NCBI GenBank assembly: GCA_963707025.1
Contig: CAVPOM010000006.1
Coordinates: 224,001-288,000, forward strand
From: an uncultured Verrucomicrobiae bacterium
GTDB lineage: Bacteria; Verrucomicrobiota; Verrucomicrobiia; Limisphaerales; Palsa-1400
Direction of reading: 5' to 3'
Length of the DNA: 64,000 nt
Part shown: one piece after another, positions 1-64,000 of the stretch
Numbering within the stretch: position 1 is the stretch's first letter
How the letters are laid out: each line of letters opens with the position of its first letter
The notes under the pieces: model-generated
Told to the model about the DNA's origin: nothing
Databases searched by the model: none
The model's input: only the letters and a program-made list of their open reading frames with translations
Program-made: the position numbers and the translations under genes

Positions 1-904
1 CGATGCCATCGGGCGCTATTATGAGCAGGTGGTGGCCGAAGTGGCGCAGGGTCATTTGCCACCGACCACCTCCGCTGAAGTCACGGACCACGTCGGCACC
101 TATCTGGAATCCGCGCGCCTGCTCGGCGTGCGCACGGCGGAACTGCACCTCGCGCTGGCCTCCGGCGCGCCGGGCAGCGAGTTTTCCGTCGAGCCGATGA
201 CGCCGCCATCCCTGCGGGGACTCTTCCAATCCATGCGATCGCTGGCCTTGAAAAACCTGCGCCTGCTGCGCAGACAAATCAAATCGCTGCCGCCGGATCT
301 GGCGCCCGTGGCCCAGCGCGTTCTCGAACTGGAGCCGGTCATTCTCCATCATTATGGCCAACTGATCGGACCGCGCTTTGCCGCCGGACGCATTCGCATC
401 CACGGGGACTGTCAACTGCGCCGGGTGTTGTGGACGGGCCGGGATTTTGTGTTTCCCGACTTTGAAGGGGATGCGACCAAACCGATCAGCGAGCGCCGCA
501 TCAAACGCTCCCCGTTGCGGGACACGGCCCGGATGCTGCGTTCCTTCCATCACGCCACCTATGCGGGATTTCATCAGCAGGCCGAACGCGGCGTCATTTC
601 CCCGGAGACCCTGCCCAAATTCGAACCGTGGGTGCGGCACTGGAACCGGGCCGTCAGCCGCGCCTATTTGCAGGCTTACTGCCAGAGCCTGCGCCCTTCC
701 GCTATTCTCCCCGGCGAGGAGGACAAGCTGCACATCATGCTGGTGGCCTACTTGCTGGACCAGGTCATGGATGAATTGGGCGATGAATTGCAGCTTCACT
801 CCGACAATGTCCGCGCCCCCCTGCAAGCGATCATTCACCTGACCGATGAGCAGACCTTGTTGCACCTCACCGGCGCGGCCGGCGCAAAAGACTCGGGCCA
901 ATGA
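1..904 (+). CDS. Maltokinase (Mak/Pep2)-like C-terminal domain, probably of a TreS-Mak fusion; 5' partial
   Basis: LGVRTAELHLALAS, RIRIHGD, DFEG, KRSPLRD.A.MLRSF motifs; the HGDxHLGQ motif is degenerate (HGDCQLRR). Confidence 0.8.
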   Translation, partial: DAIGRYYEQVVAEVAQGHLPPTTSAEVTDHVGTYLESARLLGVRTAELHLALASGAPGSEFSVEPMTPPSLRGLFQSMRSLALKNLRLLRRQIKSLPPDLAPVAQRVLELEPVILHHYGQLIGPRFAAGRIRIHGDCQLRRVLWTGRDFVFPDFEGDATKPISERRIKRSPLRDTARMLRSFHHATYAGFHQQAERGVISPETLPKFEPWVRHWNRAVSRAYLQAYCQSLRPSAILPGEEDKLHIMLVAYLLDQVMDELGDELQLHSDNVRAPLQAIIHLTDEQTLLHLTGAAGAKDSGQ

Positions 905-1042
905 AATCCGCGCTCCAGGCACCGGGTGGCGCGGAGCACCGCCCGGCCTGCCTTGCCCTCACGGCCCCTGATGGGCGCGCCGCTGATTTTGCGCTTTTAA
1001 ACTTGCGCCGCGAGTCTGGACTCTGAACCTTGGCCGCTGATC

Positions 1043-3631
1043 TTGCAAAGCGACCAGACCACACAACTGTCTCCCATGATGGCGCAGTACCGCCGCATCA
1101 AAGGCGAACTGCCGCCCGAAGCCCTGCTGCTGTTCCGCCTGGGCGATTTTTACGAGATGTTCTTCGAGGACGCCAAGACCGGCGCGCAGTTGCTCAATGT
1201 CGCCCTGACCAAACGCGGCCAGACCCCCATGTGCGGCATCCCCTTCCACGCCGCCGGGGCTTACATCGCCCGCCTGCTCAAGGCCGGCCGCAAGGTGGCC
1301 ATCTGCGAACAGTTGGAGGAGGCCCGCCCCGGCCAGCTCGTCAAGCGCGAGGTCACCCAGATTCTCAGCCCGGGCACTCATTTCGACGAGCGGTTGCTCG
1401 TCTCGGATCGAAATAATTTCCTGGCCGCCATCTATCCCCGCGGCAACATCTTCGGTCTCGTCCTGGTGGATTTGACCACCGGCGATTTCAAGGCCACCGA
1501 GCTGGAAGGCCAAGCCGCCCTGCGCGCCGAACTGGACCGCGTCCGGCCCGCCGAAATCATCTACCCGGCCGGCGCGGCCCATTTGCCCGCGCTGGCGCAA
1601 CACAGCGCCGCCGTCTTCAATCCGTGCGAGGATTGGGTGTTCGCGCCGGAAACCGCCCTCTTCACCGTGCGGGAACATTTCAAAGTGGCCTCGCTCGACG
1701 GATTCGGTTTGCGGGACCGCCCGGCGGCCATCGGCGCGGCCGGGGCGGTCTTGCATTACTTGACACAACAATTGCGGCGCAATGTCTCCGGCCTGACCCG
1801 CCTTTGCTTTTATCAGCGCGCCGATTTCATGGCGCTGGATGCGGCCACGCTGCGCAACCTGGAAATTCTCGAGCCGATGCATCACGACGCCCCGCGCCCC
1901 GCCTCGCTCTATGGCGCGGTCAACCGCACCGTCACCCCGATGGGCGCGCGCCGCTTGCGCGACTGGCTCAGCTCGCCCCTGGCGGAGGCGGGGCCGATTC
2001 TGCGCCGGCGCGACGCCGTGCAACTTTGGCTGGACAACGGCGCGGCCCTGGACCAGTTCCGCCGCGATCTGGCCGAAGTGCGCGACCTGGAACGGACCCT
2101 GGGCCGCCTGGCCGCCGGCTCGGGCAACGGGCGCGATCTGGTTTCCTTGCGCCAGGCGCTGGCAAACATCCCCGCCCTCAAACAGCTTCTCCTCTCCCTG
2201 GCCGCCGCCCCTGCCGCCGCGCCGCCGGATGTTTTGCGCGAATTGCCCATGGCAGGCCCCGCCGGCCCGGCCCCGGCCAGCCCGCCCTCCTTGCTCCAGG
2301 AATTGCGCGCGCAACTGGCCGAAGCGCCCGATTTGCTGGAGTTGATTTCGCGCGCTATTGTTGACGAACCGCCCCTGGCGCTCAAAGAGGGCGGTTTGAT
2401 TCGCGACGGCTTTGATGCCGCCCTGGACGAATTGCGCCAGGCCACGCGCGGGGGCAAGGACTGGATCGCCCAATTGCAGCAGGACGAAATCGTCCGGACC
2501 GGCATCGCCTCCCTCAAAGTGCGCTTCAATTCCGTTTTCGGCTATTACATCGAAGTGACCAAATCCAACCTGGACAAAGTCCCGCCCCATTACCTCCGCA
2601 AACAAACCGTCGCCGGGGGCGAGCGCTTCATCACGCCGGAGTTGAAGGAGATGGAGGGAAAAATCCTCGGCGCGGAGGAACGCGCCATGCGCTTGGAATA
2701 TGAACTGTTCCAGCGCGTGCGCGAGGCGGTGCTGGAACAGTTGCCCGCCTTGCTGCAAACGGCGGCGGCTCTGGCGCAACTGGACGTCCTGGCCGCCTTT
2801 GCCCAGACGGCGCGCCTTTACAATTACTGCCGCCCGGAAATCGGCGGGGAGGGCCTCCTGGAAATCCGCCAGGGCCGCCATCCCGTGCTCGAGCAATGCC
2901 AGGCCGCCGAGCGCTTTGTGCCCAACGACATTCTGCTGGACCGGGCCACCCGGCAGTTGATGCTCATCACCGGGCCGAACATGGCGGGCAAAAGCACTTT
3001 CATCCGCCAGACCGCCCTCCTCGTGCTCCTGGCCCACACCGGCTCCTTTGTCCCGGCGGCCCAGGCCCGCATTGGCCTGGTGGACCGCATCTTCACCCGC
3101 ATCGGCGCCAGCGACGACCTGGCGCGCGGGCAATCCACCTTCATGGTGGAAATGAGCGAGACGGCCAACATCCTCCACCACGCCACCCCGCGCAGCCTTA
3201 TTATACTTGACGAAGTCGGCCGCGGCACCAGCACCTTTGACGGACTGAGCCTGGCCTGGTCCATCGTCGAGCACCTGCACAACGTCGTCGGGGCCAGGAC
3301 GCTGTTCGCCACCCACTACCACGAATTGACCGAGCTGGCCGCGCGCCTGCCTCGTGTCAAGAATTTCAACGTGGCCGTGCGCGAATGGAACGAGCAGATC
3401 GTCTTCCTGCGCAAAATCGTCGAAGGCGCCACCGACAAAAGCTATGGCATCCAGGTCGCCCGCCTGGCCGGCCTGCCCAAGACCGTCCTGGAGCGCGCCA
3501 AGGAAATCCTGGCCAACCTCGAAGAATCCGAGCTTACCCCCGAAGGCAAAGTCCGCCGCCACGCCCGCCGTCCCGAACTGGAAAAGCTGAAAAAGCTCGC
3601 CCCGCCCCCGCAGATGGACCTGTTCGGCTGA
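1043..3631 (+). CDS. mutS: DNA mismatch repair protein MutS
   Basis: SPMMAQY, FRLGDFYEMF, Walker A GPNMAGKST, STFMVEM, DEVGRGTST, SYGIQVARLAG; C-terminal clamp-binding-like QMDLF. Confidence 0.98.
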   Translation: MQSDQTTQLSPMMAQYRRIKGELPPEALLLFRLGDFYEMFFEDAKTGAQLLNVALTKRGQTPMCGIPFHAAGAYIARLLKAGRKVAICEQLEEARPGQLVKREVTQILSPGTHFDERLLVSDRNNFLAAIYPRGNIFGLVLVDLTTGDFKATELEGQAALRAELDRVRPAEIIYPAGAAHLPALAQHSAAVFNPCEDWVFAPETALFTVREHFKVASLDGFGLRDRPAAIGAAGAVLHYLTQQLRRNVSGLTRLCFYQRADFMALDAATLRNLEILEPMHHDAPRPASLYGAVNRTVTPMGARRLRDWLSSPLAEAGPILRRRDAVQLWLDNGAALDQFRRDLAEVRDLERTLGRLAAGSGNGRDLVSLRQALANIPALKQLLLSLAAAPAAAPPDVLRELPMAGPAGPAPASPPSLLQELRAQLAEAPDLLELISRAIVDEPPLALKEGGLIRDGFDAALDELRQATRGGKDWIAQLQQDEIVRTGIASLKVRFNSVFGYYIEVTKSNLDKVPPHYLRKQTVAGGERFITPELKEMEGKILGAEERAMRLEYELFQRVREAVLEQLPALLQTAAALAQLDVLAAFAQTARLYNYCRPEIGGEGLLEIRQGRHPVLEQCQAAERFVPNDILLDRATRQLMLITGPNMAGKSTFIRQTALLVLLAHTGSFVPAAQARIGLVDRIFTRIGASDDLARGQSTFMVEMSETANILHHATPRSLIILDEVGRGTSTFDGLSLAWSIVEHLHNVVGARTLFATHYHELTELAARLPRVKNFNVAVREWNEQIVFLRKIVEGATDKSYGIQVARLAGLPKTVLERAKEILANLEESELTPEGKVRRHARRPELEKLKKLAPPPQMDLFG

Positions 3632-3660
3632 CGCGGGGGAATGGAGGGATGGAGTGATGG

Positions 3661-3750
3661 AAATGCAGAATGCAGAATGCAGAATGCAGAATGAAAAATG
3701 CAGAATGGAAAATGCAGAATTCCGAATCCGTGGAATCCGTGAAATCCGTG
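3661..3750 (+). repeat. Short tandem repeats: (AATGCAG)n heptamers followed by (AATCCGTG[G/A])n
   Basis: aatgcagaatgcagaatgcagaatgcagaatg... then gaatccgtggaatccgtgaaatccgtgg; same heptamer recurs at 52939-52970. Confidence 0.9.
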
Positions 3751-3801
3751 GTAAAAATCCTCGCGATGCGGAGCGCATCTGCCCGATGCAGTGGCGTCGC
3801 A

Positions 3802-4070
3802 GCGCAAATTTCTGCGCGAGGGAGCTTACCGCGCCCGGAACATTTTACGGCCAAGCTGTTTTGCAGCGTCGAGTTTTGGATTGCCTGCCCGCCGTAGCTC
3901 GCAGAGCGAAGGAGGGAAGGTCTGCCGAAATTGATCGGCTTTTGTGTGAGATCGCCGCACCAGCAATTCCGAATTCCGGGCTTGATCCTTTCACCCTCTC
4001 ACTTTCGTTCATAAGCGTTTGCAGTGCAATCTGTTGCAGTTGAGATAGGACTAAACTATAGGGTGACGCC
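3802..4070 (+). repeat. Copy A of three-copy gene-end relic (RKFL..FTAKLFCxVEFW.E.LPKLI) with a 33-nt REP insertion at 3884-3916
   Basis: Aligns by eye with 4896-5052 (+) and 6705-6852 (-). Confidence 0.85.
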
Positions 4071-4082
4071 TTTGCCAGCCGC

Positions 4083-4111
4083 TTGATTCTTCGCCCGGCA
4101 CAATGTAGTTT
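4083..4111 (+). promoter_or_regulatory. Sigma70-type promoter of TA module 1, probably leaderless
   Basis: TTGATT-17 nt-TAGTTT, 6 nt before ATG 4118, no Shine-Dalgarno. Confidence 0.55.
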
Positions 4112-4117
4112 TCCCGG

Positions 4118-4318
4118 ATGACCGCTGTCGCCAACAAGCTGCTGGACGATTTCAAGAAGCTCGCCCCGCACGAGCAATTGATCGTCCGCGAAAGAGTGAT
4201 CTCCCTCACCGAAGTCCGCCAGCGCGAGGCCTTGAACCGCCTGCGGGGCTCCAGCGCCGGGAAGGGGCTGCTGGACAAACTGCTCGCCGACCGGGCCAGG
4301 GAGCGCGCCCGTGGCTGA
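4118..4318 (+). CDS. Putative antitoxin (VapB-like position)
   Basis: 66 aa, overlaps the start of the downstream PIN-domain gene. Confidence 0.7.
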   Translation: MTAVANKLLDDFKKLAPHEQLIVRERVISLTEVRQREALNRLRGSSAGKGLLDKLLADRARERARG

Positions 4319-4739
4319 CGCGATCGTCTTGGACACTTCGGCCATTTTGACCCTGACCGGCAACGAACCCGGGGCCGACGAAGTGCAGACGTATCTGGCG
4401 GAGGCCATCGCAGGGCGCATTCAGTTGCACGGCTCGTTCGCCAGCCTGACCGAGGTGGAATACATCACCGCGCAGGAGGAGGGAGCGGAGGCCGCCCGCC
4501 AGCGGCTGGCTGACCTCAACGCGATGCCCGTCCAATGGCTGCACTCGGACGCCGCCCTGTGCCACGAGGCGGCGAGGCTCAAGGCAGCGCACAAAATTTC
4601 ATTCGCCGACGCCTTTATCGCGGCCACCGCCAGCCGGTTCGACGCCACGCTTGTGCATAAAGACCCGGAGTTCCACCCGCTCGCTGCCGAGGTGAAGCAG
4701 CACTTGCTCCCGCCAAAGTCCGGTGCCCCAAGCTCGTGA
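4311..4739 (+). CDS. vapC: PIN-domain toxin, VapC family
   Basis: IVLDTSAIL, SLTEV, ISFADAFIAATA, LVHKDPEF acidic PIN motifs. Confidence 0.9.
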   Translation: MADAIVLDTSAILTLTGNEPGADEVQTYLAEAIAGRIQLHGSFASLTEVEYITAQEEGAEAARQRLADLNAMPVQWLHSDAALCHEAARLKAAHKISFADAFIAATASRFDATLVHKDPEFHPLAAEVKQHLLPPKSGAPSS

Positions 4740-4793
4740 AGGCCGGTTCATCTGGTATGGACGGCTCTCTCCGCGCTGTCTGTTCCCATTTCG

Positions 4794-4916
4794 CCTGTCC
4801 ACCGTCCTGTCCGCCGTCCTGTCCACCGTCCTGTCCACCGTAGGCCCTGCGAAGGTGGAAGGCCCGGCGAAGGTGGAAGGCCGTAAGAAGGCGGAAGCTC
4901 GCAGAGCGAAGGAGGG
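4794..4916 (+). repeat. Four-deep nested REP-like micro-element (4 left halves then 4 right halves)
   Basis: 4x CCTGTCCRCCGT (4794, 4806, 4818, 4830) then 4x AG..GAAGGNGG (4842, 4860, 4878, 4896). Confidence 0.9.
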
Positions 4917-5052
4917 AACGTCTGCCGAAATTGATCGGGCTTTGTGAGAGTACCGCAATTGGAACTCCGAATTCTGGGCTTGATCCAATTAACACTAAGC
5001 ACTTGCAGTCCAACTGGTTACTATTTACAGTGGGCAAAAGTATGGGTTACCC
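4917..5052 (+). repeat. Copy B of three-copy relic (3' part)
   Basis: aacgtctgccgaaattgatcgg...ccgaattctgggcttgatcc...taagcacttgcagtccaa...tatgggttacccc parallels 3917-4070. Confidence 0.8.
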
Positions 5053-5070
5053 CTTAGAGACCCCTTAGAC

Positions 5071-5181
5071 GCTCAGGCAGATACGCCAAAGCAGGACTTG
5101 GCCCCCAATGATGATGTTCGATTTTCCATAATCCGTCAATTGCCCGGCGCAGCGGTTGTTGCCTCGACCGACTGGTTAGCG
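5071..5181 (-). other. Truncated attC-like site of an orphan cassette
   Basis: Minus strand CGCTAAC overlapping the stop codon, then ggcaaca, gaacatcatcattg, gccaag, gcctgagc shared with attC 39875-40000; terminal GTT box absent. Confidence 0.7.
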
Positions 5182-5655
5182 CCGAATGTCATCAAGAACC
5201 TTCTCCTGAGCAATCTTCTGCATCATGCGCGATATCTTCTCCTTGTCGTGTTCGGCCACAAACTGAACAGCAAATTCTCTGAAACGTCGCCGGCAAAGAT
5301 ACCAGGCGCTCGAAAGGTTCAAAGCAACGAACAAGGAAAAGGCCAATGCAGCACGAAGCGGCTTCACATTCGGATGGTGAAGCACAATCCTGGCGTTCCA
5401 AATCAGTACAATGCCCCACCAGACGAAAAAAACGACAGCGAACCAGCGATAGAAACGCCTCATCTGGACAAGGCCGACGGTCAGCCATGCCACAACAGCG
5501 AAACCGACAGCCTCAACATTATACCAAAGCATCGGAATCGTCTCGCCTGCCGCTTGATAGGCCTTCATCGGTCGCGCGACCAACCCGTTCACTTGCGTGA
5601 GGAGGGCCAAACAACACCATGCTGCCACAAAGCAGAAAATGCGAGGACGCTTCAT
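5176..5655 (-). CDS. Hypothetical multi-TM membrane protein (cassette gene)
   Basis: About four hydrophobic segments; lower GC than backbone; flanked by GTTAGCT upstream and CGCTAAC downstream. Confidence 0.7.
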   Translation of the reverse strand: MKRPRIFCFVAAWCCLALLTQVNGLVARPMKAYQAAGETIPMLWYNVEAVGFAVVAWLTVGLVQMRRFYRWFAVVFFVWWGIVLIWNARIVLHHPNVKPLRAALAFSLFVALNLSSAWYLCRRRFREFAVQFVAEHDKEKISRMMQKIAQEKVLDDIRR

Positions 5656-5695
5656 AGGAGCTAACAATTATTCAGACGTTCGCATGGTCGCAGAC

Positions 5696-6703
5696 TAGAG
5701 CATTTCCATAAATCATGTAGCGTAGCGGGCGTTTAAAAAGAAGCCCCGGCAATCGGCGGTGGAGATGGCTTCAAAGGCAATCTTCGCCGCTTGGAGCAGT
5801 TCCTTGGCGGTTCGCGGCGCGAGACCTCGCATAATTTGTTTGACCTTGCTCCACATATTTTCGATGGGATTAAAGTCTGGCGAATAGGGCGGCAGATACA
5901 GCAGCGTTGCCCCGGCCTCTTCGATGGCTTGGCGGACTCCGGTCACCTTATGCGTGGCCAAGTTGTCCATGATGACCAAGTTACCCTTGCGCAACTCCAC
6001 CACCAGCCCCTGCTGGATCCAGGCCAAAAACATTTCCCCGTCCATGGCCCCCTCAAAGAGGCAGGGGGCCGCAGGCCCGGCCAGACGAATGGCGCAGACC
6101 AGGGTGGTGGTCTGATAATGTCCCTGCGGGACGTGGGCCGCCAGTCTTCGGCCCACGGGTGACCGCCCGCAAAAACGGGTCATCTTGGTGTTGGCCCCGC
6201 TTTCATCCACGAAGACCAGTCGGGCAGGTGGGTCACTTGCCAGACGCTCATGCCAATGGGCCCGCTTTTCGGCCACGTCCGGACGGTTCTGCTCGGCGGC
6301 GCAGAGCGTTTTTTTTATAGCTCAACCCCAGTTTGCGCAGCCACAAATCCACAGTGGAGGTCCCGAAAGGGCGGTCCAGACGCGCCCCCAACTCGGCCAA
6401 CGTCGCGTCGGGCTGGGCCGCCACCAGCTTTTGCAGGCGAGCCTGGCGTCCGGCGTTCAGCAGCGTTTTGCGCCCGCACAAATGGGTTTGCGGCTGGAGC
6501 GTGCCGCGCTCTTGGAACTGCTGCCGGACCCGGCGCACCGCCGCCACGCAAAAGCCGAAAAAGTCCGCGATCTCGCGGGTGCTTTTGCCTTGTTCATAGA
6601 GTTGCAGGATGCGCTCGCGCGCAGACACGGGTATCGCTCGCATGGCTCAAGCCTGCCAGCCCTCTCGCCCCAGTCAAGCTATATCATTTATGGAAACGCT
6701 CTA
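5696..6703 (-). mobile_element. IS630-family insertion sequence
   Basis: Inverted ends ctagagcatttccataaatcatgtag vs ctagagcgtttccataaatgatatag (23/26), TA at 5696-5697 and 6702-6703. Confidence 0.95.
5713..6643 (-). CDS. IS630 transposase in two ORFs (HTH 6643-6248; DDE 6276-5713), probable programmed frameshift
   Basis: VFVDESG, IMDNLATHK, LPPYSPDFNPIE; A8 tract at 6309-6316 at the SYKK junction. Confidence 0.93.
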
Positions 6704-6704
6704 G

Positions 6705-6852
6705 ATCACTGGGTCAAGTGTTACGTTTTGATTCAATTCACGCTGAGGCTCGATCAATTTCGGCAGACGTTCCAACCAAAACTCGACGTTGCAAAACAGC
6801 TTGGCGGTGAAATCCTCCGACCACAGTTGGCTCTTGCGCAAAAATTTCCGCT
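6705..6852 (-). repeat. Copy C (empty-site copy) of three-copy relic
   Basis: Reads RKFLRKSQLWSEDFTAKLFCNVEFWLERLPKLIE with no REP insertion. Confidence 0.85.
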
Positions 6853-6956
6853 TCTCCGGCGGCGGGTTTGCCCAACGGCGACGCCGCATGGGACGCCGCA
6901 GTTGCACGGCCTGGCTGGCGCTCACTTCCCGATCTTGCCGCTTCCGGAGCTCTTGT

Positions 6957-7238
6957 TCAATAAACCTCGTCGTGTGTTCCAACGCCTTCAAGCAGAATGG
7001 CTTCTTGTCCGCTATGTTTGACAAATTGAAAGACGATGCGGAGGTCATACCCGGCGCTACAGGCCCACGATCCGGCCAGCTTCCCCTTTAACTTGTGAGA
7101 TTTGAGCTGCGGATGAAAGGCATCGGCCGCAAGCAACTCCAGCGTCAATTGCAATTCCGGCCCGAGTCGAGGATGTTTTTGAACGAAGCGCCGTGCGGAA
7201 CGCACAAAGGCCTTGGAGGGAAGGAGCAGGCGTTTCAA
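6957..7238 (-). CDS. RelE/YafQ-family mRNA interferase toxin
   Basis: SKAFVRSARRF, HPQLKSHKLKGKLAGSWACS, DLRIVF, GTHDEVY; TTG start overlaps antitoxin stop (TTGA). Confidence 0.9.
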   Translation of the reverse strand: MKRLLLPSKAFVRSARRFVQKHPRLGPELQLTLELLAADAFHPQLKSHKLKGKLAGSWACSAGYDLRIVFQFVKHSGQEAILLEGVGTHDEVY

Positions 7239-7441
7239 GCAAGGATGCGTTTGACGATCTGTTTCGGCGTGGCAGGACGGCAACAGCCTCCTTCAAATTC
7301 CCGGCGCGCCGATTTCACCGCTTGGAGCAGAGTTTCGCGGCGGCGTTCTGCGAGACGATGTTGCAAGACCTCGACCAGGGATTCCTGTTCTTCGACGCCC
7401 AATTCGTCAGCCGAATCCAACACCTGTGCAAATGTCTTCAT
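7235..7441 (-). CDS. Putative antitoxin
   Basis: 68 aa, coupled upstream of the RelE-type toxin. Confidence 0.75.
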   Translation of the reverse strand: MKTFAQVLDSADELGVEEQESLVEVLQHRLAERRRETLLQAVKSARREFEGGCCRPATPKQIVKRILA

Positions 7442-7448
7442 GGCTGTG

Positions 7449-7477
7449 ATAATATGCCTGTTCATCAGAGAATGCAA
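7449..7477 (-). promoter_or_regulatory. Sigma70-type promoter of TA module 2, probably leaderless
   Basis: TTGCAT-17 nt-TATTAT, 7 nt before ATG 7441. Confidence 0.6.
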
Positions 7478-7565
7478 GCGCCAGGACCGTCACCGAGAAC
7501 CGTCTTCCGAGGCGGGAGGAACTCATCGAAGACCTCACCGACCTGATGAAGGGCGGTAAGCTGGA

Positions 7566-7650
7566 TGTAACACAATGTAACGGGGTGTAACGGGGGCAGT
7601 TTTCGTAAACCCTTGATAATCAACAACTGTAACGGTGTAACGGGTGTAGC
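7566..7650 (+). repeat. TGTAAC direct-repeat cluster (iteron-like)
   Basis: TGTAAC at 7566, 7576, 7586, 7628, 7636 and TGTAGC at 7645, around TTGATAATCAA. Confidence 0.75.
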
Positions 7651-7742
7651 GCATCTCACCCTGCCTGCAAGAGTGGGCCTCGAACAAGTCGCCACCCACA
7701 AACGAGTCGCAAGCCTTTCCCCGGACACCCAAGGCTCGCCGC

Positions 7743-8519
7743 TCAGCGGGCCAGCCAGCCGCCGTCCACGTTCAGGATAGTCCCGTTCAAATAATCGGCC
7801 TCGGGCGAGGCCAGGAAAACGCAGCCGCCCGCAATGTCTTCGGGCTGGCCCCAGCGGCCTTCCGGGATGCGATCCAGGATGGTCTGGCTGCGCTTGGCGT
7901 CTTCGCGGATGGGGCGGGTGTTCTCGGTCGCGATGTAGCCGGGGGCGATGGCGTTGACGTTGATGCGCTCCCGCGCCCATTCGTTGGCCAGGGCCTTGGC
8001 GATGCCGGCGATGCCGTGTTTGCTGGCGGTGTAGGCCGGCACAAACAGGCCCCCTTGAAAGGACAGCATCGAGGCAATGTTGACAATTTTCAACCGCGCC
8101 TCGGCGGGGGATTTCTCGCGCCCGCCTGTCATCCACCAGCGCGCCGCCGCCTGGCAAAGAAAAAACGGCGCGCTCAGGTTCAGGCGCAGCACCGCGTCCC
8201 AGTCCGCCTCGGAAAAATCCACCGCCGGGGCGCGCCGGATGATGCCCGCGTTATTGATCAGTCCGTCAATCCGCCCGGCCTCATTCAAAACCTGCGCCAC
8301 AACCTCGCCCGCCTCCTTTTGTCTCCCCTGGCCAAGGTCGGCGGTCACGGCAATAAATTCGCCCCCGGCCTGGCGGCATTGCGCCGCCGTCTCGTTTTGT
8401 TCGCCGATGTCCACCCCGGCGACTTTGGCCCCTTCGCGGGCGAAGGCCACGGCGTAACCCTGGCCCAGGCCGCGGCTCGCGCCAGTGACGACGATGACTT
8501 TGTTGGCGAATCGTTTCAT
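7743..8519 (-). CDS. kduD: 2-keto-3-deoxy-D-gluconate 5-dehydrogenase (SDR)
   Basis: TGASRGLG, NNAGIIRR, IASMLSFQGG, YTASKHG, NAIAPGY; adjacent to kduI. Confidence 0.9.
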   Translation of the reverse strand: MKRFANKVIVVTGASRGLGQGYAVAFAREGAKVAGVDIGEQNETAAQCRQAGGEFIAVTADLGQGRQKEAGEVVAQVLNEAGRIDGLINNAGIIRRAPAVDFSEADWDAVLRLNLSAPFFLCQAAARWWMTGGREKSPAEARLKIVNIASMLSFQGGLFVPAYTASKHGIAGIAKALANEWARERINVNAIAPGYIATENTRPIREDAKRSQTILDRIPEGRWGQPEDIAGGCVFLASPEADYLNGTILNVDGGWLAR

Positions 8520-8541
8520 GGTGAGGGTTTGTTGATTTGGT

Positions 8542-9378
8542 TCAGCGCAAATCGCCGGGTTTCACATGGTCCATGTCATCAAAGGACTGATTCTCTCCGG
8601 CCATGCCCCAAATAAATTTGTAGTTGCCGAATCCGCAGCCGGCATGGATGGACCAGGAGGGCGACAGCACCGCCTGCTCATTGTGGATGAACAAATGCCG
8701 GGTGGCCGCCGGTTCGCCCATGTAATGGACCAGCACGCGTTCGCCCAGGTCGAAATAAAAATAAACCTCCGTCCGCCGGCTGTGGGTGTGCGGGGGAAAA
8801 GTGTTCCAGACATTGCCCTCGGCCAGTTCGGTGTAACCCATGACGAGCTGGCAACTGCGCAGGCCCCCCGTGTGAATGTATTTGCGGATGGTGCGCAGGT
8901 TGGCGCTGGCCTGGCTTCCCAGCGTCACCGCCCCCGCCTCGCCCCGCGTCAGCACGGCCGCCGGAAAGGCCGCGTGGGCCGGACAGCTCAAAAAGAAAAA
9001 CTTGGCCAGACGGTCCGGATCCTTGCTGGCAAAGGCCACTTTGCGCGTGCCGGCGCCGAGATAGAGGCAGGCCAGCGAATCCACCGCCATGGTCTTGCCG
9101 TCCACATGCGCCTCGCCCGGACCGCCCGTGTTGATCGCGCCCAATTCGCGCTGCTCCAGAAAAAAAGGCCGGCCGGTTTCCCAATGGCTGGGCAACTCCA
9201 CCGGCTCGCGCGACGGCTCAATCCCCCCGGCGGCCAGCCGGTCCAGATCGGTGAACACGCCGTTGACCTCTCCCGGCGAGTAGAGGTCTTGCACCAGAAA
9301 AGTGCCCCGCAATTCCTCCGTGGTCATCCGTCCGGCTTCGGCCGGACGCGGCATTCGGCGAATGGTGTTTTGAATCAT
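8542..9378 (-). CDS. kduI: 5-dehydro-4-deoxy-D-glucuronate isomerase
   Basis: SCQLVMG, WNTFPPHTHSRR.EVYFYF, SPSWSIHAG, FIWGMAGEN.SFDDMD. Confidence 0.95.
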   Translation of the reverse strand: MIQNTIRRMPRPAEAGRMTTEELRGTFLVQDLYSPGEVNGVFTDLDRLAAGGIEPSREPVELPSHWETGRPFFLEQRELGAINTGGPGEAHVDGKTMAVDSLACLYLGAGTRKVAFASKDPDRLAKFFFLSCPAHAAFPAAVLTRGEAGAVTLGSQASANLRTIRKYIHTGGLRSCQLVMGYTELAEGNVWNTFPPHTHSRRTEVYFYFDLGERVLVHYMGEPAATRHLFIHNEQAVLSPSWSIHAGCGFGNYKFIWGMAGENQSFDDMDHVKPGDLR

Positions 9379-9478
9379 GGCCTTTGAATCTAAATTTTTG
9401 GCGGCGCGTTTTCAATTGAATTCTCCGTCCCTTTGGCGGCAAAATGAGCCGGTTCAGCCAAACAGCAATACATGCTTT

Positions 9479-11873
9479 ATGAAATGCGTGCTCGCTCATC
9501 TCTTCTTCCGCCGCCGCATCACTTTCATCACCGCTTTGGGTGGCTTTTGCCTGAGTGGCCCCCTTCCGGCCGCCGACACCGCGGCGATCACGCCGGCCGC
9601 TGTCCTGGCCTCGATGGAACGTGTGGCCGACTGGCAGTTGGCCAACCCCAGCTCGCATAGCCGCACCGACTGGACCTGCGCCGCGGGCGACGCCGGCTTC
9701 ATGGCGCTGGCCGGCATCTCGGGCAATCCCAAATACCGCGACGCCATGCTCGCCCTCGGCGAAACCAACCAATGGCAGCCGGGAACCAGGATTTACCATG
9801 CCGACGACCATTGCATTGGGCAAACCTACACGGAGCTTTACCTGCTCTACCGCGAACCGCGCATGATCAAACCATTGCGCGAGCGTTTTGACGCGATTTT
9901 GGCCAAACCGAGCGAGGTGCGGAGCCTGGCCTTTGGGAATCCGAAGGCCACGGAAAAACTGGTCGTGGTGCGACGCGCTGTTCATGGGGCCGCCCACCTG
10001 GCTGCGCCTCTACGCCGCCACCGATGACGAGCGCTACCTGAATTTTGCCGTGACCAATTGGTGGCGCACGGCGGATTATTTATATGACAAGGAGGAGCAT
10101 CTCTTTTTCCGCGACAGCACCTACTTTCAAAGAAAGGAAGCCAACGGGAAAAAGGTCTTTTGGAGCCGCGGCAACGGCTGGGTCATGGCCGGCCTGGCGC
10201 GCGTGTTGCAATACCTGCCCATGAATCATCCCGACCGTCCGCGTTTCGAGCAAATGTTCAAGGAGATGGCAGAAAAAGTCCTGGCCTGCCAGCAATCCGA
10301 CGGCCTCTGGCGCGCCAGCTTGCTGGACCCGGCAACTTACACCCAAAAGGAAACCAGCGGCTCCGGCTTTTACACCTACGCCCTGGCCTGGGGCGTGGAT
10401 CAGGGATTGCTGGACAAGGCAGGCTTCCAACCCGCTGTCGAGAAGGCCTGGACGGCCCTGGCCGGCTGCGTGGATGCGGACGGCCGGCTGACGCATGTCC
10501 AGCCCGTCGGGGCGACTCCAAAAACCTTTGCCGAAACCTCCACCGACATTTTTGGCGTGGGCGCGTATTTGCTGGCGGGGAGCGAAGTGTATCGCATGGC
10601 GGTTCTAGCAACGGGACCTGTCGGAATTGGGAATGGGTCTTATTCAGTGAATGGGGAGATGACAGTCAAAGTTACAAATCCCTCTTCATTCAGGCGCGAT
10701 TGTGAGACCATTGAGATTAATCCAAGGGATATTCTGAAACTTTTGGCGCCGATGAAGATACCTTCAGAATCCAATTATGAGTCGCTTGGCAAAAAATATT
10801 TCCAATCCAACGGCTTCTCTGTGATGGATGGCGTTTCTTCGCGCATTTTGGATTCGCAAACTTACGCTTCAGAACCGGGACAAGTGCCGGATAAATTGGT
10901 CTTCCAAGTTGACCTCGCGCCGGACGAGACGAGGCAGGACCGTGCCATTGTGACTGGTAATCTGCCCGCCACACCACAACCCCTGATCAAGACCTTCGCC
11001 CGCTACGTCCCGGAGCGCTACGACGATTTCGCCTGGGAGAGTGACCGTATCGCCCACCGCGTTTACGGCCAGGCGCTGATCCAGGCCGAGGGGACAGTGA
11101 CCAGCGGGCCGGATGTCTGGATCAAGCGCCAGCGCGATCTTATCATTGACAAGATGTACAAGGCCAAAAAATATCACGAGGACAATGGCGACGAGATGGA
11201 TGATTACCGGGTCGGCAACAGCCGCGGCTGCGGCGGCACGGGCATCTGGGACGGCAAAAAACTTTACGTTTCCAGCAATTATCGCAATTGGAAACTCATC
11301 ACCACCGGGCCGGTCCGCTCGGAATTCGAATTGACCTACGATCCCTGGGTGGCCGATGCCGCCAGCCGCAAAGTGGCCATGACCGAGCGCATCAGCATTG
11401 ACGCCAACTCCTGGTTCAGCCGCATGCAAACCACTTTCACCAGCGACGACCCATCGCCCCTCACCGTGGCCGTCGGCCTGGCCGAGCGCCCTGGCCGCGA
11501 GAAAGCCACCTGCGACCTCCAGGCCGGCTGGGTTGCCTATTGGCAGCCGGTGGACGCGCCCAAAGGCACGATGGGGGTCGGCCTCCTGCTCAAGCCCGGC
11601 ACCGTCAGCGCCTTCACCAACGACAACCCCAATCTGCCCGCCAGCGCCTTTACGCCGCTGACCAAGCCCTCCGTGGAAGGCGCGCCGCCCATCCGCAACA
11701 TGCTGGCCATCACCCGCGCGGAAGTGGGCCAGCCGCTGGACTATTATTTTGGCGCCTGCTGGGACCGCAGCGGCGATTTTACCAATGCCGCCGGCTGGGA
11801 AAGTTACGTCAAGCAAATGGCCGCCTGCCGCGCCCAACCGCTGGTGGTCATGGTCACCGTGGCAGGCAAGTAA
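9479..11873 (+). CDS. Secreted GH105/GH88-type unsaturated glycuronyl hydrolase fused to DUF4861-like domain; frameshift near 9955
   Basis: Signal peptide, HADD.CIGQ, WSWCDALFM, FWSRGNGWV, ETSGS; C-terminal ER.DDFAWESDRIAHRVYG, G.SRGCGG. Confidence 0.85.
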
Positions 11874-11894
11874 AAAGGCAGTGCCTTAATTTGG

Positions 11895-11944
11895 TGTAGA
11901 GTCGAGCCTGTGGCTCGACTTCGGCGCATAGCGCCGACACTACA
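11895..11944. repeat. REP-like hairpin element
   Basis: tgtagagtcgagc..gctcgact..tcggcgc..gcgccga..ctaca. Confidence 0.6.
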
Positions 11945-12071
11945 ACAACGAAATTAAGGCGCGACCAATAAATACAATGGCTGGCTAAAAGCGCCGTTCC
12001 GGTGCAAGATTCCGTCCTCGGCCGCGTATGGGGATGTGAATGGCAGCGACCGCTTAAAATTATTGGAACTT

Positions 12072-13334
12072 ATGAACACCACCCAATCCCCGGCCCGTAA
12101 ACTTGGCTTCGTCCTCGGCAGCGTCCTTGCGGGGGCGCTCACCGGATGCACCACCTATGTGGAGGAACGCCCCCCCGCGGTCTATGTCGCCCCTGAGCCG
12201 GCCCCGGTCTATGTCGCACCCGCGCCCGCGCCCGTCATCGTGGAAACGCCCGCCGCGCCGCCCGTGGTGGTGATTCAGACAGAAGCGGACTTCTATGAGC
12301 CGCTGACGCCCTACGGCCGATGGGTGGACAGGCCCGATTATGGACGGGTCTGGGTGCCAGGCGGCGTGGCGGCGGATTGGCGTCCTTACTCCAACGGCCA
12401 CTGGGAACACACGGAGGCCGGCTGGTTTTGGGCCAGCGATGAGCCTTGGGCCTGGGCCACTTACCATTATGGCCGGTGGGATAACTCCCCCGATCTGGGC
12501 TGGTATTGGGTTCCACAGACGCAATGGGCGCCGGCCTGGGTGGCCTGGCGGAGCGGCGGCGGCTTCACTGGCTGGGCGCCGCTGCCCCCGCCGCCCCGGA
12601 TCGAACGCGGCATGCGCCGGGAGGTGGATGTCAACGCCATCGCGTCCCGTTCCTTTGTCTTTGTCGAGGAACGCCGCTTCACCGAACCGCTCCGAACCTC
12701 GACCGTCATCGCCAACAATGTCCAAATCGCCAGCAGGACGGTCATCATCAACAACACCACCATTGTCAACAAGACCGTCCTCAACCCCGGCCCGCCGCTC
12801 GCCGCCATCGAGAAGGCCGCCGGCCACCCCGTCCCGGCCGTCGCGGTCCAAGACCTGCGCCACACCGCGGAGGCGCATGTGGCCGCGCCGCGCGCAGCCG
12901 CTCCGCCTGCTGCTCTGCCTGCCGCCCCGCCGCGCCCTGCCGCTCCTCCGGCTGCTGTCCGTCCCCCTGCTCCCAAGGCCGCCGAAAACCGTCCCGCTCC
13001 TCCGTCGGCCACGCCCAAACCCGCTGTCGCGGAAACCAGCCGGCCCAAGCCGCCTTCCGCCGGGCCTGTCCGTGCCGGCGCGCCGCAACCAACCCCGGCC
13101 AAGCCGGCGCAAGTCCGTCCCACTCCCCCCGCGGCCACGCCCAAACCCGCCGTCGCCGAAACCGGCCGGCCCAAGCCGCCGTCCGCCGGGCCTGTCCGTG
13201 CCGGCGCGCCGCAACCAACCCCGGCCAGGCCGGCGCAAGTCCGTCCCGCTTCGCCGCCAGCCAAACACGGCGCCCCGGAAAAACCGGAAAAGCCGGAGCC
13301 CAAGGACGAAAACAAGAAACCCGGCCAGCCCTAG
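12072..13334 (+). CDS. DUF6600-like lipoprotein with Pro/Ala-rich tail
   Basis: Lipobox LTGC; FYEPL.PYGRW, WRPY..GHW, WAWATYHYGRW, WAPAWVAWR; 126-nt tandem duplication 13006-13247. Confidence 0.8.
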   Translation: MNTTQSPARKLGFVLGSVLAGALTGCTTYVEERPPAVYVAPEPAPVYVAPAPAPVIVETPAAPPVVVIQTEADFYEPLTPYGRWVDRPDYGRVWVPGGVAADWRPYSNGHWEHTEAGWFWASDEPWAWATYHYGRWDNSPDLGWYWVPQTQWAPAWVAWRSGGGFTGWAPLPPPPRIERGMRREVDVNAIASRSFVFVEERRFTEPLRTSTVIANNVQIASRTVIINNTTIVNKTVLNPGPPLAAIEKAAGHPVPAVAVQDLRHTAEAHVAAPRAAAPPAALPAAPPRPAAPPAAVRPPAPKAAENRPAPPSATPKPAVAETSRPKPPSAGPVRAGAPQPTPAKPAQVRPTPPAATPKPAVAETGRPKPPSAGPVRAGAPQPTPARPAQVRPASPPAKHGAPEKPEKPEPKDENKKPGQP

Positions 13335-13377
13335 GCCCGGAGCCAACTGGCCACAACTCGTCCAGAAAGAATACGCT

Positions 13378-13596
13378 ATGAGAAAATACCTTGTCCCAGC
13401 CACGCTCGCCCTTTCCGCCATCCTTTTGTTTGGCGGCTGTGTCGGAGGATTAAACCTGGGCGGCGGCACCAAAACGGAAGTCAGAAACCCCACTCTGGGC
13501 CAGCAACTGATTGATCTGCAAAAAGCCCGCGATTCCGGCGCCATCACCCCGGCCGAATACGACGCCAAGAAAGCCGAGTTGCTCACCAAGAAGTGA
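13378..13596 (+). CDS. SHOCT-domain small lipoprotein
   Basis: Lipobox FGGC; TLGQQLIDLQKARDSGAITPAEYDAKKAELL. Confidence 0.85.
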   Translation: MRKYLVPATLALSAILLFGGCVGGLNLGGGTKTEVRNPTLGQQLIDLQKARDSGAITPAEYDAKKAELLTKK

Positions 13597-13619
13597 GCCG
13601 GACAAGCCGCCCGGCCGTC

Positions 13620-13730
13620 CAGCGCAGCCGTCGCGCCGGCGGGTTACAGCGGCGTCCCGCCGCGATGGCCCAACACCATTGCCGGGCGGGACGCCGCGTG
13701 AACCCGCACTCCAGGACGCCTGCGCCCCCC
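13620..13730. repeat. REP-like palindromic cluster
   Basis: gcggcgtcccgcc ... ggcgggacgccgc inverted arms, ggacgcctgcgccccc end. Confidence 0.6.
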
Positions 13731-13764
13731 AACTTACGGGCAGATAATTGTTCGGAATGAACGC

Positions 13765-13793
13765 TTGACATAATTTGAACACAGGTTTAGATT
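13765..13793 (+). promoter_or_regulatory. Sigma70-type promoter upstream of the two-component cluster
   Basis: TTGACA-17 nt-TAGATT in an AT-rich stretch. Confidence 0.55.
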
Positions 13794-13886
13794 TTTAGGC
13801 TGATCACACCGGATTGGTCCATCGGCCAATCCCCAAGGGGCAACGCGGGGTGTCTCTGTGAGGGTTTATTTCAAACTTGGAGCAGG

Positions 13887-15602
13887 TTGCAGGGATGGCG
13901 GGATATGAAATCGGGAGTAAGAAGGGACGACATGTTTGGGGCCGGGAAAAATCGCCGTCGGCGAAAGGCGACCCTGCCGCGTGCTTCGCTTTCGGGCCTA
14001 AAGGCGGCTCGTGATGAAGGCGCGATCAGGAGGAAGAATCCAGGCGCGCACCAGCCCGGTCAGGACACACACCACCTCCGTGACATCACCAGGCGCGAGC
14101 AGGCCTTGCGGTCCGCTTCGGCCTACACGCGCAGCCTCATCGAAGCCAGCCTCGATCCCTTTGTCACCATCAGCCCGGCGGGAAAGATTACCGACGTGAA
14201 CGGGGCCTCGGTACAGGCCACCGGCGTGCCCCGCGAGAAACTCATCGGCACCGATTTCTCGGATTATTTTACGGAGCCGGCCAAGGCGCGGGAGGGCTAC
14301 CGAAAGGTGTTCTCGGAAGGCCTGGTGCGCGACTATCCTCTGGCTATCCGGCACGTCTCGGGCCGCGTCACCGAGGTGCTCTACAACGCCGCCGTCTATC
14401 GGGACGGAATGGGCCAGGTGCTGGGCGTCTTTGCCGCCGCGCGCGACATTACAAAACGCAAGGAGGCGGAGCAGGCCTTGCGGTCCGCTTCGGCCTACAC
14501 GCGCAGCTTGATCGAAGCCAGCCTCGACCCGTTGGTCACCATCAGCGCCGAGGGCAAGATCACCGACGTGAACGAGGCCTCGGTGCAGGCCACCGGCGTG
14601 CCCCGCGACAAACTCATCGGCACCGACTTCTCGGATTATTTCACCGAGCCGGAGAAGGCGCGCGAGGGCTACCGGCGCGTCTTCTCGCAAGGCTTCGTGC
14701 GGGACTATCCCCTGGCCATCCGCCACCGGTCGGGGGCCATCACGGAGGTACTCTACAACGCCAGCGTGTTCCGCAATGAGCAAGGCCAGGTGCTGGGCGT
14801 CTTTGCCGCCGCGCGCGACATTACCGAACGCAAGCGGGCGGAGGCGCAGGTTCAGCAGCTCAACGCCGAACTGGAGCAGCGCGTCCGCGAACGCACCGCC
14901 GAACTGACCGCCGCCAACAAGGAACTGGAAGCCTTCTCCTATTCCGTTTCGCATGATTTGCGCGCCCCGCTGCGGCACGTCGCCGGTTTTGCCGATCTGC
15001 TGGCCAAGGCCGCGGGGCCTGGGCTGCAGGACCGGAGCCGGCATTATCTGGAAGAAATCCTGGACTCCGTCAAACAGATGGGCTGCCTGATTGACGATTT
15101 GCTGCTTTTCTCCCGGATGGGGCGCGCCGAGATGCGGCTCGAAGCGGTGGACCTGGAGGCGCTGGTGAACGACGCCAGAAAACAGCTCGAGCCGGAAAAC
15201 AAAGGCCGGGACATTCGCTGGAAGCAGAGCGCCCTCCTCCCAGTGCAGGCAGACGGGGCGCTGCTGCGGCAGGTCCTGTTCAATCTGCTGTCCAATGCCT
15301 TGAAGTACACCCGTCCGCGCCAGCCGGCGGAGATTGAAATCGGATGCGACGGCAGCAGCCCGGAGGAAATCGTCGTGTTCGTGCGGGACAACGGAGTCGG
15401 CTTCGACATGGCCTACGCCGACAAGCTCTTTGGGGTATTCCAACGCCTTCATTCAGACAAGGAGTTCGAAGGCACGGGCATCGGCCTGGCCAGCGTGCGG
15501 CGCATCATCGCCCGGCATGGCGGGCGGACCTGGGCCGAAGGCAAGGTCAACGCGGGCGCCACTTTTTATTTCTCATTACCGAAAAACCCATCATCCACAT
15601 AA
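13887..15602 (+). CDS. PAS-PAS sensor histidine kinase (Cph1-like HisKA); start uncertain
   Basis: Two near-identical PAS domains (372-nt period), FSYSVSHDLRAPLR, NLLSNALKY, DNGVGF, GTGIGLA. Confidence 0.92.
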   Translation: MQGWRDMKSGVRRDDMFGAGKNRRRRKATLPRASLSGLKAARDEGAIRRKNPGAHQPGQDTHHLRDITRREQALRSASAYTRSLIEASLDPFVTISPAGKITDVNGASVQATGVPREKLIGTDFSDYFTEPAKAREGYRKVFSEGLVRDYPLAIRHVSGRVTEVLYNAAVYRDGMGQVLGVFAAARDITKRKEAEQALRSASAYTRSLIEASLDPLVTISAEGKITDVNEASVQATGVPRDKLIGTDFSDYFTEPEKAREGYRRVFSQGFVRDYPLAIRHRSGAITEVLYNASVFRNEQGQVLGVFAAARDITERKRAEAQVQQLNAELEQRVRERTAELTAANKELEAFSYSVSHDLRAPLRHVAGFADLLAKAAGPGLQDRSRHYLEEILDSVKQMGCLIDDLLLFSRMGRAEMRLEAVDLEALVNDARKQLEPENKGRDIRWKQSALLPVQADGALLRQVLFNLLSNALKYTRPRQPAEIEIGCDGSSPEEIVVFVRDNGVGFDMAYADKLFGVFQRLHSDKEFEGTGIGLASVRRIIARHGGRTWAEGKVNAGATFYFSLPKNPSST

Positions 15603-15606
15603 AATT

Positions 15607-16114
15607 ATGATCGCACTCAAACGCATTCTCCTGGTTGAAGACAACGGCAAAGACGTTCGAACTGACTCTCGGCGCGCTGCAAGAACATCGGCTGGCCAAC
15701 GAGGTCGTGGTCGCCCGCGACGGCGTTGAAGCGCTGGATTATCTCCATGCCCGCGGCAAGTTCGCCGGACGCAGCGATGGCAATCCGGCGGTCGTGCTGC
15801 TGGACATCAAAATGCCGCGGATGGGCGGGCTGGAGGTATTGCGGCACGTCAAAGCCGACCCGGATTTGAAGAGCGTCCCGATTGTGATGTTGACCTCCTC
15901 GCGGGAGGAACCCGACTTGCAGGAGGCCTACCAACTGGGGGTCAATGCCTACGTGGTCAAACCGGTGGATTTTCAGCGGTTCACCGACGTGGTCGGCCAG
16001 GTCGGCGCCTTCTGGGCCGTCGTCAACGAACTGCCGTCGCATTTAAGGAGGGAAAAAACTTCGCCGCCCATCGGCGAAGTCATTTCCCCCCGGAAACAAA
16101 AAGGCCAACAATGA
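15607..16114 (+). CDS. Single-domain response regulator (Rcp1-like); frameshift near 15655
   Basis: ILLVEDN in one frame, LLDIKMP, LTSS.EE.D, NAYVVKP in the next. Confidence 0.88.
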
Positions 16115-17661
16115 AATCCCCGCTCCACATTTTGCACCTGGAGGATAATCCAAAAGATGCCCAGATCGTTCAATCCGCCCTGGAAGACGCGGGCATTTCT
16201 TGTGCGGCCACCCGTGTGCAAAACCAGGATGATTTTGTGGCGGCCCTCCAACGCGGCGGCATTGACTTGATCCTTTCCGACTGCGCGCTGCCCGGCTTCG
16301 ACGGGATGTCGGCGTTGAAAATCGCGCAGGCCAACTGGCCGGCCATCCCGGTCATCTTCGTCTCTGGCACGCTGGGTGAGGAACGGGCCATTGACTCGCT
16401 CAAGAGCGGCGCGACGGACTATGTGCTGAAGGATCGTCTGAGCCGCCTGGTTCCGGCCGTGCGCCGGGCCATGCAGGAAGTCGAAGAACGGGCCGAACGC
16501 CGCCGGCTGGAGGCGCAGTTTGTCGAAGCGCAAAAGATGGAAGTCATCGGCCAGCTCGCCGGCGGCATGGCCCATGACTTTAATAATATCCTCTTCGTCA
16601 TCATGAGTTACAACGATTTGATAACCCGGGGCCTGGCCCAGGACAGTCCCCTGCACACCTACAGCGATGAGATCCGCCACGCCACCGAACGCGCCGCCGC
16701 CTTGACCCGGCAACTGCTCATCTTCAGCCGCAAAGAAAACGTGCAGCCCGTCGTCCTGGACCTCAATGACGTGCTCAAGGACCTGGACAAAATGCTGCGG
16801 CGGTTCATTGGGGAAAACATCGAATTGACCATGGTTCCCGGCCGGGACATCGCCTGCGTCAAGGCCGACCCCGGCCATGTGGGGCAAGTGCTGATGAACC
16901 TGGTCGTCAATGCCCGCGATGCCATGCCCAATGGCGGCAAGCTGAACATCGCCACCCGGAATGCCACCCTGGATGAAAACTACCCCCGCGCCCACCCCGG
17001 CGTCGTGGCCGGCCACTACGTCAGGCTCAGTGTCAGCGACACCGGAACCGGCATGAGCGATGAAGTCAAAGCCCATTTGTTTGAGGCCTTTTTTACCACC
17101 AAGCCCAAGGGCAAGGGCACCGGTTTGGGCCTGGCCACCTGTCAAACCATCGTCCAGCAATCCGGCGGCCATATCGGCGTGGACACTGAGCCGGGCAAAG
17201 GCACCACCTTCCAGGTTTATTTTCCGCAGGCCCGTCAGCCGCGCGCGGCCGCGGCCAGACCGATCCAGACCGGGCCGTTGCCGCGCGGGGCGGAAACCTT
17301 GCTGGTGGTGGAAGATGAACCTGCCGTCCGGCACCTGGCTCGCGACATATTGAAAGCCCAGGGTTATGGGGTGGTGTCGGCCGCCAACGGGCAGGAGGCC
17401 TTGCAGGCGGTGCGCGATCATCAAGGAGCGCCTATTCGCTTGGCCATCACCGATGTCATCATGCCGCGGATGGGCGGCAAAGTGATGGCGGAGTGGCTGC
17501 ATACCACTTATCCCGATCTGAAAATCCTCTTCACCTCCGGTTACATGGATGACGCCATTACGCAAGACGGCGTCTTCGAGCCGGGCGTCGCCTTTCTGCC
17601 CAAACCCTACACCCCGGCCGTCCTTGTCCACAAAGTGCGGGCGATGTTGGACGGCAAATGA
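16111..17661 (+). CDS. Hybrid histidine kinase REC-HisKA-HATPase-REC
   Basis: [41 protein letters not shown]. Confidence 0.93.
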
Positions 17662-17662
17662 C

Positions 17663-20600
17663 ATGCGACCTAACCCTCATCTTTGGCCTTCTGTCTTTTG
17701 GGTCCTGTCCTATTGGAAACCGTCGCGCCGGGAGAAGGGTTTCCCTTCTTCGCAAAAGGTATTGCTGCTGGCGGCGATCATGTTATGCACGGCCCGGTTC
17801 TGCCTGGCTGCTCAGGAGGCCTTCCCCGCCGCGGCCGTGCCGGTTTCCGTCCCGCCTCCCGTTCTCACCAACGCCATCCAAGTGCTGGAACTGCCGGCGG
17901 ATCAACTGGCGCTGTCCAACCATGTGAGGCTGCGCGGCGTGATGACGTTCGTGGACCCGGGCGCCAGGTACGGCTTCGTGCAGGATGAAACCGCCGGCGC
18001 GGCCGTGTTTTGGACCAATCGCCTGCCTCCCGCCGCCGCCGGACAATTGGTGGAGATGGAGGGGAGAGTGGATGCCAATGTTTACGCCCCCACCATAAGC
18101 CGGCCGGTTTTCCACCAAATCGGGCCGGGCGAGTTTCCCAAGCCGCTCAAGGTTTCCTTCCCCGATTTGTGGGCCGGACGGGCCGATTGCCAATGGGTCG
18201 AGGTGGACGGGTTGGTTCGTTCGGCCACGATGATGACCAATGATTTCCTGGTTTTGGAGGTCGCCATGGGCCGGGCGCAGAGACTGGGGGTTTCGATTCT
18301 CTCGACAAACAAACTGGATGCCTCCGGCTGGGTCAACTCGCGGGTCCGCATCCATGGCGTAGCCTGTGGATCCTTCAACAGCAAAGAGCAATTTATCACC
18401 GCCGAATTGCTCGTGCCCTCCATTGACCAGGTCACGATGCTGGCGGCGGCCCCGTCAGACCCCTATTCGCTTCCCCTTACTCGCCTGGCTTCGTTGGGTC
18501 ATAGGGCGGAGAAACGGGCGGGGGAGCAAATTCATATCCAGGGTGTGGCGACGTTGCTGCTGCCGGGCGAGGCCTTGTTCGTGCGCCAGGGAACCAACAG
18601 CATCGAGGTGCGCACCTCGGAGATGGGCGGCGCGAAACCGGGGGACCAAGTGGATGTCGTCGGTTTTTATGAGAAAACGGACCACGCGCTGATCATCGAG
18701 GACGGGAGTTTTCGCCGTCTGGCCGCCGGACCGCCGCCGATCCCTTTGGCGGTGACAATGGATGAAATTGCCAGCGGCCGGATTGACGCGGAATTGGTGA
18801 CGATCCCTGCCAAGGTGTTGGAGTGGCGGCACGGGCCGTCGGAACGGGCCATCATGTTGCAAGGGACAAACCATGTCATTTTCAAAGCGCGGCTCAACAA
18901 CGCCAATAACATCATCGAGTTTCCCAGGGGCAGCCGTCTGCGGGTGACGGGCGTCTGCTTGATCGCGGTGGATCAAAACCTGGATGTGCGCTCCTTTGAA
19001 TTGCGCCTGCGCTCGGCCGAGGATCTGGTGTTGTTGCAGCGCCCGGCCTGGTGGACGCCAGCGCGCATTCTTTGGGTGCTGGGAGCCTTGGCAGCGGGGG
19101 TGGCCACGACTTTGGGGTGGGTCTGGTTCTTGAAGCGCGCCAATGTCCGCTTGGAGCGGCGCGTGGCCGAGCGCACGGCGGAATTGGCCAAAGCCAATTT
19201 GGCGCTCCAAGTGGAAAACGCCGCGCGCAAACGCATCGGGGAACAACTTCGCGTGCAGGCCACCGCGCTCGATGCCGCCGCCAATGCCATCGTCATCACC
19301 GACCACCACGGCGCCATCCTATCCGTTAACCCCGCTTTCACGGCTCTGACCGGCTACACCGCACAGGAAGCCGCCGGACAAAACCCGCGCTTCCTCAAAA
19401 GCGGCAAACAAGGTGAGGCCTTCTATCGAAATCTCTGGCAGACCATTTCCGCCGGCCAAGTCTGGCGGGGGGAACTGACCAACCGCCGCAAGGACGGCAG
19501 CCTTTACCACGAAGAGATGACCATCACTCCGTTGCGGAACCCCGACGGCACCATTGCGCGCTACATTGCCATAAAACACGACATCTCGGAGCGCAAGCGG
19601 GCCGAGGAGGAGCTCAAATTCAAGAGTGTCATCCTGTCCACACAACAGGAAGTCTCTATTGATGGCATCCTGGTGGTTGACGAGAACGGCGCCGTCCTGT
19701 CGTACAACCGCCGGTTTGTCCAGATGTGGGGCATCCCGGCGGAGTTGATCGAAAAGAAAGTGGACAAGCTCCTGCTGGACTTTGTGCTCGACCAGTTGGC
19801 GGATGCCAAGTCGTTCCTCCAGCGCGTGCAATACCTTTACCAGCACCGGCGGGAGATTAACCGGGAAGAAATCCTGCTGAAGGACGGCCGCGTCTTTGAC
19901 CGCTACTCGGCCCCCATGCTCGCAGCCGATGATCATTACTACGGCCGCGTCTGGTCTTTCCGCGACATCACCGCGCGCCAGCAAGCGGAGGAAAAGCTGA
20001 AGTTGTTCCGCGCGCTGATTGAGCGCTCCAACGAGGGCATCTACGTGGTGGATCCGGCCACGGGACGCTTCCTGGATGCCAATGAGAGCGCCTACCAGGC
20101 GCTGGGTTACACGCGCCAGGAGTTGCTGGCGTTGACGGTGTTCGAGGTGGCGGCGGGGGTTGACCGCGCCATGTTCGAGGCCGGCAACACGAAGATTGAA
20201 AAAACGGGCCATGCCACGATGGAAGTCCTGCACCGGCGCAAAGACGGCACCACCTATCCGGTGGAAGCGGGCCTGTCGTTTGTCACGCTCGACCGCACGT
20301 ATCAGGTGGCCATCGTGCGCGATATCACCCAACGCAAGCAGTTGGAGAATGCCGTGCGCGCCAGCGAGCAGAAATTCAAGAGCCTCTTCGAAGACTCCCG
20401 CGACGCCATCATGACTTTCGAGCCTCCTTCCTGGAAGTTCACCTGCGGCAATCCGGCGGCGATCAAGATGTTCGGGGCTAAAAACGAGGAGGACTTTATT
20501 TCGCACTGTCCCTGGGACCTTTCTCCCGAGCGCCAGCCAGACGGGCGCGCTTCCGCTGAAAAAGCCAGGGAGATGATTGAGAAAGCCATGCGCCGAGGCT

Positions 20601-21970
20601 CCCCCTTCTTCGAGTGGACGCACCGGCGGATCGGCGGCGAGGAGTTTCCCGCCACCGTGCTCATCACCCGGATGCAGACCGGCGAGAAGTTGTTCCACCA
20701 GGCAACCGTCCGGGACATTACCGCCAGCAAACAGGCCGAAGCAGCCCGGGACCGCATGATTGCCATCCTGGAATCCACCACCGACATGGTTGGCACGGCC
20801 GATCCCGACGGCCGCTGCACCTACCTGAATCGCGCGGGCCGCGATCTGCTGGGCATGGGTCCCGAGCAGGACATCAGCACCACCCACATTTCCGAGTTCC
20901 ACGCCCCCGATGGTGCGGCTTCGGCGGAGGCCATTGCGACGGCCGTGCGCCAAGGCGTTTGGAGGGGAGAAACGGTCTTATTAAGCCGGGGCGGAAAGAG
21001 AATCCCGGTTTCTCAGGTTATCATCGCCCACAAAAACCCCGGCGGCAAGCTCGAGTTCATCTCCACCGTCGTCCGCGACATCTCCGGGCAGAAGAAAGTG
21101 GAGGCGGAAATGGAGAATATCCACAAGCAACTGGTCGAATCCTCCCGGCTGGCCGGCATGGCCGAAATCGCCACCAACGTGCTGCATAATGTCGGCAATG
21201 CCCTCAATAGCGTCAACATTTCCACCGACTTGATCGTGGATGGCGTCAAGAAGTCCAGGGCATCCAGCCTGGCCAGAATTGTGGCGTTGCTCCAAGAACA
21301 TGCCCACCACTTGGGCGAGTTTATGACCAGTGACCCCAATGGACGGCATGTGCCCGCTCTTTTGGCCCGGCTCTCCGAACACCTGGCGGCTGAACAGGGG
21401 AAAATCACCGGCGAATTGGATTCTTTGCGGCGGAACATCGAGCACGTCAAAGACATCGTGGTCATGCAGCAGAACTACGCCTCCGTCGGCGGCATCAAGG
21501 AAAAGATAGACCTGGCCCATCTGGTGGAAGACAGCCTGCGTCTGAACGAGGATGCCTTGAGCCGCCACGGCGTCAAGGTCGTCCGCCAATTGGAAACGGT
21601 GCCGCTCCTGAACCTGGACAAACACAAAATCCTGCAAATCCTGGTCAATCTGGTGCGCAACGCCAAATACGCCTGCGATGAGTCGGGGCGCGCGGACCGG
21701 CGCCTGACAGTGCGCCTGGCCAATGGGGATGGCCGGGTCAGGATATCCGTGATGGATGATGGCATTGGCATTCCACCGGAAAACCTGACCCGCATGTTCA
21801 ACTACGGCTTCACCACCCGCAGCGGTGGCCACGGCTTCGGTCTGCATAGCAGCGCCCTGGCGGCCAAGGAAATGGGCGGAGCGTTGACCGTTCAAAGCGG
21901 CGGCCCCAGCCAGGGCGCCACCTTCACCCTGGAACTGCCTTGTCCAACGCGGGAGAAAACTCATGCATAA
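17663..21970 (+). CDS. Large membrane sensor kinase: extracytoplasmic repeat region, TM, five PAS domains, HisKA/HATPase
   Basis: [26 protein letters not shown] ends HDIS/RDIT/RDIS x5; [26 protein letters not shown]; start uncertain. Confidence 0.9.
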
Positions 21971-23822
21971 ATTGCCCAACCACAAAAACCGGCGGGTGCT
22001 GGTCATTGATGACAATGAATCCATCCACGCTGACTTCCGCAAGATTCTCGCCCCCGCCTTCGCCACGGCGGCGGCTTTGCAGGCCGAGGAAGAGGCGGTG
22101 TTCGCACGACCCGCCGGGGCGGCGCCGCACGCCCAATTTGAAGTGGACTCGGCCTACCAAGGACAGGAAGGCGTGTTGCTGGTAAAAAAAGCGCTCCAAG
22201 CAGGGCGGCCTTACGCCCTGGCTTTTGTGGACGTGCGCATGCCCCCCGGCTGGGACGGTGTGGAAACCACGCAACGAATCTGGGCGGTTGATCCGGACAT
22301 CCAGATCGTCCACTGCACCGCCTATTCCGATTATTCCTGGGATGAAATATTTGAAAGGGTGGGCGATTGCGACGGGCTGGTCATCCTCAAAAAACCGTTC
22401 GACTCGGTGGAAGCCGTTCAATTGGCCCACGCCCTCACCGAGAAATGGTGCCTCCACCGGGAGTCCGGCTTCAAAATGGAAGAGCTGGAGAAAATCGTGC
22501 GGGAACGAACCGCGGCCGTGCAAAGTGCCAACGCCGAACTGGCCGCGGCCAACCGCAGGCTTTTGGAGGAGTCTCTACGCGCGCGGCAACTGGCGTTGGC
22601 CGCCACCGCCGGCGCCAAGGCCAAGAGCGAGTTCCTCGCCGTCATGAGCCACGAAATCCGCACCCCCATGAACGGCATCCTCGGCATGATTGACCTGTTG
22701 CTCGACACTGCACTGACGCCAGAACAGCGCCACTGCGCCGCCACTGTCCAGCAGAGCGCCCAAGCCTTGCTGGTCCTCCTGGATGACATTCTCGACTTCT
22801 CCAAAATCGAAGCCGGCAAGTTGAAACTCGAGTCCATTGATTTCAACCTGCCTCAGTTGGTGGAGATGGTTGTCGCGCTGCTGGCCGGGCGCGCGAAAAG
22901 CAAAGGCCTCAAACTTCTCTGGTCCATTGACCCGCAGACGCCCGTGTCCTTGCGCGGCGACCCCAACCGCCTGCGCCAGGTGCTGCTCAACCTCCTGAGC
23001 AACGCCATCAAATTCACCGAGCGCGGAGAAGTGGCCGTGGAGTTTTCCAGCCGCGGTCAGCCCGGCCAAACGCCTCTGCTCCATGGTTTGATCCGCGACA
23101 CCGGCATCGGATTATCCGAGGAGGCCCGGCAGAAACTGTTCCAGCCCTTCACTCAGGGGGATGCGTCCACCACCCGCCGGTTCGGCGGCACCGGGCTGGG
23201 CCTGGCCATTTGCCGCAAACTCGTGGCTTTGATGGGGGGAACCATGGGGGTCACCAGCGCCGAAGGCCAAGGTTCCACCTTCTGGTTTGACGTGCCTTTG
23301 CAAGAATCCCCGGCGGCGGACGGCCTCATCGCCCCAAGCCCCGCCGGGGCGCCGCCACAAAACAAGCCCGGCGGCGGCCCCTCCTTGCGGGTTCTTGTGG
23401 CCGAGGACAATTTGGTCAACCAACGGGTGGCCACCATGCAATTCCGCAAACTGGGCTGCGAAATCGAGGTCGCCGCCAACGGACGGGAGGCTTTGGCCGC
23501 CTGGCAACGCGGCGGACACGATATCATTTTCATGGATGGGCAGATGCCCGAAATGGACGGCCTGGAAACCACGCGCACAATTCGCGCCCTGGAGAAGAAG
23601 CAGTCGCTCAAGCCCATCCTGATCGTGGCCATGACCGCTTCCGCCATGCCCGAGGACCGCCAGGAGTGTTTGCGGGCTGGCATGGACCATTACTTGCCAA
23701 AGCCAGTGACGTTCGAGCAGATCAAGCAGTTGTTGCAATCCAATTTCCCCGGGCGCTTCAGCCAGAACGCCGGGGGCGCCCAAACAGCCGCCAGCCCTCT
23801 TGCGACCATGACCGCGACATGA
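21963..23822 (+). CDS. Hybrid histidine kinase REC-HisKA-HATPase-REC
   Basis: [41 protein letters not shown]. Confidence 0.93.
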
Positions 23823-25983
23823 CTAATTTGAACCACGACAAAAACCGGCGGCTGCTGGTCATTGATGACAATCGCGCCATCCACAACGATTTCCGCAAAA
23901 TCCTGTCTCCCGCCACCGCCACCTCCGCCGCCCTGGACGCCACGGAACCGGCCGTGTTCGGATGTCCCGCCGACGCCGTGGCGCATGCTCCGTTTGAAGT
24001 GGACGCGGCCTGTCAAGGACAGGAAGGCGTGTCGCTGGCAAAAGAAGCGCTCAAAGCCGGGCGGCCTTACGCCCTGGCTTTTGTGGACGTGCGCATGCCC
24101 CCCGGCTGGGACGGCGTCGAAACCACCCAAAAACTTTGGGAGGTGGATCCCTGCCTCCAGGTAGTTCTCTGCACCGCCTACTCCGATTATTCATGGGACA
24201 AGATGTTCGAATTGTTCGGTCCACGCGATGATTTGCTCATTCTCAAAAAGCCCTTTGACGCCGTGGAAGCCCTCCAATTGGCCCAGGCGCTCACGGAAAA
24301 ATGGTGGTTGCACCAACAGTTCCTGCAGAAAATGGATGCGTTGGAGGGCCGCGTCGCCGAGCGCACCCGCGCCTTGCAGCAGGCCAACCGCGCCCTCCAG
24401 GCCGAAGTCTTCGAACACACCCGGGCGGAGGACCAGTTGCGCTTGAAGACCGCCTTCCTTGAGGCCATGGTCAATAGCTCCGCGCTCGGGGTTTTGGTCG
24501 TGGATCAGGAGGGCAGGAAGTCCCTGCAAAACCAGTGCTTTGTTGACTTGTTCAAAATCCCCCGGCACATCGCCGAGGAGCCGCCGGCCAGAGCCGCATC
24601 CGTTGGGTCGCCGACCTGACCACAGATCCGGGGCAGTTCGTCAAAAAGGTCTGCCATCTTTATGCCCATCGCGATGAGAACAGCCGCGATGAGTTGGAGC
24701 TTAAGAACGGGACGATCCTGGAACGATATTCTTCCCCTGTCGTTGGCAACGACGGAACCTACTACGGCCGCGCCTGGACCTTCCGCGACATCACCGGGCG
24801 CAAACGCTTCGAGGCGCATTTGATGCAGTCGCAAAGATTGGAAACCGTCGGCAGATTGGCCGGCGGCATCGCCCACGAGTTCAACAGCATCCTTACCGCC
24901 ATCCTCGGCCAGAGTGAATTACTCCGCGCCGGTCTGCCGGCGGAAAATCCATTGGCCAAAAGCGCCGCCGAAATCGGCCAGGCCGCCGCTCGTGCCGCCA
25001 CCCTCACCCGCCAACTCCTGGCCTACGGCCGCAAGCAAATTCTCCGGCCGGAAATCCTCAATCTAAACCATGTTTTGGGGAGGATGCAGGACATCCTTCA
25101 CCATATCACCGGCGATGATGTGGAAACGCTGATCGTGCCCGACCCGGGCCTGCACCCCGTCAAGGCGGACTCCGGCCAGATCGAACAGGTCATCCTGGAC
25201 ATGGTCGCCAACGCGCGCGACGCCATGCCGCACGGCGGCAAACTCACGCTCGCAACCGCCAACATTTCGCTCGCACAGGACAGTGTCAACGGTCATCCGG
25301 AGTTGAAGCCCGGCGACTATGTCATGCTCGCCATCACGGACACGGGCGCAGGCATGAGCGAGAAAGTAAAAGCGCGCTTGTTCGAGCCATTCTTCACCAC
25401 CAAGCAAGTCGGCAAGGGCATCGGCCTGGGATTGTCCACCTGTTACGGCATCATCAAACAAAGCGGCGGCCACATCAGCGCCTCCAGTCAAATCGGCCGG
25501 GGCGCCACCTTCACAATTTACCTCCCCAGACTGCCGGAGGAGAAAAAGCCCCCCGTTGCGCCCCTCCACACACCCGCTTTGCCGCGCGGGACAGAAACCA
25601 TTCTGCTGGTGGAAGACGACCCCGCCTTGCGCGAAATGGCCGCCACCTTGCTCCGGCGCCTCGGCTACACCGTCTGGCCCGCCGCTGACAGCCTGGAAGC
25701 CCTGCACCTGACCCGCCAGCCCGCCAGCGGCCACATTGATCTCCTGTTCACCGACGTTGCCATGCCCGACATGACCGGCACGGAATTGTCCGGCCGCATT
25801 CGCGCCTTGTCGCCCCACACCAAAATCCTCTTCGCCTCCGCCTACCCCGAAACGGCTGTCGCCGATCAAAACGTGTTAAAACCCGGCATCATCCTCCTGC
25901 AAAAGCCCTTTACCCCCTCTTCCCTGGCCAAAAAAGTCCGCCAAGTCCTCGACCAAACCTCGCGCCCTCCGCCGGCGCGATGA
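23819..25983 (+). CDS. Hybrid histidine kinase REC-PAS-HisKA-HATPase-REC; frameshift near 24600
   Basis: ATGA overlap with upstream gene; [27 protein letters not shown]. Confidence 0.88.
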
Positions 25984-26277
25984 GGTTCCCCACGGCCTCA
26001 ACGGAAATCAAAGGGACCATCTCCCGCGGCGCGCGCCCGGCGCGTCGGGCCGCCCCGGACCGGGGCCTTGCCCCTCGCACGCGCTTTTCTCCACTTTTTT
26101 GTCCTGTTCCAGCCTGCGGCGGACATACATAATAGACGGTAGTGCGGCTTGGAAAGCAGCCGCCACCGGTTTTCGTTTTCTCCGCCGCCCCGGGCGCGGA
26201 CCGCCTGGCCCCTGGTTTGCAACCAGTCGGCTGGCGCGGGGTTGGAAAAGGATGCGCCGGTAATAATTGAGTAACAA

Positions 26278-27231
26278 ATGCGCCTTAAGTTTTTGCCTGT
26301 GAAATTCAAATCAGACCCGCCCGGCGCCGTGAAAAGGAGGCCCGGCCAGCCCGCCGCGTTCACCCTGATAGAGCTGCTGGTCGTCATCGCCATCATCTCG
26401 ATTCTGGCCGCCTTGTTGTTGCCTGTTTTGTCCGTAGCCAAAGCCAAAGCGCAAGGCGCCGCTTGCTTGAGCAACGGCAAGGAAATGATGGTGGCCATGT
26501 TCCTTTACACCGATGACAACCACGATTTCTTTCCCCCCAACCCGGACGACGGCAACACCATCCCCGGTTACAACTGGTGTCCGGGACAGGCGGGCATTGG
26601 CCAGCCGCAAGAATTTGATCCCGACGTGCTGGCCGACCAGTCGCGCTCGTTGCTCATCGCGTATCTGTCGGGGAATGTAAAGTTGTTTCGCTGCCCTTCC
26701 GACCGCCGCCAGGGGTTATATCAGGGGACCAACCCCGAGCTCTTCGGCAAGACGGTCCCGGCGGCGCGCACTTTTTCCATGAGCCAGGCCGTGGGGACGA
26801 TTGATCCCGGTTTCGACGCCGGACTTCCCCACTCCGGCGTCCCGACCCTTTCGGTCAACGGCCCGTGGCTGAACAACCTGCACAACCACCGGCGCGATTC
26901 CCCCTGGCACACCTATGGCAAAGCCTCCGCCATCGTCGCTCCAGGACCGTCCATGCTCTGGATTCTGGTGGACGAGGATCCCAGCGGATTGAACGACGCG
27001 GCTTTTGCCTTCGGCATGGAAACTCCGGGCATGATCTTTCCCGAACCACAATGGTTCGATGCGCCGGGCTACTACCACAACGCCGGCTGCGGCTTTTCCT
27101 TTGGCGACGGCCATTCCGAAACCCACCGCTGGCTCGGCCCCACTCCAAAAGGACATGCCGGCGCCGACATCACCGATCCCAAAGACAAACTGGACTGGCA
27201 ATGGATGCAACAACGCACCTCATCGAAGTAA
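26278..27231 (+). CDS. Prepilin-type N-terminal cleavage/methylation protein with H-X9-DG motif
   Basis: [27 protein letters not shown]. Confidence 0.9.
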   Translation: MRLKFLPVKFKSDPPGAVKRRPGQPAAFTLIELLVVIAIISILAALLLPVLSVAKAKAQGAACLSNGKEMMVAMFLYTDDNHDFFPPNPDDGNTIPGYNWCPGQAGIGQPQEFDPDVLADQSRSLLIAYLSGNVKLFRCPSDRRQGLYQGTNPELFGKTVPAARTFSMSQAVGTIDPGFDAGLPHSGVPTLSVNGPWLNNLHNHRRDSPWHTYGKASAIVAPGPSMLWILVDEDPSGLNDAAFAFGMETPGMIFPEPQWFDAPGYYHNAGCGFSFGDGHSETHRWLGPTPKGHAGADITDPKDKLDWQWMQQRTSSK

Positions 27232-27264
27232 TTAACATGCCTGACAGTTTGCGGGCTGGCTTGC

Positions 27265-28632
27265 TCACTTCGCCTTGGCGATTTGCACGGCGTACACTTG
27301 CACGGGGCCGAACATGTTGGAGCGGAAGACGACCCACTTGCCGTCGGGAGTGATGCTGACGTTGGGCTCGATGCCGCCCGCGGCCCCGGTCACATAATTG
27401 TGCTTGCTCATGTTCACCAGACGCTCGCGCTGCATCGTGCCGTTGGGTTGCGGGCGGAACAGGTTGATCCATTGGCCGTCCTTGGCGAAGGCCACCTGGC
27501 CGGGATCGCCGCCGTCGCCGGCGAAAAGTTTGCCGTCGCGGGAAATGTTGTAATGGATGGACCACCAGTCGCGCTCCAGTTTGTAGCGGATTTCCTGCCC
27601 GGTTTTAATGTTGACACCCGCCAGCCAGAACTCCTGGCTCCGCGGCGTTTGCAAATCGAACCAGATCGTCCTGCCGTCGTGGCTCCAGAACTCGTGCCCG
27701 GCGATTTCCATGTCCATCGCGCGGGCATGCATGAGGCGCTGGGCGCTGCCGTCGGCCCGGATGGTCCAGATGCGGTCCACCTCGTGCCAGGTGCCCTCAT
27801 GGCAGTAAAGCAAAAGATTCGGGTCGGTGGGCGAGAACTGGGGGTGGTTGAGCCAGGCGTATTGGAAGCCGTTGGTCACCGCCTGGCCGGTTTTGATCGA
27901 GGTGAAGACAAAGGCCATGCTGCGCGGATTGTTCAGTTGCCGGGAAAGGCCGTCCTCCTTGCGCGCCGCCAGTTCCTCTTCCGGCGTCAAGGCGACGCCG
28001 GCCTTGATCTTGTCGGCAAACATGCGTTCCCGCTGCGGCGGCATGGCCCGGCGCGGCGGCGCGGTGTTCGTGCCGGCAGGATCGGTCGCGTTGATGATGC
28101 GCAGGATGAGGGTTTCATCGCAGTTGATGGCGGCGGGGCGGCCGGCGATGATCTCGCGCACGGCATGGGTGTCAATGTTGGCGGCGCACAATTGGCCGTT
28201 GCGCATGAAATAGACGTCGCGGGTTGTGCGGGCCGCTTCCAGCGCCCGCCCGTTGGTCACGACGATTTCCACCCGGGGCGGCTTGGTTCCCAGGGCGGTG
28301 ATGTCCACGGCGGCGACGCCCGCGGGCGTGTCAAATACCAGCTTGTCGCCCTTCGGGGTGTAGGCGTTGATGTTAAAATAAAAGCTCGAACTGCGCGGCG
28401 CGGTGGAGAGCCGGATGACGCGGTGTCCGGTGTCCGGATCAACCCAGTCCACCCCAGGGACATCCGGGTGGGTTGGCGGGGCGGTGGCGCATCCCATTGG
28501 CCCCAGCAGCGCCAGCCAGAGAAGGCAAAAAAGGGAATGGCGCAGATGGCGGGTTCGGCGTGGCGCGGGCGCGGCCGGGCGCGCACGAAGCGCGTGTCCT
28601 GCCACCCAAGATTGAGCTGCCACGGCTCTCAT
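27265..28632 (-). CDS. ogl: Oligogalacturonate lyase-like beta-propeller protein
   Basis: DPDTGHRVIRLS, WLNHPQFSPTDP, CHEG.W..VDRIW, GHEFW, FAGDG. Confidence 0.85.
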   Translation of the reverse strand: MRAVAAQSWVAGHALRARPAAPAPRRTRHLRHSLFCLLWLALLGPMGCATAPPTHPDVPGVDWVDPDTGHRVIRLSTAPRSSSFYFNINAYTPKGDKLVFDTPAGVAAVDITALGTKPPRVEIVVTNGRALEAARTTRDVYFMRNGQLCAANIDTHAVREIIAGRPAAINCDETLILRIINATDPAGTNTAPPRRAMPPQRERMFADKIKAGVALTPEEELAARKEDGLSRQLNNPRSMAFVFTSIKTGQAVTNGFQYAWLNHPQFSPTDPNLLLYCHEGTWHEVDRIWTIRADGSAQRLMHARAMDMEIAGHEFWSHDGRTIWFDLQTPRSQEFWLAGVNIKTGQEIRYKLERDWWSIHYNISRDGKLFAGDGGDPGQVAFAKDGQWINLFRPQPNGTMQRERLVNMSKHNYVTGAAGGIEPNVSITPDGKWVVFRSNMFGPVQVYAVQIAKAK

Positions 28633-30022
28633 TTGACGGGGGCGGCCGGCGCTGGCCGGCCAAAATGGACGGCATCGTCGTGGAAGCCCGCGCCGGCCCC
28701 GCGCCGCGGCGCAACTGGATCATCTCCGCCCCGGCCATCAGCACCGGGCCATAGCCGTGCGCCGCATAGACGCTGGTCGGACGGCAGGCGTACCACATCG
28801 GGTCCCAGGCCAGCCCCGTGCCGATGCAAGTGCCCTCCACCTGGCCGCGCGCGTTGACTTTTTGCGCCAGCGCGTTCCAGCCCAGCGAGACCATCGGCCC
28901 GTAGGCGTTGCCGTCAATCCAGCCGCGGTTGATGGCGCGGGCCACGGCGAAGACAAACATGGCGCTGGCGCTGGTTTCCTCGTAAGTCTCCGGGCGGTCC
29001 AGCAATTGATGCCAAAGGCCGTTTTTTCCCTGCGTTTCCTGCAACCCGCGGATGTGCTCCCGCAACAGGGCCAGGGCCGGCGCGAACCCCGGATGATTCC
29101 TGGGCAGCACGGACAGCAGTTCCACCTCGGCCATCGCCGCCCAGCCATTGGCGCGCCCCCAGTAGAAATGCGGATGCTGTTGCATCCCTTCCACCAGCCC
29201 GTGCATGTAAAGGCCCTTTTCCTTGACAAACAGGATTTTGGAAAATTGCAAAACTTGCCTGGCCGCGTCATCAAAATACTTCCGCTGGCCGGTCAGGCGC
29301 CCCATCTGGGCCAGCGCCGGCACGCTCATATAATCGTCGTCCAGCCACACGCTGTCCGGCATGGGCCGGTCGCGCGCCAGCGTGCCGTCGGGCAGCCGCT
29401 TTTGTTTGGACCTGATGTAGTTAAGGCCAATGTCAATCAGCGGCCGGAAATCCCCGCCCACCCCGGCCTGGTGCGCTTTGAGCAGGGCCGCCGACATCGC
29501 CCCGCAATCATCCAGCGCGGCCGGTTCGAGCAAGTGTTGCAACGGATTGGGCTGGCCCCGTTCCGCCGCGGGCGTGGCTTGAATATGTTGGGCGATCAAG
29601 CGCAACGCATCCAGACGTTTCGCCGCAAACTCCTTGAACCGCGCGTCCCCCGTCGCCTCCCCGGCCAGCAGCATCCCCGCGTAAGTGACCCCCCATTCGT
29701 AGCTGACGAGCAGAAAGTCACCCGGCACGATCGTCACCCGTTTAGGAAGCTGGGTCAGATCGCTCACCCGCTCCTGCGTATCCGCGTTGACCACCTGGAT
29801 TGGGCTGGCCGTGTCCAGATAATCCACCACCCGTCCCAGCACCGCCGTAATCTGCGCCACCGATGCCGGAGCATAAGGGATGGGATAATCGGGTTGGAGC
29901 CTCCTGACAAAATCCACTCCATGATCGGCGGATGCGCCCGGTTGGGCCTGCGCCGGCCACCCGGCGCACCACAACACGGCGATCACCCATGTTATTGCAC
30001 AATAAAACGGGCTAGCTTTCAT
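28629..30022 (-). CDS. GH105 unsaturated rhamnogalacturonyl hydrolase; probable frameshift near 28690
   Basis: SYEWGV, LDDCG, WLDDDYM, WGRANGW, WHQLLD, ETSASAMF; alternative frame stops at a TGA overlapping the ogl ATG. Confidence 0.88.
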
Positions 30023-30173
30023 TGCTTCTCAGATCCAGGCACACCATCAAAACAGAGCACAACAGGTTTTTCAATTCGCAACATCCGCGGTGCCACGCCA
30101 GCGTGGCAAGACGGCGGCGCTCCGGCTATCGCCAGTTCTGGCGATGAGGGATGGACGGGGTGGGGTGATGGGA

Positions 30174-30252
30174 AATCCTAATCTTAATCTTAATCCTAAT
30201 CTTTATCCTTCTTCGGCCATGGATGAAGGAGATTAAGATTAAGATTAGGATT
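30174..30252. repeat. Inverted hexamer-repeat hairpin (AATCTT)n/(AAGATT)n
   Basis: 22-bp perfect arms at 30174-30195 and 30231-30252. Confidence 0.9.
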
Positions 30253-30325
30253 CGGAGGGGAGGGGATGCCACAAAGCCTGGCCGCTTCCATTTGACCGGG
30301 GCCGGGATTAAGACACAATCCACCT

Positions 30326-33300
30326 ATGCAGCTTACAGAGAATCTGCTCCGCGAGGCCGCCGGTTGGGAGGTGATGAAGCGGGCGCGCTTTCTCCTGGAA
30401 CAAGGCCGGGTGCTCAGTTCGTTTTGGGACCCGCCGTTGCTGCGCGGGGTGGTGCAGGATGGCGAAGTTTCCTTCCGCGCTTCCATGGCGATCAATAGCA
30501 GTATTGACATTGAAAACCTCTGCACCTGCCGCGAAGCGCGCGCGTGGGGAAAAATTTGCGCGCATGGCGTCGCCGTCGGGCTGCACTGGTTGCAGGGGCA
30601 AAAACCGGGCGCCGCTCCGGTCTTGCAGACGCCGGCGCCAAGCCCAACTCCGCCGTCCGGCCAGAATTCCGCGCTGCAGCGTGACGCGGCCGGCGAGCCG
30701 GCCGCCTTGCATATCGTTCTCCCGCCCAAATTCGACCAGGCCATCCTTCGCGGCAGAGTCATGCTCGTGCTGGAAGCCCAATGGAGCGGAGGACGCTGCC
30801 CGCTCAACGCCCTGCCCAAGGGACTCGCCTATGCCTTCCCGCCGGCCGATACGGCGATTATTGACAAGCTCGAAATGCTGGCCGGCGGCGAGACGCCCGC
30901 CCTCCTGCAAATGGAGATGAAGGATTTTGCCTCGTTGCTCCCGGCGCTGGCCGGACACCCCAACATCACCCTGGGCAAAACCAGCGCCGTCACGGTCACC
31001 ACAACGCCGCTGCAACTGCCGCTCCGCGCGACGCTGGAGGCCGGCGGCGAAATTGTCCTTGCCTTGACGGACACGACCGAGCCGCTGGTCAGGATCGGGG
31101 ATTGGGTTTGGCGGAAACAGACCTTCCAGCCGCTCGCTTTGCCGCCGGCGCTGGCCCAGGTGTTGCGCGCGCCGGTCCGCCTGCCGCGCCCGCAAGTGCC
31201 GCAGTTCCTGAGCCGGGATTGGCCGCGGTTGCAGGCGGCGGGCGCCGTGCAGGCGAATTTCAAACTGGAGGATTTCACCCTCGAGCCGCAAGCGCCGCGT
31301 TTCCTGCTGGATCTCAAGGGCGGCCTGGCCCAACTGGGCGCGCTGCTGCAATGCGCCTACGGTCCCCGCATCATGACCGTGGGCGCCACCGCGGCGGCGG
31401 AAGGCGACTGGCTGCCGGATCCCGATGCGCCGACGCGCTACTCCACGCGCGATCTCGCCGCCGAGAGCGCCGCCCTGGCCCGCTTGCATCGCAGCGGCTT
31501 TGCCGGACCGGACGGGCAAGGCCGGCTGCAATTGACCGGGCAAAACGCGGTGTTGAATTTCTTCGCGCGCGAATTTCCCAAACTGCAACGGGACTGGAGC
31601 GTGACTTTGGAGGAACGGCTGGAACGCAGCGCGGCGCAGAATATCGAGCGCGTCCAGCCGCAGTTTCGCATCACCTCGGGTTTGCAATGGTTTGATCTCG
31701 GCGTGGTCTTCGCGGCGGCCGGCGGAGAAACATTTGCGGCGGCGGACATTCAGCGCCTGCTCCTCTCGGGGCAGAGCCACACCCGGCTGAAAAATGGCAA
31801 ATGGGCTGTGCTTGACACCGGCGCGGTGGAGGAATTGCAGGAGGTGCTGCTGGACTGCGCGCCGCGGCAGCAGGAGCAGGGCTAGCGCATCAGCAACACC
31901 CAGGCCGGCTTTCTGGAGGCCACTTTGCGCCAGCACGCCGATTGGCCGGTCCAGGCGCCCCCGGCCTGGCGCGAGCGCGCGGCCCGGCAGAGCGGCCAGG
32001 CCAAGCTGGAATGTCCGCCGCTGGGCGCGTTGGAAACGGTGCTGCGCCCTTACCAAAAACACGGCGTGGCCTGGCTCCTTTTTCTACGGGAAAACGGCTT
32101 CGGCGGCATTCTTGCCGATGAGATGGGGCTGGGCAAAACCTTGCAGACCTTGGCCTTCCTGGAAACAGTGGCGAGGGCACAGTGCGGAGCGCAGAGTGGC
32201 CGGCGCCGTCCCCATTTGATTATCTGCCCAACGAGCCTGGTCTTCAACTGGATGGCGGAGGCCGGAGAAATTCACGCCGCAGTTGAAAGTGCTGGCCCTG
32301 CACGGACCGGACCGGCACGCCCGCTTCGCTCAAATCGCGGCCAGCGACATCGTCTTGACAAGTTACGCCCTGCTCCGCCGCGACGCGGAGCGGTATGGCG
32401 GGCTGGAGTTTGACACCCTGGTGCTGGACGAAGCCCAGCACATCAAAAACCGCCAGACCCAAAACGCCCAGGCCGTCAAAGCCGTCGGCGGCGCAACACC
32501 GCTTTGTGCTGACCGGCACGCCCATGGAAAACTCCGTGCTCGATCTCTGGTCCATTTTTGACTTTCTCATGCCCGGCTATCTGGGGACCGCGCAGGATTT
32601 CCGAGAGCGCTACGAGCTGCCCATCACCCGCGAAAAAGACGCCGCCGCCCAAACGCGGCTGGCGCGGCGGCTGCGGCCCTTCCTGCTGCGGCGGCTCAAG
32701 CAGGAAGTGGCGGCGGATTTGCCGGCCAGGCTGGAACAGGTGTCCCTCTGCGAGTTGACGGCGGAGCAGCGCGGCGTTTATCAGCAGGTCATCGCAAGCC
32801 AGCCGCAAGGAAGTGCTGGCAGCGGTCGGCGCGCATGGAGCCGCCAAAAGCCGCATGCTGGTCTTGAGCGCCTTGCTGCGGCTGCGCCAGGTCTGCTGCG
32901 ATCTGCGCCTGCTGAAATTGGAGGGCGTCAATCCCGCCAACGCCTCCGGCAAACTGGATCTGTTCGGTGAACTGCTGGAGGAAGTCATGGACGGCGGCCA
33001 TCGCGTGCTGGTCTTCAGCCAGTTCGTCAGTATGTTGACCTTGTTGCAGGAAAGGCTCGACGGCCAGGGCATCGCCTATTGTTATCTGGACGGCTCCACG
33101 GCCGACCGCGGCGCGGTGGTGGAACAATTTCAAAACAAGCGCCGCCATTCCGGTTTTTCTCATCAGCCTCAAGGCCGGCGGAGTGGGCCTGAACCTGACG
33201 GGGGCGGACACCGTCATCCATTTCGATCCGTGGTGGAATCCGGCGGTGGAAGACCAGGCCACCGATCGGGCCCATCGCCTCGGCCAGACCAAAGTGGTGA

Positions 33301-33452
33301 CCAGCTACAAGCTGATCGCCCGCGACACGGTGGAGGAAAAAATCCTCGCCTTGCAAAACCGCAAGCGCGGGATGATCCGGGCGGCCCTCGGCGGCGAGGA
33401 AGAATTCGCCGCCGCGTTGACCTGGGAGGAGATCCAGGAACTGCTGGCTTGA
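30326..33452 (+). pseudogene. SWIM zinc finger SNF2-family helicase, disrupted (pseudogene or assembly errors)
   Basis: [52 protein letters not shown]; in-frame TAG at 31883-31885 and frameshifts near 32265, 32490, 32795, 33140. Confidence 0.8.
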
Positions 33453-33468
33453 AACCCCAATCCGTTTC

Positions 33469-33513
33469 GGGGAGCACACGCGCCCTCGCGTGTTCCAACC
33501 GGCGCCCTCGCCG
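33469..33513. repeat. REP-like element between convergent genes
   Basis: ggggagcacacgcgccctcgcgtgttc..cggcgccctcgccg double hairpin. Confidence 0.6.
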
Positions 33514-33538
33514 ACCGTTCTCTCTGCCGGCCCGGAAA

Positions 33539-33760
33539 TCATTTCAGCCGATCCAGGCGGGAGTTCCGATTGTTTTCGTCACAAGTCAGCGCGAATTCCC
33601 CGTGGATCCCGTCCGCCGTGACAAACTGTTGGAGCAGCCCCGCCGGAAACTGGACGTTTTGTCCGGTGCTGCAACGCGCCAGCACATGCCGGGCCGTCCC
33701 GCGATAGTAATCCAGATACTGCTCCGCCGAAATGTGGAGCTTAAATTCATATCGCTTCAT
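33539..33760 (-). CDS. DUF2835-like protein
   Basis: F.L.IS.EQYL.YYRG.A..V......G..VQFPA..L.QFVT.DGIHG.F pattern. Confidence 0.8.
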   Translation of the reverse strand: MKRYEFKLHISAEQYLDYYRGTARHVLARCSTGQNVQFPAGLLQQFVTADGIHGEFALTCDENNRNSRLDRLK

Positions 33761-34153
33761 GCAATCACCGTCCCGCCAGCAAACCCGAATCAGCCCGCGA
33801 AGGCAAGCGCGCGGGCGCGGTTGCCTGAAAGCATGTCGTGCGATGGGCCAAGCCACAGAAGCGTATCCTCTCTTGACATCAGCCGCACGTTGGAAAATCA
33901 CCACTGGTCAGTCATCCTCATGGCCGAAGGCGCAAGGACGCAAAGGGTCGTTTCTGTCCCGGCATCTTTGCGTCTTGGCGAGTTTGCGATGAGCGGTCTT
34001 TTTTATCCGAAGAATACCACCAGGAGCACATCGGCCCCACCGGCAACAAAACGCGAAAACGCACTTGCGCCGGAGTAAAGGCGGCACTATAGTTCGTCAA
34101 GCACCGACGATGACACGGCGATCAAACCGCGGTCGCATTGACCGATCAAACTC

Positions 34154-36265
34154 ATGTATTTCGGAGCCGATTACCACCCGGAGCACTGGGTCCACCCTTA
34201 CGCGGGTTCGGCCGAGGAGCCGGAAGCCCGCTGGAAAAGGGACATCGAATTGATGCTGGCCGCCGGCATTAATACGGTGCGCATGGGCGAATTCGCCTGG
34301 GGAATTTGCGAACCCCGGGAAGGCCAGTATGATTTTGCCTGGCTCCGGCGCGTGATGGATTTGATGGGCGAAGTCGGCATCCAGGTGGTGCTGGGCACGC
34401 CCACCGCCGCCCCGCCGGTCTGGCTGAGCCGCCAGCATCCCGAGATCCTGCCCCTGGACGAACGGGGCCTGCCGATGAGCGACGGCACCCGGCTGGCTTG
34501 CTGCTTGAACAGCGATCTTTACTGGGATTATTCCAAGAAAATTGTGCGCGCCATGGCCGAGGCCCTGGGCAACCATCCCCAGCTAATCGCCTGGCAAGTC
34601 CACAATAACGCCGGCGTCCATTCCATCATCCCTTGCTTCAACCAGGAGACGCGGCGGGATTGGCACGCCTGGCTCAAGGCCAAATATGAGGATATCGGGC
34701 GGCTGAATGATATGATGGGCCTGCGCTTCTGGGGCCAGTTGGTCAGCGATTGGTCGGAGGTGCCGATGCCCATGGTCGCGCCCGCCCCGCATAATCCCTC
34801 CTTGCTGATGGATTGGCGGCGTTTTTGCAGCGATACCATTGTCGCTTTTGTCAGAATGCAGGCCGACTTGTTGCGGGAACTGACGCCCCACGCCCCCACC
34901 ACCAGCAACATCCGCGTTTTCGGCCATCAGGTGGACCTTTTCGATCTGGCGGGCGTGCTGGACTTCGCTTCGCTCAACAGCAACGCCACCATTCAGTCCA
35001 AACCCGCGGTCAACGCCTGCGAAATAGATTTCCTCCGTTCCCTCAAAAAGGGAGGCAGCAAGACGCCCGGGGGCGAGGAGGGTTTCTGGGTGATCGAACA
35101 GCGGGCCGGGCACGTCAACTGGCAGGAAGTCAATTCCCTGGTCCGCCCCGGAGTGGTTCGCCTGTTCACTTATCAAGTGCTCTCGCGCGGAGCCGATGCG
35201 GTGCTTTATTTCTTTTGGCGGCAGCCGCGCATCGGGACGGAGAAATTTTATGGCGCCATCCTGGCCCACAACGGGCGTGGGGAAAACCGGATTTACCAGG
35301 AAATCAGCCAGATCGGGGAGGAAATCAAACGGCTGGCTCCCGCCTTGGAAGGCACCAAGGTGGTGGCCGAGGCGTGCATTCTTTACAGCCACGAAAACGA
35401 TTGGTCTCTCTCCCTCCCGCGCCAGCCCAACGCCAATTTCAGCCTGCGCAACCATGTCCAACTTTTCCACAGCGCGCTGCACGACCGAAATATCCCGGTG
35501 GATTTCGCGCGGCCGGGCGACGATCTGTCGCGCTACAAGCTGGTGCTGGCGCCCTCCCTGAGCCTGCTGGCCGCCGGGGAGACCGACGCGCTCAAACTCT
35601 ACGTGCAAAATGGCGGCACGCTGGTGGCCACCTGCAACAGCGGCCTGGTGGATGAGCACCACATCGCGGCCGATGACGGTTTTCCCCACAACATGACCGA
35701 TTTGTTCGGGCTGGAAGTGCTGGAGTTCGATCCGATTGGGGCGGATCATGAGAATCATCTCGCCTTCAAAGGCCAGTTTCACGCCAACCATGCCCACCGC
35801 GCCCGGCTCTGGTGCGATGTCATCGCGCCCGGCAGTTGCCAGGTTCTGGCCACTTACACGCATGATTTCTACGCCAGCCGGCCCGCCGTGACCTTGAACG
35901 AATTCGGCCTGGGCAAGGCCATCTATATTGGCACCGTTTCCGACCAGCCTTTTTACGACGATTTGATCGCCTGGCTGCGCACCATCTGCTCCTTGCATCA
36001 ATTGCTCAAAGTGCCCGACACCGTCGAGGTCAGCATGCGCGAGAGGGCGGGCATGAAGGTCTTTTTCCTGCTCAACCACCAGAGCAGCGCGGTGCGCATC
36101 ACCTTTTACAAGCCCATGCACGATTTTCTGACGGAGCGGACCATCACCGGCAATTACGACCTGCCCCCCCACGGAGTCCTTGTGCTTGACGAAATCCGCA
36201 CCGGCGAGGCCGCGGCCCCGGAGGAAAACCGCGGCGTTGCGGCCGCGGCGCGGCCGGCCTTTTGA
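34154..36265 (+). CDS. GH42 beta-galactosidase-like protein, acid/base Glu apparently replaced by Asn
   Basis: GADYHPEHW, RMGEFAW, GTPTAAPP.W, WQVHNN (usually xxNE), WVIEQ. Confidence 0.9.
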   Translation: MYFGADYHPEHWVHPYAGSAEEPEARWKRDIELMLAAGINTVRMGEFAWGICEPREGQYDFAWLRRVMDLMGEVGIQVVLGTPTAAPPVWLSRQHPEILPLDERGLPMSDGTRLACCLNSDLYWDYSKKIVRAMAEALGNHPQLIAWQVHNNAGVHSIIPCFNQETRRDWHAWLKAKYEDIGRLNDMMGLRFWGQLVSDWSEVPMPMVAPAPHNPSLLMDWRRFCSDTIVAFVRMQADLLRELTPHAPTTSNIRVFGHQVDLFDLAGVLDFASLNSNATIQSKPAVNACEIDFLRSLKKGGSKTPGGEEGFWVIEQRAGHVNWQEVNSLVRPGVVRLFTYQVLSRGADAVLYFFWRQPRIGTEKFYGAILAHNGRGENRIYQEISQIGEEIKRLAPALEGTKVVAEACILYSHENDWSLSLPRQPNANFSLRNHVQLFHSALHDRNIPVDFARPGDDLSRYKLVLAPSLSLLAAGETDALKLYVQNGGTLVATCNSGLVDEHHIAADDGFPHNMTDLFGLEVLEFDPIGADHENHLAFKGQFHANHAHRARLWCDVIAPGSCQVLATYTHDFYASRPAVTLNEFGLGKAIYIGTVSDQPFYDDLIAWLRTICSLHQLLKVPDTVEVSMRERAGMKVFFLLNHQSSAVRITFYKPMHDFLTERTITGNYDLPPHGVLVLDEIRTGEAAAPEENRGVAAAARPAF

Positions 36266-36280
36266 TCCCCGGCGCCTGCC

Positions 36281-36694
36281 ATGCCCAGCGGCCCGTTTTC
36301 CTTTCCTCCGCGGCGTTCCCCGCCGCCGCCTTCCTCCCCCCGGCAGCGCGCGCTGGCCCAGTGGCGCGGCTGGAATTGGAGCGGCGATGAAATCGCCCGG
36401 CAAGCCTCCGGGAAAAAGGCCGCCGCCATCCTGCCCCGCGTGCTGGCCGGTTTGCGCATGGACCGCCGCCAGGCGGAGGCGGAAATTTTGCAGGTTTGGA
36501 GTCATCAATTGGATCCGAACATCGTGGCTCACGCCCGGCCCGCCGGTATCCGCCACGGCACTTTATTCGTCAATGTGGACAGCAGTGTTTGGCTGGATGA
36601 GATCGTGCGCTACCGGCGCCGCGAAATCCTGGAAAGGCTGCAGAACAGTTTTGGGCGCGAGTTGATTCGCAGAATCTCCTTCCGGCTGGGTTAG
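36281..36694 (+). CDS. DUF721/DciA-family protein
   Basis: W......I..HARP..I..GTL.V.V.SSVW..E pattern. Confidence 0.8.
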   Translation: MPSGPFSFPPRRSPPPPSSPRQRALAQWRGWNWSGDEIARQASGKKAAAILPRVLAGLRMDRRQAEAEILQVWSHQLDPNIVAHARPAGIRHGTLFVNVDSSVWLDEIVRYRRREILERLQNSFGRELIRRISFRLG

Positions 36695-38169
36695 GCGCGT
36701 TCTCCCCCGCTGGCTGGCGCCCGGCCGGGCGGCGGGGCCGCTGGCGTCCTGGGGCCGAGGCCCAGCTTGGCCCGGAGGTAATTGGCATTTTGGGGCGAAA
36801 GATAATGTTCCATTTGCTCCAGTTCGTCTCTTCTTAACTTCGACATCGGCTCAAGGGCGATGCGCTTGCCATTGGGGTCGTTCAGTCCTCCGGGAAGGCG
36901 GCTCATGTAGCTGCGCCAAATCGCCTCCGCCAAATGGCTGAAATTCTCCGCCCGGTCGGCATCATCCCCGATCAAGCACAGGTACTCCTGCGAAATCAAA
37001 CCCAGGATGACCCCGGTCATCTTGGGTTGATCCAGTTCCCCGATCTCGGATTGGATTTGTTTGAAGGCGTATTCTTCGACGGTCAGATTGGTCTCGTCGC
37101 CGGTGATGGCATTGGTGAAGTTCTGCTTCAAACAGTTGAACCAGTGCAAGGCTTCCCGGTCGCGGTTATACTCATACAACAGCACGACGGCCTCCTTGAG
37201 AAAATTCTTCTGGGCGTTCTGCACCACCTTCTTGTCCGTCTTGTCCAGCAGGGTCCTTTCGTAGGAGGCGTTGACCTTGGGGACAAGGTCCAAATCGGGC
37301 CAAAGAATGAAATTCTCCTCCGTGACATTAGTGACCCACGGGGGCAGGGCGCCGCCGCGCCGGCAGGCCTGCTGCATGATGGAGTAGGCGAAACGGCGCA
37401 CCAGGTCCCGGTCCTCCTGCGTTCCCTTGCGCACGCCCATCTCCGCCCAGTAAATGGCGTGGGCGTCCGGCAAACGCCAGTCCAGCGGCCCGTAGGTCTG
37501 GTCAATGTGCTGGATGAATTCCGGGTCCATCTGATAATCCTCGCGCAATTTCCTGGCCCGTTCGCGCTCGGCCGGCGTCTGGGGGTGGAGCAAGGCGGCA
37601 AAGTCGGGATGGCCGCCCAGGATGTCCTGCATTTGCTGGGCCCAGCGGATTTTGTAAAGCATGTGGGCGTCGTCCAGGTTCTGCCCGATCTTATGGCGGA
37701 AAATCCAGGACAGATCCTGGTAGATTTTCGGATCGGCCGGGTTGTAGTGCAGGCCCTTGTGCAGCAGTTCGATGCCGCGCTGCACCCAGCGCCAGCGTTC
37801 CTCGAAGTCCTTGCACTTGACAGATATGTTGTAGGCCATGTTCCAGGCCTGCATCCGCCAAACCTCGCTGTAATGCGGCTCCAGCGTGGTGATCCAGTCG
37901 GCCAACTGGACCATTTCAAAATACCGCTCCTCATCCTGCAGTTCGGTGGCCCGCATCCACAGGGCGTTGGAAATCAGCCCGCGGAAACCGCCCAGGGCCA
38001 CGGTGGTGAAGGCCAGGATGGGTGGCGCGTTGGACAAGGGCGGCAGGCGGGTGAAGCCATAGGCCGCGCGGTCCGTGTTCAGCCGCCCCTGCATTTGCGA
38101 GGAGCCGCAAAAAAGCGCCGCCGCCAATCCCACCAGGGCCGGCTTATAAAATCTGGCTCGAAAATTCAT
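36691..38169 (-). CDS. Conserved hypothetical membrane-anchored helical protein
   Basis: ALGGFRGL..NALWMRA, L.PH...VW..QAWNMAYNISV, DWR...AHAIYWA; backbone codon usage. Confidence 0.75.
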   Translation of the reverse strand: MNFRARFYKPALVGLAAALFCGSSQMQGRLNTDRAAYGFTRLPPLSNAPPILAFTTVALGGFRGLISNALWMRATELQDEERYFEMVQLADWITTLEPHYSEVWRMQAWNMAYNISVKCKDFEERWRWVQRGIELLHKGLHYNPADPKIYQDLSWIFRHKIGQNLDDAHMLYKIRWAQQMQDILGGHPDFAALLHPQTPAERERARKLREDYQMDPEFIQHIDQTYGPLDWRLPDAHAIYWAEMGVRKGTQEDRDLVRRFAYSIMQQACRRGGALPPWVTNVTEENFILWPDLDLVPKVNASYERTLLDKTDKKVVQNAQKNFLKEAVVLLYEYNRDREALHWFNCLKQNFTNAITGDETNLTVEEYAFKQIQSEIGELDQPKMTGVILGLISQEYLCLIGDDADRAENFSHLAEAIWRSYMSRLPGGLNDPNGKRIALEPMSKLRRDELEQMEHYLSPQNANYLRAKLGLGPRTPAAPPPGRAPASGGERA

Positions 38170-38301
38170 CCTTCGCCGCTCCAACTTAATGCACAATGTT
38201 CAAAATCCAAAGTCTTATATTCAACGCGCCGCCGGCCTCCCAATTCCGCCAGCCCGCCGATTTTTAGCCGCGCCTGGAAAGCGGGGCCAATGCCAAATGC
38301 A

Positions 38302-38373
38302 TCCTCCTCCGCCAGGCCTTCCTCCTTCGCAGGGCCTGCCTGCCCGCCGTCGCATGCAGGGCGCTTGTTCGCC
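38302..38373 (-). other. Degenerate attC5 disrupted by REP halves
   Basis: GGCGAAC (38373-38367) complements cassette start GTTCGC; followed by aggccctgcgaaggagga/aggcctggcggaggagga; no clear R' box. Confidence 0.55.
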
Positions 38374-38383
38374 GCCGCGGTGT

Positions 38384-38941
38384 TCATTCGCTTTTGAAAC
38401 CAAGCAGCTTGAGGGACTGCGTTACCGCATCCGTATCTGAATGGCCATCGGCTGCGGCACGCAGACGCTCCTTAAGCGGTTCTCGAATCGGGGAATCGCT
38501 GGCAGTGAGAAGTGCTTCGATTTCGAGGAACCGTGTGAACCAAGGCTGGCCCTCGTGCTCCACGTATCGCGCGAGATCATCGATGCACCTGTCGTAGGTG
38601 CTACTGTTCTGAGCGTTAAAGCGAAAGTGGTAGTGAGCCGCGCGGAGGCGCTCAGAGAAATCGTAGCGAGGGCCGTTGGGTGAGAGGGCCTCAAGCACAT
38701 CGTTCAGAACCCGAATCCCGAAGCCAACGTCTAAGGTGACCGAGTAGTTCCTGGGCCGCCCGTAGGAGCTGCCTTGGCGGAAAAGAGTGATGAAATCAGC
38801 AGGGTGCTCGTGCCTCCGTGCCCACAACATCGTCTTGGTTCGATTGAAGCCAATCGGCTCGATTCGCGCAGAGAAGTCCTTAGCTGCACTCTCCACACCC
38901 TGGCGGACGACTTGTGTAGTGTCAGTGGGGACGGGCTTCAT
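38384..38941 (-). CDS. Cassette 5 hypothetical protein (possibly DUF4304-like)
   Basis: 185 aa, starts just after the attC4 GTT; family call tentative. Confidence 0.75.
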   Translation of the reverse strand: MKPVPTDTTQVVRQGVESAAKDFSARIEPIGFNRTKTMLWARRHEHPADFITLFRQGSSYGRPRNYSVTLDVGFGIRVLNDVLEALSPNGPRYDFSERLRAAHYHFRFNAQNSSTYDRCIDDLARYVEHEGQPWFTRFLEIEALLTASDSPIREPLKERLRAAADGHSDTDAVTQSLKLLGFKSE

Positions 38942-38947
38942 ACTTTC

Positions 38948-39082
38948 TGCGAACGTAGAAAGTTGAGCCACCGCCGACTCGCGGCGTGAATCCCGACTTG
39001 TCGGGAAACAAAAGCGCCATCCGCCTTCGCTCCGCAGCTACGGTCGGACAGGACGGCGGTTGGCTCCGGAGACTGGTGAGGT
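38948..39082 (-). other. attC4 containing a 33-nt REP insertion (39020-39052)
   Basis: ACCTCAC..ggagccaaccgcc..ggcggtggctca..GTTCGCA; arms match attC1. Confidence 0.85.
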
Positions 39083-39083
39083 A

Positions 39084-39440
39084 TCATTGTTTGTGCCATA
39101 TCATCTGTGTGTGCCCATCAATACTCAAAACCACCAACTTGTCTCCAAGAAGACTCACAACTTTGTTGCTCTCCACTTGGAAAGCGCCGTCCTGACGATC
39201 AGCATTGGTCACTGTACCAATGGCGTATCCGTTCTTGACCTGCCACGTTCCCTTAACGGTCTCGATACCGGATCTCTTCATAACATAAGTCCCATCAGCC
39301 CTGTTCTCGATTACTTTGGCTGGATCTGAATCCAATGACCACACCCCGACTATACCACGGCGAATAACAGCATCGCTTGTGGTCGTTGTGCAAGCCGTCA
39401 GCAACAAGCTCAATGCGAATAATGTAGGTATGAATTTCAT
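39084..39440 (-). CDS. Cassette 4 lipoprotein (lipocalin-like beta-barrel)
   Basis: Lipobox LTAC; IVGVW, DGTY, GTW motifs. Confidence 0.8.
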   Translation of the reverse strand: MKFIPTLFALSLLLTACTTTTSDAVIRRGIVGVWSLDSDPAKVIENRADGTYVMKRSGIETVKGTWQVKNGYAIGTVTNADRQDGAFQVESNKVVSLLGDKLVVLSIDGHTQMIWHKQ

Positions 39441-39455
39441 AAAGGTGTGAATGAC

Positions 39456-39558
39456 GCCTAACGTCCAGAGCTCAGGCACGCGGGACCAAACCACCTGAAT
39501 CCGGGCTTGTCGGGAAACAAAAGCGCCATCCCTCGTTGGCTGCAGTGAATTGTTAGGC
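39456..39558 (-). other. attC3 (103 bp)
   Basis: GCCTAAC aattcactgcag ... cctgagctctggac GTTAGGC. Confidence 0.92.
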
Positions 39559-39568
39559 ATCAATGTGT

Positions 39569-39871
39569 TCATGTGAAGAACAACTTTCCAATGACGACTA
39601 CGAGTAGAACCCAAGCGAGAATAATCGCGATGGCAATCGCAACCAGACGAAGATAGTAGCCGAAAAACCGACCAATCGTCTTCGATATGCGCCAACGTTC
39701 ACGTAAGGCAGACGTTGCATAATATAGACTTCCGAGCGTGATGAGAATACCAATAGGGAGTCGGACGAACATCGGAGCGTGCGGAAGGGCAAACCACCAC
39801 AGTGGGAACAACACGGCGATCAAAACCGCCTCTGGCCAATCGGCAGTAGAGATTTTCAGGCGTGGTCGCAT
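39569..39871 (-). CDS. Cassette 3 small membrane protein
   Basis: 100 aa, three hydrophobic segments; cassette ends complementary over 10 bp (gttaggcatc/gatgcctaac). Confidence 0.78.
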   Translation of the reverse strand: MRPRLKISTADWPEAVLIAVLFPLWWFALPHAPMFVRLPIGILITLGSLYYATSALRERWRISKTIGRFFGYYLRLVAIAIAIILAWVLLVVVIGKLFFT

Positions 39872-39874
39872 GAT

Positions 39875-40000
39875 GCCTAACGTCCAAGCTCAGGCACAGC
39901 CACCGGAGACTGAGCTTGGCTGCAATGATGATGTTCAAATTTCATGTCCCGGTCAAAACTGAAAGGGGCGGTGGCTGTTGCCTGCAGCGATTTGTTAGGC
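39875..40000 (-). other. attC2 (126 bp)
   Basis: GCCTAAC aaatcgctgcaggcaacagccacc ... ggtggctgtgcctgagcttggac GTTAGGC. Confidence 0.92.
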
Positions 40001-40010
40001 GTCATCGTCG

Positions 40011-40388
40011 CTACTCCCATCTGGCCTCAACATTCGGCCTACCAAGAAGCTGGACGAGGTGGTCGCTGCTTACCAGTGCAAAATGTGATACGCCTCTGTT
40101 GCCGCTATAAATCTGACTGAACTGCTCCAACCAACTGGAACCTTCCACAAGTAATAATGGAAATGTTTGTGACGGTCTGAGCATCGGGAGAAGTGAAACC
40201 GGCAGAAAGTCGAACCCCGGACACTCCTGCTCGAAACGAAGTGCGACAACTCCTGTGAAGTGAAGCACCAAAACTCTGCTGCCAACCATCCGCACTGTCA
40301 GCTTGTCATCCTGAAATGAATACGAAATTGAATCGAACGGTGAATCAATATCTGGCACCGGCTGCCACTTGGAAACGCGTAATGTCAT
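40011..40388 (-). CDS. Cassette 2 hypothetical protein
   Basis: 125 aa ORF filling the interval between attC1 and attC2. Confidence 0.8.
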   Translation of the reverse strand: MTLRVSKWQPVPDIDSPFDSISYSFQDDKLTVRMVGSRVLVLHFTGVVALRFEQECPGFDFLPVSLLPMLRPSQTFPLLLVEGSSWLEQFSQIYSGNRGVSHFALVSSDHLVQLLGRPNVEARWE

Positions 40389-40392
40389 AAAC

Positions 40393-40491
40393 GTCTAACG
40401 AAAAAAGCTGAGCCACCGCCGACTCGCGACGTGAACCGCGATAGCGGAACTGCAAGCGCCAACGGCGGTTGGCTCCGGCGACTTGTTAGGC
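40393..40491 (-). other. attC1 (99 bp)
   Basis: GCCTAAC aagtcgccggagccaaccgcc ... ggcggtggctcagcttttttc GTTAGAC. Confidence 0.92.
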
Positions 40492-40508
40492 CACTGGCCA
40501 ATCATAAC

Positions 40509-40736
40509 TCAATGTCGTATAATCAGCGATGCGGCTAAAGTGCAATACTCTGCCGGAACTGTCCAGACCTCTGCGTGCTGGCCGCCAGCTCCACCTTCCG
40601 AAATGCGCTTGCATCGTGGCTCTCCAAACCAAAGTGCGAGATGGTCATCTGGTGCGCCGCCGTCCTGCGGTGTGCCAACAACCACAGCGAGCAATCCATC
40701 CGTCTCAACTAACTGTCCTCGCTTGAAAATACTCAT
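40509..40736 (-). CDS. Cassette 1 hypothetical protein
   Basis: 75 aa; cassette ends complementary over 11 bp (gttaggccact/agtggcctaac). Confidence 0.78.
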   Translation of the reverse strand: MSIFKRGQLVETDGLLAVVVGTPQDGGAPDDHLALWFGEPRCKRISEGGAGGQHAEVWTVPAEYCTLAASLIIRH

Positions 40737-40747
40737 GGTGCGAAGTG

Positions 40748-40775
40748 GCCTAACAATTAATATACGCCAGCTTGT
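40748..40775 (-). other. Putative attI site
   Basis: Non-palindromic ctggcgtatattaattGTTAGGC between first cassette and intI start. Confidence 0.75.
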
Positions 40776-40795
40776 TCGTGTATTACGATGTCCGA

Positions 40796-41044
40796 ATGAA
40801 CACTTCCGAAAGAGTGCGGCGGCTTACGGAAATTGTTCGACGCCAACATCTTGCGCTCGCGACCAAGCGCACTTGCTGCGCCTGGCTCAGGCGATATTGC
40901 GACTTGCTCAAAGGGCTGCCGTTGCGTATGCCAGGTGAACATAAACAGGAACGGTTTCTGACCGTCCTGACCCGAAAGGATGTCGCCGCCAGTACCCAAA
41001 ATCAAGCCTTTAATGCAATTAACCGACCGCGGGGCGCATCTTGA
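40796..41044 (+). pseudogene. intI: Integron integrase N-terminal (SAM-like) fragment
   Basis: RRQH.AL.T......WLRRY, ERFLT.L...DVAASTQNQAFNAI; similarity ends near 41020, catalytic domain absent. Confidence 0.88.
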
Positions 41045-41168
41045 CACTGCTGCTGGCGGAGTGCGGCCGTCCCCGGCCGCAGCAAGCCGGGGATTTTTTG
41101 GGTGCGCAGGAAGATCACCGGCGCGCCGTGTTTCCCACGCTGCTGCGCCCGAGGACGGGGAATGGCGC

Positions 41169-42656
41169 TTAAATAAGGGAAGCCTTTCTTTTGGCCCGGG
41201 CCAGACGGCGGCGTTTATTGCGGCTCCAGGGCTGGCGGTATTGATGCCGCGATTTGTTCAAATGGGGGTATTTGGATCGTTTCTTGACAGCGCGCGGCTC
41301 CGCTCTTCCCGGACGCCTGGGCACCAGATCGGTCGCCAGCCTTCGGAGCAGCCGCTGCCATAATTGGCGGCGCCGTCCCCCTTTGTTCCGGGCGTGTCCG
41401 AGTTGTGCCAGTGCCTGCGTCCATTGCCGGAAGGCGTCCAGGCTGCCTTTGAAACTGATCCGATCCAAGTCCACGTTCTGGCTTTGCGCGGCTTCGGCCA
41501 TGATCCAGCGCAGGAAATTATGGGCGGTGAGGAAGAGCAGGAGTTCTTTCTCCACCATGCGGGGACAGAGGCAATGCAGGCTCTGCATGCCCAGGGTGGT
41601 TTTGAGATCGTCCAGGCACAGTTCCATGCGCCAGCGCCGGGCATAAGCGGCCGCCAGTTCCTCCGCTGGAAAAAGCGCCGCATCCAACAGGGTCGTGACC
41701 AGGGTCAGGTGGCGGGTGCGGAAGCCGGCCCGGCTCAGGCGCGCGCGCAGCACCCGCACCGTGATCTGCGGCGGCAGTCCGAGCCATTCCAGGAACGAAA
41801 GCAGGGGCGAAGGCCGGCCGGGTTTGGACCAGGTAAAGAGCGCGTCCCAGTGACCCAGGCGTTGGCGGGCCTGGCGGAAATCCACCTTGCGGTTGCGCAC
41901 GGAGACCCGCGCGAGCAAATCCACGCCCAGGAGTTGGAGGACGGCGGCGATAATATAAACCCCATAGGCGCGGTCGCCCAAGAGGATGTCGCCGGGGTGC
42001 AAAGCCGAGCGCAAGCCGTGGAGAAACAGAGCCAGTTCGGAGGAGCGCAGGCTGCCGGTGGCTTTGGCCAAAAGGGCGCCGCTGGCGGCGGAGAACAGAG
42101 CCACCACGCGCAGGTGGGGAAAGCCGCCGCCGGGCTGCAGGCTTTGGCTGGGGGGAAAGGCCGCCCGATTGGCCGGGGTGTCGGGCAGGTGGGTGCCGCT
42201 GCCATCAACCGCTTTCAACGGGCGGCCCTGTAGCAGCGTACTGGCCGGGGCGCGCTTTTCGGCGCTGTCGGCGCTGGCCGCGAAGGCTTGCTCCAGCAAG
42301 GCCAGGGGGAGTTTGGCGCGGGCCTGGCAATAGGCGCTGCTGTCCGGCTCCGGTTCCGGGCCTTGGACCAAGGCCAGCAGGGCCTGCACCTGAAGGACGA
42401 CGTGGCGGCAGGAAGTGTTGGCTTGGAAGACTGGCCAGACCCAGCACCACCAGGTGCGAACCAGAGTGTAAACCTGCTCGCGGGAGTAGTCGCCGGCGGC
42501 CGGTTTTCGCAGGAGGTCGGTGGGCAAGGCGGGAGCCAGGCGGTCCTCGATCTGACTCAAGGTGGCGTGACGGAGGCGCGCCAGGCTGTGGGCACAGCGG
42601 CGGCCCGCCGCCGCCAGACGGGGCCGCCAGGCCGGGAAGAAGGGGGTGTCGGGCAT
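41169..42656 (-). CDS. IS4-family DDE transposase
   Basis: SAYCQARAKL, AVDGS, LGDRAY, Y.RRW.ME....DLK (YREK-like), RISFKG, EPRAVK. Confidence 0.95.
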   Translation of the reverse strand: MPDTPFFPAWRPRLAAAGRRCAHSLARLRHATLSQIEDRLAPALPTDLLRKPAAGDYSREQVYTLVRTWWCWVWPVFQANTSCRHVVLQVQALLALVQGPEPEPDSSAYCQARAKLPLALLEQAFAASADSAEKRAPASTLLQGRPLKAVDGSGTHLPDTPANRAAFPPSQSLQPGGGFPHLRVVALFSAASGALLAKATGSLRSSELALFLHGLRSALHPGDILLGDRAYGVYIIAAVLQLLGVDLLARVSVRNRKVDFRQARQRLGHWDALFTWSKPGRPSPLLSFLEWLGLPPQITVRVLRARLSRAGFRTRHLTLVTTLLDAALFPAEELAAAYARRWRMELCLDDLKTTLGMQSLHCLCPRMVEKELLLFLTAHNFLRWIMAEAAQSQNVDLDRISFKGSLDAFRQWTQALAQLGHARNKGGRRRQLWQRLLRRLATDLVPRRPGRAEPRAVKKRSKYPHLNKSRHQYRQPWSRNKRRRLARAKRKASLI

Positions 42657-42680
42657 AAGGCGGTATATATACCGCCTTAT
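42655..42680. promoter_or_regulatory. Perfect 26-bp palindrome between the divergent IS genes
   Basis: ataaggcggtata|tataccgccttat overlapping the transposase ATG. Confidence 0.7.
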
Positions 42681-42705
42681 TGACACGTCTGCTACTCTTT
42701 TCTTT

Positions 42706-43053
42706 ATGCCGACTCACAAAACAACCCGGCCAGCCCAATGGCAGGCCCAATACGCCCAATTACGCGACCGGCTGGCCAGAACCGGCTGGATCAGCGAGGG
42801 CTACGTGCAAGACCGCGGCCCCGGAGCAGGCGGCCCTTGTTATCAGTGGACCCGCAAGGTCAAAGGCAAAACGGTCAGTGTCGCTCTCTCCAAAGAACAA
42901 TATGAGTGGCTCCATGACGCCATTGCCGAGTGGCGGGAGGTGCAAGCCACCATCAAAGCCATGCAACGCTTGAGCCGTCAGGTCTTGTTTGAAACCATCC
43001 CGCATCCCCCGCGTCGTAAGAGGCTGGGTAAGAAAGTTTTAGGTCTTATTTAA
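42706..43053 (+). CDS. DUF6788-like small basic protein (IS passenger)
   Basis: GP.YQWTRKVKGKTVSV.LS.EQ motif; stop codon lies in the right TIR. Confidence 0.8.
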   Translation: MPTHKTTRPAQWQAQYAQLRDRLARTGWISEGYVQDRGPGAGGPCYQWTRKVKGKTVSVALSKEQYEWLHDAIAEWREVQATIKAMQRLSRQVLFETIPHPPRRKRLGKKVLGLI

Positions 43054-43262
43054 GCGCCATTCCCCGAGGACGGGCGCACTCCTGCAGCGTTCTTGCGCCT
43101 GATTCCGCTAGCAGTGTCAAGATGCGCCCGTGTCGCGAGGCTGGCGGGACTGCTGCTTTCAATAGCCAGGATGCTCCGCCCGCCGCGCGCCGACTCCGCC
43201 CAACCCGCCTCTTCACCGTTCCAAACCCCCAATGAAAACCCTTGCGCAGCCGCTTTGCGGGG

Positions 43263-43727
43263 TCAGCCACCTTGACCGCCAACTGTGCCGCGTTTGATCT
43301 CAACCAGCGGGCCGCCTGACTGGACCGGCCCGCCTGATCCATCCCCGCTTCTTTTACGCTCCACTCCGTAATGGAAGCCCGCCTCATCTTGGTATCCCAT
43401 TGGAACGAGCCTGTTGAGGATGGCGGCCCGAAGCGTTTGCAGATGCGCCAGAGCCGAAACCTTGCCGCCCGGCGCTGATTCGTCCATGGCAGGGGAAAAG
43501 ACAGCCGCCGTGCCCGAGTCCGCGACGCTGCCGACGGCGCCGGCGACGGGTTGCAGTCGAAACGATTTTAAAACCTCCGCCAAACGGCGCGCCGCATCTG
43601 CGGTGGCCTTGCGCGCTTCGATAAGCTCATCCAGCTTTTGTGCGGCCTGGATCGCCAACTGGGGGAATTTCGCGTCGGCGCTGCTCAATTCAATCTGCTT
43701 GTTCTCGAATCCGGGATTGTTTGTCAC
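43263..43727 (-). CDS. Hypothetical protein, possibly chimeric
   Basis: Helical N-terminus, PMGYQDEAGFHYG motif near C-terminus. Confidence 0.45.
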   Translation of the reverse strand: MTNNPGFENKQIELSSADAKFPQLAIQAAQKLDELIEARKATADAARRLAEVLKSFRLQPVAGAVGSVADSGTAAVFSPAMDESAPGGKVSALAHLQTLRAAILNRLVPMGYQDEAGFHYGVERKRSGDGSGGPVQSGGPLVEIKRGTVGGQGG

Positions 43728-43776
43728 AAGGCGCTCCTTTCTGTGCGTGTTTCGCGATCATGCAAGAGGAACTTAT

Positions 43777-43980
43777 TTACAAGTCCGCCGGATGTTTGCG
43801 CACCAGCGTGCCCTCCCGCAGGAGATTGCGCATGGCTTCCGCCAAGAGGCGTTCGGCGGCTTCGGACCTGGTGTTGCCGAAGTAACCAGTCGCCACCAGC
43901 TTTTCCAAATCCCGAACCAGGGCCGGGGAAGTGGAGATTGTGACCTTGATGGTCGGGTGCGCGTTGCGTGATCGTGGCAT
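43777..43980 (-). CDS. Ribbon-helix-helix (CopG/Arc-like) regulator
   Basis: IKVTIST beta strand, DLEKLVATGYFGNTRSEAAERLL. Confidence 0.75.
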   Translation of the reverse strand: MPRSRNAHPTIKVTISTSPALVRDLEKLVATGYFGNTRSEAAERLLAEAMRNLLREGTLVRKHPADL

Positions 43981-44135
43981 GTCAATACGGCGGTTTTAGT
44001 TGAAAACAAGCATATATTTAGCCATTTGTTATGGAATTGCAAGCACTTTTTTGAGGTATTTTCGGCTTTACCGTGTCGCCGCTTCCACCCATGCATTGTC
44101 CAGCCAGGCGGTGTGAAATGTCCCGGGGTAATTCG

Positions 44136-46355
44136 TCAGCGGCGGCGCTGCCGGCGGGGGAAATGTTGGCCCGGATGACGGCTAGGCGCGGGGTCGCCCG
44201 GCCTGCCGGCGCGGCGGACGGGAGGGGCGGCGGGGCGGGCGGGGGCGGAGGGGACGAGTTGGAAGTCAACCTGCTTTTTGAAGGTGTCCACTTTATAGAC
44301 CTGCACGGTGAGCCGGTCGCCCAGCTTGATGATGCGGCGGGTGCGGCGGCCCACCAGATGGCCGCGCGCCTGATCGAAGATGAAAAAGTCGTCCTGGATG
44401 GAGGACAGATGCACCAGGCCGCTCATGCCCAGGCCCGGCACGTCCACAAAGAAACCGAAATTGCGGGCGTCGGTGACCAGGGCCGGATAGGGTTCGCGGC
44501 GGCCCGATTTCAACTGGGCCTTGAGGAAGGCAAATAGTTTGACATCCTTGCTGTCGCGCTCGGCGTCGGCGGAGTTGCGCTCGGTTTCGGAAATGTGCAG
44601 GGCGGTTTCCTTGAGGGAAGGCAGCGAAGGCCCGAGGCGGTCAAAGAGGGCGCGGTGGACCAGCAGGTCGGCGTAGCGGCGGATGGGCGAGGTGAAATGG
44701 GTGTATTTGGCCTTGCTCAGCCCGTAATGGCCCAGCGGTTCGACGGCGTAGCGGGCGCGCATGAGGGATTTGAGAAAACCGATTTTCAGGGCCGGGCCGA
44801 CCGGCAGGTCGTTGAGGCGGCGCATCAGTTTCTGCACCTCGCCGCGCTGGGCCAGGTTGCCGCAGGGGATTTGATGGCTGAGCACCTCCTGGCGGTATTC
44901 CTGCAAACGGCGCTCGTCGGGCGGTTCGTGGACGCGATAAATGGCGGGACGGCGCAAGGCCATCAAGCGCGCCGCCACCGCCTCGTTGGCCAGGAGCATG
45001 TATTCCTCGATCAACTGGTGGGAGACGTCGTTCTCGATGCGTTCGACGCGCAGGAGGCGGCCCTGTGGGTCCAGACGGATTTTCGAGTCGGGAAAATCCA
45101 GGTCGAGCGAGCCGGCCTTGAAACGGGCGCGGCGGAGGTGCTGGGCCAGGGTGTGTGCCTGGCGCAGCATCCGCTCGATGGCCCCGTCCGGCGACGGGCG
45201 CTGGATGACGGCCAGCGCTTCCGGGTAAGTGAAGCGGCGCGCGGAGCGGATGACGGCGGGATAAAATTTGGCGTTGAGCACCCGGCCATCGTCGGAGAGA
45301 AGGAACTCGACGCATTTGGTCAGGCGGTCCGCGCCCGGTTTGAGGGAGCAAAGCTCGTTGCTCAAGGCCTCGGGCAGCATGGGGATGACCCGATCCACCA
45401 GGTAAGTGGAATTGCCCCGCAGGCGCGCCTCCGCATCCAGCGCGCCGCCCGGTTTGACGTAATGGGAAACATCGGCAATATGCACCCAGGCTTTCCAGCG
45501 CCCTTCCCCGGCGCTCTCCAGGCAGATGGCGTCGTCAAAATCCTTGGCGTCGTCGGGATCAATGGTGATGACCGGGTGGGCGCGGCAATCCACCCGTCCG
45601 GCCAGATCGGCCGGGGAGGTGTTCCCCGCCGTGCGGCCCCGGGCCATGAGTTCGGCTTCGTGCAGCGCGTTTTTGGGAAAATGGAGCGGCAAATTGTATT
45701 GACGCAGGACGGAAAGCATGTCCACGCCCTCCTGGTCCGGCTGGCCCAGGACTTCGAGGATCTCGCCTTCGGGATTGGTATGGCGCGATTCCCAGTGGCG
45801 GAGCCGGACCACCACTTTGTCGCCGACGCGGGCCGGCTGCGCGGCGTCGCGGGGCGGGCTGACGTAAATGTCGTGCGGGATGCGCGGATCATCCGGGATG
45901 ACGAAAAGAAACTGTTTGCTTTGCTGGAGAGTGCCGACCAGGTGTGAGCGTTTGCGCTCGAGCACGCGGACGACGGCGCCGGTCAAGGGGCCGCCGGCCG
46001 GGCGGCGGGCGGCGGGCAGGACCTCGCGCCGCACCAGAACGCGGTCGCAATGCATGGCGGTGGCGGTGGCGCTTTCCTCCACCACAATTTCCTGGAGGGC
46101 GGGGTCATCGGGTTGGAGGAAGCCGCGACCCTGGCGGTTGATGCGGATGACGCCCGGCACCAGGTCGGCCTGTTGGGCCAGGATATAGCGGTTGCCCTTG
46201 GTGCGGACAATCCGGCCGCTTTTTTCCAGGAGATGCAGCGCCTGCTGCAAGGGCTGTTGCTCATAGGGGCGCAGTCCCAGGCGGCGGAGCAACTCCGGGA
46301 CGTTGCAGGGCACGTAGTCATGCCGTCCCAGCAATTTGAGGATGTTATCGTCCAT
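44136..46355 (-). CDS. rnr: Ribonuclease R
   Basis: TIDPDDAKDFDDA, VHIADVS, YTHFTSPIRRYADL, C-terminal S1 domain. Confidence 0.95.
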   Translation of the reverse strand: MDDNILKLLGRHDYVPCNVPELLRRLGLRPYEQQPLQQALHLLEKSGRIVRTKGNRYILAQQADLVPGVIRINRQGRGFLQPDDPALQEIVVEESATATAMHCDRVLVRREVLPAARRPAGGPLTGAVVRVLERKRSHLVGTLQQSKQFLFVIPDDPRIPHDIYVSPPRDAAQPARVGDKVVVRLRHWESRHTNPEGEILEVLGQPDQEGVDMLSVLRQYNLPLHFPKNALHEAELMARGRTAGNTSPADLAGRVDCRAHPVITIDPDDAKDFDDAICLESAGEGRWKAWVHIADVSHYVKPGGALDAEARLRGNSTYLVDRVIPMLPEALSNELCSLKPGADRLTKCVEFLLSDDGRVLNAKFYPAVIRSARRFTYPEALAVIQRPSPDGAIERMLRQAHTLAQHLRRARFKAGSLDLDFPDSKIRLDPQGRLLRVERIENDVSHQLIEEYMLLANEAVAARLMALRRPAIYRVHEPPDERRLQEYRQEVLSHQIPCGNLAQRGEVQKLMRRLNDLPVGPALKIGFLKSLMRARYAVEPLGHYGLSKAKYTHFTSPIRRYADLLVHRALFDRLGPSLPSLKETALHISETERNSADAERDSKDVKLFAFLKAQLKSGRREPYPALVTDARNFGFFVDVPGLGMSGLVHLSSIQDDFFIFDQARGHLVGRRTRRIIKLGDRLTVQVYKVDTFKKQVDFQLVPSAPARPAAPPVRRAGRPGDPAPSRHPGQHFPRRQRRR

Positions 46356-46450
46356 GAATGTCAAGAGGGCGAGTATGGCGCAGAAGGGAGGGAGAGGGAA
46401 GGGGAGAATTTTGGCCATCCGAGAATTTGGGACATCGCGTTAGTGATGGG

Positions 46451-46631
46451 TGGCAGGGCGCGCACTCCGTGCGCGCCGCGGCGGGAAGTCCCGGCGTGGC
46501 GGGACCCTGCCTGTCCCGGCCCGCCCATGACGGACGCATTACGGTTTTGAATTGGGGATTGGGGACAATGGTTGCGGCACGCCGTATTGGCAATCCACCG
46601 ATGTCACCGGCGGTCATAGACCGCCGCTACA
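46451..46631. repeat. REP-like elements in the divergent intergenic region
   Basis: ggcgcgcactccgtgcgcgcc; cggcggtcatagaccgccgctaca hairpins. Confidence 0.55.
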
Positions 46632-46683
46632 AGGAGCATTCGGGGTTGCATAATCTTGGGGGTTCCGTAGGCTGGGCGTTGTC

Positions 46684-47583
46684 GTGCCAACCAAACGAGG
46701 ATCCATCCATTTGTTCCGCTTTGCGGGAATAGATGTGTATTTGCACTGGTCGTGGTTTGTGCTGGCCGTCTATGGCATCCAGATGCTCAAGGAGTATTTT
46801 TCCAGCTATTTGTGGCCGGCCCTGGCCTACGGGGCGCTGTTTGCCATCGTCACCTTGCACGAATTTGGCCACGCCCTGGCCTGCAAACAGGTGGGAGGGC
46901 GCGCCGATCAGATTGTGCTCTGGCCATTTGGCGGAGTGGCTTATGTGTCGCCGCCGCGCCGGCCCGGCGCGACCCTGTGGTGCATCGCGGCCGGACCGCT
47001 GGTCAACGTCGGGTTGTTCCCCATCCTGGCGGGAACGACGCTGCTGGCGCAAAGGCTCGGCTGGCCTCATTTCGCGCCGGACGCTTACCAGTTCACCGTG
47101 ATCTTGTTGTATATTGATGTGATGCTCCTGGTCTTCAATCTGTTGCCCATCTTTCCGCTGGATGGCGGGCAGATTCTACAGTCCTTGCTTTGGTTTATTT
47201 TCGGTTATGCGCGCAGTCTGATGATTGCGGCCTCCCTGGGCTTGGTGGGAGTGGCGGTGTTGATCCTGTTTGCGATCAACCAACATGCCTGGTGGCTGGG
47301 GGTGATGTGCGGGCTGGTGGTTTTGTATTGCTGGAGCGGCTTGCTGCGGGCGCGGGTTTTGTCGCGTCTGGCGGCGGCGCCAAAACACCCGGGTCTGGCT
47401 TGTCCGGCCTGCCGGGAAGCGCCGCCGGCGGGACCGGTTTGGATGTGCGGGCGCTGTCGCCAGGGCTTCGATGTCTTCGCCTCCGGCGGGGTCTGTCCGC
47501 ATTGCGGCGCGCAAGTCGCGGAGGTGCCCTGCCTAGCCTGCGGGACGGCCAGCCCGATCCAGGCCTACCAAACCCCGGTTTAA
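46684..47583 (+). CDS. Site-2 protease (M50) with C-terminal double zinc ribbon
   Basis: HEFGH, AAGPLVN, NLLPIFPLDGG; CPAC, CGRC, CPHC, CLAC. Confidence 0.9.
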   Translation: MPTKRGSIHLFRFAGIDVYLHWSWFVLAVYGIQMLKEYFSSYLWPALAYGALFAIVTLHEFGHALACKQVGGRADQIVLWPFGGVAYVSPPRRPGATLWCIAAGPLVNVGLFPILAGTTLLAQRLGWPHFAPDAYQFTVILLYIDVMLLVFNLLPIFPLDGGQILQSLLWFIFGYARSLMIAASLGLVGVAVLILFAINQHAWWLGVMCGLVVLYCWSGLLRARVLSRLAAAPKHPGLACPACREAPPAGPVWMCGRCRQGFDVFASGGVCPHCGAQVAEVPCLACGTASPIQAYQTPV

Positions 47584-47741
47584 GGCAAAGCGCGGGCGCG
47601 ATTGCCAAAGGCCGCCGCTGGAATGAATACGGATGGAATCCGGGCGTCTTATGTAGTAGAATCAGCCAGCGGTCCGAAGCCATGAACGCGGCGAATTAAG
47701 CTTGTGCCGGCGTTTTAAAAGCAAGCAAACTCAATAAAGCT

Positions 47742-49578
47742 ATGAATCCCAAAACTTTTGGAGGTTCGATCTGGCTCCTCTTGTTCGGAGCGGCCTCGGT
47801 TCTTCTCATCGGCGCCTTCACCCGGTTGGACAGCGGCGGCCAGCCCGACGGCGCGGCGACCAATGCGCCCGCCCCGCCCCCCGCGGCGGCTGGCGCGGAC
47901 TTTTCCGCGCTGGACCCGCCTCCCGCGCCCGCTTCCGCCGGCGCGCCGATGCTGCCGTCGGACTTGTCGCCGGGCCTGGAGGAAATCATCAAAATGGCGC
48001 AGGCGCATATCGCGGAGGACACCATTCTGGCTTACATCCAGAATTCCGGGCAGAGCTACAATCCGTCGGCGGATGAAATACTTTATCTGTCTGATTTGGG
48101 CGTGACGGACAAGATTGTGGCGGCGCTGTTCCCAAAGCCGGACGCCGCGCCGGCCGGCACTGCCGCGCCGGCGGCCCCGCCCGCCGCCGTCCTGGCGCCC
48201 GAGCCGCCGCCGGCGCCGGCCGCCGGGAGCCCGGTGACCGGGGCCGCGCCGGACAGTATGATTGACGCGCCGCCGGCCGCGGCGGGGGAAGAACCGCCCC
48301 CATTGCAGAATCCGCAGGACAGCTATTTTTACGACAGCCTGGCGCCCTATGGGAGCTGGGTGCAGACGGCGGAGGGGTGGGCCTGGCAACCGATGGTGGC
48401 GTCGGTGGATGGGAACTGGCTGCCTTATCGGGACCGGGGGCAGTGGGTGCTGACGGACGACGGGTGGTATTGGGCGTCGGATTATTCCTGGGGTTGGGCG
48501 GCTTTTCATTATGGGCGATGGAGCCAGGACGGGCTTTTCGGATGGGTGTGGGTCCCCGGCCAGGTCTGGGCTCCGGCCTGGGTGGCGTGGCGGAACACGA
48601 CGGACGGCTTCGCCGGCTGGGCGCCGTTGCCGCCAGGCGCGCATTTTCGGCGCGGGGCCGGGCTGTTCGCCGGCGCGGGGCTGGGCGGGTTTAATGTCAG
48701 CTACGGATTGAGCGCCTCCTCCTTCACCTTCGTGCCGCAAAATCATTTTCTGGCCCGCAACCCGGGCCGGTTCGCCGCGCCGGTGTCGCGGGCGGCGGCC
48801 CTGTTCCAGAGCAGCGCGCCAGTCAATAATTATTCCTTCTCCGGCCGGAGAATCCTCAACCTGGGCGTGAGCGCCGAACAGATTGCGGCGGCGACGAAGG
48901 CGGCTGTGCCCAAACTCGCGATCAAGGATGTTCCCTCGCCCGACTCCGCCGGCGGCCGGAACGCGGGCCGGAGTTTGGCGGTTTTCCGCCCGAATGCAGC
49001 CGGGCCGGCTGTCCGGTCATCGGCGGAGAAGCCAACCCAGCCGGTTTTGATCAACAAGACACCGCGCCCGGTCACGACGGAGGCGGCTATGCCGGGGGCG
49101 GTTTCCTCCCGTCCGGCCACGGTGGCGTCGGATTATTCCGTCCCGGCGCTGCGCCCAACTTACCCTGCGTTGCCGTCCCAGCCCGGTTTGATCAGCCGCA
49201 ATTTGCAGCCTCCGGCCGACCCGGGCGACGCCGTTCCCAGCCGTGCCCGCCCTGCCTGCGGGCGGACGGCTCTCTTTGACAGGCGGTGGCGAAGTGCGCC
49301 GCATCCCGTCTCCATCCGGGCCGGCGCCGTCCGCAGGCTATCCGTCCTACAGCCAGCATGGCGTCAGCCCCGCCCCTCCGGCGCTGCCGGGAAGCGCGCC
49401 GTCCTACAATGCGGCGCCGCACAGTTCACCGGGCTACAGCGCGCCTGCCTCCGCCCCGCAACACAGCGCGCCGGCAATCGCCCCGGCGGAAAGCCATGGC
49501 GGGGGCGGACAGGCTAGCCAAGGCGGCGGGTCGGCGGGGTCCAATTCGTCTTCCAGCTCATCCAAGCCGTCCAAGTAA
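47742..49578 (+). CDS. DUF6600-like exported protein with Pro/Ser-rich tail; probable frameshift near 49245
   Basis: FYDSLAPYGSW, WGWAAFHYGRW, WAPAWVAWR. Confidence 0.8.
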
Positions 49579-49673
49579 ATGGCGGCGGTTCTGGCGAGTC
49601 TCAACGCGGCGGCGAACAAGGAGTTTTGAGAAGGAAAGGTGACAAAAAAGCGCCGCCTGCCTGGTCAAGTCTT

Positions 49674-50563
49674 TCAGGCCGGCGGCTTGTTCTGGGCGTC
49701 GTTGCGCAAGGGCTTAATCTTCTTCGCCGATTGCGCGAGCGAGAGGTAATTCTCACTGGTCACAACCTTGCGTCCGCTCTTCCTTTCCAGTTCGCGACGG
49801 GCATTGCCAGCCACCGCGCCGCCGGCATGGGCGGTTTGTTTGTTCTGCGGAAAGCCCTGGGCGTCGCGGGTGCGGGCAATTTCGGTGGTGGAGGCTTCCC
49901 CCAGCATGGAGAAGATCAGTTCGAGGTCCGTCATGTGGTCGCGCAGGTTTTCACGCTTGAGACGCTTATATTCGGCGTATTGGCTGGGCGTGAGGCCGAA
50001 GGCGGCTTTTCAGATTTCAGCGGTGAGTATGGCGTATTCGCGCTGTTCTTTGACCCCGCGCTTTTTCCACTCGTCGGTCAGTTCGTCACGGATGGCAATG
50101 GAGCGCATCCGTTTCTCGATCCAATCGTCGGAATAGCCCTTGGCTTTGTAGAGGGCGCGGGTGCGTTTGGTGGCGAGCTCCGGGTCTTCAATTTCCTGGA
50201 TTCGTTCGTAACCCACCCTGGCCAGCCAGCGTTTGAACGGCTCAGCCTTGGGGCTGGGGATGGATTGGATGAGGCGGAAGATGCCTTCGGTGTTCCAGCA
50301 TTGAAGTAACTGGCGTCCGCCGGGCGTGTCGAATTCAAGGCCAAGGGGGGGGGCAATTTGCCCCCCCCTTTGAGGGCTTCGGCCAGGGGCAGATCACGGC
50401 GGCGCATATCTCTGAAATAGCCTTGCGGATTTGCCGAATCGGTCAAGGCCGCAACAACCTCGGTGATGACAAACCACCATTCATTGTTGTGAATGGCGCG
50501 GCGGACTTCCTTTCGCTGGAACAGGGCGATGTGGGTTTCGGGGTTTTGCCCGGTGTCATTCAC
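49674..50563 (-). pseudogene. Bro-N domain (phage antirepressor-like) protein, frameshifted near 50350 and 50010
   Basis: ALFQ.KEVRR.....EWWF, IQSIPSPKAEPFKRWLA, YKAKGYSDDWIEKR, NLRDHMTDLELIF. Confidence 0.8.
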
Positions 50564-50747
50564 GGTTTGTTCGCCGGAAATCATGCCCGGACATGTTCCT
50601 GAATTGCAAGCCTCTCTCCCGTCGGAAAACAGCGGCCGTCGCCGAGGTTATGGCGGGACAGCCGACAAGGGAACGCGCAGGGATAAGCAAAGGTTGCGAA
50701 AATTTGCCGAAAGCAAATGAAATCGCCACCGAAAATTGACGGATTAA

Positions 50748-52931
50748 CTAGACCAGCCCGACCCATTTGCGGCCGATCCAATAGACGGTGAGGAGGAAGA
50801 GGATGGCGCCGCCCCACCGCGGATCGCTCCAGATGCGGACGCGTTTTTCGACCGGCCCCGGTTCGGGCAGAAGTGAAATCTGCTTGACAACATTGTCGAA
50901 GTCGTCCGCCGTGAAACTGGCGCCCCGGGAGACGGCGGAAATCTCGCGCAAGACCCGGGCGTTGACGGGCTGGCCCAGTTTCTCCAGCAGGGGCGGAGCC
51001 ACCAGCAACGCGGTTTCCAGATGGCGGCCATGCGCCGGGGAGGCGGCCTCCATTTTGTAGCGGCCGCTTTCCAGGGCGGCGAAGGCGGACTTGAAAACGC
51101 CCCAGCCTCCTGGCAGGGGCGCGAATTCCAACCGCTCCACCCGGCCGGAGGGCGAGGTGATTTTGCCGGTGACCGGCCCCTTGTCAATAGGAAAACCGGC
51201 CTCGTCCAGCACGGTGCTTTGCAGATAAACGGTGTCGCCGGCCTGCGGAGCTTCCGGGCTGTAGCTGAGGCGGATGCCTTCCTTTTCGGAGAGGTGGCGC
51301 TGATGGGCCATCCAGCGGACGACCTGCCCCCAGAAGCGGTAATGAAATTTGTCCTCCACGCCGCGCCGCCAGCGCCAGGCGCTGTCGGTGCCGAGAAAGA
51401 GAACCTTGCCCGCGTCGGCCGAACGGGTGACGAGCAGGGGCATGCGGCCAAAGTCGTTGCGCAGGGAGGAATGGACGGCGAGGACCTCGGAGCCGGGCCG
51501 GCTCTTTTCCACGGCGGCGGACCAAAAGAAGCCGGGCAATTGCTTCCACAACTCGTCATTGCGATCTTCGTCGGAATCGAAGCGGGTGAGCCAATGGCGT
51601 TTGCCGGCGCTGGTCAGGACCAGTTGCACCTCGTTTTGCAATCCGATGCCCTGCGGTTTGGACGGGTCCAGGATGACGGGATATAAATCGGCCAGCGGGC
51701 TTTGGAGAAAAGTGGCCTCGCGCCCGCGTTGGCCCGGGACAAAGACCAGGCCGCTGGCTTGCTGCTCGACCAGGCCCCGGATCATGGCGGCGTTGGTCAG
51801 GGTCAGCTCATTTTGGCCGATGCCGACGTCGCCCAGAAAAATCACATCGTACGGGGCCAGCGCTTCCTTGGTGGCGGGGAAGGCCGGGATGTAGTTGGGG
51901 CCGTCGCCCGGCCCGATGTCAGGATGGTAGAGCAGGCAGTGCATGTCCACGCCGGGATCGCGGGCCAGGGCGTTGCGCAAATAGCGATATTCCCAGCGCG
52001 GCAGGGAATCCACCACCAGCACCTTGAGTTTTTCCTGGCGGATGGAAATATGGAAGGAACGTTGGTTGTTTTCGGCCATGCTTTCCTCCGGTTCCACCGG
52101 CACTTTGACGGTGGCGGTGATTTCCCCGCCGGTGCGCGGGGACCAGAGAATGGCGTCTTCCACCGCGCCGTTGGGCGGGATGGTAATGTCCTTTTTGGCC
52201 TGCTCGCCCTGCGGATCGTAGATCGAGACGGTCGTCTTGACTTGGCGGGCCAGGGTGCTGGTGACCTTGAAGGGAACGGCGATGTCCTCTCCCAATAGAC
52301 CGTAGGCCGGCATGGAAACATTTTCCAGAATCAAGTCCGGCATGGGTGTCGGGCGGCCTACCGCCACGCTGAAAATGGGAATGTTTTGCTCGCGATAGCG
52401 GGTGGCGGTGGCGAGCGGGGATTGGCCCAGGTTCCAATCGCCGTCGGTCAAGACCAGCACGGCCTTGAGATTCTTGAAATCATGCAACGCGCGTTCCAGG
52501 GCGGCGTTGAGGTCGGTGCCATTGATGGCGTTGGCGTTGGTGGAGGGCCTGGCGAAATCCTCCACGGTCACTTTGGCCTTGTTTTGCAGGGGCAGCCAAA
52601 ACTTGCCGGCGCGCTTGGCCTCCAGCCATTGGGCGCGGCTGACCACCTGGTTGGTCAGGGTCAGATCGCGCGTTTTCATGCTGTCGGAAGCGTCCATGAG
52701 GATGGCGATCTCCGGCAGGACGTTGCGCTGGAGGTGTTCGACGTATTCCGGGCGCAGCGAGGTGAAGACGAGCAGTGTCACCAATAAAAAGCGCAGGCAC
52801 TCCAGCCGTCCCACCGCCCGGCCGCGGGCGCTGCGCTGCCAGTTGGCCCAGCCCAGCCAGCCCGCGAAAAGCCAGATGGCCAGCGCGGGCGCGAGCACGG
52901 CAAGCGGGGCGGCGAGTTGAAGGTGGTTCAC
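50748..52931 (-). CDS. Membrane protein with VWA and GATase1-like domains
   Basis: DASDSM MIDAS, LTDG, PRWEYRYLRNAL.RD, WRWRRG. Confidence 0.8.
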   Translation of the reverse strand: MNHLQLAAPLAVLAPALAIWLFAGWLGWANWQRSARGRAVGRLECLRFLLVTLLVFTSLRPEYVEHLQRNVLPEIAILMDASDSMKTRDLTLTNQVVSRAQWLEAKRAGKFWLPLQNKAKVTVEDFARPSTNANAINGTDLNAALERALHDFKNLKAVLVLTDGDWNLGQSPLATATRYREQNIPIFSVAVGRPTPMPDLILENVSMPAYGLLGEDIAVPFKVTSTLARQVKTTVSIYDPQGEQAKKDITIPPNGAVEDAILWSPRTGGEITATVKVPVEPEESMAENNQRSFHISIRQEKLKVLVVDSLPRWEYRYLRNALARDPGVDMHCLLYHPDIGPGDGPNYIPAFPATKEALAPYDVIFLGDVGIGQNELTLTNAAMIRGLVEQQASGLVFVPGQRGREATFLQSPLADLYPVILDPSKPQGIGLQNEVQLVLTSAGKRHWLTRFDSDEDRNDELWKQLPGFFWSAAVEKSRPGSEVLAVHSSLRNDFGRMPLLVTRSADAGKVLFLGTDSAWRWRRGVEDKFHYRFWGQVVRWMAHQRHLSEKEGIRLSYSPEAPQAGDTVYLQSTVLDEAGFPIDKGPVTGKITSPSGRVERLEFAPLPGGWGVFKSAFAALESGRYKMEAASPAHGRHLETALLVAPPLLEKLGQPVNARVLREISAVSRGASFTADDFDNVVKQISLLPEPGPVEKRVRIWSDPRWGGAILFLLTVYWIGRKWVGLV

Positions 52932-52938
52932 AACGGAA

Positions 52939-52970
52939 AATGCAGAATGCAGAATGCAGAATGCAAAATG
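52939..52970 (+). repeat. (AATGCAG)n heptamer repeat
   Basis: aatgcagaatgcagaatgcagaatgcaaaatg. Confidence 0.9.
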
Positions 52971-52983
52971 ATAAAGGGTTTCA

Positions 52984-54978
52984 TCAGGCAGTTTGCTTCT
53001 CCGGTTGCCTCGCGGTTTTCATCACCCCGGCGCCTTTGGCCGCCGGTCTTTTGCCGGGCAGGATCAAAAGGCCTTCGCCCAGCAGCAGGAGGAGCATGAG
53101 AAACAAAAACAAACGCCAAATTTCCCCCTGCAATTGGCCCGTGTCCACCCGCCGGTCTTGCAACATTTGCAGCGGCAGATCGCCAAACAATTTCCTGAGG
53201 TCGCCGGAGTCCACCATTTCCGGGTCGTCCTCGCCCGCGGGACGATTGACGGCCAAGAGTTGATCGCCGGATTGATAGACCCCGGCCTGGAAACGGATGT
53301 CTTTGGGCTCCTTGGAATCCACCGCCACCCACGTTTTGGCCAGATCGGCCGCGCTCAATTCGCCGCAAGCGGCGCTGGCCACCGATTGCAGGCGGCGCGA
53401 GCCGTCCTGGAGCAGGCGTTGCAGCATCGGCACCAGCACCGGGCCATCCGCCAGGCTGGACCAATCGTCGGCGGGCAGCGAGGCGCAAAAATAAAACTCG
53501 CCCCGGCCCAAACTTTGCCGCGCCAGCAGGGCCGCGCCGTCTTCAAATGCCGCCAGCACGTTTTTTTGTCCGGCAATGATCTGGCGTCGCGGAAAATCCG
53601 TTTGCCCGAGCGGCAGGCTGATGCGCTCATTGCTCCGGGCCAGCGGGCCTTCGTCCTCGTTCCAGCGCAAAACATGAAAGCCGCCCGGCGCCGGGGAAAC
53701 TTCGACCGCGCCCCAGCCCAGGGCGTCGAATTGTCCGGCGTCGGCGCGGCCGGGCGGAAAAAAGACGGCCACGCCGCCCCCGGCCACGAAGGACTGCACG
53801 CGCGCGGCGGTCTCGCCGTCGGGCAGCGCGTCCTGCCAGAGGAGAAGGGAGCAGCCATCGAGATTGGCGGCGGGAAATTCGGCGGGCGCGAGCAGCGCGG
53901 CCGGCTGGCCGGAGCGGGCCGCGGCGGCCAGTTGCAAATAACGCGCCGTGTCCGGGGAACGGCTCACCACCACTCCGCGCAGCGGCGTCTCGGCCCCGTA
54001 AACAAAATAAGCCGAGTTGTCACGCGCATTGGCATCGGCCGGCAAGGTAAAACTGCCCCAGCCGCCCGCCGGATGCGCCCCCAGATCAACCCGGCGGCGC
54101 CAGCGCAGGGACTGGCCCTCGAAGGCGGCCGGCGTTTGCGTTTGCGCCCCGTCCAGCGTCAGCGTCACCGGCAGGGAAGAGTTGGCGGGGCGGTTGCGCT
54201 CCAGATCGAGGACGAATTGCAGTTCCGATTGGTCGCCCTGGGAACGCCGCGCCACTTCCTTGAGGGAGATGGATGCGTTGGCGTCGGCGGGCTGGCTCAG
54301 GACCAGAAGGCGCACGCGCACTTTCTGGGAGAGCGACCCGAGCTGGCCGGCCAGGTCCTTCCAGCGCGGGTCCTCCGGATGCCAGTTGCTGCGCTGGGCG
54401 TCGGAAGCGATCCAGAGTTCCGCCGAGCCGGCGCGGTTTTCCATCAGCCAGTTGAAGGCGGCCCGGAGCATGGCGGGAACATCGGCGGCGGTGTCGGTCG
54501 GCCCGGTGGCGGGCAGGCGCATGAGATTGGTGGCCCGGCCGGCTTCGGCCGGGAGGAGGGTGGCGCTGTCAATAAGAACCAGATGGCTGCTTTCCTCAAA
54601 TTCCCCCGCCGCCTCCGCCAGCAGCCGGATGGCTTGCTCGCGCTTGCTGACCCCACCCGTCTTGATTTCCATGCTGGCGGAGCGGTCCAGCAGAATGACA
54701 ATCGCGTCCGGCGCGGAGGAAACCGCCCAGCCCATCCAGCCGCCCGCCAGCGGCCGGGCCAGAAAGAGGCACAGCGCGGCCACCGCGGCCATGCGGAAAA
54801 GCAGGATAAGAAGCTGGCGCAATTTGGTGTTGCTGACCGAGCTGCGCGTGGCCGCCACCAGAAAGCGCATGGCGGCCCAGGGATGGGAGCGATGGCGCAG
54901 ACGGTTGAGGAGGTGGATGATCACCGGCACCAAGAGCAGCGGCAAACCCCAGAGCAGAATGGGCTGAAGGAATTGCAT
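52984..54978 (-). CDS. BatA-domain/VWA protein
   Basis: MQFLQP.LLWGL....PVIIHLL....WAAMRFL; DRSASM. Confidence 0.88.
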   Translation of the reverse strand: MQFLQPILLWGLPLLLVPVIIHLLNRLRHRSHPWAAMRFLVAATRSSVSNTKLRQLLILLFRMAAVAALCLFLARPLAGGWMGWAVSSAPDAIVILLDRSASMEIKTGGVSKREQAIRLLAEAAGEFEESSHLVLIDSATLLPAEAGRATNLMRLPATGPTDTAADVPAMLRAAFNWLMENRAGSAELWIASDAQRSNWHPEDPRWKDLAGQLGSLSQKVRVRLLVLSQPADANASISLKEVARRSQGDQSELQFVLDLERNRPANSSLPVTLTLDGAQTQTPAAFEGQSLRWRRRVDLGAHPAGGWGSFTLPADANARDNSAYFVYGAETPLRGVVVSRSPDTARYLQLAAAARSGQPAALLAPAEFPAANLDGCSLLLWQDALPDGETAARVQSFVAGGGVAVFFPPGRADAGQFDALGWGAVEVSPAPGGFHVLRWNEDEGPLARSNERISLPLGQTDFPRRQIIAGQKNVLAAFEDGAALLARQSLGRGEFYFCASLPADDWSSLADGPVLVPMLQRLLQDGSRRLQSVASAACGELSAADLAKTWVAVDSKEPKDIRFQAGVYQSGDQLLAVNRPAGEDDPEMVDSGDLRKLFGDLPLQMLQDRRVDTGQLQGEIWRLFLFLMLLLLLGEGLLILPGKRPAAKGAGVMKTARQPEKQTA

Positions 54979-54987
54979 GCGGGGGGT

Positions 54988-55882
54988 TCAACCGCCGGCC
55001 GCCAGCCGGGCGCGCGCCACCAGAAAATCGGCCAGCGCTTTTTCATAGGGTTGGTCGGTCACCACCTGCCGGTAATCGGCCGCAAATTCATGGCAGCCCT
55101 CGCGCAGCGCGTCCAGGAACAGCCAGATTTGCCGCAGGTACTCCTCCCGCACCGCCGCCGGTTCGGTCACCAGATGGAAGGAGGTTTCCAAATCCACGAA
55201 CCGGGTGGGACGGTCAAACTTAAAATCCAGCTCCGCCCGGTCCAGCAATTGAAAGAGAGCCAGGTCGTGTTTTTGAAAGCGCAGATGCTGGAAGCAATCC
55301 AGCAGCGGGGCCAGATCGCAAAAGAAATCGGAAAAAACCACGATCAAGGCGCGGCGTTTGACCTTTTCCGCCAAGTCGTGCAGGGCGGGCAGCAGGCCGG
55401 TTTCCCCGCGCGCCGCGGATTTTTGCAGGGTATCCAGGATCAGCTTGAGGTGGGCCGGGTTGCGCCGCGCCGGGATTTCGAAGAAGGTCTTTTCCGCGGT
55501 GCAGAACAACCCCACCGCGTCGCCCTGGTGCGCGGCCAGATAGCCCAGGGCGGCGGCCATGCGCTTGGCGTAATCGAGCTTGGTCGCCCCGGCTTTTCCG
55601 AACTTCATGGAGCCGCTGCAATCCAGCACCAGATAGCAGCGCAAATTGGTTTCGGCCTCGAATTCCTTCATGAAGAAACGGTCGGTGCGGGCGAAGACCC
55701 GCCAGTCGAGGCGGCGGATGTCATCGCCGGGAACGTAGTTGCGGTATTCGGCGAACTCGACGCTGGAACCGCGGTGGGGGCTTTTGTGCAGGCCCGAGAC
55801 GGAGCCTTCCATGGCCTGGCGGGCCAGCAAGGGCAGGTGCATGAGGCGGGAAAGCACCTTGGGATCCAGCAACTGGTTGTCT

Positions 55883-55890
<8 letters not shown>
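54988..55890 (-). CDS. DUF58 domain protein
   Basis: G.H.SP.RGSSVEFAEYR.Y.PGDD.RR.DW, DCSGSM. Confidence 0.93.
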
Positions 55891-56935
<1,045 letters not shown>

Positions 56936-57028
56936 AAGTGTCTTTCAGTCAATGCCGCTGCAATTTAACAGGCGGTCGCCAAAGTTCAACGTTTAAGGTT
57001 GGAATAAGGCAGTGCTTCCGCCATCGGT

Positions 57029-57123
57029 GGTAGGGCGGGCAGTCCTCTGCCCGCCGCACGACGATCGTGCGACGTTGTTGCTTCCGCCAAAGCCCGATGG
57101 CAGGCAGCGGAATGCCCCCCTGC
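57029..57123. repeat. REP-like element
   Basis: ggtagggcgggcagtcctctgcccgcc ... ggcaggcagcggaatgcccccctgc. Confidence 0.55.
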
Positions 57124-57149
57124 GACCCACTTCTTGAGCATCCGGAGCC

Positions 57150-57252
57150 ATTTGGCCGAGTGCATCAAACCTCGCGCGTAAGGCCGGCAATGGAAGCGGG
57201 GATTGCGGACCACGATTGGAGCTTGGAAGAGATTGTGAGCCCGATAAGATAA
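57150..57252 (+). pseudogene. Transposase C-terminal relic (IS1-like DDE group)
   Basis: FGRVHQTSRVRPAMEAGIADHDWSLEEIV resembles the R.H.TL..TPAM.AG..DH.W transposase tail. Confidence 0.65.
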
Positions 57253-57410
57253 AAACCATGAAACCTGCCGGACCTATAGAATTAAGCGATGGGGCCATGC
57301 TGTTGGTCATCGTAAGAGATGGCAAGGTGATTCATTACTCCGGGAACCTCTTGTTGTCGCACGCGGAGTTCGGGGTGGCTTTCTTTGAATTCGAGGTTAC
57401 ACTTACACTG

Positions 57411-57815
57411 ATGCAAGCAGAGACCTCCGAACGAAGCTGGAGTCCCGCGAGCCAGGTCATCCTTGGCGCGGACCCGCAACTGGTTCTTTACGGGGACGCC
57501 GTGCTTTGGTTTCACAAGGTCGAACTCTTCCGGCAGCACCAGGAACAGCGCATGTATCTCCGGAGTCCAGGACCGGAGGATTTGGCGCTGCACAAGAAGC
57601 TCCTGCAACGCCTGATCGCCGATGGCGAACATTTGCTCCGGCTGATGGCACAACATGGCTTCGTGGCGAACAGCGACGCCGTGACCCCCGAAGACGTGGC
57701 GGCGACCGTGCGCAGTTTATGCGCAGATTTCCGAGGCTGGCATGAACCGATGCCGGAAGCCCGGCGCGAAGTAATCCTCCACCAAGTCTTCGATGTCCCG
57801 CAATCCGCTCATTGA
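57411..57815 (+). CDS. Hypothetical protein
   Basis: 134 aa helical ORF (frame open from 57216); overlaps next ORF. Confidence 0.6.
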   Translation: MQAETSERSWSPASQVILGADPQLVLYGDAVLWFHKVELFRQHQEQRMYLRSPGPEDLALHKKLLQRLIADGEHLLRLMAQHGFVANSDAVTPEDVAATVRSLCADFRGWHEPMPEARREVILHQVFDVPQSAH

Positions 57816-58031
57816 AGCCATCCACGAGGCCCGCTACGATCTTGAAACTTGCGCCCGTCAGGAGCGTGCCGCCCGCCAGAAGAAACTCGAAGACCTGCTC
57901 CCCAGGCGCTGGAACGCTCCGGCTCGAAAACCAAACCCGACGAACTTCTGGACGCCCTTTTCGACGATTACCGTGAGTTTCGCCGTGGCAAGCGTCGCGA
58001 AGAATGGCCTCGGTTGCGCCCGGGTAAGTGA
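57793..58031 (+). CDS. Small hypothetical protein; probable frameshift near 57900
   Basis: MSRNPLIEAIHEARYDLE.. joins ..DELLDALFDDYREFRR in a shifted frame. Confidence 0.55.
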
Positions 58032-58064
58032 GGGGCACAAGCGTTTCTTTCGTGCTCCCTTGGA

Positions 58065-58766
58065 TTAGTGAGTGGCAAAGGCGGTGAAATCCGCGTTCGG
58101 CGGGGCGCGGAAGACCTTCTCGGCGCCGCGCCAGTTCAGGCCAATGGATTCGGCGTGCAAGGCCTGGTTGGGCAAAATCAACTCCTCCCTCTGCCGCGCC
58201 GTCAGCCGGTTCTGCACCAGCGCCAGATACAAATCCTCGCTTCCGCCATAGAGTTTGTCGCCCACGATGGGATGGCCGATGGCGGCCAAATGAATCCGGA
58301 TTTGATGCTTGCGCCCGGTGCGCGGCCGCAGGCGCAGCCGGGAAAAATCCCGCCCGCCGCGCCGGAAACGGCGCTCGACAAAAAACTCCGTCCGCGCCGC
58401 CGCCCCATCGGGGCGCGCGCAATCCTTGATGGCAATCTGGCTTTTTTCATCCTTGCCCAGGGCCAGGTCAATGGCCCCGGAATCCTCCCGCACCGCGCCG
58501 TGGACGATGGCCAGATACTCCTTCCGCACCCCGCCGCTTTCCCACAACTTGCCCAATTCCCCGGCGGCGGCGGAGTTCTTGGCCACGACGGTCACGCCGC
58601 TGGTTTCCCGATCCAGGCGGTTGACCAAGTGGCCTGCCGCGCCCAAATAGAGGCGGACGCGGCCGATCAAGCTGGAAAGCTCGCCACCTTTGGTGGGATG
58701 GCAGACCAAGCCGGCTGGTTTATTCACGACCAGCAGGGCGGCGTCTTCGTAGATAATGTCGAGCAT
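58065..58766 (-). CDS. RluA-family RNA pseudouridine synthase
   Basis: NKPAGL, NRLDRETSG, TGRKHQIRIH, GD.LYG, QALHA. Confidence 0.93.
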   Translation of the reverse strand: MLDIIYEDAALLVVNKPAGLVCHPTKGGELSSLIGRVRLYLGAAGHLVNRLDRETSGVTVVAKNSAAAGELGKLWESGGVRKEYLAIVHGAVREDSGAIDLALGKDEKSQIAIKDCARPDGAAARTEFFVERRFRRGGRDFSRLRLRPRTGRKHQIRIHLAAIGHPIVGDKLYGGSEDLYLALVQNRLTARQREELILPNQALHAESIGLNWRGAEKVFRAPPNADFTAFATH

Positions 58767-58803
58767 CTATAGATAATTGCGGATTGCGGATTGCAGCGGG
58801 GCC

Positions 58804-60174
58804 TCACGGCAGTTGGGCGCGGTAGAAGCGGAGAGGAGGGGGGGCCAACTGCGGGTCGGTGAAAAGGAGCCGGCCGGGGCCAAAGGTGCTGCTCCAAATC
58901 GGGAGCCAGGCCACCAAATTGGAGGAAGCCTCGACGACCACCAACTGCCCGGTCGGGCCGGTGAGGACGAACTCAAACTGGCCCTGGTTGAGGCCAAAGG
59001 GCAACGCGGAGCTGAGGATGGTGGGCGGCACGAATCCGATGCGGATGGTGTTATTGGCCGTGTCGGCCACAAAGACGCTGCCCTTCCCGTCCACCGCCAA
59101 ACCGAAAGGAGAACAGAACAGAGCGTTGGTGCCCAAGCCATTGTTGGAGCCGTTGTTCTGGGGCTGGCCGCCGATCGTGCTGGTCACCCAGTTGGTGCCA
59201 ACGGGTGTCAGTTTGCGGATGGTGTCGTTTTCTTCGTCGGCCACATAAATATTGCCATTGGTGTCCACGGCCAGGCTTGTGGGATAGTAAAATTGAGCCG
59301 TGCTGGCGCCATCAGCGGAGCCGTGCTTGCCCGGCCCCAGCCCGGCGATGGTGGTGACAATCCAGTTCGTGCCGGAGGGCGTCATCTTGCGAATCTCGTT
59401 GTTGAACTGGTCGGCCACAAAGAGATTGCCGTTGCTGTCCATGGCCAGGCCCGAGGGAGCGTTGAATTGGGCGGCCGTATTGGTGCCATCCGCCACCCCG
59501 GAGTTGTGCAGCCCCTGCCCGGCGATGGTGGTCACGACCCAATTGGTCGTCCCCGGCACCGGCCTGATTTTGCGAATGGCGTTGTTGTACTGATCGGCCA
59601 CAAAAACATTGCTGTGGGCATCCACCGCGACTCCCGCCGGCTGGTCGAAGAGGGCGGCTGAGTTGGTGCCATCGGCAAAACCAGTGCCATTAGCGCCCGG
59701 CCCCTGCCCGGCGATGGTGGTCACCACCCAGTTGGTCGTGCCGGTTATCGGGGTGACTTTGCGGATGGCGTTGTTCAACTGGTCGGCCACAAAGAGATTG
59801 CCGGAAGGGTCCACCGCTATCCCGGTGGGCCAATTAAAAAGGGCCTGTGCATTGGTGCCGTTTTGCACGCGGTTCTGATTGACCGGGTTGGCCGAACCGG
59901 CGATGGTGCTGACGACCCAATTGGTGCCGACCGCGGTGATTTTGCGGAGGGTGCAGCTTATTTGATCCGCCACGTAAAGATTGCCCTGGCCGTCCACGGC
60001 GACGCCGGCAGGGCCGTGGAACTGGGCGCTGGCATTGCTGCCATCCGTCCAGCCGCCGTAGAGGATGCTGGGATTGCCGGCAACGCTGCGGTAGGCATAG
60101 CTCTGCGCATACCCGTTGGCGGCGATGATCCACATCGCCAGCAGGCCTCCGGCCAACTGAATTTTGGTTTTCAT
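58804..60174 (-). CDS. Secreted NHL-repeat protein
   Basis: Repeats F..P.G.AVD..GN.FVAD..N..IRK..TNWVV.TIAG; C-terminal VEASSNLVAW..FYRA module. Confidence 0.9.
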   Translation of the reverse strand: MKTKIQLAGGLLAMWIIAANGYAQSYAYRSVAGNPSILYGGWTDGSNASAQFHGPAGVAVDGQGNLYVADQISCTLRKITAVGTNWVVSTIAGSANPVNQNRVQNGTNAQALFNWPTGIAVDPSGNLFVADQLNNAIRKVTPITGTTNWVVTTIAGQGPGANGTGFADGTNSAALFDQPAGVAVDAHSNVFVADQYNNAIRKIRPVPGTTNWVVTTIAGQGLHNSGVADGTNTAAQFNAPSGLAMDSNGNLFVADQFNNEIRKMTPSGTNWIVTTIAGLGPGKHGSADGASTAQFYYPTSLAVDTNGNIYVADEENDTIRKLTPVGTNWVTSTIGGQPQNNGSNNGLGTNALFCSPFGLAVDGKGSVFVADTANNTIRIGFVPPTILSSALPFGLNQGQFEFVLTGPTGQLVVVEASSNLVAWLPIWSSTFGPGRLLFTDPQLAPPPLRFYRAQLP

Positions 60175-60336
60175 CAAGGCTGCCCGGCTCGGCACTGTGT
60201 ATAGCAAAATCTCTGCGCAATGCGCAATGGAATTCTCAGCCTAAATTCACCAGTGGCCAGGCGGCAGAAAATATCCGCGTCAGGCTGCGGTCCATGCTCC
60301 AATCTGACGCTGAGCAGTTCCGCAGGAAAGATCACC

Positions 60337-61694
60337 TCAGTCCCCGATGACAAACACCTGCTGCACGGTGATGCTCTTGGTGAAGCCGGGCTTGAAGGCC
60401 TTGGCCCGCAGAATGGTGGGTCCGCTCAACTGGATCGGCTTCTCATAAAGCGGGTCCGCGCTGGTGGGCAGGCTCCCGTCCAGCGTGTAGCGGATGCTCG
60501 CCCCCGGTTCGGCTTCCTTCAGGGTCACTTCCATCGGACGGTCGTAACGGCCTTGCGGCGGCGAAATCTCCGGCGGCGCCACCACGGGCGGGCCGGGCAT
60601 GCTTTCGATCCATTGCCGCAACAGCCGCATCCCCTGCTCATCCACCCGGTTGTGCGCCAGTTGCGGCATTTTGATGGCTTCCAGCGAGCTGGCCCGCATG
60701 TAGATGAGCGAGCGCCAGATGTCGTTGGGCGCAATGGCCCGCGCGCCGTCAATGCCTTCGTCAATTAGAATTTGTCCGGCGATCAGGTTCTGTTGCGGCA
60801 GGGGCGTGTCATAGCGCGCGTCAAAATACGCCACCGTCCCGCCGGGCCGGTGGCAGTGGGCGCAGTTGGCGTCCAGGTAGGACCTGGCCCGGTCCTCCAA
60901 ACTGCGGCCGGCGTCCTCCGCGCCCGCCAGCCTGGGGTAGCCGGCCACCCGGTCCTCCTCCAGCGCCGGGTCAAACAGTCCCAGGTGGTTCCAGGCCCGC
61001 AATTGATTGTCGGCCCGCCCCGATGGATAATCAAAATCGCGGTTCATCTGGCGGGTTTTCACGCCCAGGACCAGGCCGGCCCGGCCGTGTGGCACACCAG
61101 GCAATCCTGCCGGCTGGGATAGTACCACATCTGCGTCCGGCTTCCCGCCGCCGTTTTGATCACAATCGCCTCGGTCAAATTGCTGGCCAGCAGGTCGGCG
61201 TCGCTGTTGTCCGCCCGCCATTTGTAGGTGGCCCCATAGACTCCGCCGCCGGCGTCGCACACCAAAAACCGCGTTTCCAGACGGCGTGTCACGGTGGGGC
61301 GCGTTTCGTCGGTCGCCAGTTCGAAGTGCTTGACAAACACCGTCCCCTTGGGAAAACTCCATTCCCCGGCGGGCCGGAATCCGATCTTTCCCGCCGGCTG
61401 GCCGTCCTGCTTGGGCGGGGCCATCCAGCGCCATTTGGCCGCCCCATCCGACCAGAACGGGACATTGAGGTCGTAAGGGATCAGGCCGTCGCCGGGCGCC
61501 AGTCGGGCCGTGTCCTTGAAAGCGCCGGTCTGGGAGAGCAGCAGGGGCAGCGCTCCATTTGCCCGCTCCGGCATATGCAGGCCGGCCGGAGCGCACGGTC
61601 CCGCCTCCAGCCCGTACGGTTTGGCTCCCTCCCCGCCTGCGCCGAAGCAGGACACGACCGCGCCGGACAAAAGACACACCATCGCAAATCTCAT
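60337..61694 (-). CDS. Di-heme c-type cytochrome-like protein with Fn3/chitobiase-type C-terminal domain; frameshift near 61080
   Basis: LSQTG.F, P.WSDGA.K.RW, FP.GTV.VKHF, CLVCH, ARSYLDANCAHCH, IRYTLDGS.PT. Confidence 0.8.
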
Positions 61695-61712
61695 ACCACC
61701 GGATTCTTACCT

Positions 61713-62486
61713 TCAAAATGGAGTCCGCGCATCAAGAAAAAATTGAGTGTGCCCGTCCAGAAAAAGGCGGTTGCGGCCGCCGGGATGGATGGTATAACCC
61801 AGCAGCGGCGGATTAACCGTCGGAGCCGTTTTCGGAAAATATGGGTCCACCATCAACTCCACGTCCGCCGGGCCGTTGATCACGCCCAGCAGCGGGTCGT
61901 TGGCCGCGATCAGGTCCATCACCCCCTGCACCTCCGATTTCGTCCAAAAATCTTCCAGCATCACGTTGGTGTCCGCCAAATCGTTGGTCCGGTCGAAGCG
62001 CCACCCCCAATAGCGCGTCATCGGCACGGTGGGGTCCAGGGAGACGGCTTGCACCGATTGCACCGCCGTTCCCGCCGGCGAATCCAGGGCCGCGGGACAG
62101 GACCAAATAGGAAGGGTGGCCCCTTCATCCAGCAGCACGATGGCCGCCCATCCTGTGCGCGGATCGGAAGGGGGCCAGCTTGTCCACGGGCGGAAACCGC
62201 CGGGCAGGCTCGCTTTCAATTCGCGCTCATCCGGAAATCGGTCGCCGTAATCGCCCAGATACAGGGCGAAGGCCGTCCCAATCTGCTTCAGGTTGGATAC
62301 GCAGCCCGACTTCTGCCCCGCCTGCTTGGCGCGCGCCAGCGCCGGCAACAGCAGGCCGGCCAGGATCGCGATGATGGCAATCACCACCAACAACTCAATC
62401 AAGGTAAACGCACCCGCCCGCGCCGGTCCAGGACCGCCGCAAATCTTCCCTCCGCCGCGCGGCTTCTGCTCGGCATTATTTCTCAT
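61713..62486 (-). CDS. Prepilin-type N-terminal cleavage/methylation protein with H-X9-DG motif
   Basis: [46 protein letters not shown]. Confidence 0.92.
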
Positions 62487-62729
62487 GGCGCAACCACCCG
62501 GTAAAAACGCGACGGTGCATTCTTCGCGCGGGGGTCAACCGCGCTGGACGGCACGGCGGCCGGCGCGTGGGCGCTCCACGAAATCCATTTCACCAAATTT
62601 GGCATCTGCACAGACAGCTTGGGCCTCAGAACTGCTTCTCAGTTCCTCTAATTTCTCACATTTGCTGCTTAAATGCAAGCCGGCAGCCCCCGAGGATCCT
62701 GGATTGACCGCCTTCCTGGAGAAGGCCGG

Positions 62730-63134
62730 CTAGCCGCGGCGCCGTTGGTAAAGAAACAACAGCAGGACCACCGCCGCCGACATGAAGCCAATCGCTCCTC
62801 CCAGGGAAACGGCGGAAACGTAATCCTGGTCTGTCGCCCCGGTCATGACCAAATAGGTGATCTCATCCAACACCATGGCGCTGCCGATGCCCAGGGCCGC
62901 GGGAGCCAGGCGCGCCGCCAGCCGCCGGCGCGGACCAAAGGCCAGAATAAAGGCTGCCGGAATTACCAGAAGGATTCCGATAAACAAGTGATGCACCAAA
63001 TAACCGCCGGGATAAACATGCTGGACGCGCACCAAGTGGAGATAGAGCCGCTGGCACAGAAAAGTCGCCAGCATGGGCAGCAAAATCAGCCGGAGCGTTT
63101 GTTTCGGGGACAACGGATGTGGGTTTTGTTCCAT
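62730..63134 (-). CDS. Small membrane protein
   Basis: Four hydrophobic segments, VHHLFIG and G.G..MVLDE motifs. Confidence 0.75.
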   Translation of the reverse strand: MEQNPHPLSPKQTLRLILLPMLATFLCQRLYLHLVRVQHVYPGGYLVHHLFIGILLVIPAAFILAFGPRRRLAARLAPAALGIGSAMVLDEITYLVMTGATDQDYVSAVSLGGAIGFMSAAVVLLLFLYQRRRG

Positions 63135-63305
63135 AAAATGCGGAGCAGGCTCGTCAAGGAACCGGCCGTGTCGAAGTTTAATCGTTGGCCAAGCCAGTTC
63201 AAGATCATCCTCGTTTCCGGCGGCCAGGGAACGCCCCGAAACCCCAGCCGCCCGCTTGCCAAAATAGTTTCTTTTCCACTCCTGATCCTGTAGTCATTGT
63301 CCGGC

Positions 63306-64000
63306 ATGAAAACAGTTGCTCCGCCCCTGCTCCATGGCGCGCTCCTTTGCGCCCTATTTTTCCTCCACCCTGTTGCCGCTTCGGCCCAGCCGTCGGCCGA
63401 CTACCAGGTTTTTGTCTCCAATGAAAAATCGGGCGACCTCACGGTCATCAACGGCGCCGATTTCAAAGTGACGGCCACCATCCCCGTCGGCAAACGCCCG
63501 CGTGGCATTCACGCCAGTCCGGACGGCAAGACGGTTTATGTCGCTCTGAGCGGCACCCCCATCTCCGCGCCGCCCCAACTGGATGCCCGGGGCAACCCCG
63601 TTTTTCAAAAAAGCGGCGACGACGACGATGACAACGCCAAGGCGGACAAGGCCGCCGACGGCATCGGGGTGGTGGATGTCGCCCAAAAAAAATTCCTGCG
63701 CAAAATCCCCGCCGGCTCGGACCCCGAAAACTTCGCCCTGAGCGCGGACGGCACGCGCCTCTACATTTCCAACGAAGACGCCGGCGCCGCCAGCATCCTC
63801 AACATCGCCACCGAGAAGGTCGAACACATTGTCCTGGTCAGCCGCGAGCCGGAAGGCGTGGCCGTCACCCCCGACGGCCGGGCCTTTTACGTCACTTGCG
63901 AGACGGCCGGCGACATTTTTGTAATTGACTCAAAAAGCGGCCGGGAAATCGCCCGTTTCGCCGTCCCTCCCCGCCCCCGCAGCGTGGACTTTCTGCCCGA
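63306..64000 (+). CDS. YVTN-type beta-propeller protein; 3' partial
   Basis: Signal peptide; FVSNEKSGDLTVI, IPVGKRPRG, GSDPENFALS, EPEGVAVTPDG; frame open to window end. Confidence 0.88.
   Translation, partial: MKTVAPPLLHGALLCALFFLHPVAASAQPSADYQVFVSNEKSGDLTVINGADFKVTATIPVGKRPRGIHASPDGKTVYVALSGTPISAPPQLDARGNPVFQKSGDDDDDNAKADKAADGIGVVDVAQKKFLRKIPAGSDPENFALSADGTRLYISNEDAGAASILNIATEKVEHIVLVSREPEGVAVTPDGRAFYVTCETAGDIFVIDSKSGREIARFAVPPRPRSVDFLP

What the first reader, a model, noticed from the sequence alone, without database searches (positions are those of the whole stretch)
4794..4916. Self-nesting (Russian-doll) 30-33-nt hairpin micro-element
Seen: four left halves CCTGTCCRCCGT followed by four right halves AG..GAAGGNGG. 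Pairing inside-out gives matched stems: L4/R1 and L3/R2 are TCCACC/GGTGGA, and L2/R3 is TCCGCC/GGCGGA, so the only G variant on the left pairs with the only C variant on the right. Slippage would not predict this covariation. The outermost pair corresponds to the single element at 3884-3916. Inference: three successive insertions of the element into itself at CCGT^AG with no target duplication. Known background: HUH/Y1 enzymes (IS200/IS605 TnpA) insert ssDNA hairpin-ended elements without TSD, and RAYT/TnpA-REP is the related REP-associated enzyme. No such enzyme is in this window, so it would act in trans.
Basis: partly seen in the sequence, partly recalled or inferred. Interest (0 to 1): 0.85.

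Follow-up and report, generated by a model that had tools for sequence, protein, structure and literature searches.

The report
Self-nesting 30-base hairpin mobile element
A 30-letter piece of hairpin-forming DNA has been pasted cleanly, again and again, into other repeats, into genes and into itself in bacteria of several phyla, and its likely mover is a tiny DNA-cutting enzyme parked beside tRNA genes rather than a known transposase.

Summary
The array is real: four 12-nt left halves, then four 18-21-nt right halves. It is one of 24 nested arrays among 76 copies of a 30-33-nt hairpin element in this genome, and the family recurs in several phyla. Insertion into itself is well supported. Left and right counts go together (24 arrays with both halves multiplied, 3 left only, 0 right only). 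Stems pair inside-out (14 of 15 informative arrays in other genomes). The same host repeat occurs empty and at depths 1, 2 and 3-4. In 20 of 23 elements with a paralogous empty site, no base is added or lost. Instead, a clade of ~80-aa GIY-YIG nucleases next to tRNA/tmRNA genes carries the same hairpin (55 of 80 loci). That clade is separate from the four Ssn-like proteins I tested. That the nuclease moves the element is inferred, not shown. This scan has already noted similar GIY-YIG/hairpin cassettes, and self-nesting repeats, on other DNA. I found no paper describing this family.

The parts
4794..4805 (+). L1, outermost left half; probably from the array at the 3' end of the VapBC module, not the original partner of R4
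4806..4895 (+). Three nested 30-nt elements (L2/R3, L3/R2, L4/R1), each inserted at CCGT^AG of the one outside it
4830..4859 (+). Innermost intact element: 4-nt tag CCTG, 6-bp stem, GTA/GAA internal loop, short inner arm
4896..4916 (+). R4, right half of the 33-nt subtype resident in the host repeat; identical to 3896-3916
4917..4990 (+). Right arm of the host repeat
3884..3916 (+). Single 33-nt element in the host repeat (depth 1)
3800..3990 (+). Host repeat (left arm about 3800-3883, right arm 3917-3990), found empty or filled elsewhere
6690..6870 (-). Empty copy of the same host repeat; junction at 6772/6771
4118..4318 (+). 66-aa ORF, putative antitoxin (no Pfam hit; inferred from position)
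4311..4739 (+). PIN-domain (VapC-like) gene; its ortholog in G002 is also followed by an element array
39020..39052 (-). Another copy of the element in the window

Best explanation
A non-autonomous 30-33-nt mobile DNA hairpin (CYTG tag, outer stem, GTA/GAA internal loop, inner arm, outer stem). It inserts whole, with no duplication or deletion, at sites with a loose ^[A/T]G preference, and GT^AG in its own internal loop is such a site, so copies nest (shown by comparison). Here three copies entered the resident 33-nt element one after another, and the outer left half was later exchanged with the array of the neighbouring VapBC module (inferred). The likely enzyme is a clade of ~80-aa stand-alone GIY-YIG nucleases whose genes sit at tRNA/tmRNA 3' ends behind one or two copies of this hairpin (association shown). 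By analogy with SsnA, the nuclease binds the hairpin as single-stranded DNA and nicks just 5' of it, which sets the tag end, and host repair or ligation seals the piece into a nick at structured DNA (inferred). Confidence is about 0.9 for self-insertion, 0.65 for this clade being the cognate enzyme, and 0.35 for the nick-and-seal details.
For: Counts: 24 arrays with both halves multiplied, 3 left only, 0 right only, 49 singles; Fisher p 8e-17. Centre pair Watson-Crick in 34 of 55 nested pairs against a within-array null of 27.9, p 0.007. In loci selected on the left halves only: 100 of 163 pairs against a null of 89.3, p 0.001, and 14 of 15 informative arrays favour nested order. Empty sites: 20 of 23 at offset 0. 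Host series: 5 empty, 4 at depth 1, 1 at depth 2, one L3R4, one L4R4. The outer right half is closer to singles in the same host in 11 of 15 arrays; adjacent right halves are identical in 1 of 36. Branched nests inside the inner loop in L123 and L401. GIY-YIG link: same-strand hairpin within 300 nt at 55 of 80 loci (42 of 58 clusters at 90% identity), opposite strand 3, reversed control 1, distant flank 0 of 61. Genomes with the gene carry the motif in 16 of 23 against 28 of 127 without, and 5 or more copies in 6 of 23 against 2 of 127. Nested arrays lie beside the gene in L072, L246, L251 and L253.
Against: No activity is shown. GIY-YIG enzymes are hydrolases with no known joining step (own knowledge). 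This genome's only copy of the clade has Cys in place of the first motif Tyr and a decayed cassette without a tRNA. The two element-rich genomes G077 and G170 (77% and 84% complete) gave no hit to the clade. The hairpins beside the nuclease could partly be passengers at tRNA hotspots. In this genome only 5 of 9 informative arrays favour nesting (1 parallel, 3 ties), and left and right counts are equal in only 46 of 105 arrays elsewhere. Genomes and arrays are not independent: the window and C9 arrays may share ancestry. No reads span the locus.
Confidence: 0.6

Rival explanations
1. Same self-insertion, but by an HUH/Y1 (RAYT or IS200-type) transposase acting in trans.
For: Insertion without target duplication and a 4-nt tag at the foot of a hairpin fit HUH biology. 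The genome has 10 Y1 loci, and several targets are GTAG-type REP loops.
Against: 0 of 10 Y1 loci carry the motif; C^T at only 6 of 50 junctions; no HUH-motif ORF in the 195 regions around elements; the tag is CYTG, not GTAG.
Confidence: 0.15
2. Arrays arise by independent slippage of left and right halves, with template-switch correction or selection keeping stems matched.
For: Some arrays are unbalanced with near-identical left halves (L6R2, L5R3); 9 of 40 adjacent left halves are identical.
Against: Right-only expansion in 0 of 76; inner units are of a different subtype from the resident outer unit; branched nests exist; the whole array is no more stable than shuffles.
Confidence: 0.07
3. 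The element is mobile, but the GIY-YIG cassette is only a favoured landing site or a homing-type tRNA parasite, and another, unknown enzyme moves the hairpin.
For: The element lands in many kinds of repeat; the local nuclease copy looks degenerate.
Against: The hairpin has a fixed position and strand relative to the gene across 58 protein clusters, and an inverted copy ends on the tRNA CCA. That looks like a cognate site, not random landing.
Confidence: 0.18

Closest known systems
Ssn nucleases with NTS/SRM hairpins (Chenal et al. 2025, PMC11893778; abstract, sections 8 and 10 and passages read)
   Same: Small single-domain GIY-YIG gene flanked by its own strand-specific hairpin repeat, which is also dispersed in the genome. 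SsnA cuts single-stranded DNA a few bases 5' of the hairpin, where this element's 4-nt tag ends.
   Different: Different motif (0 of 76 match the published SRM pattern); separate protein clade; parked at tRNA/tmRNA ends. The paper shows cleavage and only hypothesises mobility; the words 'nested', 'tRNA' and 'target site' do not occur in its main text.
Small dispersed repeats (SDR) of Nostoc (Elhai et al. 2008; not held; seen only as a citation in PMC3116915 and one passage in PMC4390886 on precise SDR5 insertion in HIP1; the rest is recalled or from earlier scan notes)
   Same: Very small hairpin repeats inserting precisely; nesting attributed to them by earlier scan notes.
   Different: Other phyla; no HIP1 target seen here; a candidate enzyme is identified here. 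Sequence relationship not tested.
REP/REPIN with RAYT, and IS200/IS605 (PMC6006769, PMC3116915, PMC3733652; passages read)
   Same: 4-nt tag plus imperfect hairpin, movement in trans, in-frame copies inside genes.
   Different: Tag CYTG; the mobile unit is a single hairpin, not a doublet; no Y1 gene association.
Rickettsia palindromic elements (recalled)
   Same: Frame-preserving insertions in proteins.
   Different: Far shorter here (10-11 codons), cross-phylum and self-nesting.

Membership tests
Ssn/SRM | Small single-domain GIY-YIG protein | tested here: met
   PF01541 on ~80-aa proteins; model pLDDT 96.6, best folds HIGLE, Slx1 and UPF0213
Ssn/SRM | Gene flanked by its cognate hairpin | tested here: met
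   55 of 80 loci on at least one side, 16 of 80 on both
Ssn/SRM | Repeat matches the published SRM pattern | tested here: not met
   0 of 76
Ssn/SRM | Protein in the cd10448/SsnA clade | tested here: inconclusive
   The 26 hairpin-linked proteins form a clade (98/93) apart from 4 proteins found next to SRM-type repeats. SsnA itself and CDD models were not available, and the 26 were gathered by similarity to one query.
Ssn/SRM | Sequence-specific ssDNA cleavage near the hairpin | not testable with these tools
   needs an assay
REP/RAYT | GTAG or GTGG tag at the hairpin foot | tested here: not met
   tags CCTG 52, CTTG 7, other 17 of 76
REP/RAYT | Repeat flanks a Y1/RAYT gene | tested here: not met
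   0 of 10 Y1 loci in this genome
IS200/IS605-type element | No target duplication | tested here: met
   20 of 23 empty sites at offset 0
IS200/IS605-type element | Fixed 4-5-nt target 5' of the element | tested here: not met
   5' flank not conserved; only a loose 3' preference, A/T at +1 in 36 of 50 and G at +2 in 31 of 50
Cyanobacterial SDR | Very small hairpin unit, precise insertion | tested here: met
   the family definition is recalled, paper not held
Cyanobacterial SDR | Sequence match to SDR1-8 | not tested
   sequences not available

The most novel reading that the evidence does not exclude
A stand-alone Slx1-like GIY-YIG nuclease is the mobilising enzyme for a 30-nt single-stranded hairpin. 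That would be a mode of duplication-free DNA mobility using no DDE, HUH, serine or tyrosine transposase, shared across bacterial phyla and able to write 10-residue inserts into proteins. It might also explain other orphan very small mobile repeats.
Probability: 0.3. Interest if true: 0.88.

Novelty: new variant of a known kind. Interest (0 to 1): 0.62.

Why it matters
What moves very small (20-40 nt) bacterial repeats is an open question. Here one family has base-exact ends, a defined self-target, empty and filled alleles, and a named 80-aa candidate enzyme, so the question can be tested with oligonucleotides and one protein. It would extend Ssn-type nucleases from cleavage to mobility. The nests also record the order of insertion events, and the in-frame copies account for odd low-complexity peptides in proteins of uncultured bacteria.

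Tried and rejected
Giant-hairpin function of the array: not more stable than shuffles. A conserved neighbour gene of nested arrays: all-against-all ORF clustering over 195 regions found none; only one locus, L072, had a GIY-YIG-like ORF, which gave the lead. Y1/RAYT flanks: none. Inverted nesting: a loose pattern gave 27 hits, none a complete inverted element on inspection. Reads: 8 runs with shares of 0.09 or less; 4 were laid and none spans the locus. Their contigs show the empty host junction but come from other organisms. Strand asymmetry by folding energy is weak in this genome (tag strand more stable in 58% of 76) and stronger elsewhere (90% of 108); my understanding is that the energy model does not score sheared G.A pairs. 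Literature: searches returned nothing; (motif and peptide strings) returned two unrelated papers; some searches returned REP, Ssn and HIP1 papers, none describing this family in what I read. Supplements of PMC6006769 gave no hits; supplements of the Ssn paper were not opened and could list related motifs. Leading/lagging-strand bias was not tested (18 contigs, origin not located).

Full report
Observation. One unit is a 4-nt tag (CCTG in 52 of 76 copies), a 6-bp stem, a GTA/GAA internal loop, a short inner arm and the return stem; 67 of 76 copies are 30 nt. The junction of each nest, GT^AG, lies inside the internal loop. The array as a whole is no more stable than shuffles.

Family. A genome scan gave 319 raw hits. 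Hand-set filters kept 76, against 2 in the reversed genome. Of these, 49 are single, 24 have both halves multiplied, 3 the left half only and none the right half only (Fisher p 8e-17). A single-element pattern hits 45 of 151 genomes of the order. Among the 80 whose titles were listed are Verrucomicrobiota, Kiritimatiellia, Acidobacteriota, Planctomycetota and Patescibacteria; a few are chance matches. Of 117 matches I dropped 3 truncated and 9 without a parsable right half; 74 of the remaining 105 have two or more right halves, and 46 have equal counts. An earlier scan note calls this genome verrucomicrobial; I did not check that.

Insertion, not slippage. The variable centre pair is Watson-Crick in 34 of 55 nested pairs here (25 in parallel order; within-array null 27.9, p 0.007) and in 100 of 163 elsewhere (null 89.3, p 0.001). 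Informative arrays favour nesting 14 to 1 elsewhere, but only 5 to 1 with 3 ties here. Adjacent right halves are identical in 1 of 36 cases. The outermost right half resembles single elements in the same host more than the innermost does in 11 of 15 arrays (3 the other way, 1 tie). L123 and L401 show a whole element inside the inner loop of another. Slippage does act secondarily (L6R2 and L5R3 arrays).

Ends and targets. Of the 76 elements, 23 have a paralogous site in the genome, and 20 of these join with no base gained or lost. Two are off by one base and one is a self-match. Hosts include GTAG-type REP loops, 7-mer and 9-mer tandem repeats and longer dispersed repeats. The 3' flank prefers A/T then G (36 and 31 of 50 sites), which the self-site satisfies. 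The host repeat of this locus is empty in 5 copies of this genome (one in the window at 6771), holds one element at 3884, on C18 and in two relatives, two in G003, L3R4 on C9 and L4R4 here. Lengths are multiples of three in 70 of 76 and 93 of 108 copies, and the first frame is almost always stop-free. Arrays read in frame in long ORFs, for example in a kinase linker that is shorter in homologs from this genome.

This locus. R4 and the following arm repeat 3896-3990, but L1 and its flank do not match the host left arm. In G002 the orthologous VapBC pair has no host repeat upstream and has its own element array downstream. I infer that the window array fuses the module's array (L1) with a host array that had already received three insertions.

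Enzyme. None of the 10 Y1 loci carries the motif, and nested arrays have no conserved neighbour gene. L072 has a tRNA-like gene, element copies, a nested array and then an 80-aa GIY-YIG gene. Among its 80 best metagenome homologs (of 454 found), 55 have the hairpin on the gene's strand within 300 nt and 16 have it on both sides; controls gave 3, 1 and 0. Of the 80 loci, 59 contain a tRNA or tmRNA call. In the order sample, 24 of 26 loci had enough upstream DNA: 19 follow a tRNA or tmRNA and 18 have a same-strand element. In 13 a full opposite-strand copy could be read, ending in TGG, which overlaps the CCA end where a tRNA or tmRNA is present. Genomes with the gene carry the motif more often (16 of 23 against 28 of 127; five or more copies in 6 of 23 against 2 of 127). 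These counts were tallied by hand with four weak hits counted as negative, and tested. Kin are not independent, and the cassette's own copy inflates the first count. The clade folds like Slx1/HIGLE and branches apart from four SRM-adjacent proteins. This genome's own copy (C4) keeps an upstream hairpin but has Cys at the first motif Tyr, so it may be dead.

Mechanism. Shown by comparison: a discrete unit, exact ends, no duplication, same-orientation self-insertion, and association with one nuclease clade. Inferred: recognition as single-stranded DNA and a nick 5' of the hairpin, by analogy with SsnA, which cuts a few bases upstream of its hairpin and only on one strand (PMC11893778, section 8). 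How the 3' end is freed and how the piece is joined is unknown; host repair is my guess.

Novelty. It works like an Ssn/SRM pair and behaves like the cyanobacterial very small repeats. It fails the SRM, REP and RAYT tests, so I do not file it under those families. Eight literature searches found no description of this family. The Elhai 2008 paper could not be read and the Ssn supplements were not opened. This scan has noted related GIY-YIG/tRNA/hairpin cassettes (79 notes hold those words) and self-nesting repeats of unknown mover in other genomes; those notes are unchecked. I had reached the GIY-YIG link before reading them. What this locus adds is self-nesting, exact empty sites and a candidate enzyme in one family. 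Verdict: real, a new variant of a known kind, interest 0.62.

Noticed in passing
window 3896-4990: The VapBC-like pair is bracketed by a ~95-nt direct repeat (right half plus host arm), suggesting the module entered or was rearranged through the hairpin array.
   Followed up: partly
window 5713-6643 (-) and 6957-7477 (-): An IS630-like transposase in two ORFs (judged by eye), and a second toxin-antitoxin pair with a YafQ-like toxin, around the empty host repeat.
   Followed up: no
window 3647-3752: 7-mer AATGCAG and 9-mer AATCCGTG(G/A) tandem arrays after mutS; the same repeat types are frequent targets of the element elsewhere in the genome.
   Followed up: partly
G000 C11:124736-124951 and C9:13251-13466 (L011, L012): Two near-identical GIY-YIG genes of another clade, each followed by a tRNA-like sequence holding a different short palindrome.
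   Followed up: partly
G000 C5:202681-205696 (-): Three copies of a repeat unit each carrying the element at the same site, like a cassette array.
   Followed up: no
L139 and L028: Ser/Thr kinase genes with several in-frame element insertions.
   Followed up: partly
G000 C10:198243, C3:11362, C3:115884, C7:375398 and others: A multicopy reverse-transcriptase (group II intron-like) ORF lies 120-180 nt from several element-bearing repeats; probably a shared target repeat.
   Followed up: no
L245: A cassette of this GIY-YIG clade lies next to a tRNA-SeC call.
   Followed up: no

What the first reader, a model, noticed from the sequence alone, without database searches (positions are those of the whole stretch)
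38948..39082. The same micro-element has entered an integron attC site
Seen: attC1 reads ggagccaaccgccgt|tggcgc; attC4 reads ggagccaaccgccgt[cctgtccgaccgtagctgcggagcgaaggcgga]tggcgc. This is a clean 33-nt insertion 3' of CCGT, the same junction as in the nested array, with no TSD. attC5 (38302-38373) also carries halves of the element. Known: attC sites recombine as folded ssDNA and are targeted by group IIC-attC introns and IS1111-attC elements. Inference: a non-coding REP-like element that targets ssDNA hairpins could spread on cassettes and alter their excision rate; I do not know of this being described.
Basis: partly seen in the sequence, partly recalled or inferred. Interest (0 to 1): 0.75.

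Follow-up and report, generated by a model that had tools for sequence, protein, structure and literature searches.

The report
Tiny mobile hairpin inside integron site
A 33-base DNA hairpin really has jumped into the variable loop of a gene-cassette recombination site; it belongs to an apparently undescribed family of tiny mobile hairpins probably served by a small nuclease, is not a specialist of these sites, and tags copies of one site that now sit behind unrelated genes.

Summary
Confirmed: a clean 33-nt insert (39020-39052, minus strand, no target duplication) in attC4; exact empty alleles exist (28 copies in 13 of 31 family genomes). It is one of about 64 loci of a ~30-nt hairpin element in this genome that nests into itself at CCGT^AG. 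CCGT is not a general target rule (1 of 37 other contexts), and empty sites are not more hairpin-prone than random intergenic DNA. Three independent attC insertions were found, all in the variable terminal loop; predicted folding of the recombination stem is unchanged, so an effect on excision is unsupported. This insert variant occurs only in attC sites (5 of 5 exact matches in 301 genomes), behind unrelated genes: one old insertion, then copying with the attC. The element is a minimal form of the hairpin leader of small Slx1-like GIY-YIG nuclease genes at tRNA/tmRNA 3' ends (core in 48 of 74 leaders, 1 of 127 controls), the likely mobiliser (inferred). It resembles the Ssn/NTS system but fails its motif test. 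attC5 is a truncated half-site fused to element halves.

The parts
39020..39052 (-). 33-nt hairpin micro-element (lineage-A variant): unpaired 4-nt 5' tail, 6-bp stem with one bulged base, GTA/GAA internal loop, short inner stem-loop
38948..39082 (-). attC4, host site; insert lies 1 nt past the L''-side stem, in the variable terminal structure; R'' core mutated AAC to CAC
39084..39440 (-). cassette-4 gene (118 aa, no Pfam family) upstream of attC4
40393..40491 (-). attC1, empty at the same junction
39875..40000 (-). attC2, no element
39456..39558 (-). attC3, no element; shares the terminal-loop sequence with attC4
38351..38373 (-). 'attC5': R'' box and left arm only (truncated site at the end of the array)
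   Evidence: reading as an attC arm is inferred from its place after the stop codon and a 6 of 7 match to the upstream core
38339..38350 (+). left half of the element, inverted relative to the right halves beside it
38302..38337 (-). two right halves of the element, remnant of a nested array in a heptamer-repeat context
38384..38941 (-). cassette-5 gene (185 aa, no Pfam family)
39569..39871 (-). cassette-3 gene (100 aa, no Pfam family)
40011..40388 (-). cassette-2 gene (125 aa, no Pfam family)
40509..40736 (-). cassette-1 gene (75 aa, no Pfam family)
40748..40754 (-). core site of the first cassette (probable attI crossover point)
   Evidence: sequence; attI role inferred from position
40772..41044 (+). 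5' fragment of a divergent integrase (PF13495 N-terminal domain only): truncated integron integrase
4794..4916 (+). four-deep nested array of the same element
3884..3916 (+). single copy of the element

Best explanation
The insert is a non-autonomous ~30-nt mobile hairpin. Shown: it inserts with fixed ends and no target duplication into many unrelated targets and, preferentially, into its own kind at CCGT^AG. Shown: it entered the variable terminal loop of attC sites at least three times; the variant in attC4 descends from one old event, after which the tagged attC segment was copied to other cassettes and recombined with other attC arms. Shown: the element is a minimal version of the hairpin leader of a family of 81-aa Slx1-like GIY-YIG nuclease genes at tRNA/tmRNA 3' ends. 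Inferred: that nuclease binds the hairpin on single-stranded DNA and nicks at or near it, and host repair copies or ligates a unit into the nick; the strong site is the cognate motif, and the top of the attC stem, which shares 7 nt with it, was cut as a mimic. Inferred: insertions survive in attC because the terminal loop tolerates them, and are close to neutral for folding. Odds by step: real insertion 0.97; one event then attC copying 0.85; GIY-YIG as cognate enzyme 0.6.
For: Empty alleles for lineage A and lineage B (127 nt empty against 157 nt filled); exact joined-flank empty sites for 5 other target families (14, 10, 8-11, 2 and 1 copies). Stem covariation: central pair Watson-Crick in 42 of 64 loci, 20 expected. 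Nested arrays pair inside-out in 16 of 24 units, in order in 8 of 24. Lineage-A variant: 5 exact matches in 3 of 301 genomes of the order, all 5 at this attC junction; upstream genes unrelated; arms and loops differ among filled copies. Element core within 200 nt upstream of 48 of 74 nuclease relatives, 1 of 127 control windows, 15 of 1480 shuffles; leader tail motif in 63 of 80 loci, and in 4 of 80 a whole element is inserted into the leader at CCGT^ again. Nuclease present in 5 of 7 family genomes with 5 or more strict element copies and 2 of 18 with fewer, and in all 3 genomes with lineage A. Best solved relatives UPF0213 and Slx1. A 7-nt cognate match among 37 contexts is expected 0.013 times. 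Precedent: SsnA, a single-domain GIY-YIG, cuts ssDNA next to its hairpin repeat (PMC11893778, section 8).
Against: No activity was tested; GIY-YIG nucleases hydrolyse DNA and have no known strand-transfer chemistry (established knowledge), so the joining step is a guess. The nuclease loci are close relatives with redundant rows, and the query alignment came from loci already seen to carry the leader; genomes of one genus are not independent. The only copy of this subfamily in the window's genome has Cys in place of the conserved Tyr5 and none of 78 tRNA/tmRNA genes carries the leader, so present activity here is doubtful (genome 88% complete). The genome with the third attC event has no hit for the gene. 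attC is over-represented among contexts (2 of 37, 0.05 expected; p=0.0014, or 0.05 after conditioning on the site that prompted the search), and all three events lie within 9 nt of the stem, which fits structure-guided choice better than pure tolerance. R'' is decayed in 4 of 6 lineage-A sites against 1 of 11 empty ones (p=0.03), which could mean the insert is not neutral; lineage-B sites keep it (4 of 4).
Confidence: 0.55

Rival explanations
1. One reading: the element actively targets folded ssDNA hairpins, attC in particular, and changes cassette excision rate.
Against: Empty-site folding energy and repeat status not above random intergenic DNA; heptamer tandem repeats are a main target; only 1 of 26 attC sites from relatives carries an element; narrow scans of 185,579 genomes, 400 phylum genomes and the family gave no further clear case among the loci inspected; pfold unchanged in 6 of 6.
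Confidence: 0.2
2. The element is a REP-type unit mobilised by an HUH/Y1 transposase (RAYT), which inserts without target duplication.
For: No target duplication and strand asymmetry fit ssDNA HUH chemistry (PMC8266576, passages); the genome has 10 Y1_Tnp matches; the base 3' of the site is T or A in 25 of 37 contexts against 245 of 600 (p=0.0009), partly like C|T and C|A cleavage; the element contains GTAG.
Against: The GTAG is inside the hairpin, not a terminal foot; flanks of the 8 of 10 Y1 loci printed show other repeat families and not this element (by eye); the base 5' of the site is C in only 14 of 37; the element is tied instead to the GIY-YIG leader.
Confidence: 0.13
3. No dedicated enzyme: copies arise by replication template switching or repair at hairpins, with microhomology (here 7 nt) guiding the copy into attC.
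For: attC4 shares 7 nt with the element's left half just before the junction; head-to-tail and uneven arrays exist.
Against: Ends are fixed to the base in unrelated targets with no homology; nested arrays pair inside-out; lineages B and C have no such microhomology; no homology at the right junction of attC4.
Confidence: 0.1
4. The 33 nt are an ancestral part of this attC family, lost from other copies.
For: The filled form is shared by three genomes in two genera.
Against: Empty form in 13 of 31 genomes and 7 of 10 genera; the 33 nt belong to a dispersed family found at about 60 non-attC loci; environmental contigs match attC4 up to the exact junction and stop (records 17 and 25).
Confidence: 0.02

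Closest known systems
Ssn nucleases with NTS/SRM hairpin repeats (SsnA of Neisseria meningitidis; Chenal et al. 2025, PMC11893778)
   Same: Small single-domain GIY-YIG gene tied to a ~30-nt hairpin with an unpaired tail, dispersed in many copies; the paper proposes an IS-like origin.
   Different: Motif differs (SRM pattern matches 0 of 67 element loci and 1 of 80 nuclease loci); hairpin has a GTA/GAA internal loop; gene has a one-sided leader at tRNA/tmRNA ends; here filled/empty alleles and self-nesting show mobility, which the passages read do not show for SRM.
REP elements and RAYT/TnpA-REP, including REPs inserted in target palindromes (Di Nocera et al. 2013, PMC3733652; PMC8266576)
   Same: 20-40 nt non-coding hairpin, multi-copy, no target duplication, sometimes inside other palindromes.
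   Different: No terminal GTAG or CGTC tag; no dimer (REPIN/BIME) organisation as the rule; inserts into its own internal loop; associated gene is GIY-YIG, not HUH.
IS1111-attC elements and group IIC-attC introns (passages of PMC3001079)
   Same: Mobile DNA found inside attC sites of cassette arrays.
   Different: Those encode their own enzyme, are attC-specific and insert near the 5' end of the site in a fixed orientation; this is 30-33 nt, non-coding, in either orientation, in the terminal loop, and mostly found outside attC.
Integron attC variable terminal structure (PMC5371416, passages)
   Same: Length variation of attC is mostly in this loop, which can be branched.
   Different: Here part of that variation is traced to a mobile element, giving a heritable tag.

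Membership tests
Integron attC site (host) | R''/R' cores and L''/L' boxes forming an imperfect hairpin after a gene, in an array beside an integrase | tested here: met
   four paired sites, divergent integrase fragment. Arm profiles were my own; IntegronFinder was not available.
Integron attC site (host) | Intact AAC/GTT core in attC4 | tested here: not met
   R'' reads CAC in the window copy; intact in the C5 and G016 filled copies
Integron attC site (host) | Recombination by IntI | not testable with these tools
   needs an attI x attC assay; no full-length IntI was identified among the 22 tyrosine recombinase matches (only two were looked at)
Ssn / SRM | Repeat matches the SRM degenerate motif | tested here: not met
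   0 of 67 element loci, 1 of 80 nuclease loci; the pattern also missed an SRM-like repeat seen by eye in L079, so it is not fully sensitive
Ssn / SRM | Single-domain GIY-YIG protein under 150 aa beside the hairpin | tested here: met
   81 aa, PF01541 E=1.3e-13; hairpin core upstream in 48 of 74
Ssn / SRM | Member of CDD cd10448 clade | not testable with these tools
   no CDD library; best PDB matches are UPF0213 and Slx1, NCBIfam gives none
Ssn / SRM | Sequence-specific ssDNA cleavage next to the hairpin | not testable with these tools
   needs purified protein
GTAG/CGTC REP with RAYT | Terminal unpaired GTAG or CGTC tag | tested here: not met
   tail is CCTG; GTAG lies in the internal loop. 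The consensus figures of PMC3733652 are not held, so identity with one of its 28 families cannot be fully excluded; its 4 readable supplements have no match to the core
GTAG/CGTC REP with RAYT | Copies flank a Y1 transposase gene | tested here: not met
   8 of 10 Y1 loci inspected, none flanked by the element
MITE | Terminal inverted repeats and target-site duplication | tested here: not met
   asymmetric ends, no duplication in filled/empty pairs
IS1111-attC / group IIC-attC intron | Encodes own transposase or reverse transcriptase | tested here: not met
   33 nt, non-coding
IS1111-attC / group IIC-attC intron | Specific for attC, fixed position and orientation | tested here: not met
   2 of 37 contexts are attC; three positions, both orientations

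The most novel reading that the evidence does not exclude
A class of ~30-nt mobile DNA, among the smallest known, is propagated not by a transposase but by an Slx1-like GIY-YIG nuclease that nicks folded ssDNA at the element's own internal loop and at look-alike stem-loop junctions such as the top of attC stems; the resulting tags record that new integron cassettes are made by copying an existing attC onto unrelated genes.
Probability: 0.3. Interest if true: 0.85.

Novelty: new variant of a known kind. Interest (0 to 1): 0.58.

Why it matters
First, filled and empty alleles, self-nesting and fixed ends give direct comparative evidence that a GIY-YIG-associated hairpin is mobile, something only proposed for Ssn/NTS; substrate (30 nt), cut site (internal loop) and candidate enzyme (81 aa) are all defined, so one cleavage assay can test it. 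Second, de novo cassette formation is described as largely unknown (PMC5371416, passage); a rare insertion that tags one attC lineage and now sits behind unrelated genes in several genomes is a natural barcode for telling attC copying during cassette genesis from later gene conversion.

Tried and rejected
Rfam scan of 37500-41500: 3 sub-threshold matches, none credible. Two ab initio structural attC scans were too strict or too noisy and were dropped; arm profiles were used instead. CCGT as target rule, hairpin propensity and repeat status of empty sites: not supported. Y1/RAYT flanks: other repeats. Scan of genome contigs with an attC-arm-plus-element pattern: 3 hits, two look like chance and one is a real-looking attC with a small hairpin but no tail, not counted; the pattern was narrow and would have missed 2 of the relatives' lineage-A sites. 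Phylum search: 9 matches outside the own genome, 6 inspected, none an attC, 3 of them element copies in other classes. Family search: 17 matches outside the own genome, 12 inspected, 1 already known, 4 not inspected; no new attC case. Viral contigs: 6 element loci, 4 weak nuclease hits, no attC. Sequencing runs: none holds more than 12% of the array's words, so no excision or expression test was possible. ESM Atlas: generic GIY-YIG clusters only. Literature searches with no paper describing this element or REP-like inserts in attC: (open-access library only). Earlier-findings look-ups by place and sequence gave nothing.

Full report
OBSERVATION. The 33-nt string lies at window 39020-39052 on the minus strand, once, with no match in 100 shuffles. 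It sits in attC4 (38948-39082), the fourth site of a five-cassette array read on the minus strand from a truncated integrase (40772-41044, PF13495 only). Arm profiles built from 9 seed sites found 18 paired attC sites in the genome. Alignment of 5 filled and 6 empty sites shows a 33-column gap with no duplicated base, and four empty sites elsewhere in the genome share attC4's terminal loop, so they are closer controls than attC1. The exact empty junction occurs 28 times in 13 of 31 family genomes and 7 of 10 genera; the filled junction 6 times in 3 of 31. The insert is therefore derived. 'attC5' is only an R'' box and left arm fused to one inverted left half and two right halves of the element. 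attC4's own R'' core is mutated. The organism is called Verrucomicrobial in earlier notes; I did not test that label.

THE ELEMENT. A loose left-half/right-half pattern gave 85 hits against 4 in the reversed genome. A stem and consensus filter kept 64 (21 dropped), 20 of them nested, 95 left halves in all; 3 of the 64 look false, and the three lineage-A copies were added by hand. The unit is a 4-nt unpaired tail, a 6-bp stem, a GTA/GAA internal loop and a short inner stem-loop. The central stem pair is Watson-Crick in 42 of 64 against 20 expected (the filter allowed one stem mismatch). In 10 balanced arrays, units pair inside-out in 16 of 24 cases and in order in 8 of 24, so arrays are true insertions into the internal CCGT^AG site. 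Joined flanks give exact empty sites for five other target families: three REP-like hairpins (14, 10 and 2 copies), a tandem heptamer (8-11) and one other (1); most loci have no exact empty copy. A strict pattern finds the element in 13 of 24 family genomes and 0 of 16 other genomes of the order; looser copies occur in two other classes of the phylum and in 6 viral loci.

TARGET CHOICE. After dropping the 3 doubtful loci and 8 whose flanks are residual halves, 56 loci fell into 37 contexts. CCGT precedes 1 of 37. The next base is T or A in 25 of 37 against 245 of 600 random intergenic positions (p=0.0009). Empty sites fold no better than the controls (p=0.78) and are repeats in 13 of 37 against 26% (p=0.15). 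Intergenic DNA (1.32 Mb) came from a crude gene caller of my own; 14 of 67 loci overlap called ORFs. Against this, attC takes 2 of 37 contexts where 0.05 is expected (p=0.0014; 0.05 after conditioning on the prompting site), and the 7-nt match between attC4 and the element's own cut site is expected 0.013 times. So the shared junction is probably meaningful as mimicry of the cognate site, but is no general rule.

ATTC EVENTS. Seven of 18 attC sites in the genome carry an element, from two events. Lineage A (3 sites here, 3 more in two relatives) has a distinctive bulged variant; its 17-nt signature matches 5 times in 3 of 301 genomes of the order and all 5 are at this junction. Lineage B (3 sites plus one decayed) is in the opposite orientation 7 nt further into the loop; a relative holds the exact 127-nt empty form. 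A third event, another variant at a third position, is in genome G018; it is the only element among 26 paired attC sites fetched from relatives by right-arm similarity. All three lie in the variable terminal structure, 1-9 nt from the L''-side stem. Genes upstream of filled sites are unrelated: the only BLAST cross-hits among 11 extracted frames were two short ones that I read as translation through shared attC sequence, and Pfam gives different or no families. Filled copies differ in spacer and loop while sharing the insert, and the window copy shares its spacer with an empty site, so attC sites are mosaics. One old insertion per lineage, then copying with the attC, is the simplest reading; whether by cassette genesis or by gene conversion is open.

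EFFECT ON RECOMBINATION. The insert folds as its own side arm and leaves the L-box stem intact. Following the pfold idea of PMC5371416 with my own pair constraints, the probability of the constrained fold with and without insert was 0.47/0.47 (three B sites), 0.94/0.94 (attC4, L box only), 0.015/0.015 and 0.09/0.08. This does not model extrusion from double-stranded DNA, which that paper ties to loop size. R'' is decayed in 4 of 6 lineage-A sites against 1 of 11 empties (p=0.03, small and post hoc) but intact in 4 of 4 B sites.

THE LIKELY PARTNER. Recall of similar hairpins beside GIY-YIG genes prompted a search. A subfamily of ~81-aa single-domain GIY-YIG genes (PF01541; best PDB matches UPF0213 and Slx1) lies behind tRNA/tmRNA 3' ends with a compound hairpin leader. 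The leader's central hairpin can be nearly identical to the element, and its 3' end read on the other strand is the element's tail and left half. Of 544 metagenome relatives the best 80 were fetched: the core motif is within 200 nt upstream in 48 of 74 with enough flank, in 1 of 127 control windows and 15 of 1480 shuffles; the tail motif is in 63 of 80, a tRNA-end motif in 61 of 80, and in 4 of 80 a whole element has inserted into the leader at CCGT^. The gene is in 7 of 31 family genomes at E<1e-30: 5 of 7 element-rich and 2 of 18 element-poor genomes (p=0.007; kin not independent). Limits: rows are redundant, the window genome's copy has Cys for Tyr5, 0 of 78 of its tRNA/tmRNA genes carry the leader, and G018 lacks the gene. 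Earlier notes of this scan describe the same kind of cassette at tRNA ends; I confirmed the layout independently but count them as leads only.

MECHANISM. Shown: fixed ends, no duplication, self-nesting at one site, three attC events, copying with attC, sequence identity with the leader. Inferred: the nuclease recognises the folded single strand, as SsnA does its repeat (PMC11893778, section 8), nicks at the internal loop or at look-alike stem-loop junctions, and host repair completes the insertion. The joining step has no precedent I can cite.

COMPARISON AND NOVELTY. It works most like Ssn/NTS and like REPs that sit in other palindromes, but fails the SRM motif test, has no terminal GTAG/CGTC tag and was not beside the Y1 genes inspected. 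It is not an IS1111-attC element or IIC intron. Nine searches of the open-access library found no description of this element or of REP-like inserts in attC. Papers seen: PMC3733652, parts 1-2 of 8, passages and a search of 4 supplements (its consensus figures and one .doc supplement could not be seen and may bear on whether the repeat is already listed); PMC11893778, abstract, sections 6 and 8, passages (supplements not read); PMC5371416, PMC8266576, PMC3575428, PMC3001079, passages only; the IS1111-attC paper only as cited there. Statements on GIY-YIG chemistry and attC box nomenclature rest on my own knowledge.

VERDICT. Observation confirmed; interpretation partly supported. A new variant of nuclease-associated hairpin repeats with unusually clear evidence of mobility; attC is an occasional, tolerated host and gains a lineage tag. 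Interest 0.58.

Noticed in passing
window 38302-38373; genome C5:224126, C7:101403, C13:107251, C12:21580, C9:299398; L028: Truncated attC sites with a left arm only; 3 of the 5 genome cases diverge 0-2 nt from the same junction at the top of the stem, and the window and L028 cases break at the element's internal site. Possible cleavage hotspot (post hoc).
   Followed up: partly
window 40772-41160: The integrase gene is cut after its N-terminal domain and fused to a GGAG-type REP-like pair, followed by a DDE transposase gene (41169-42686, PF01609). A second integrase fragment lies at C5 ~202100-202300 beside an eight-site array.
   Followed up: no
window 3641-3760, 52918-52989 and many genome sites: Intergenic tandem heptamer repeats (AATGCAG type) are a frequent host of the micro-element and often carry nested arrays.
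   Followed up: partly
L003 (G008:C74), 150-1400 and 3800-4340: A tRNA gene array is studded with leader-like compound hairpins at tRNA 3' ends without a nuclease gene; two full micro-elements sit at those tRNA-end junctions.
   Followed up: partly
L006-L014 (G020): In this genome most element copies sit in one 10-nt tandem repeat family at a fixed point, so the host repeat, not the element alone, seems to multiply.
   Followed up: no
genome C11:124721-124951 and C9:13236-13466; L043, L045, L050, L072: A second small GIY-YIG subfamily sits inside duplicated tRNA gene ends and carries a short palindrome (CCCGAC-core) that also forms the inner hairpin of the attC3/attC4 terminal loop; the loop may hold a second, older micro-insert.
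   Followed up: no
genome C13:6701 and C18:304389: Two copies of a mobile-looking module carry different element variants at the same position just upstream of a replication-protein-like frame, suggesting repeated insertion or conversion at one site.
   Followed up: no
window 40393-40491: The attC1 type is very abundant in four environmental assemblies while the cassette genes are nearly absent, so this attC family is a large shared pool (small-share runs, habitat not claimed).
   Followed up: no
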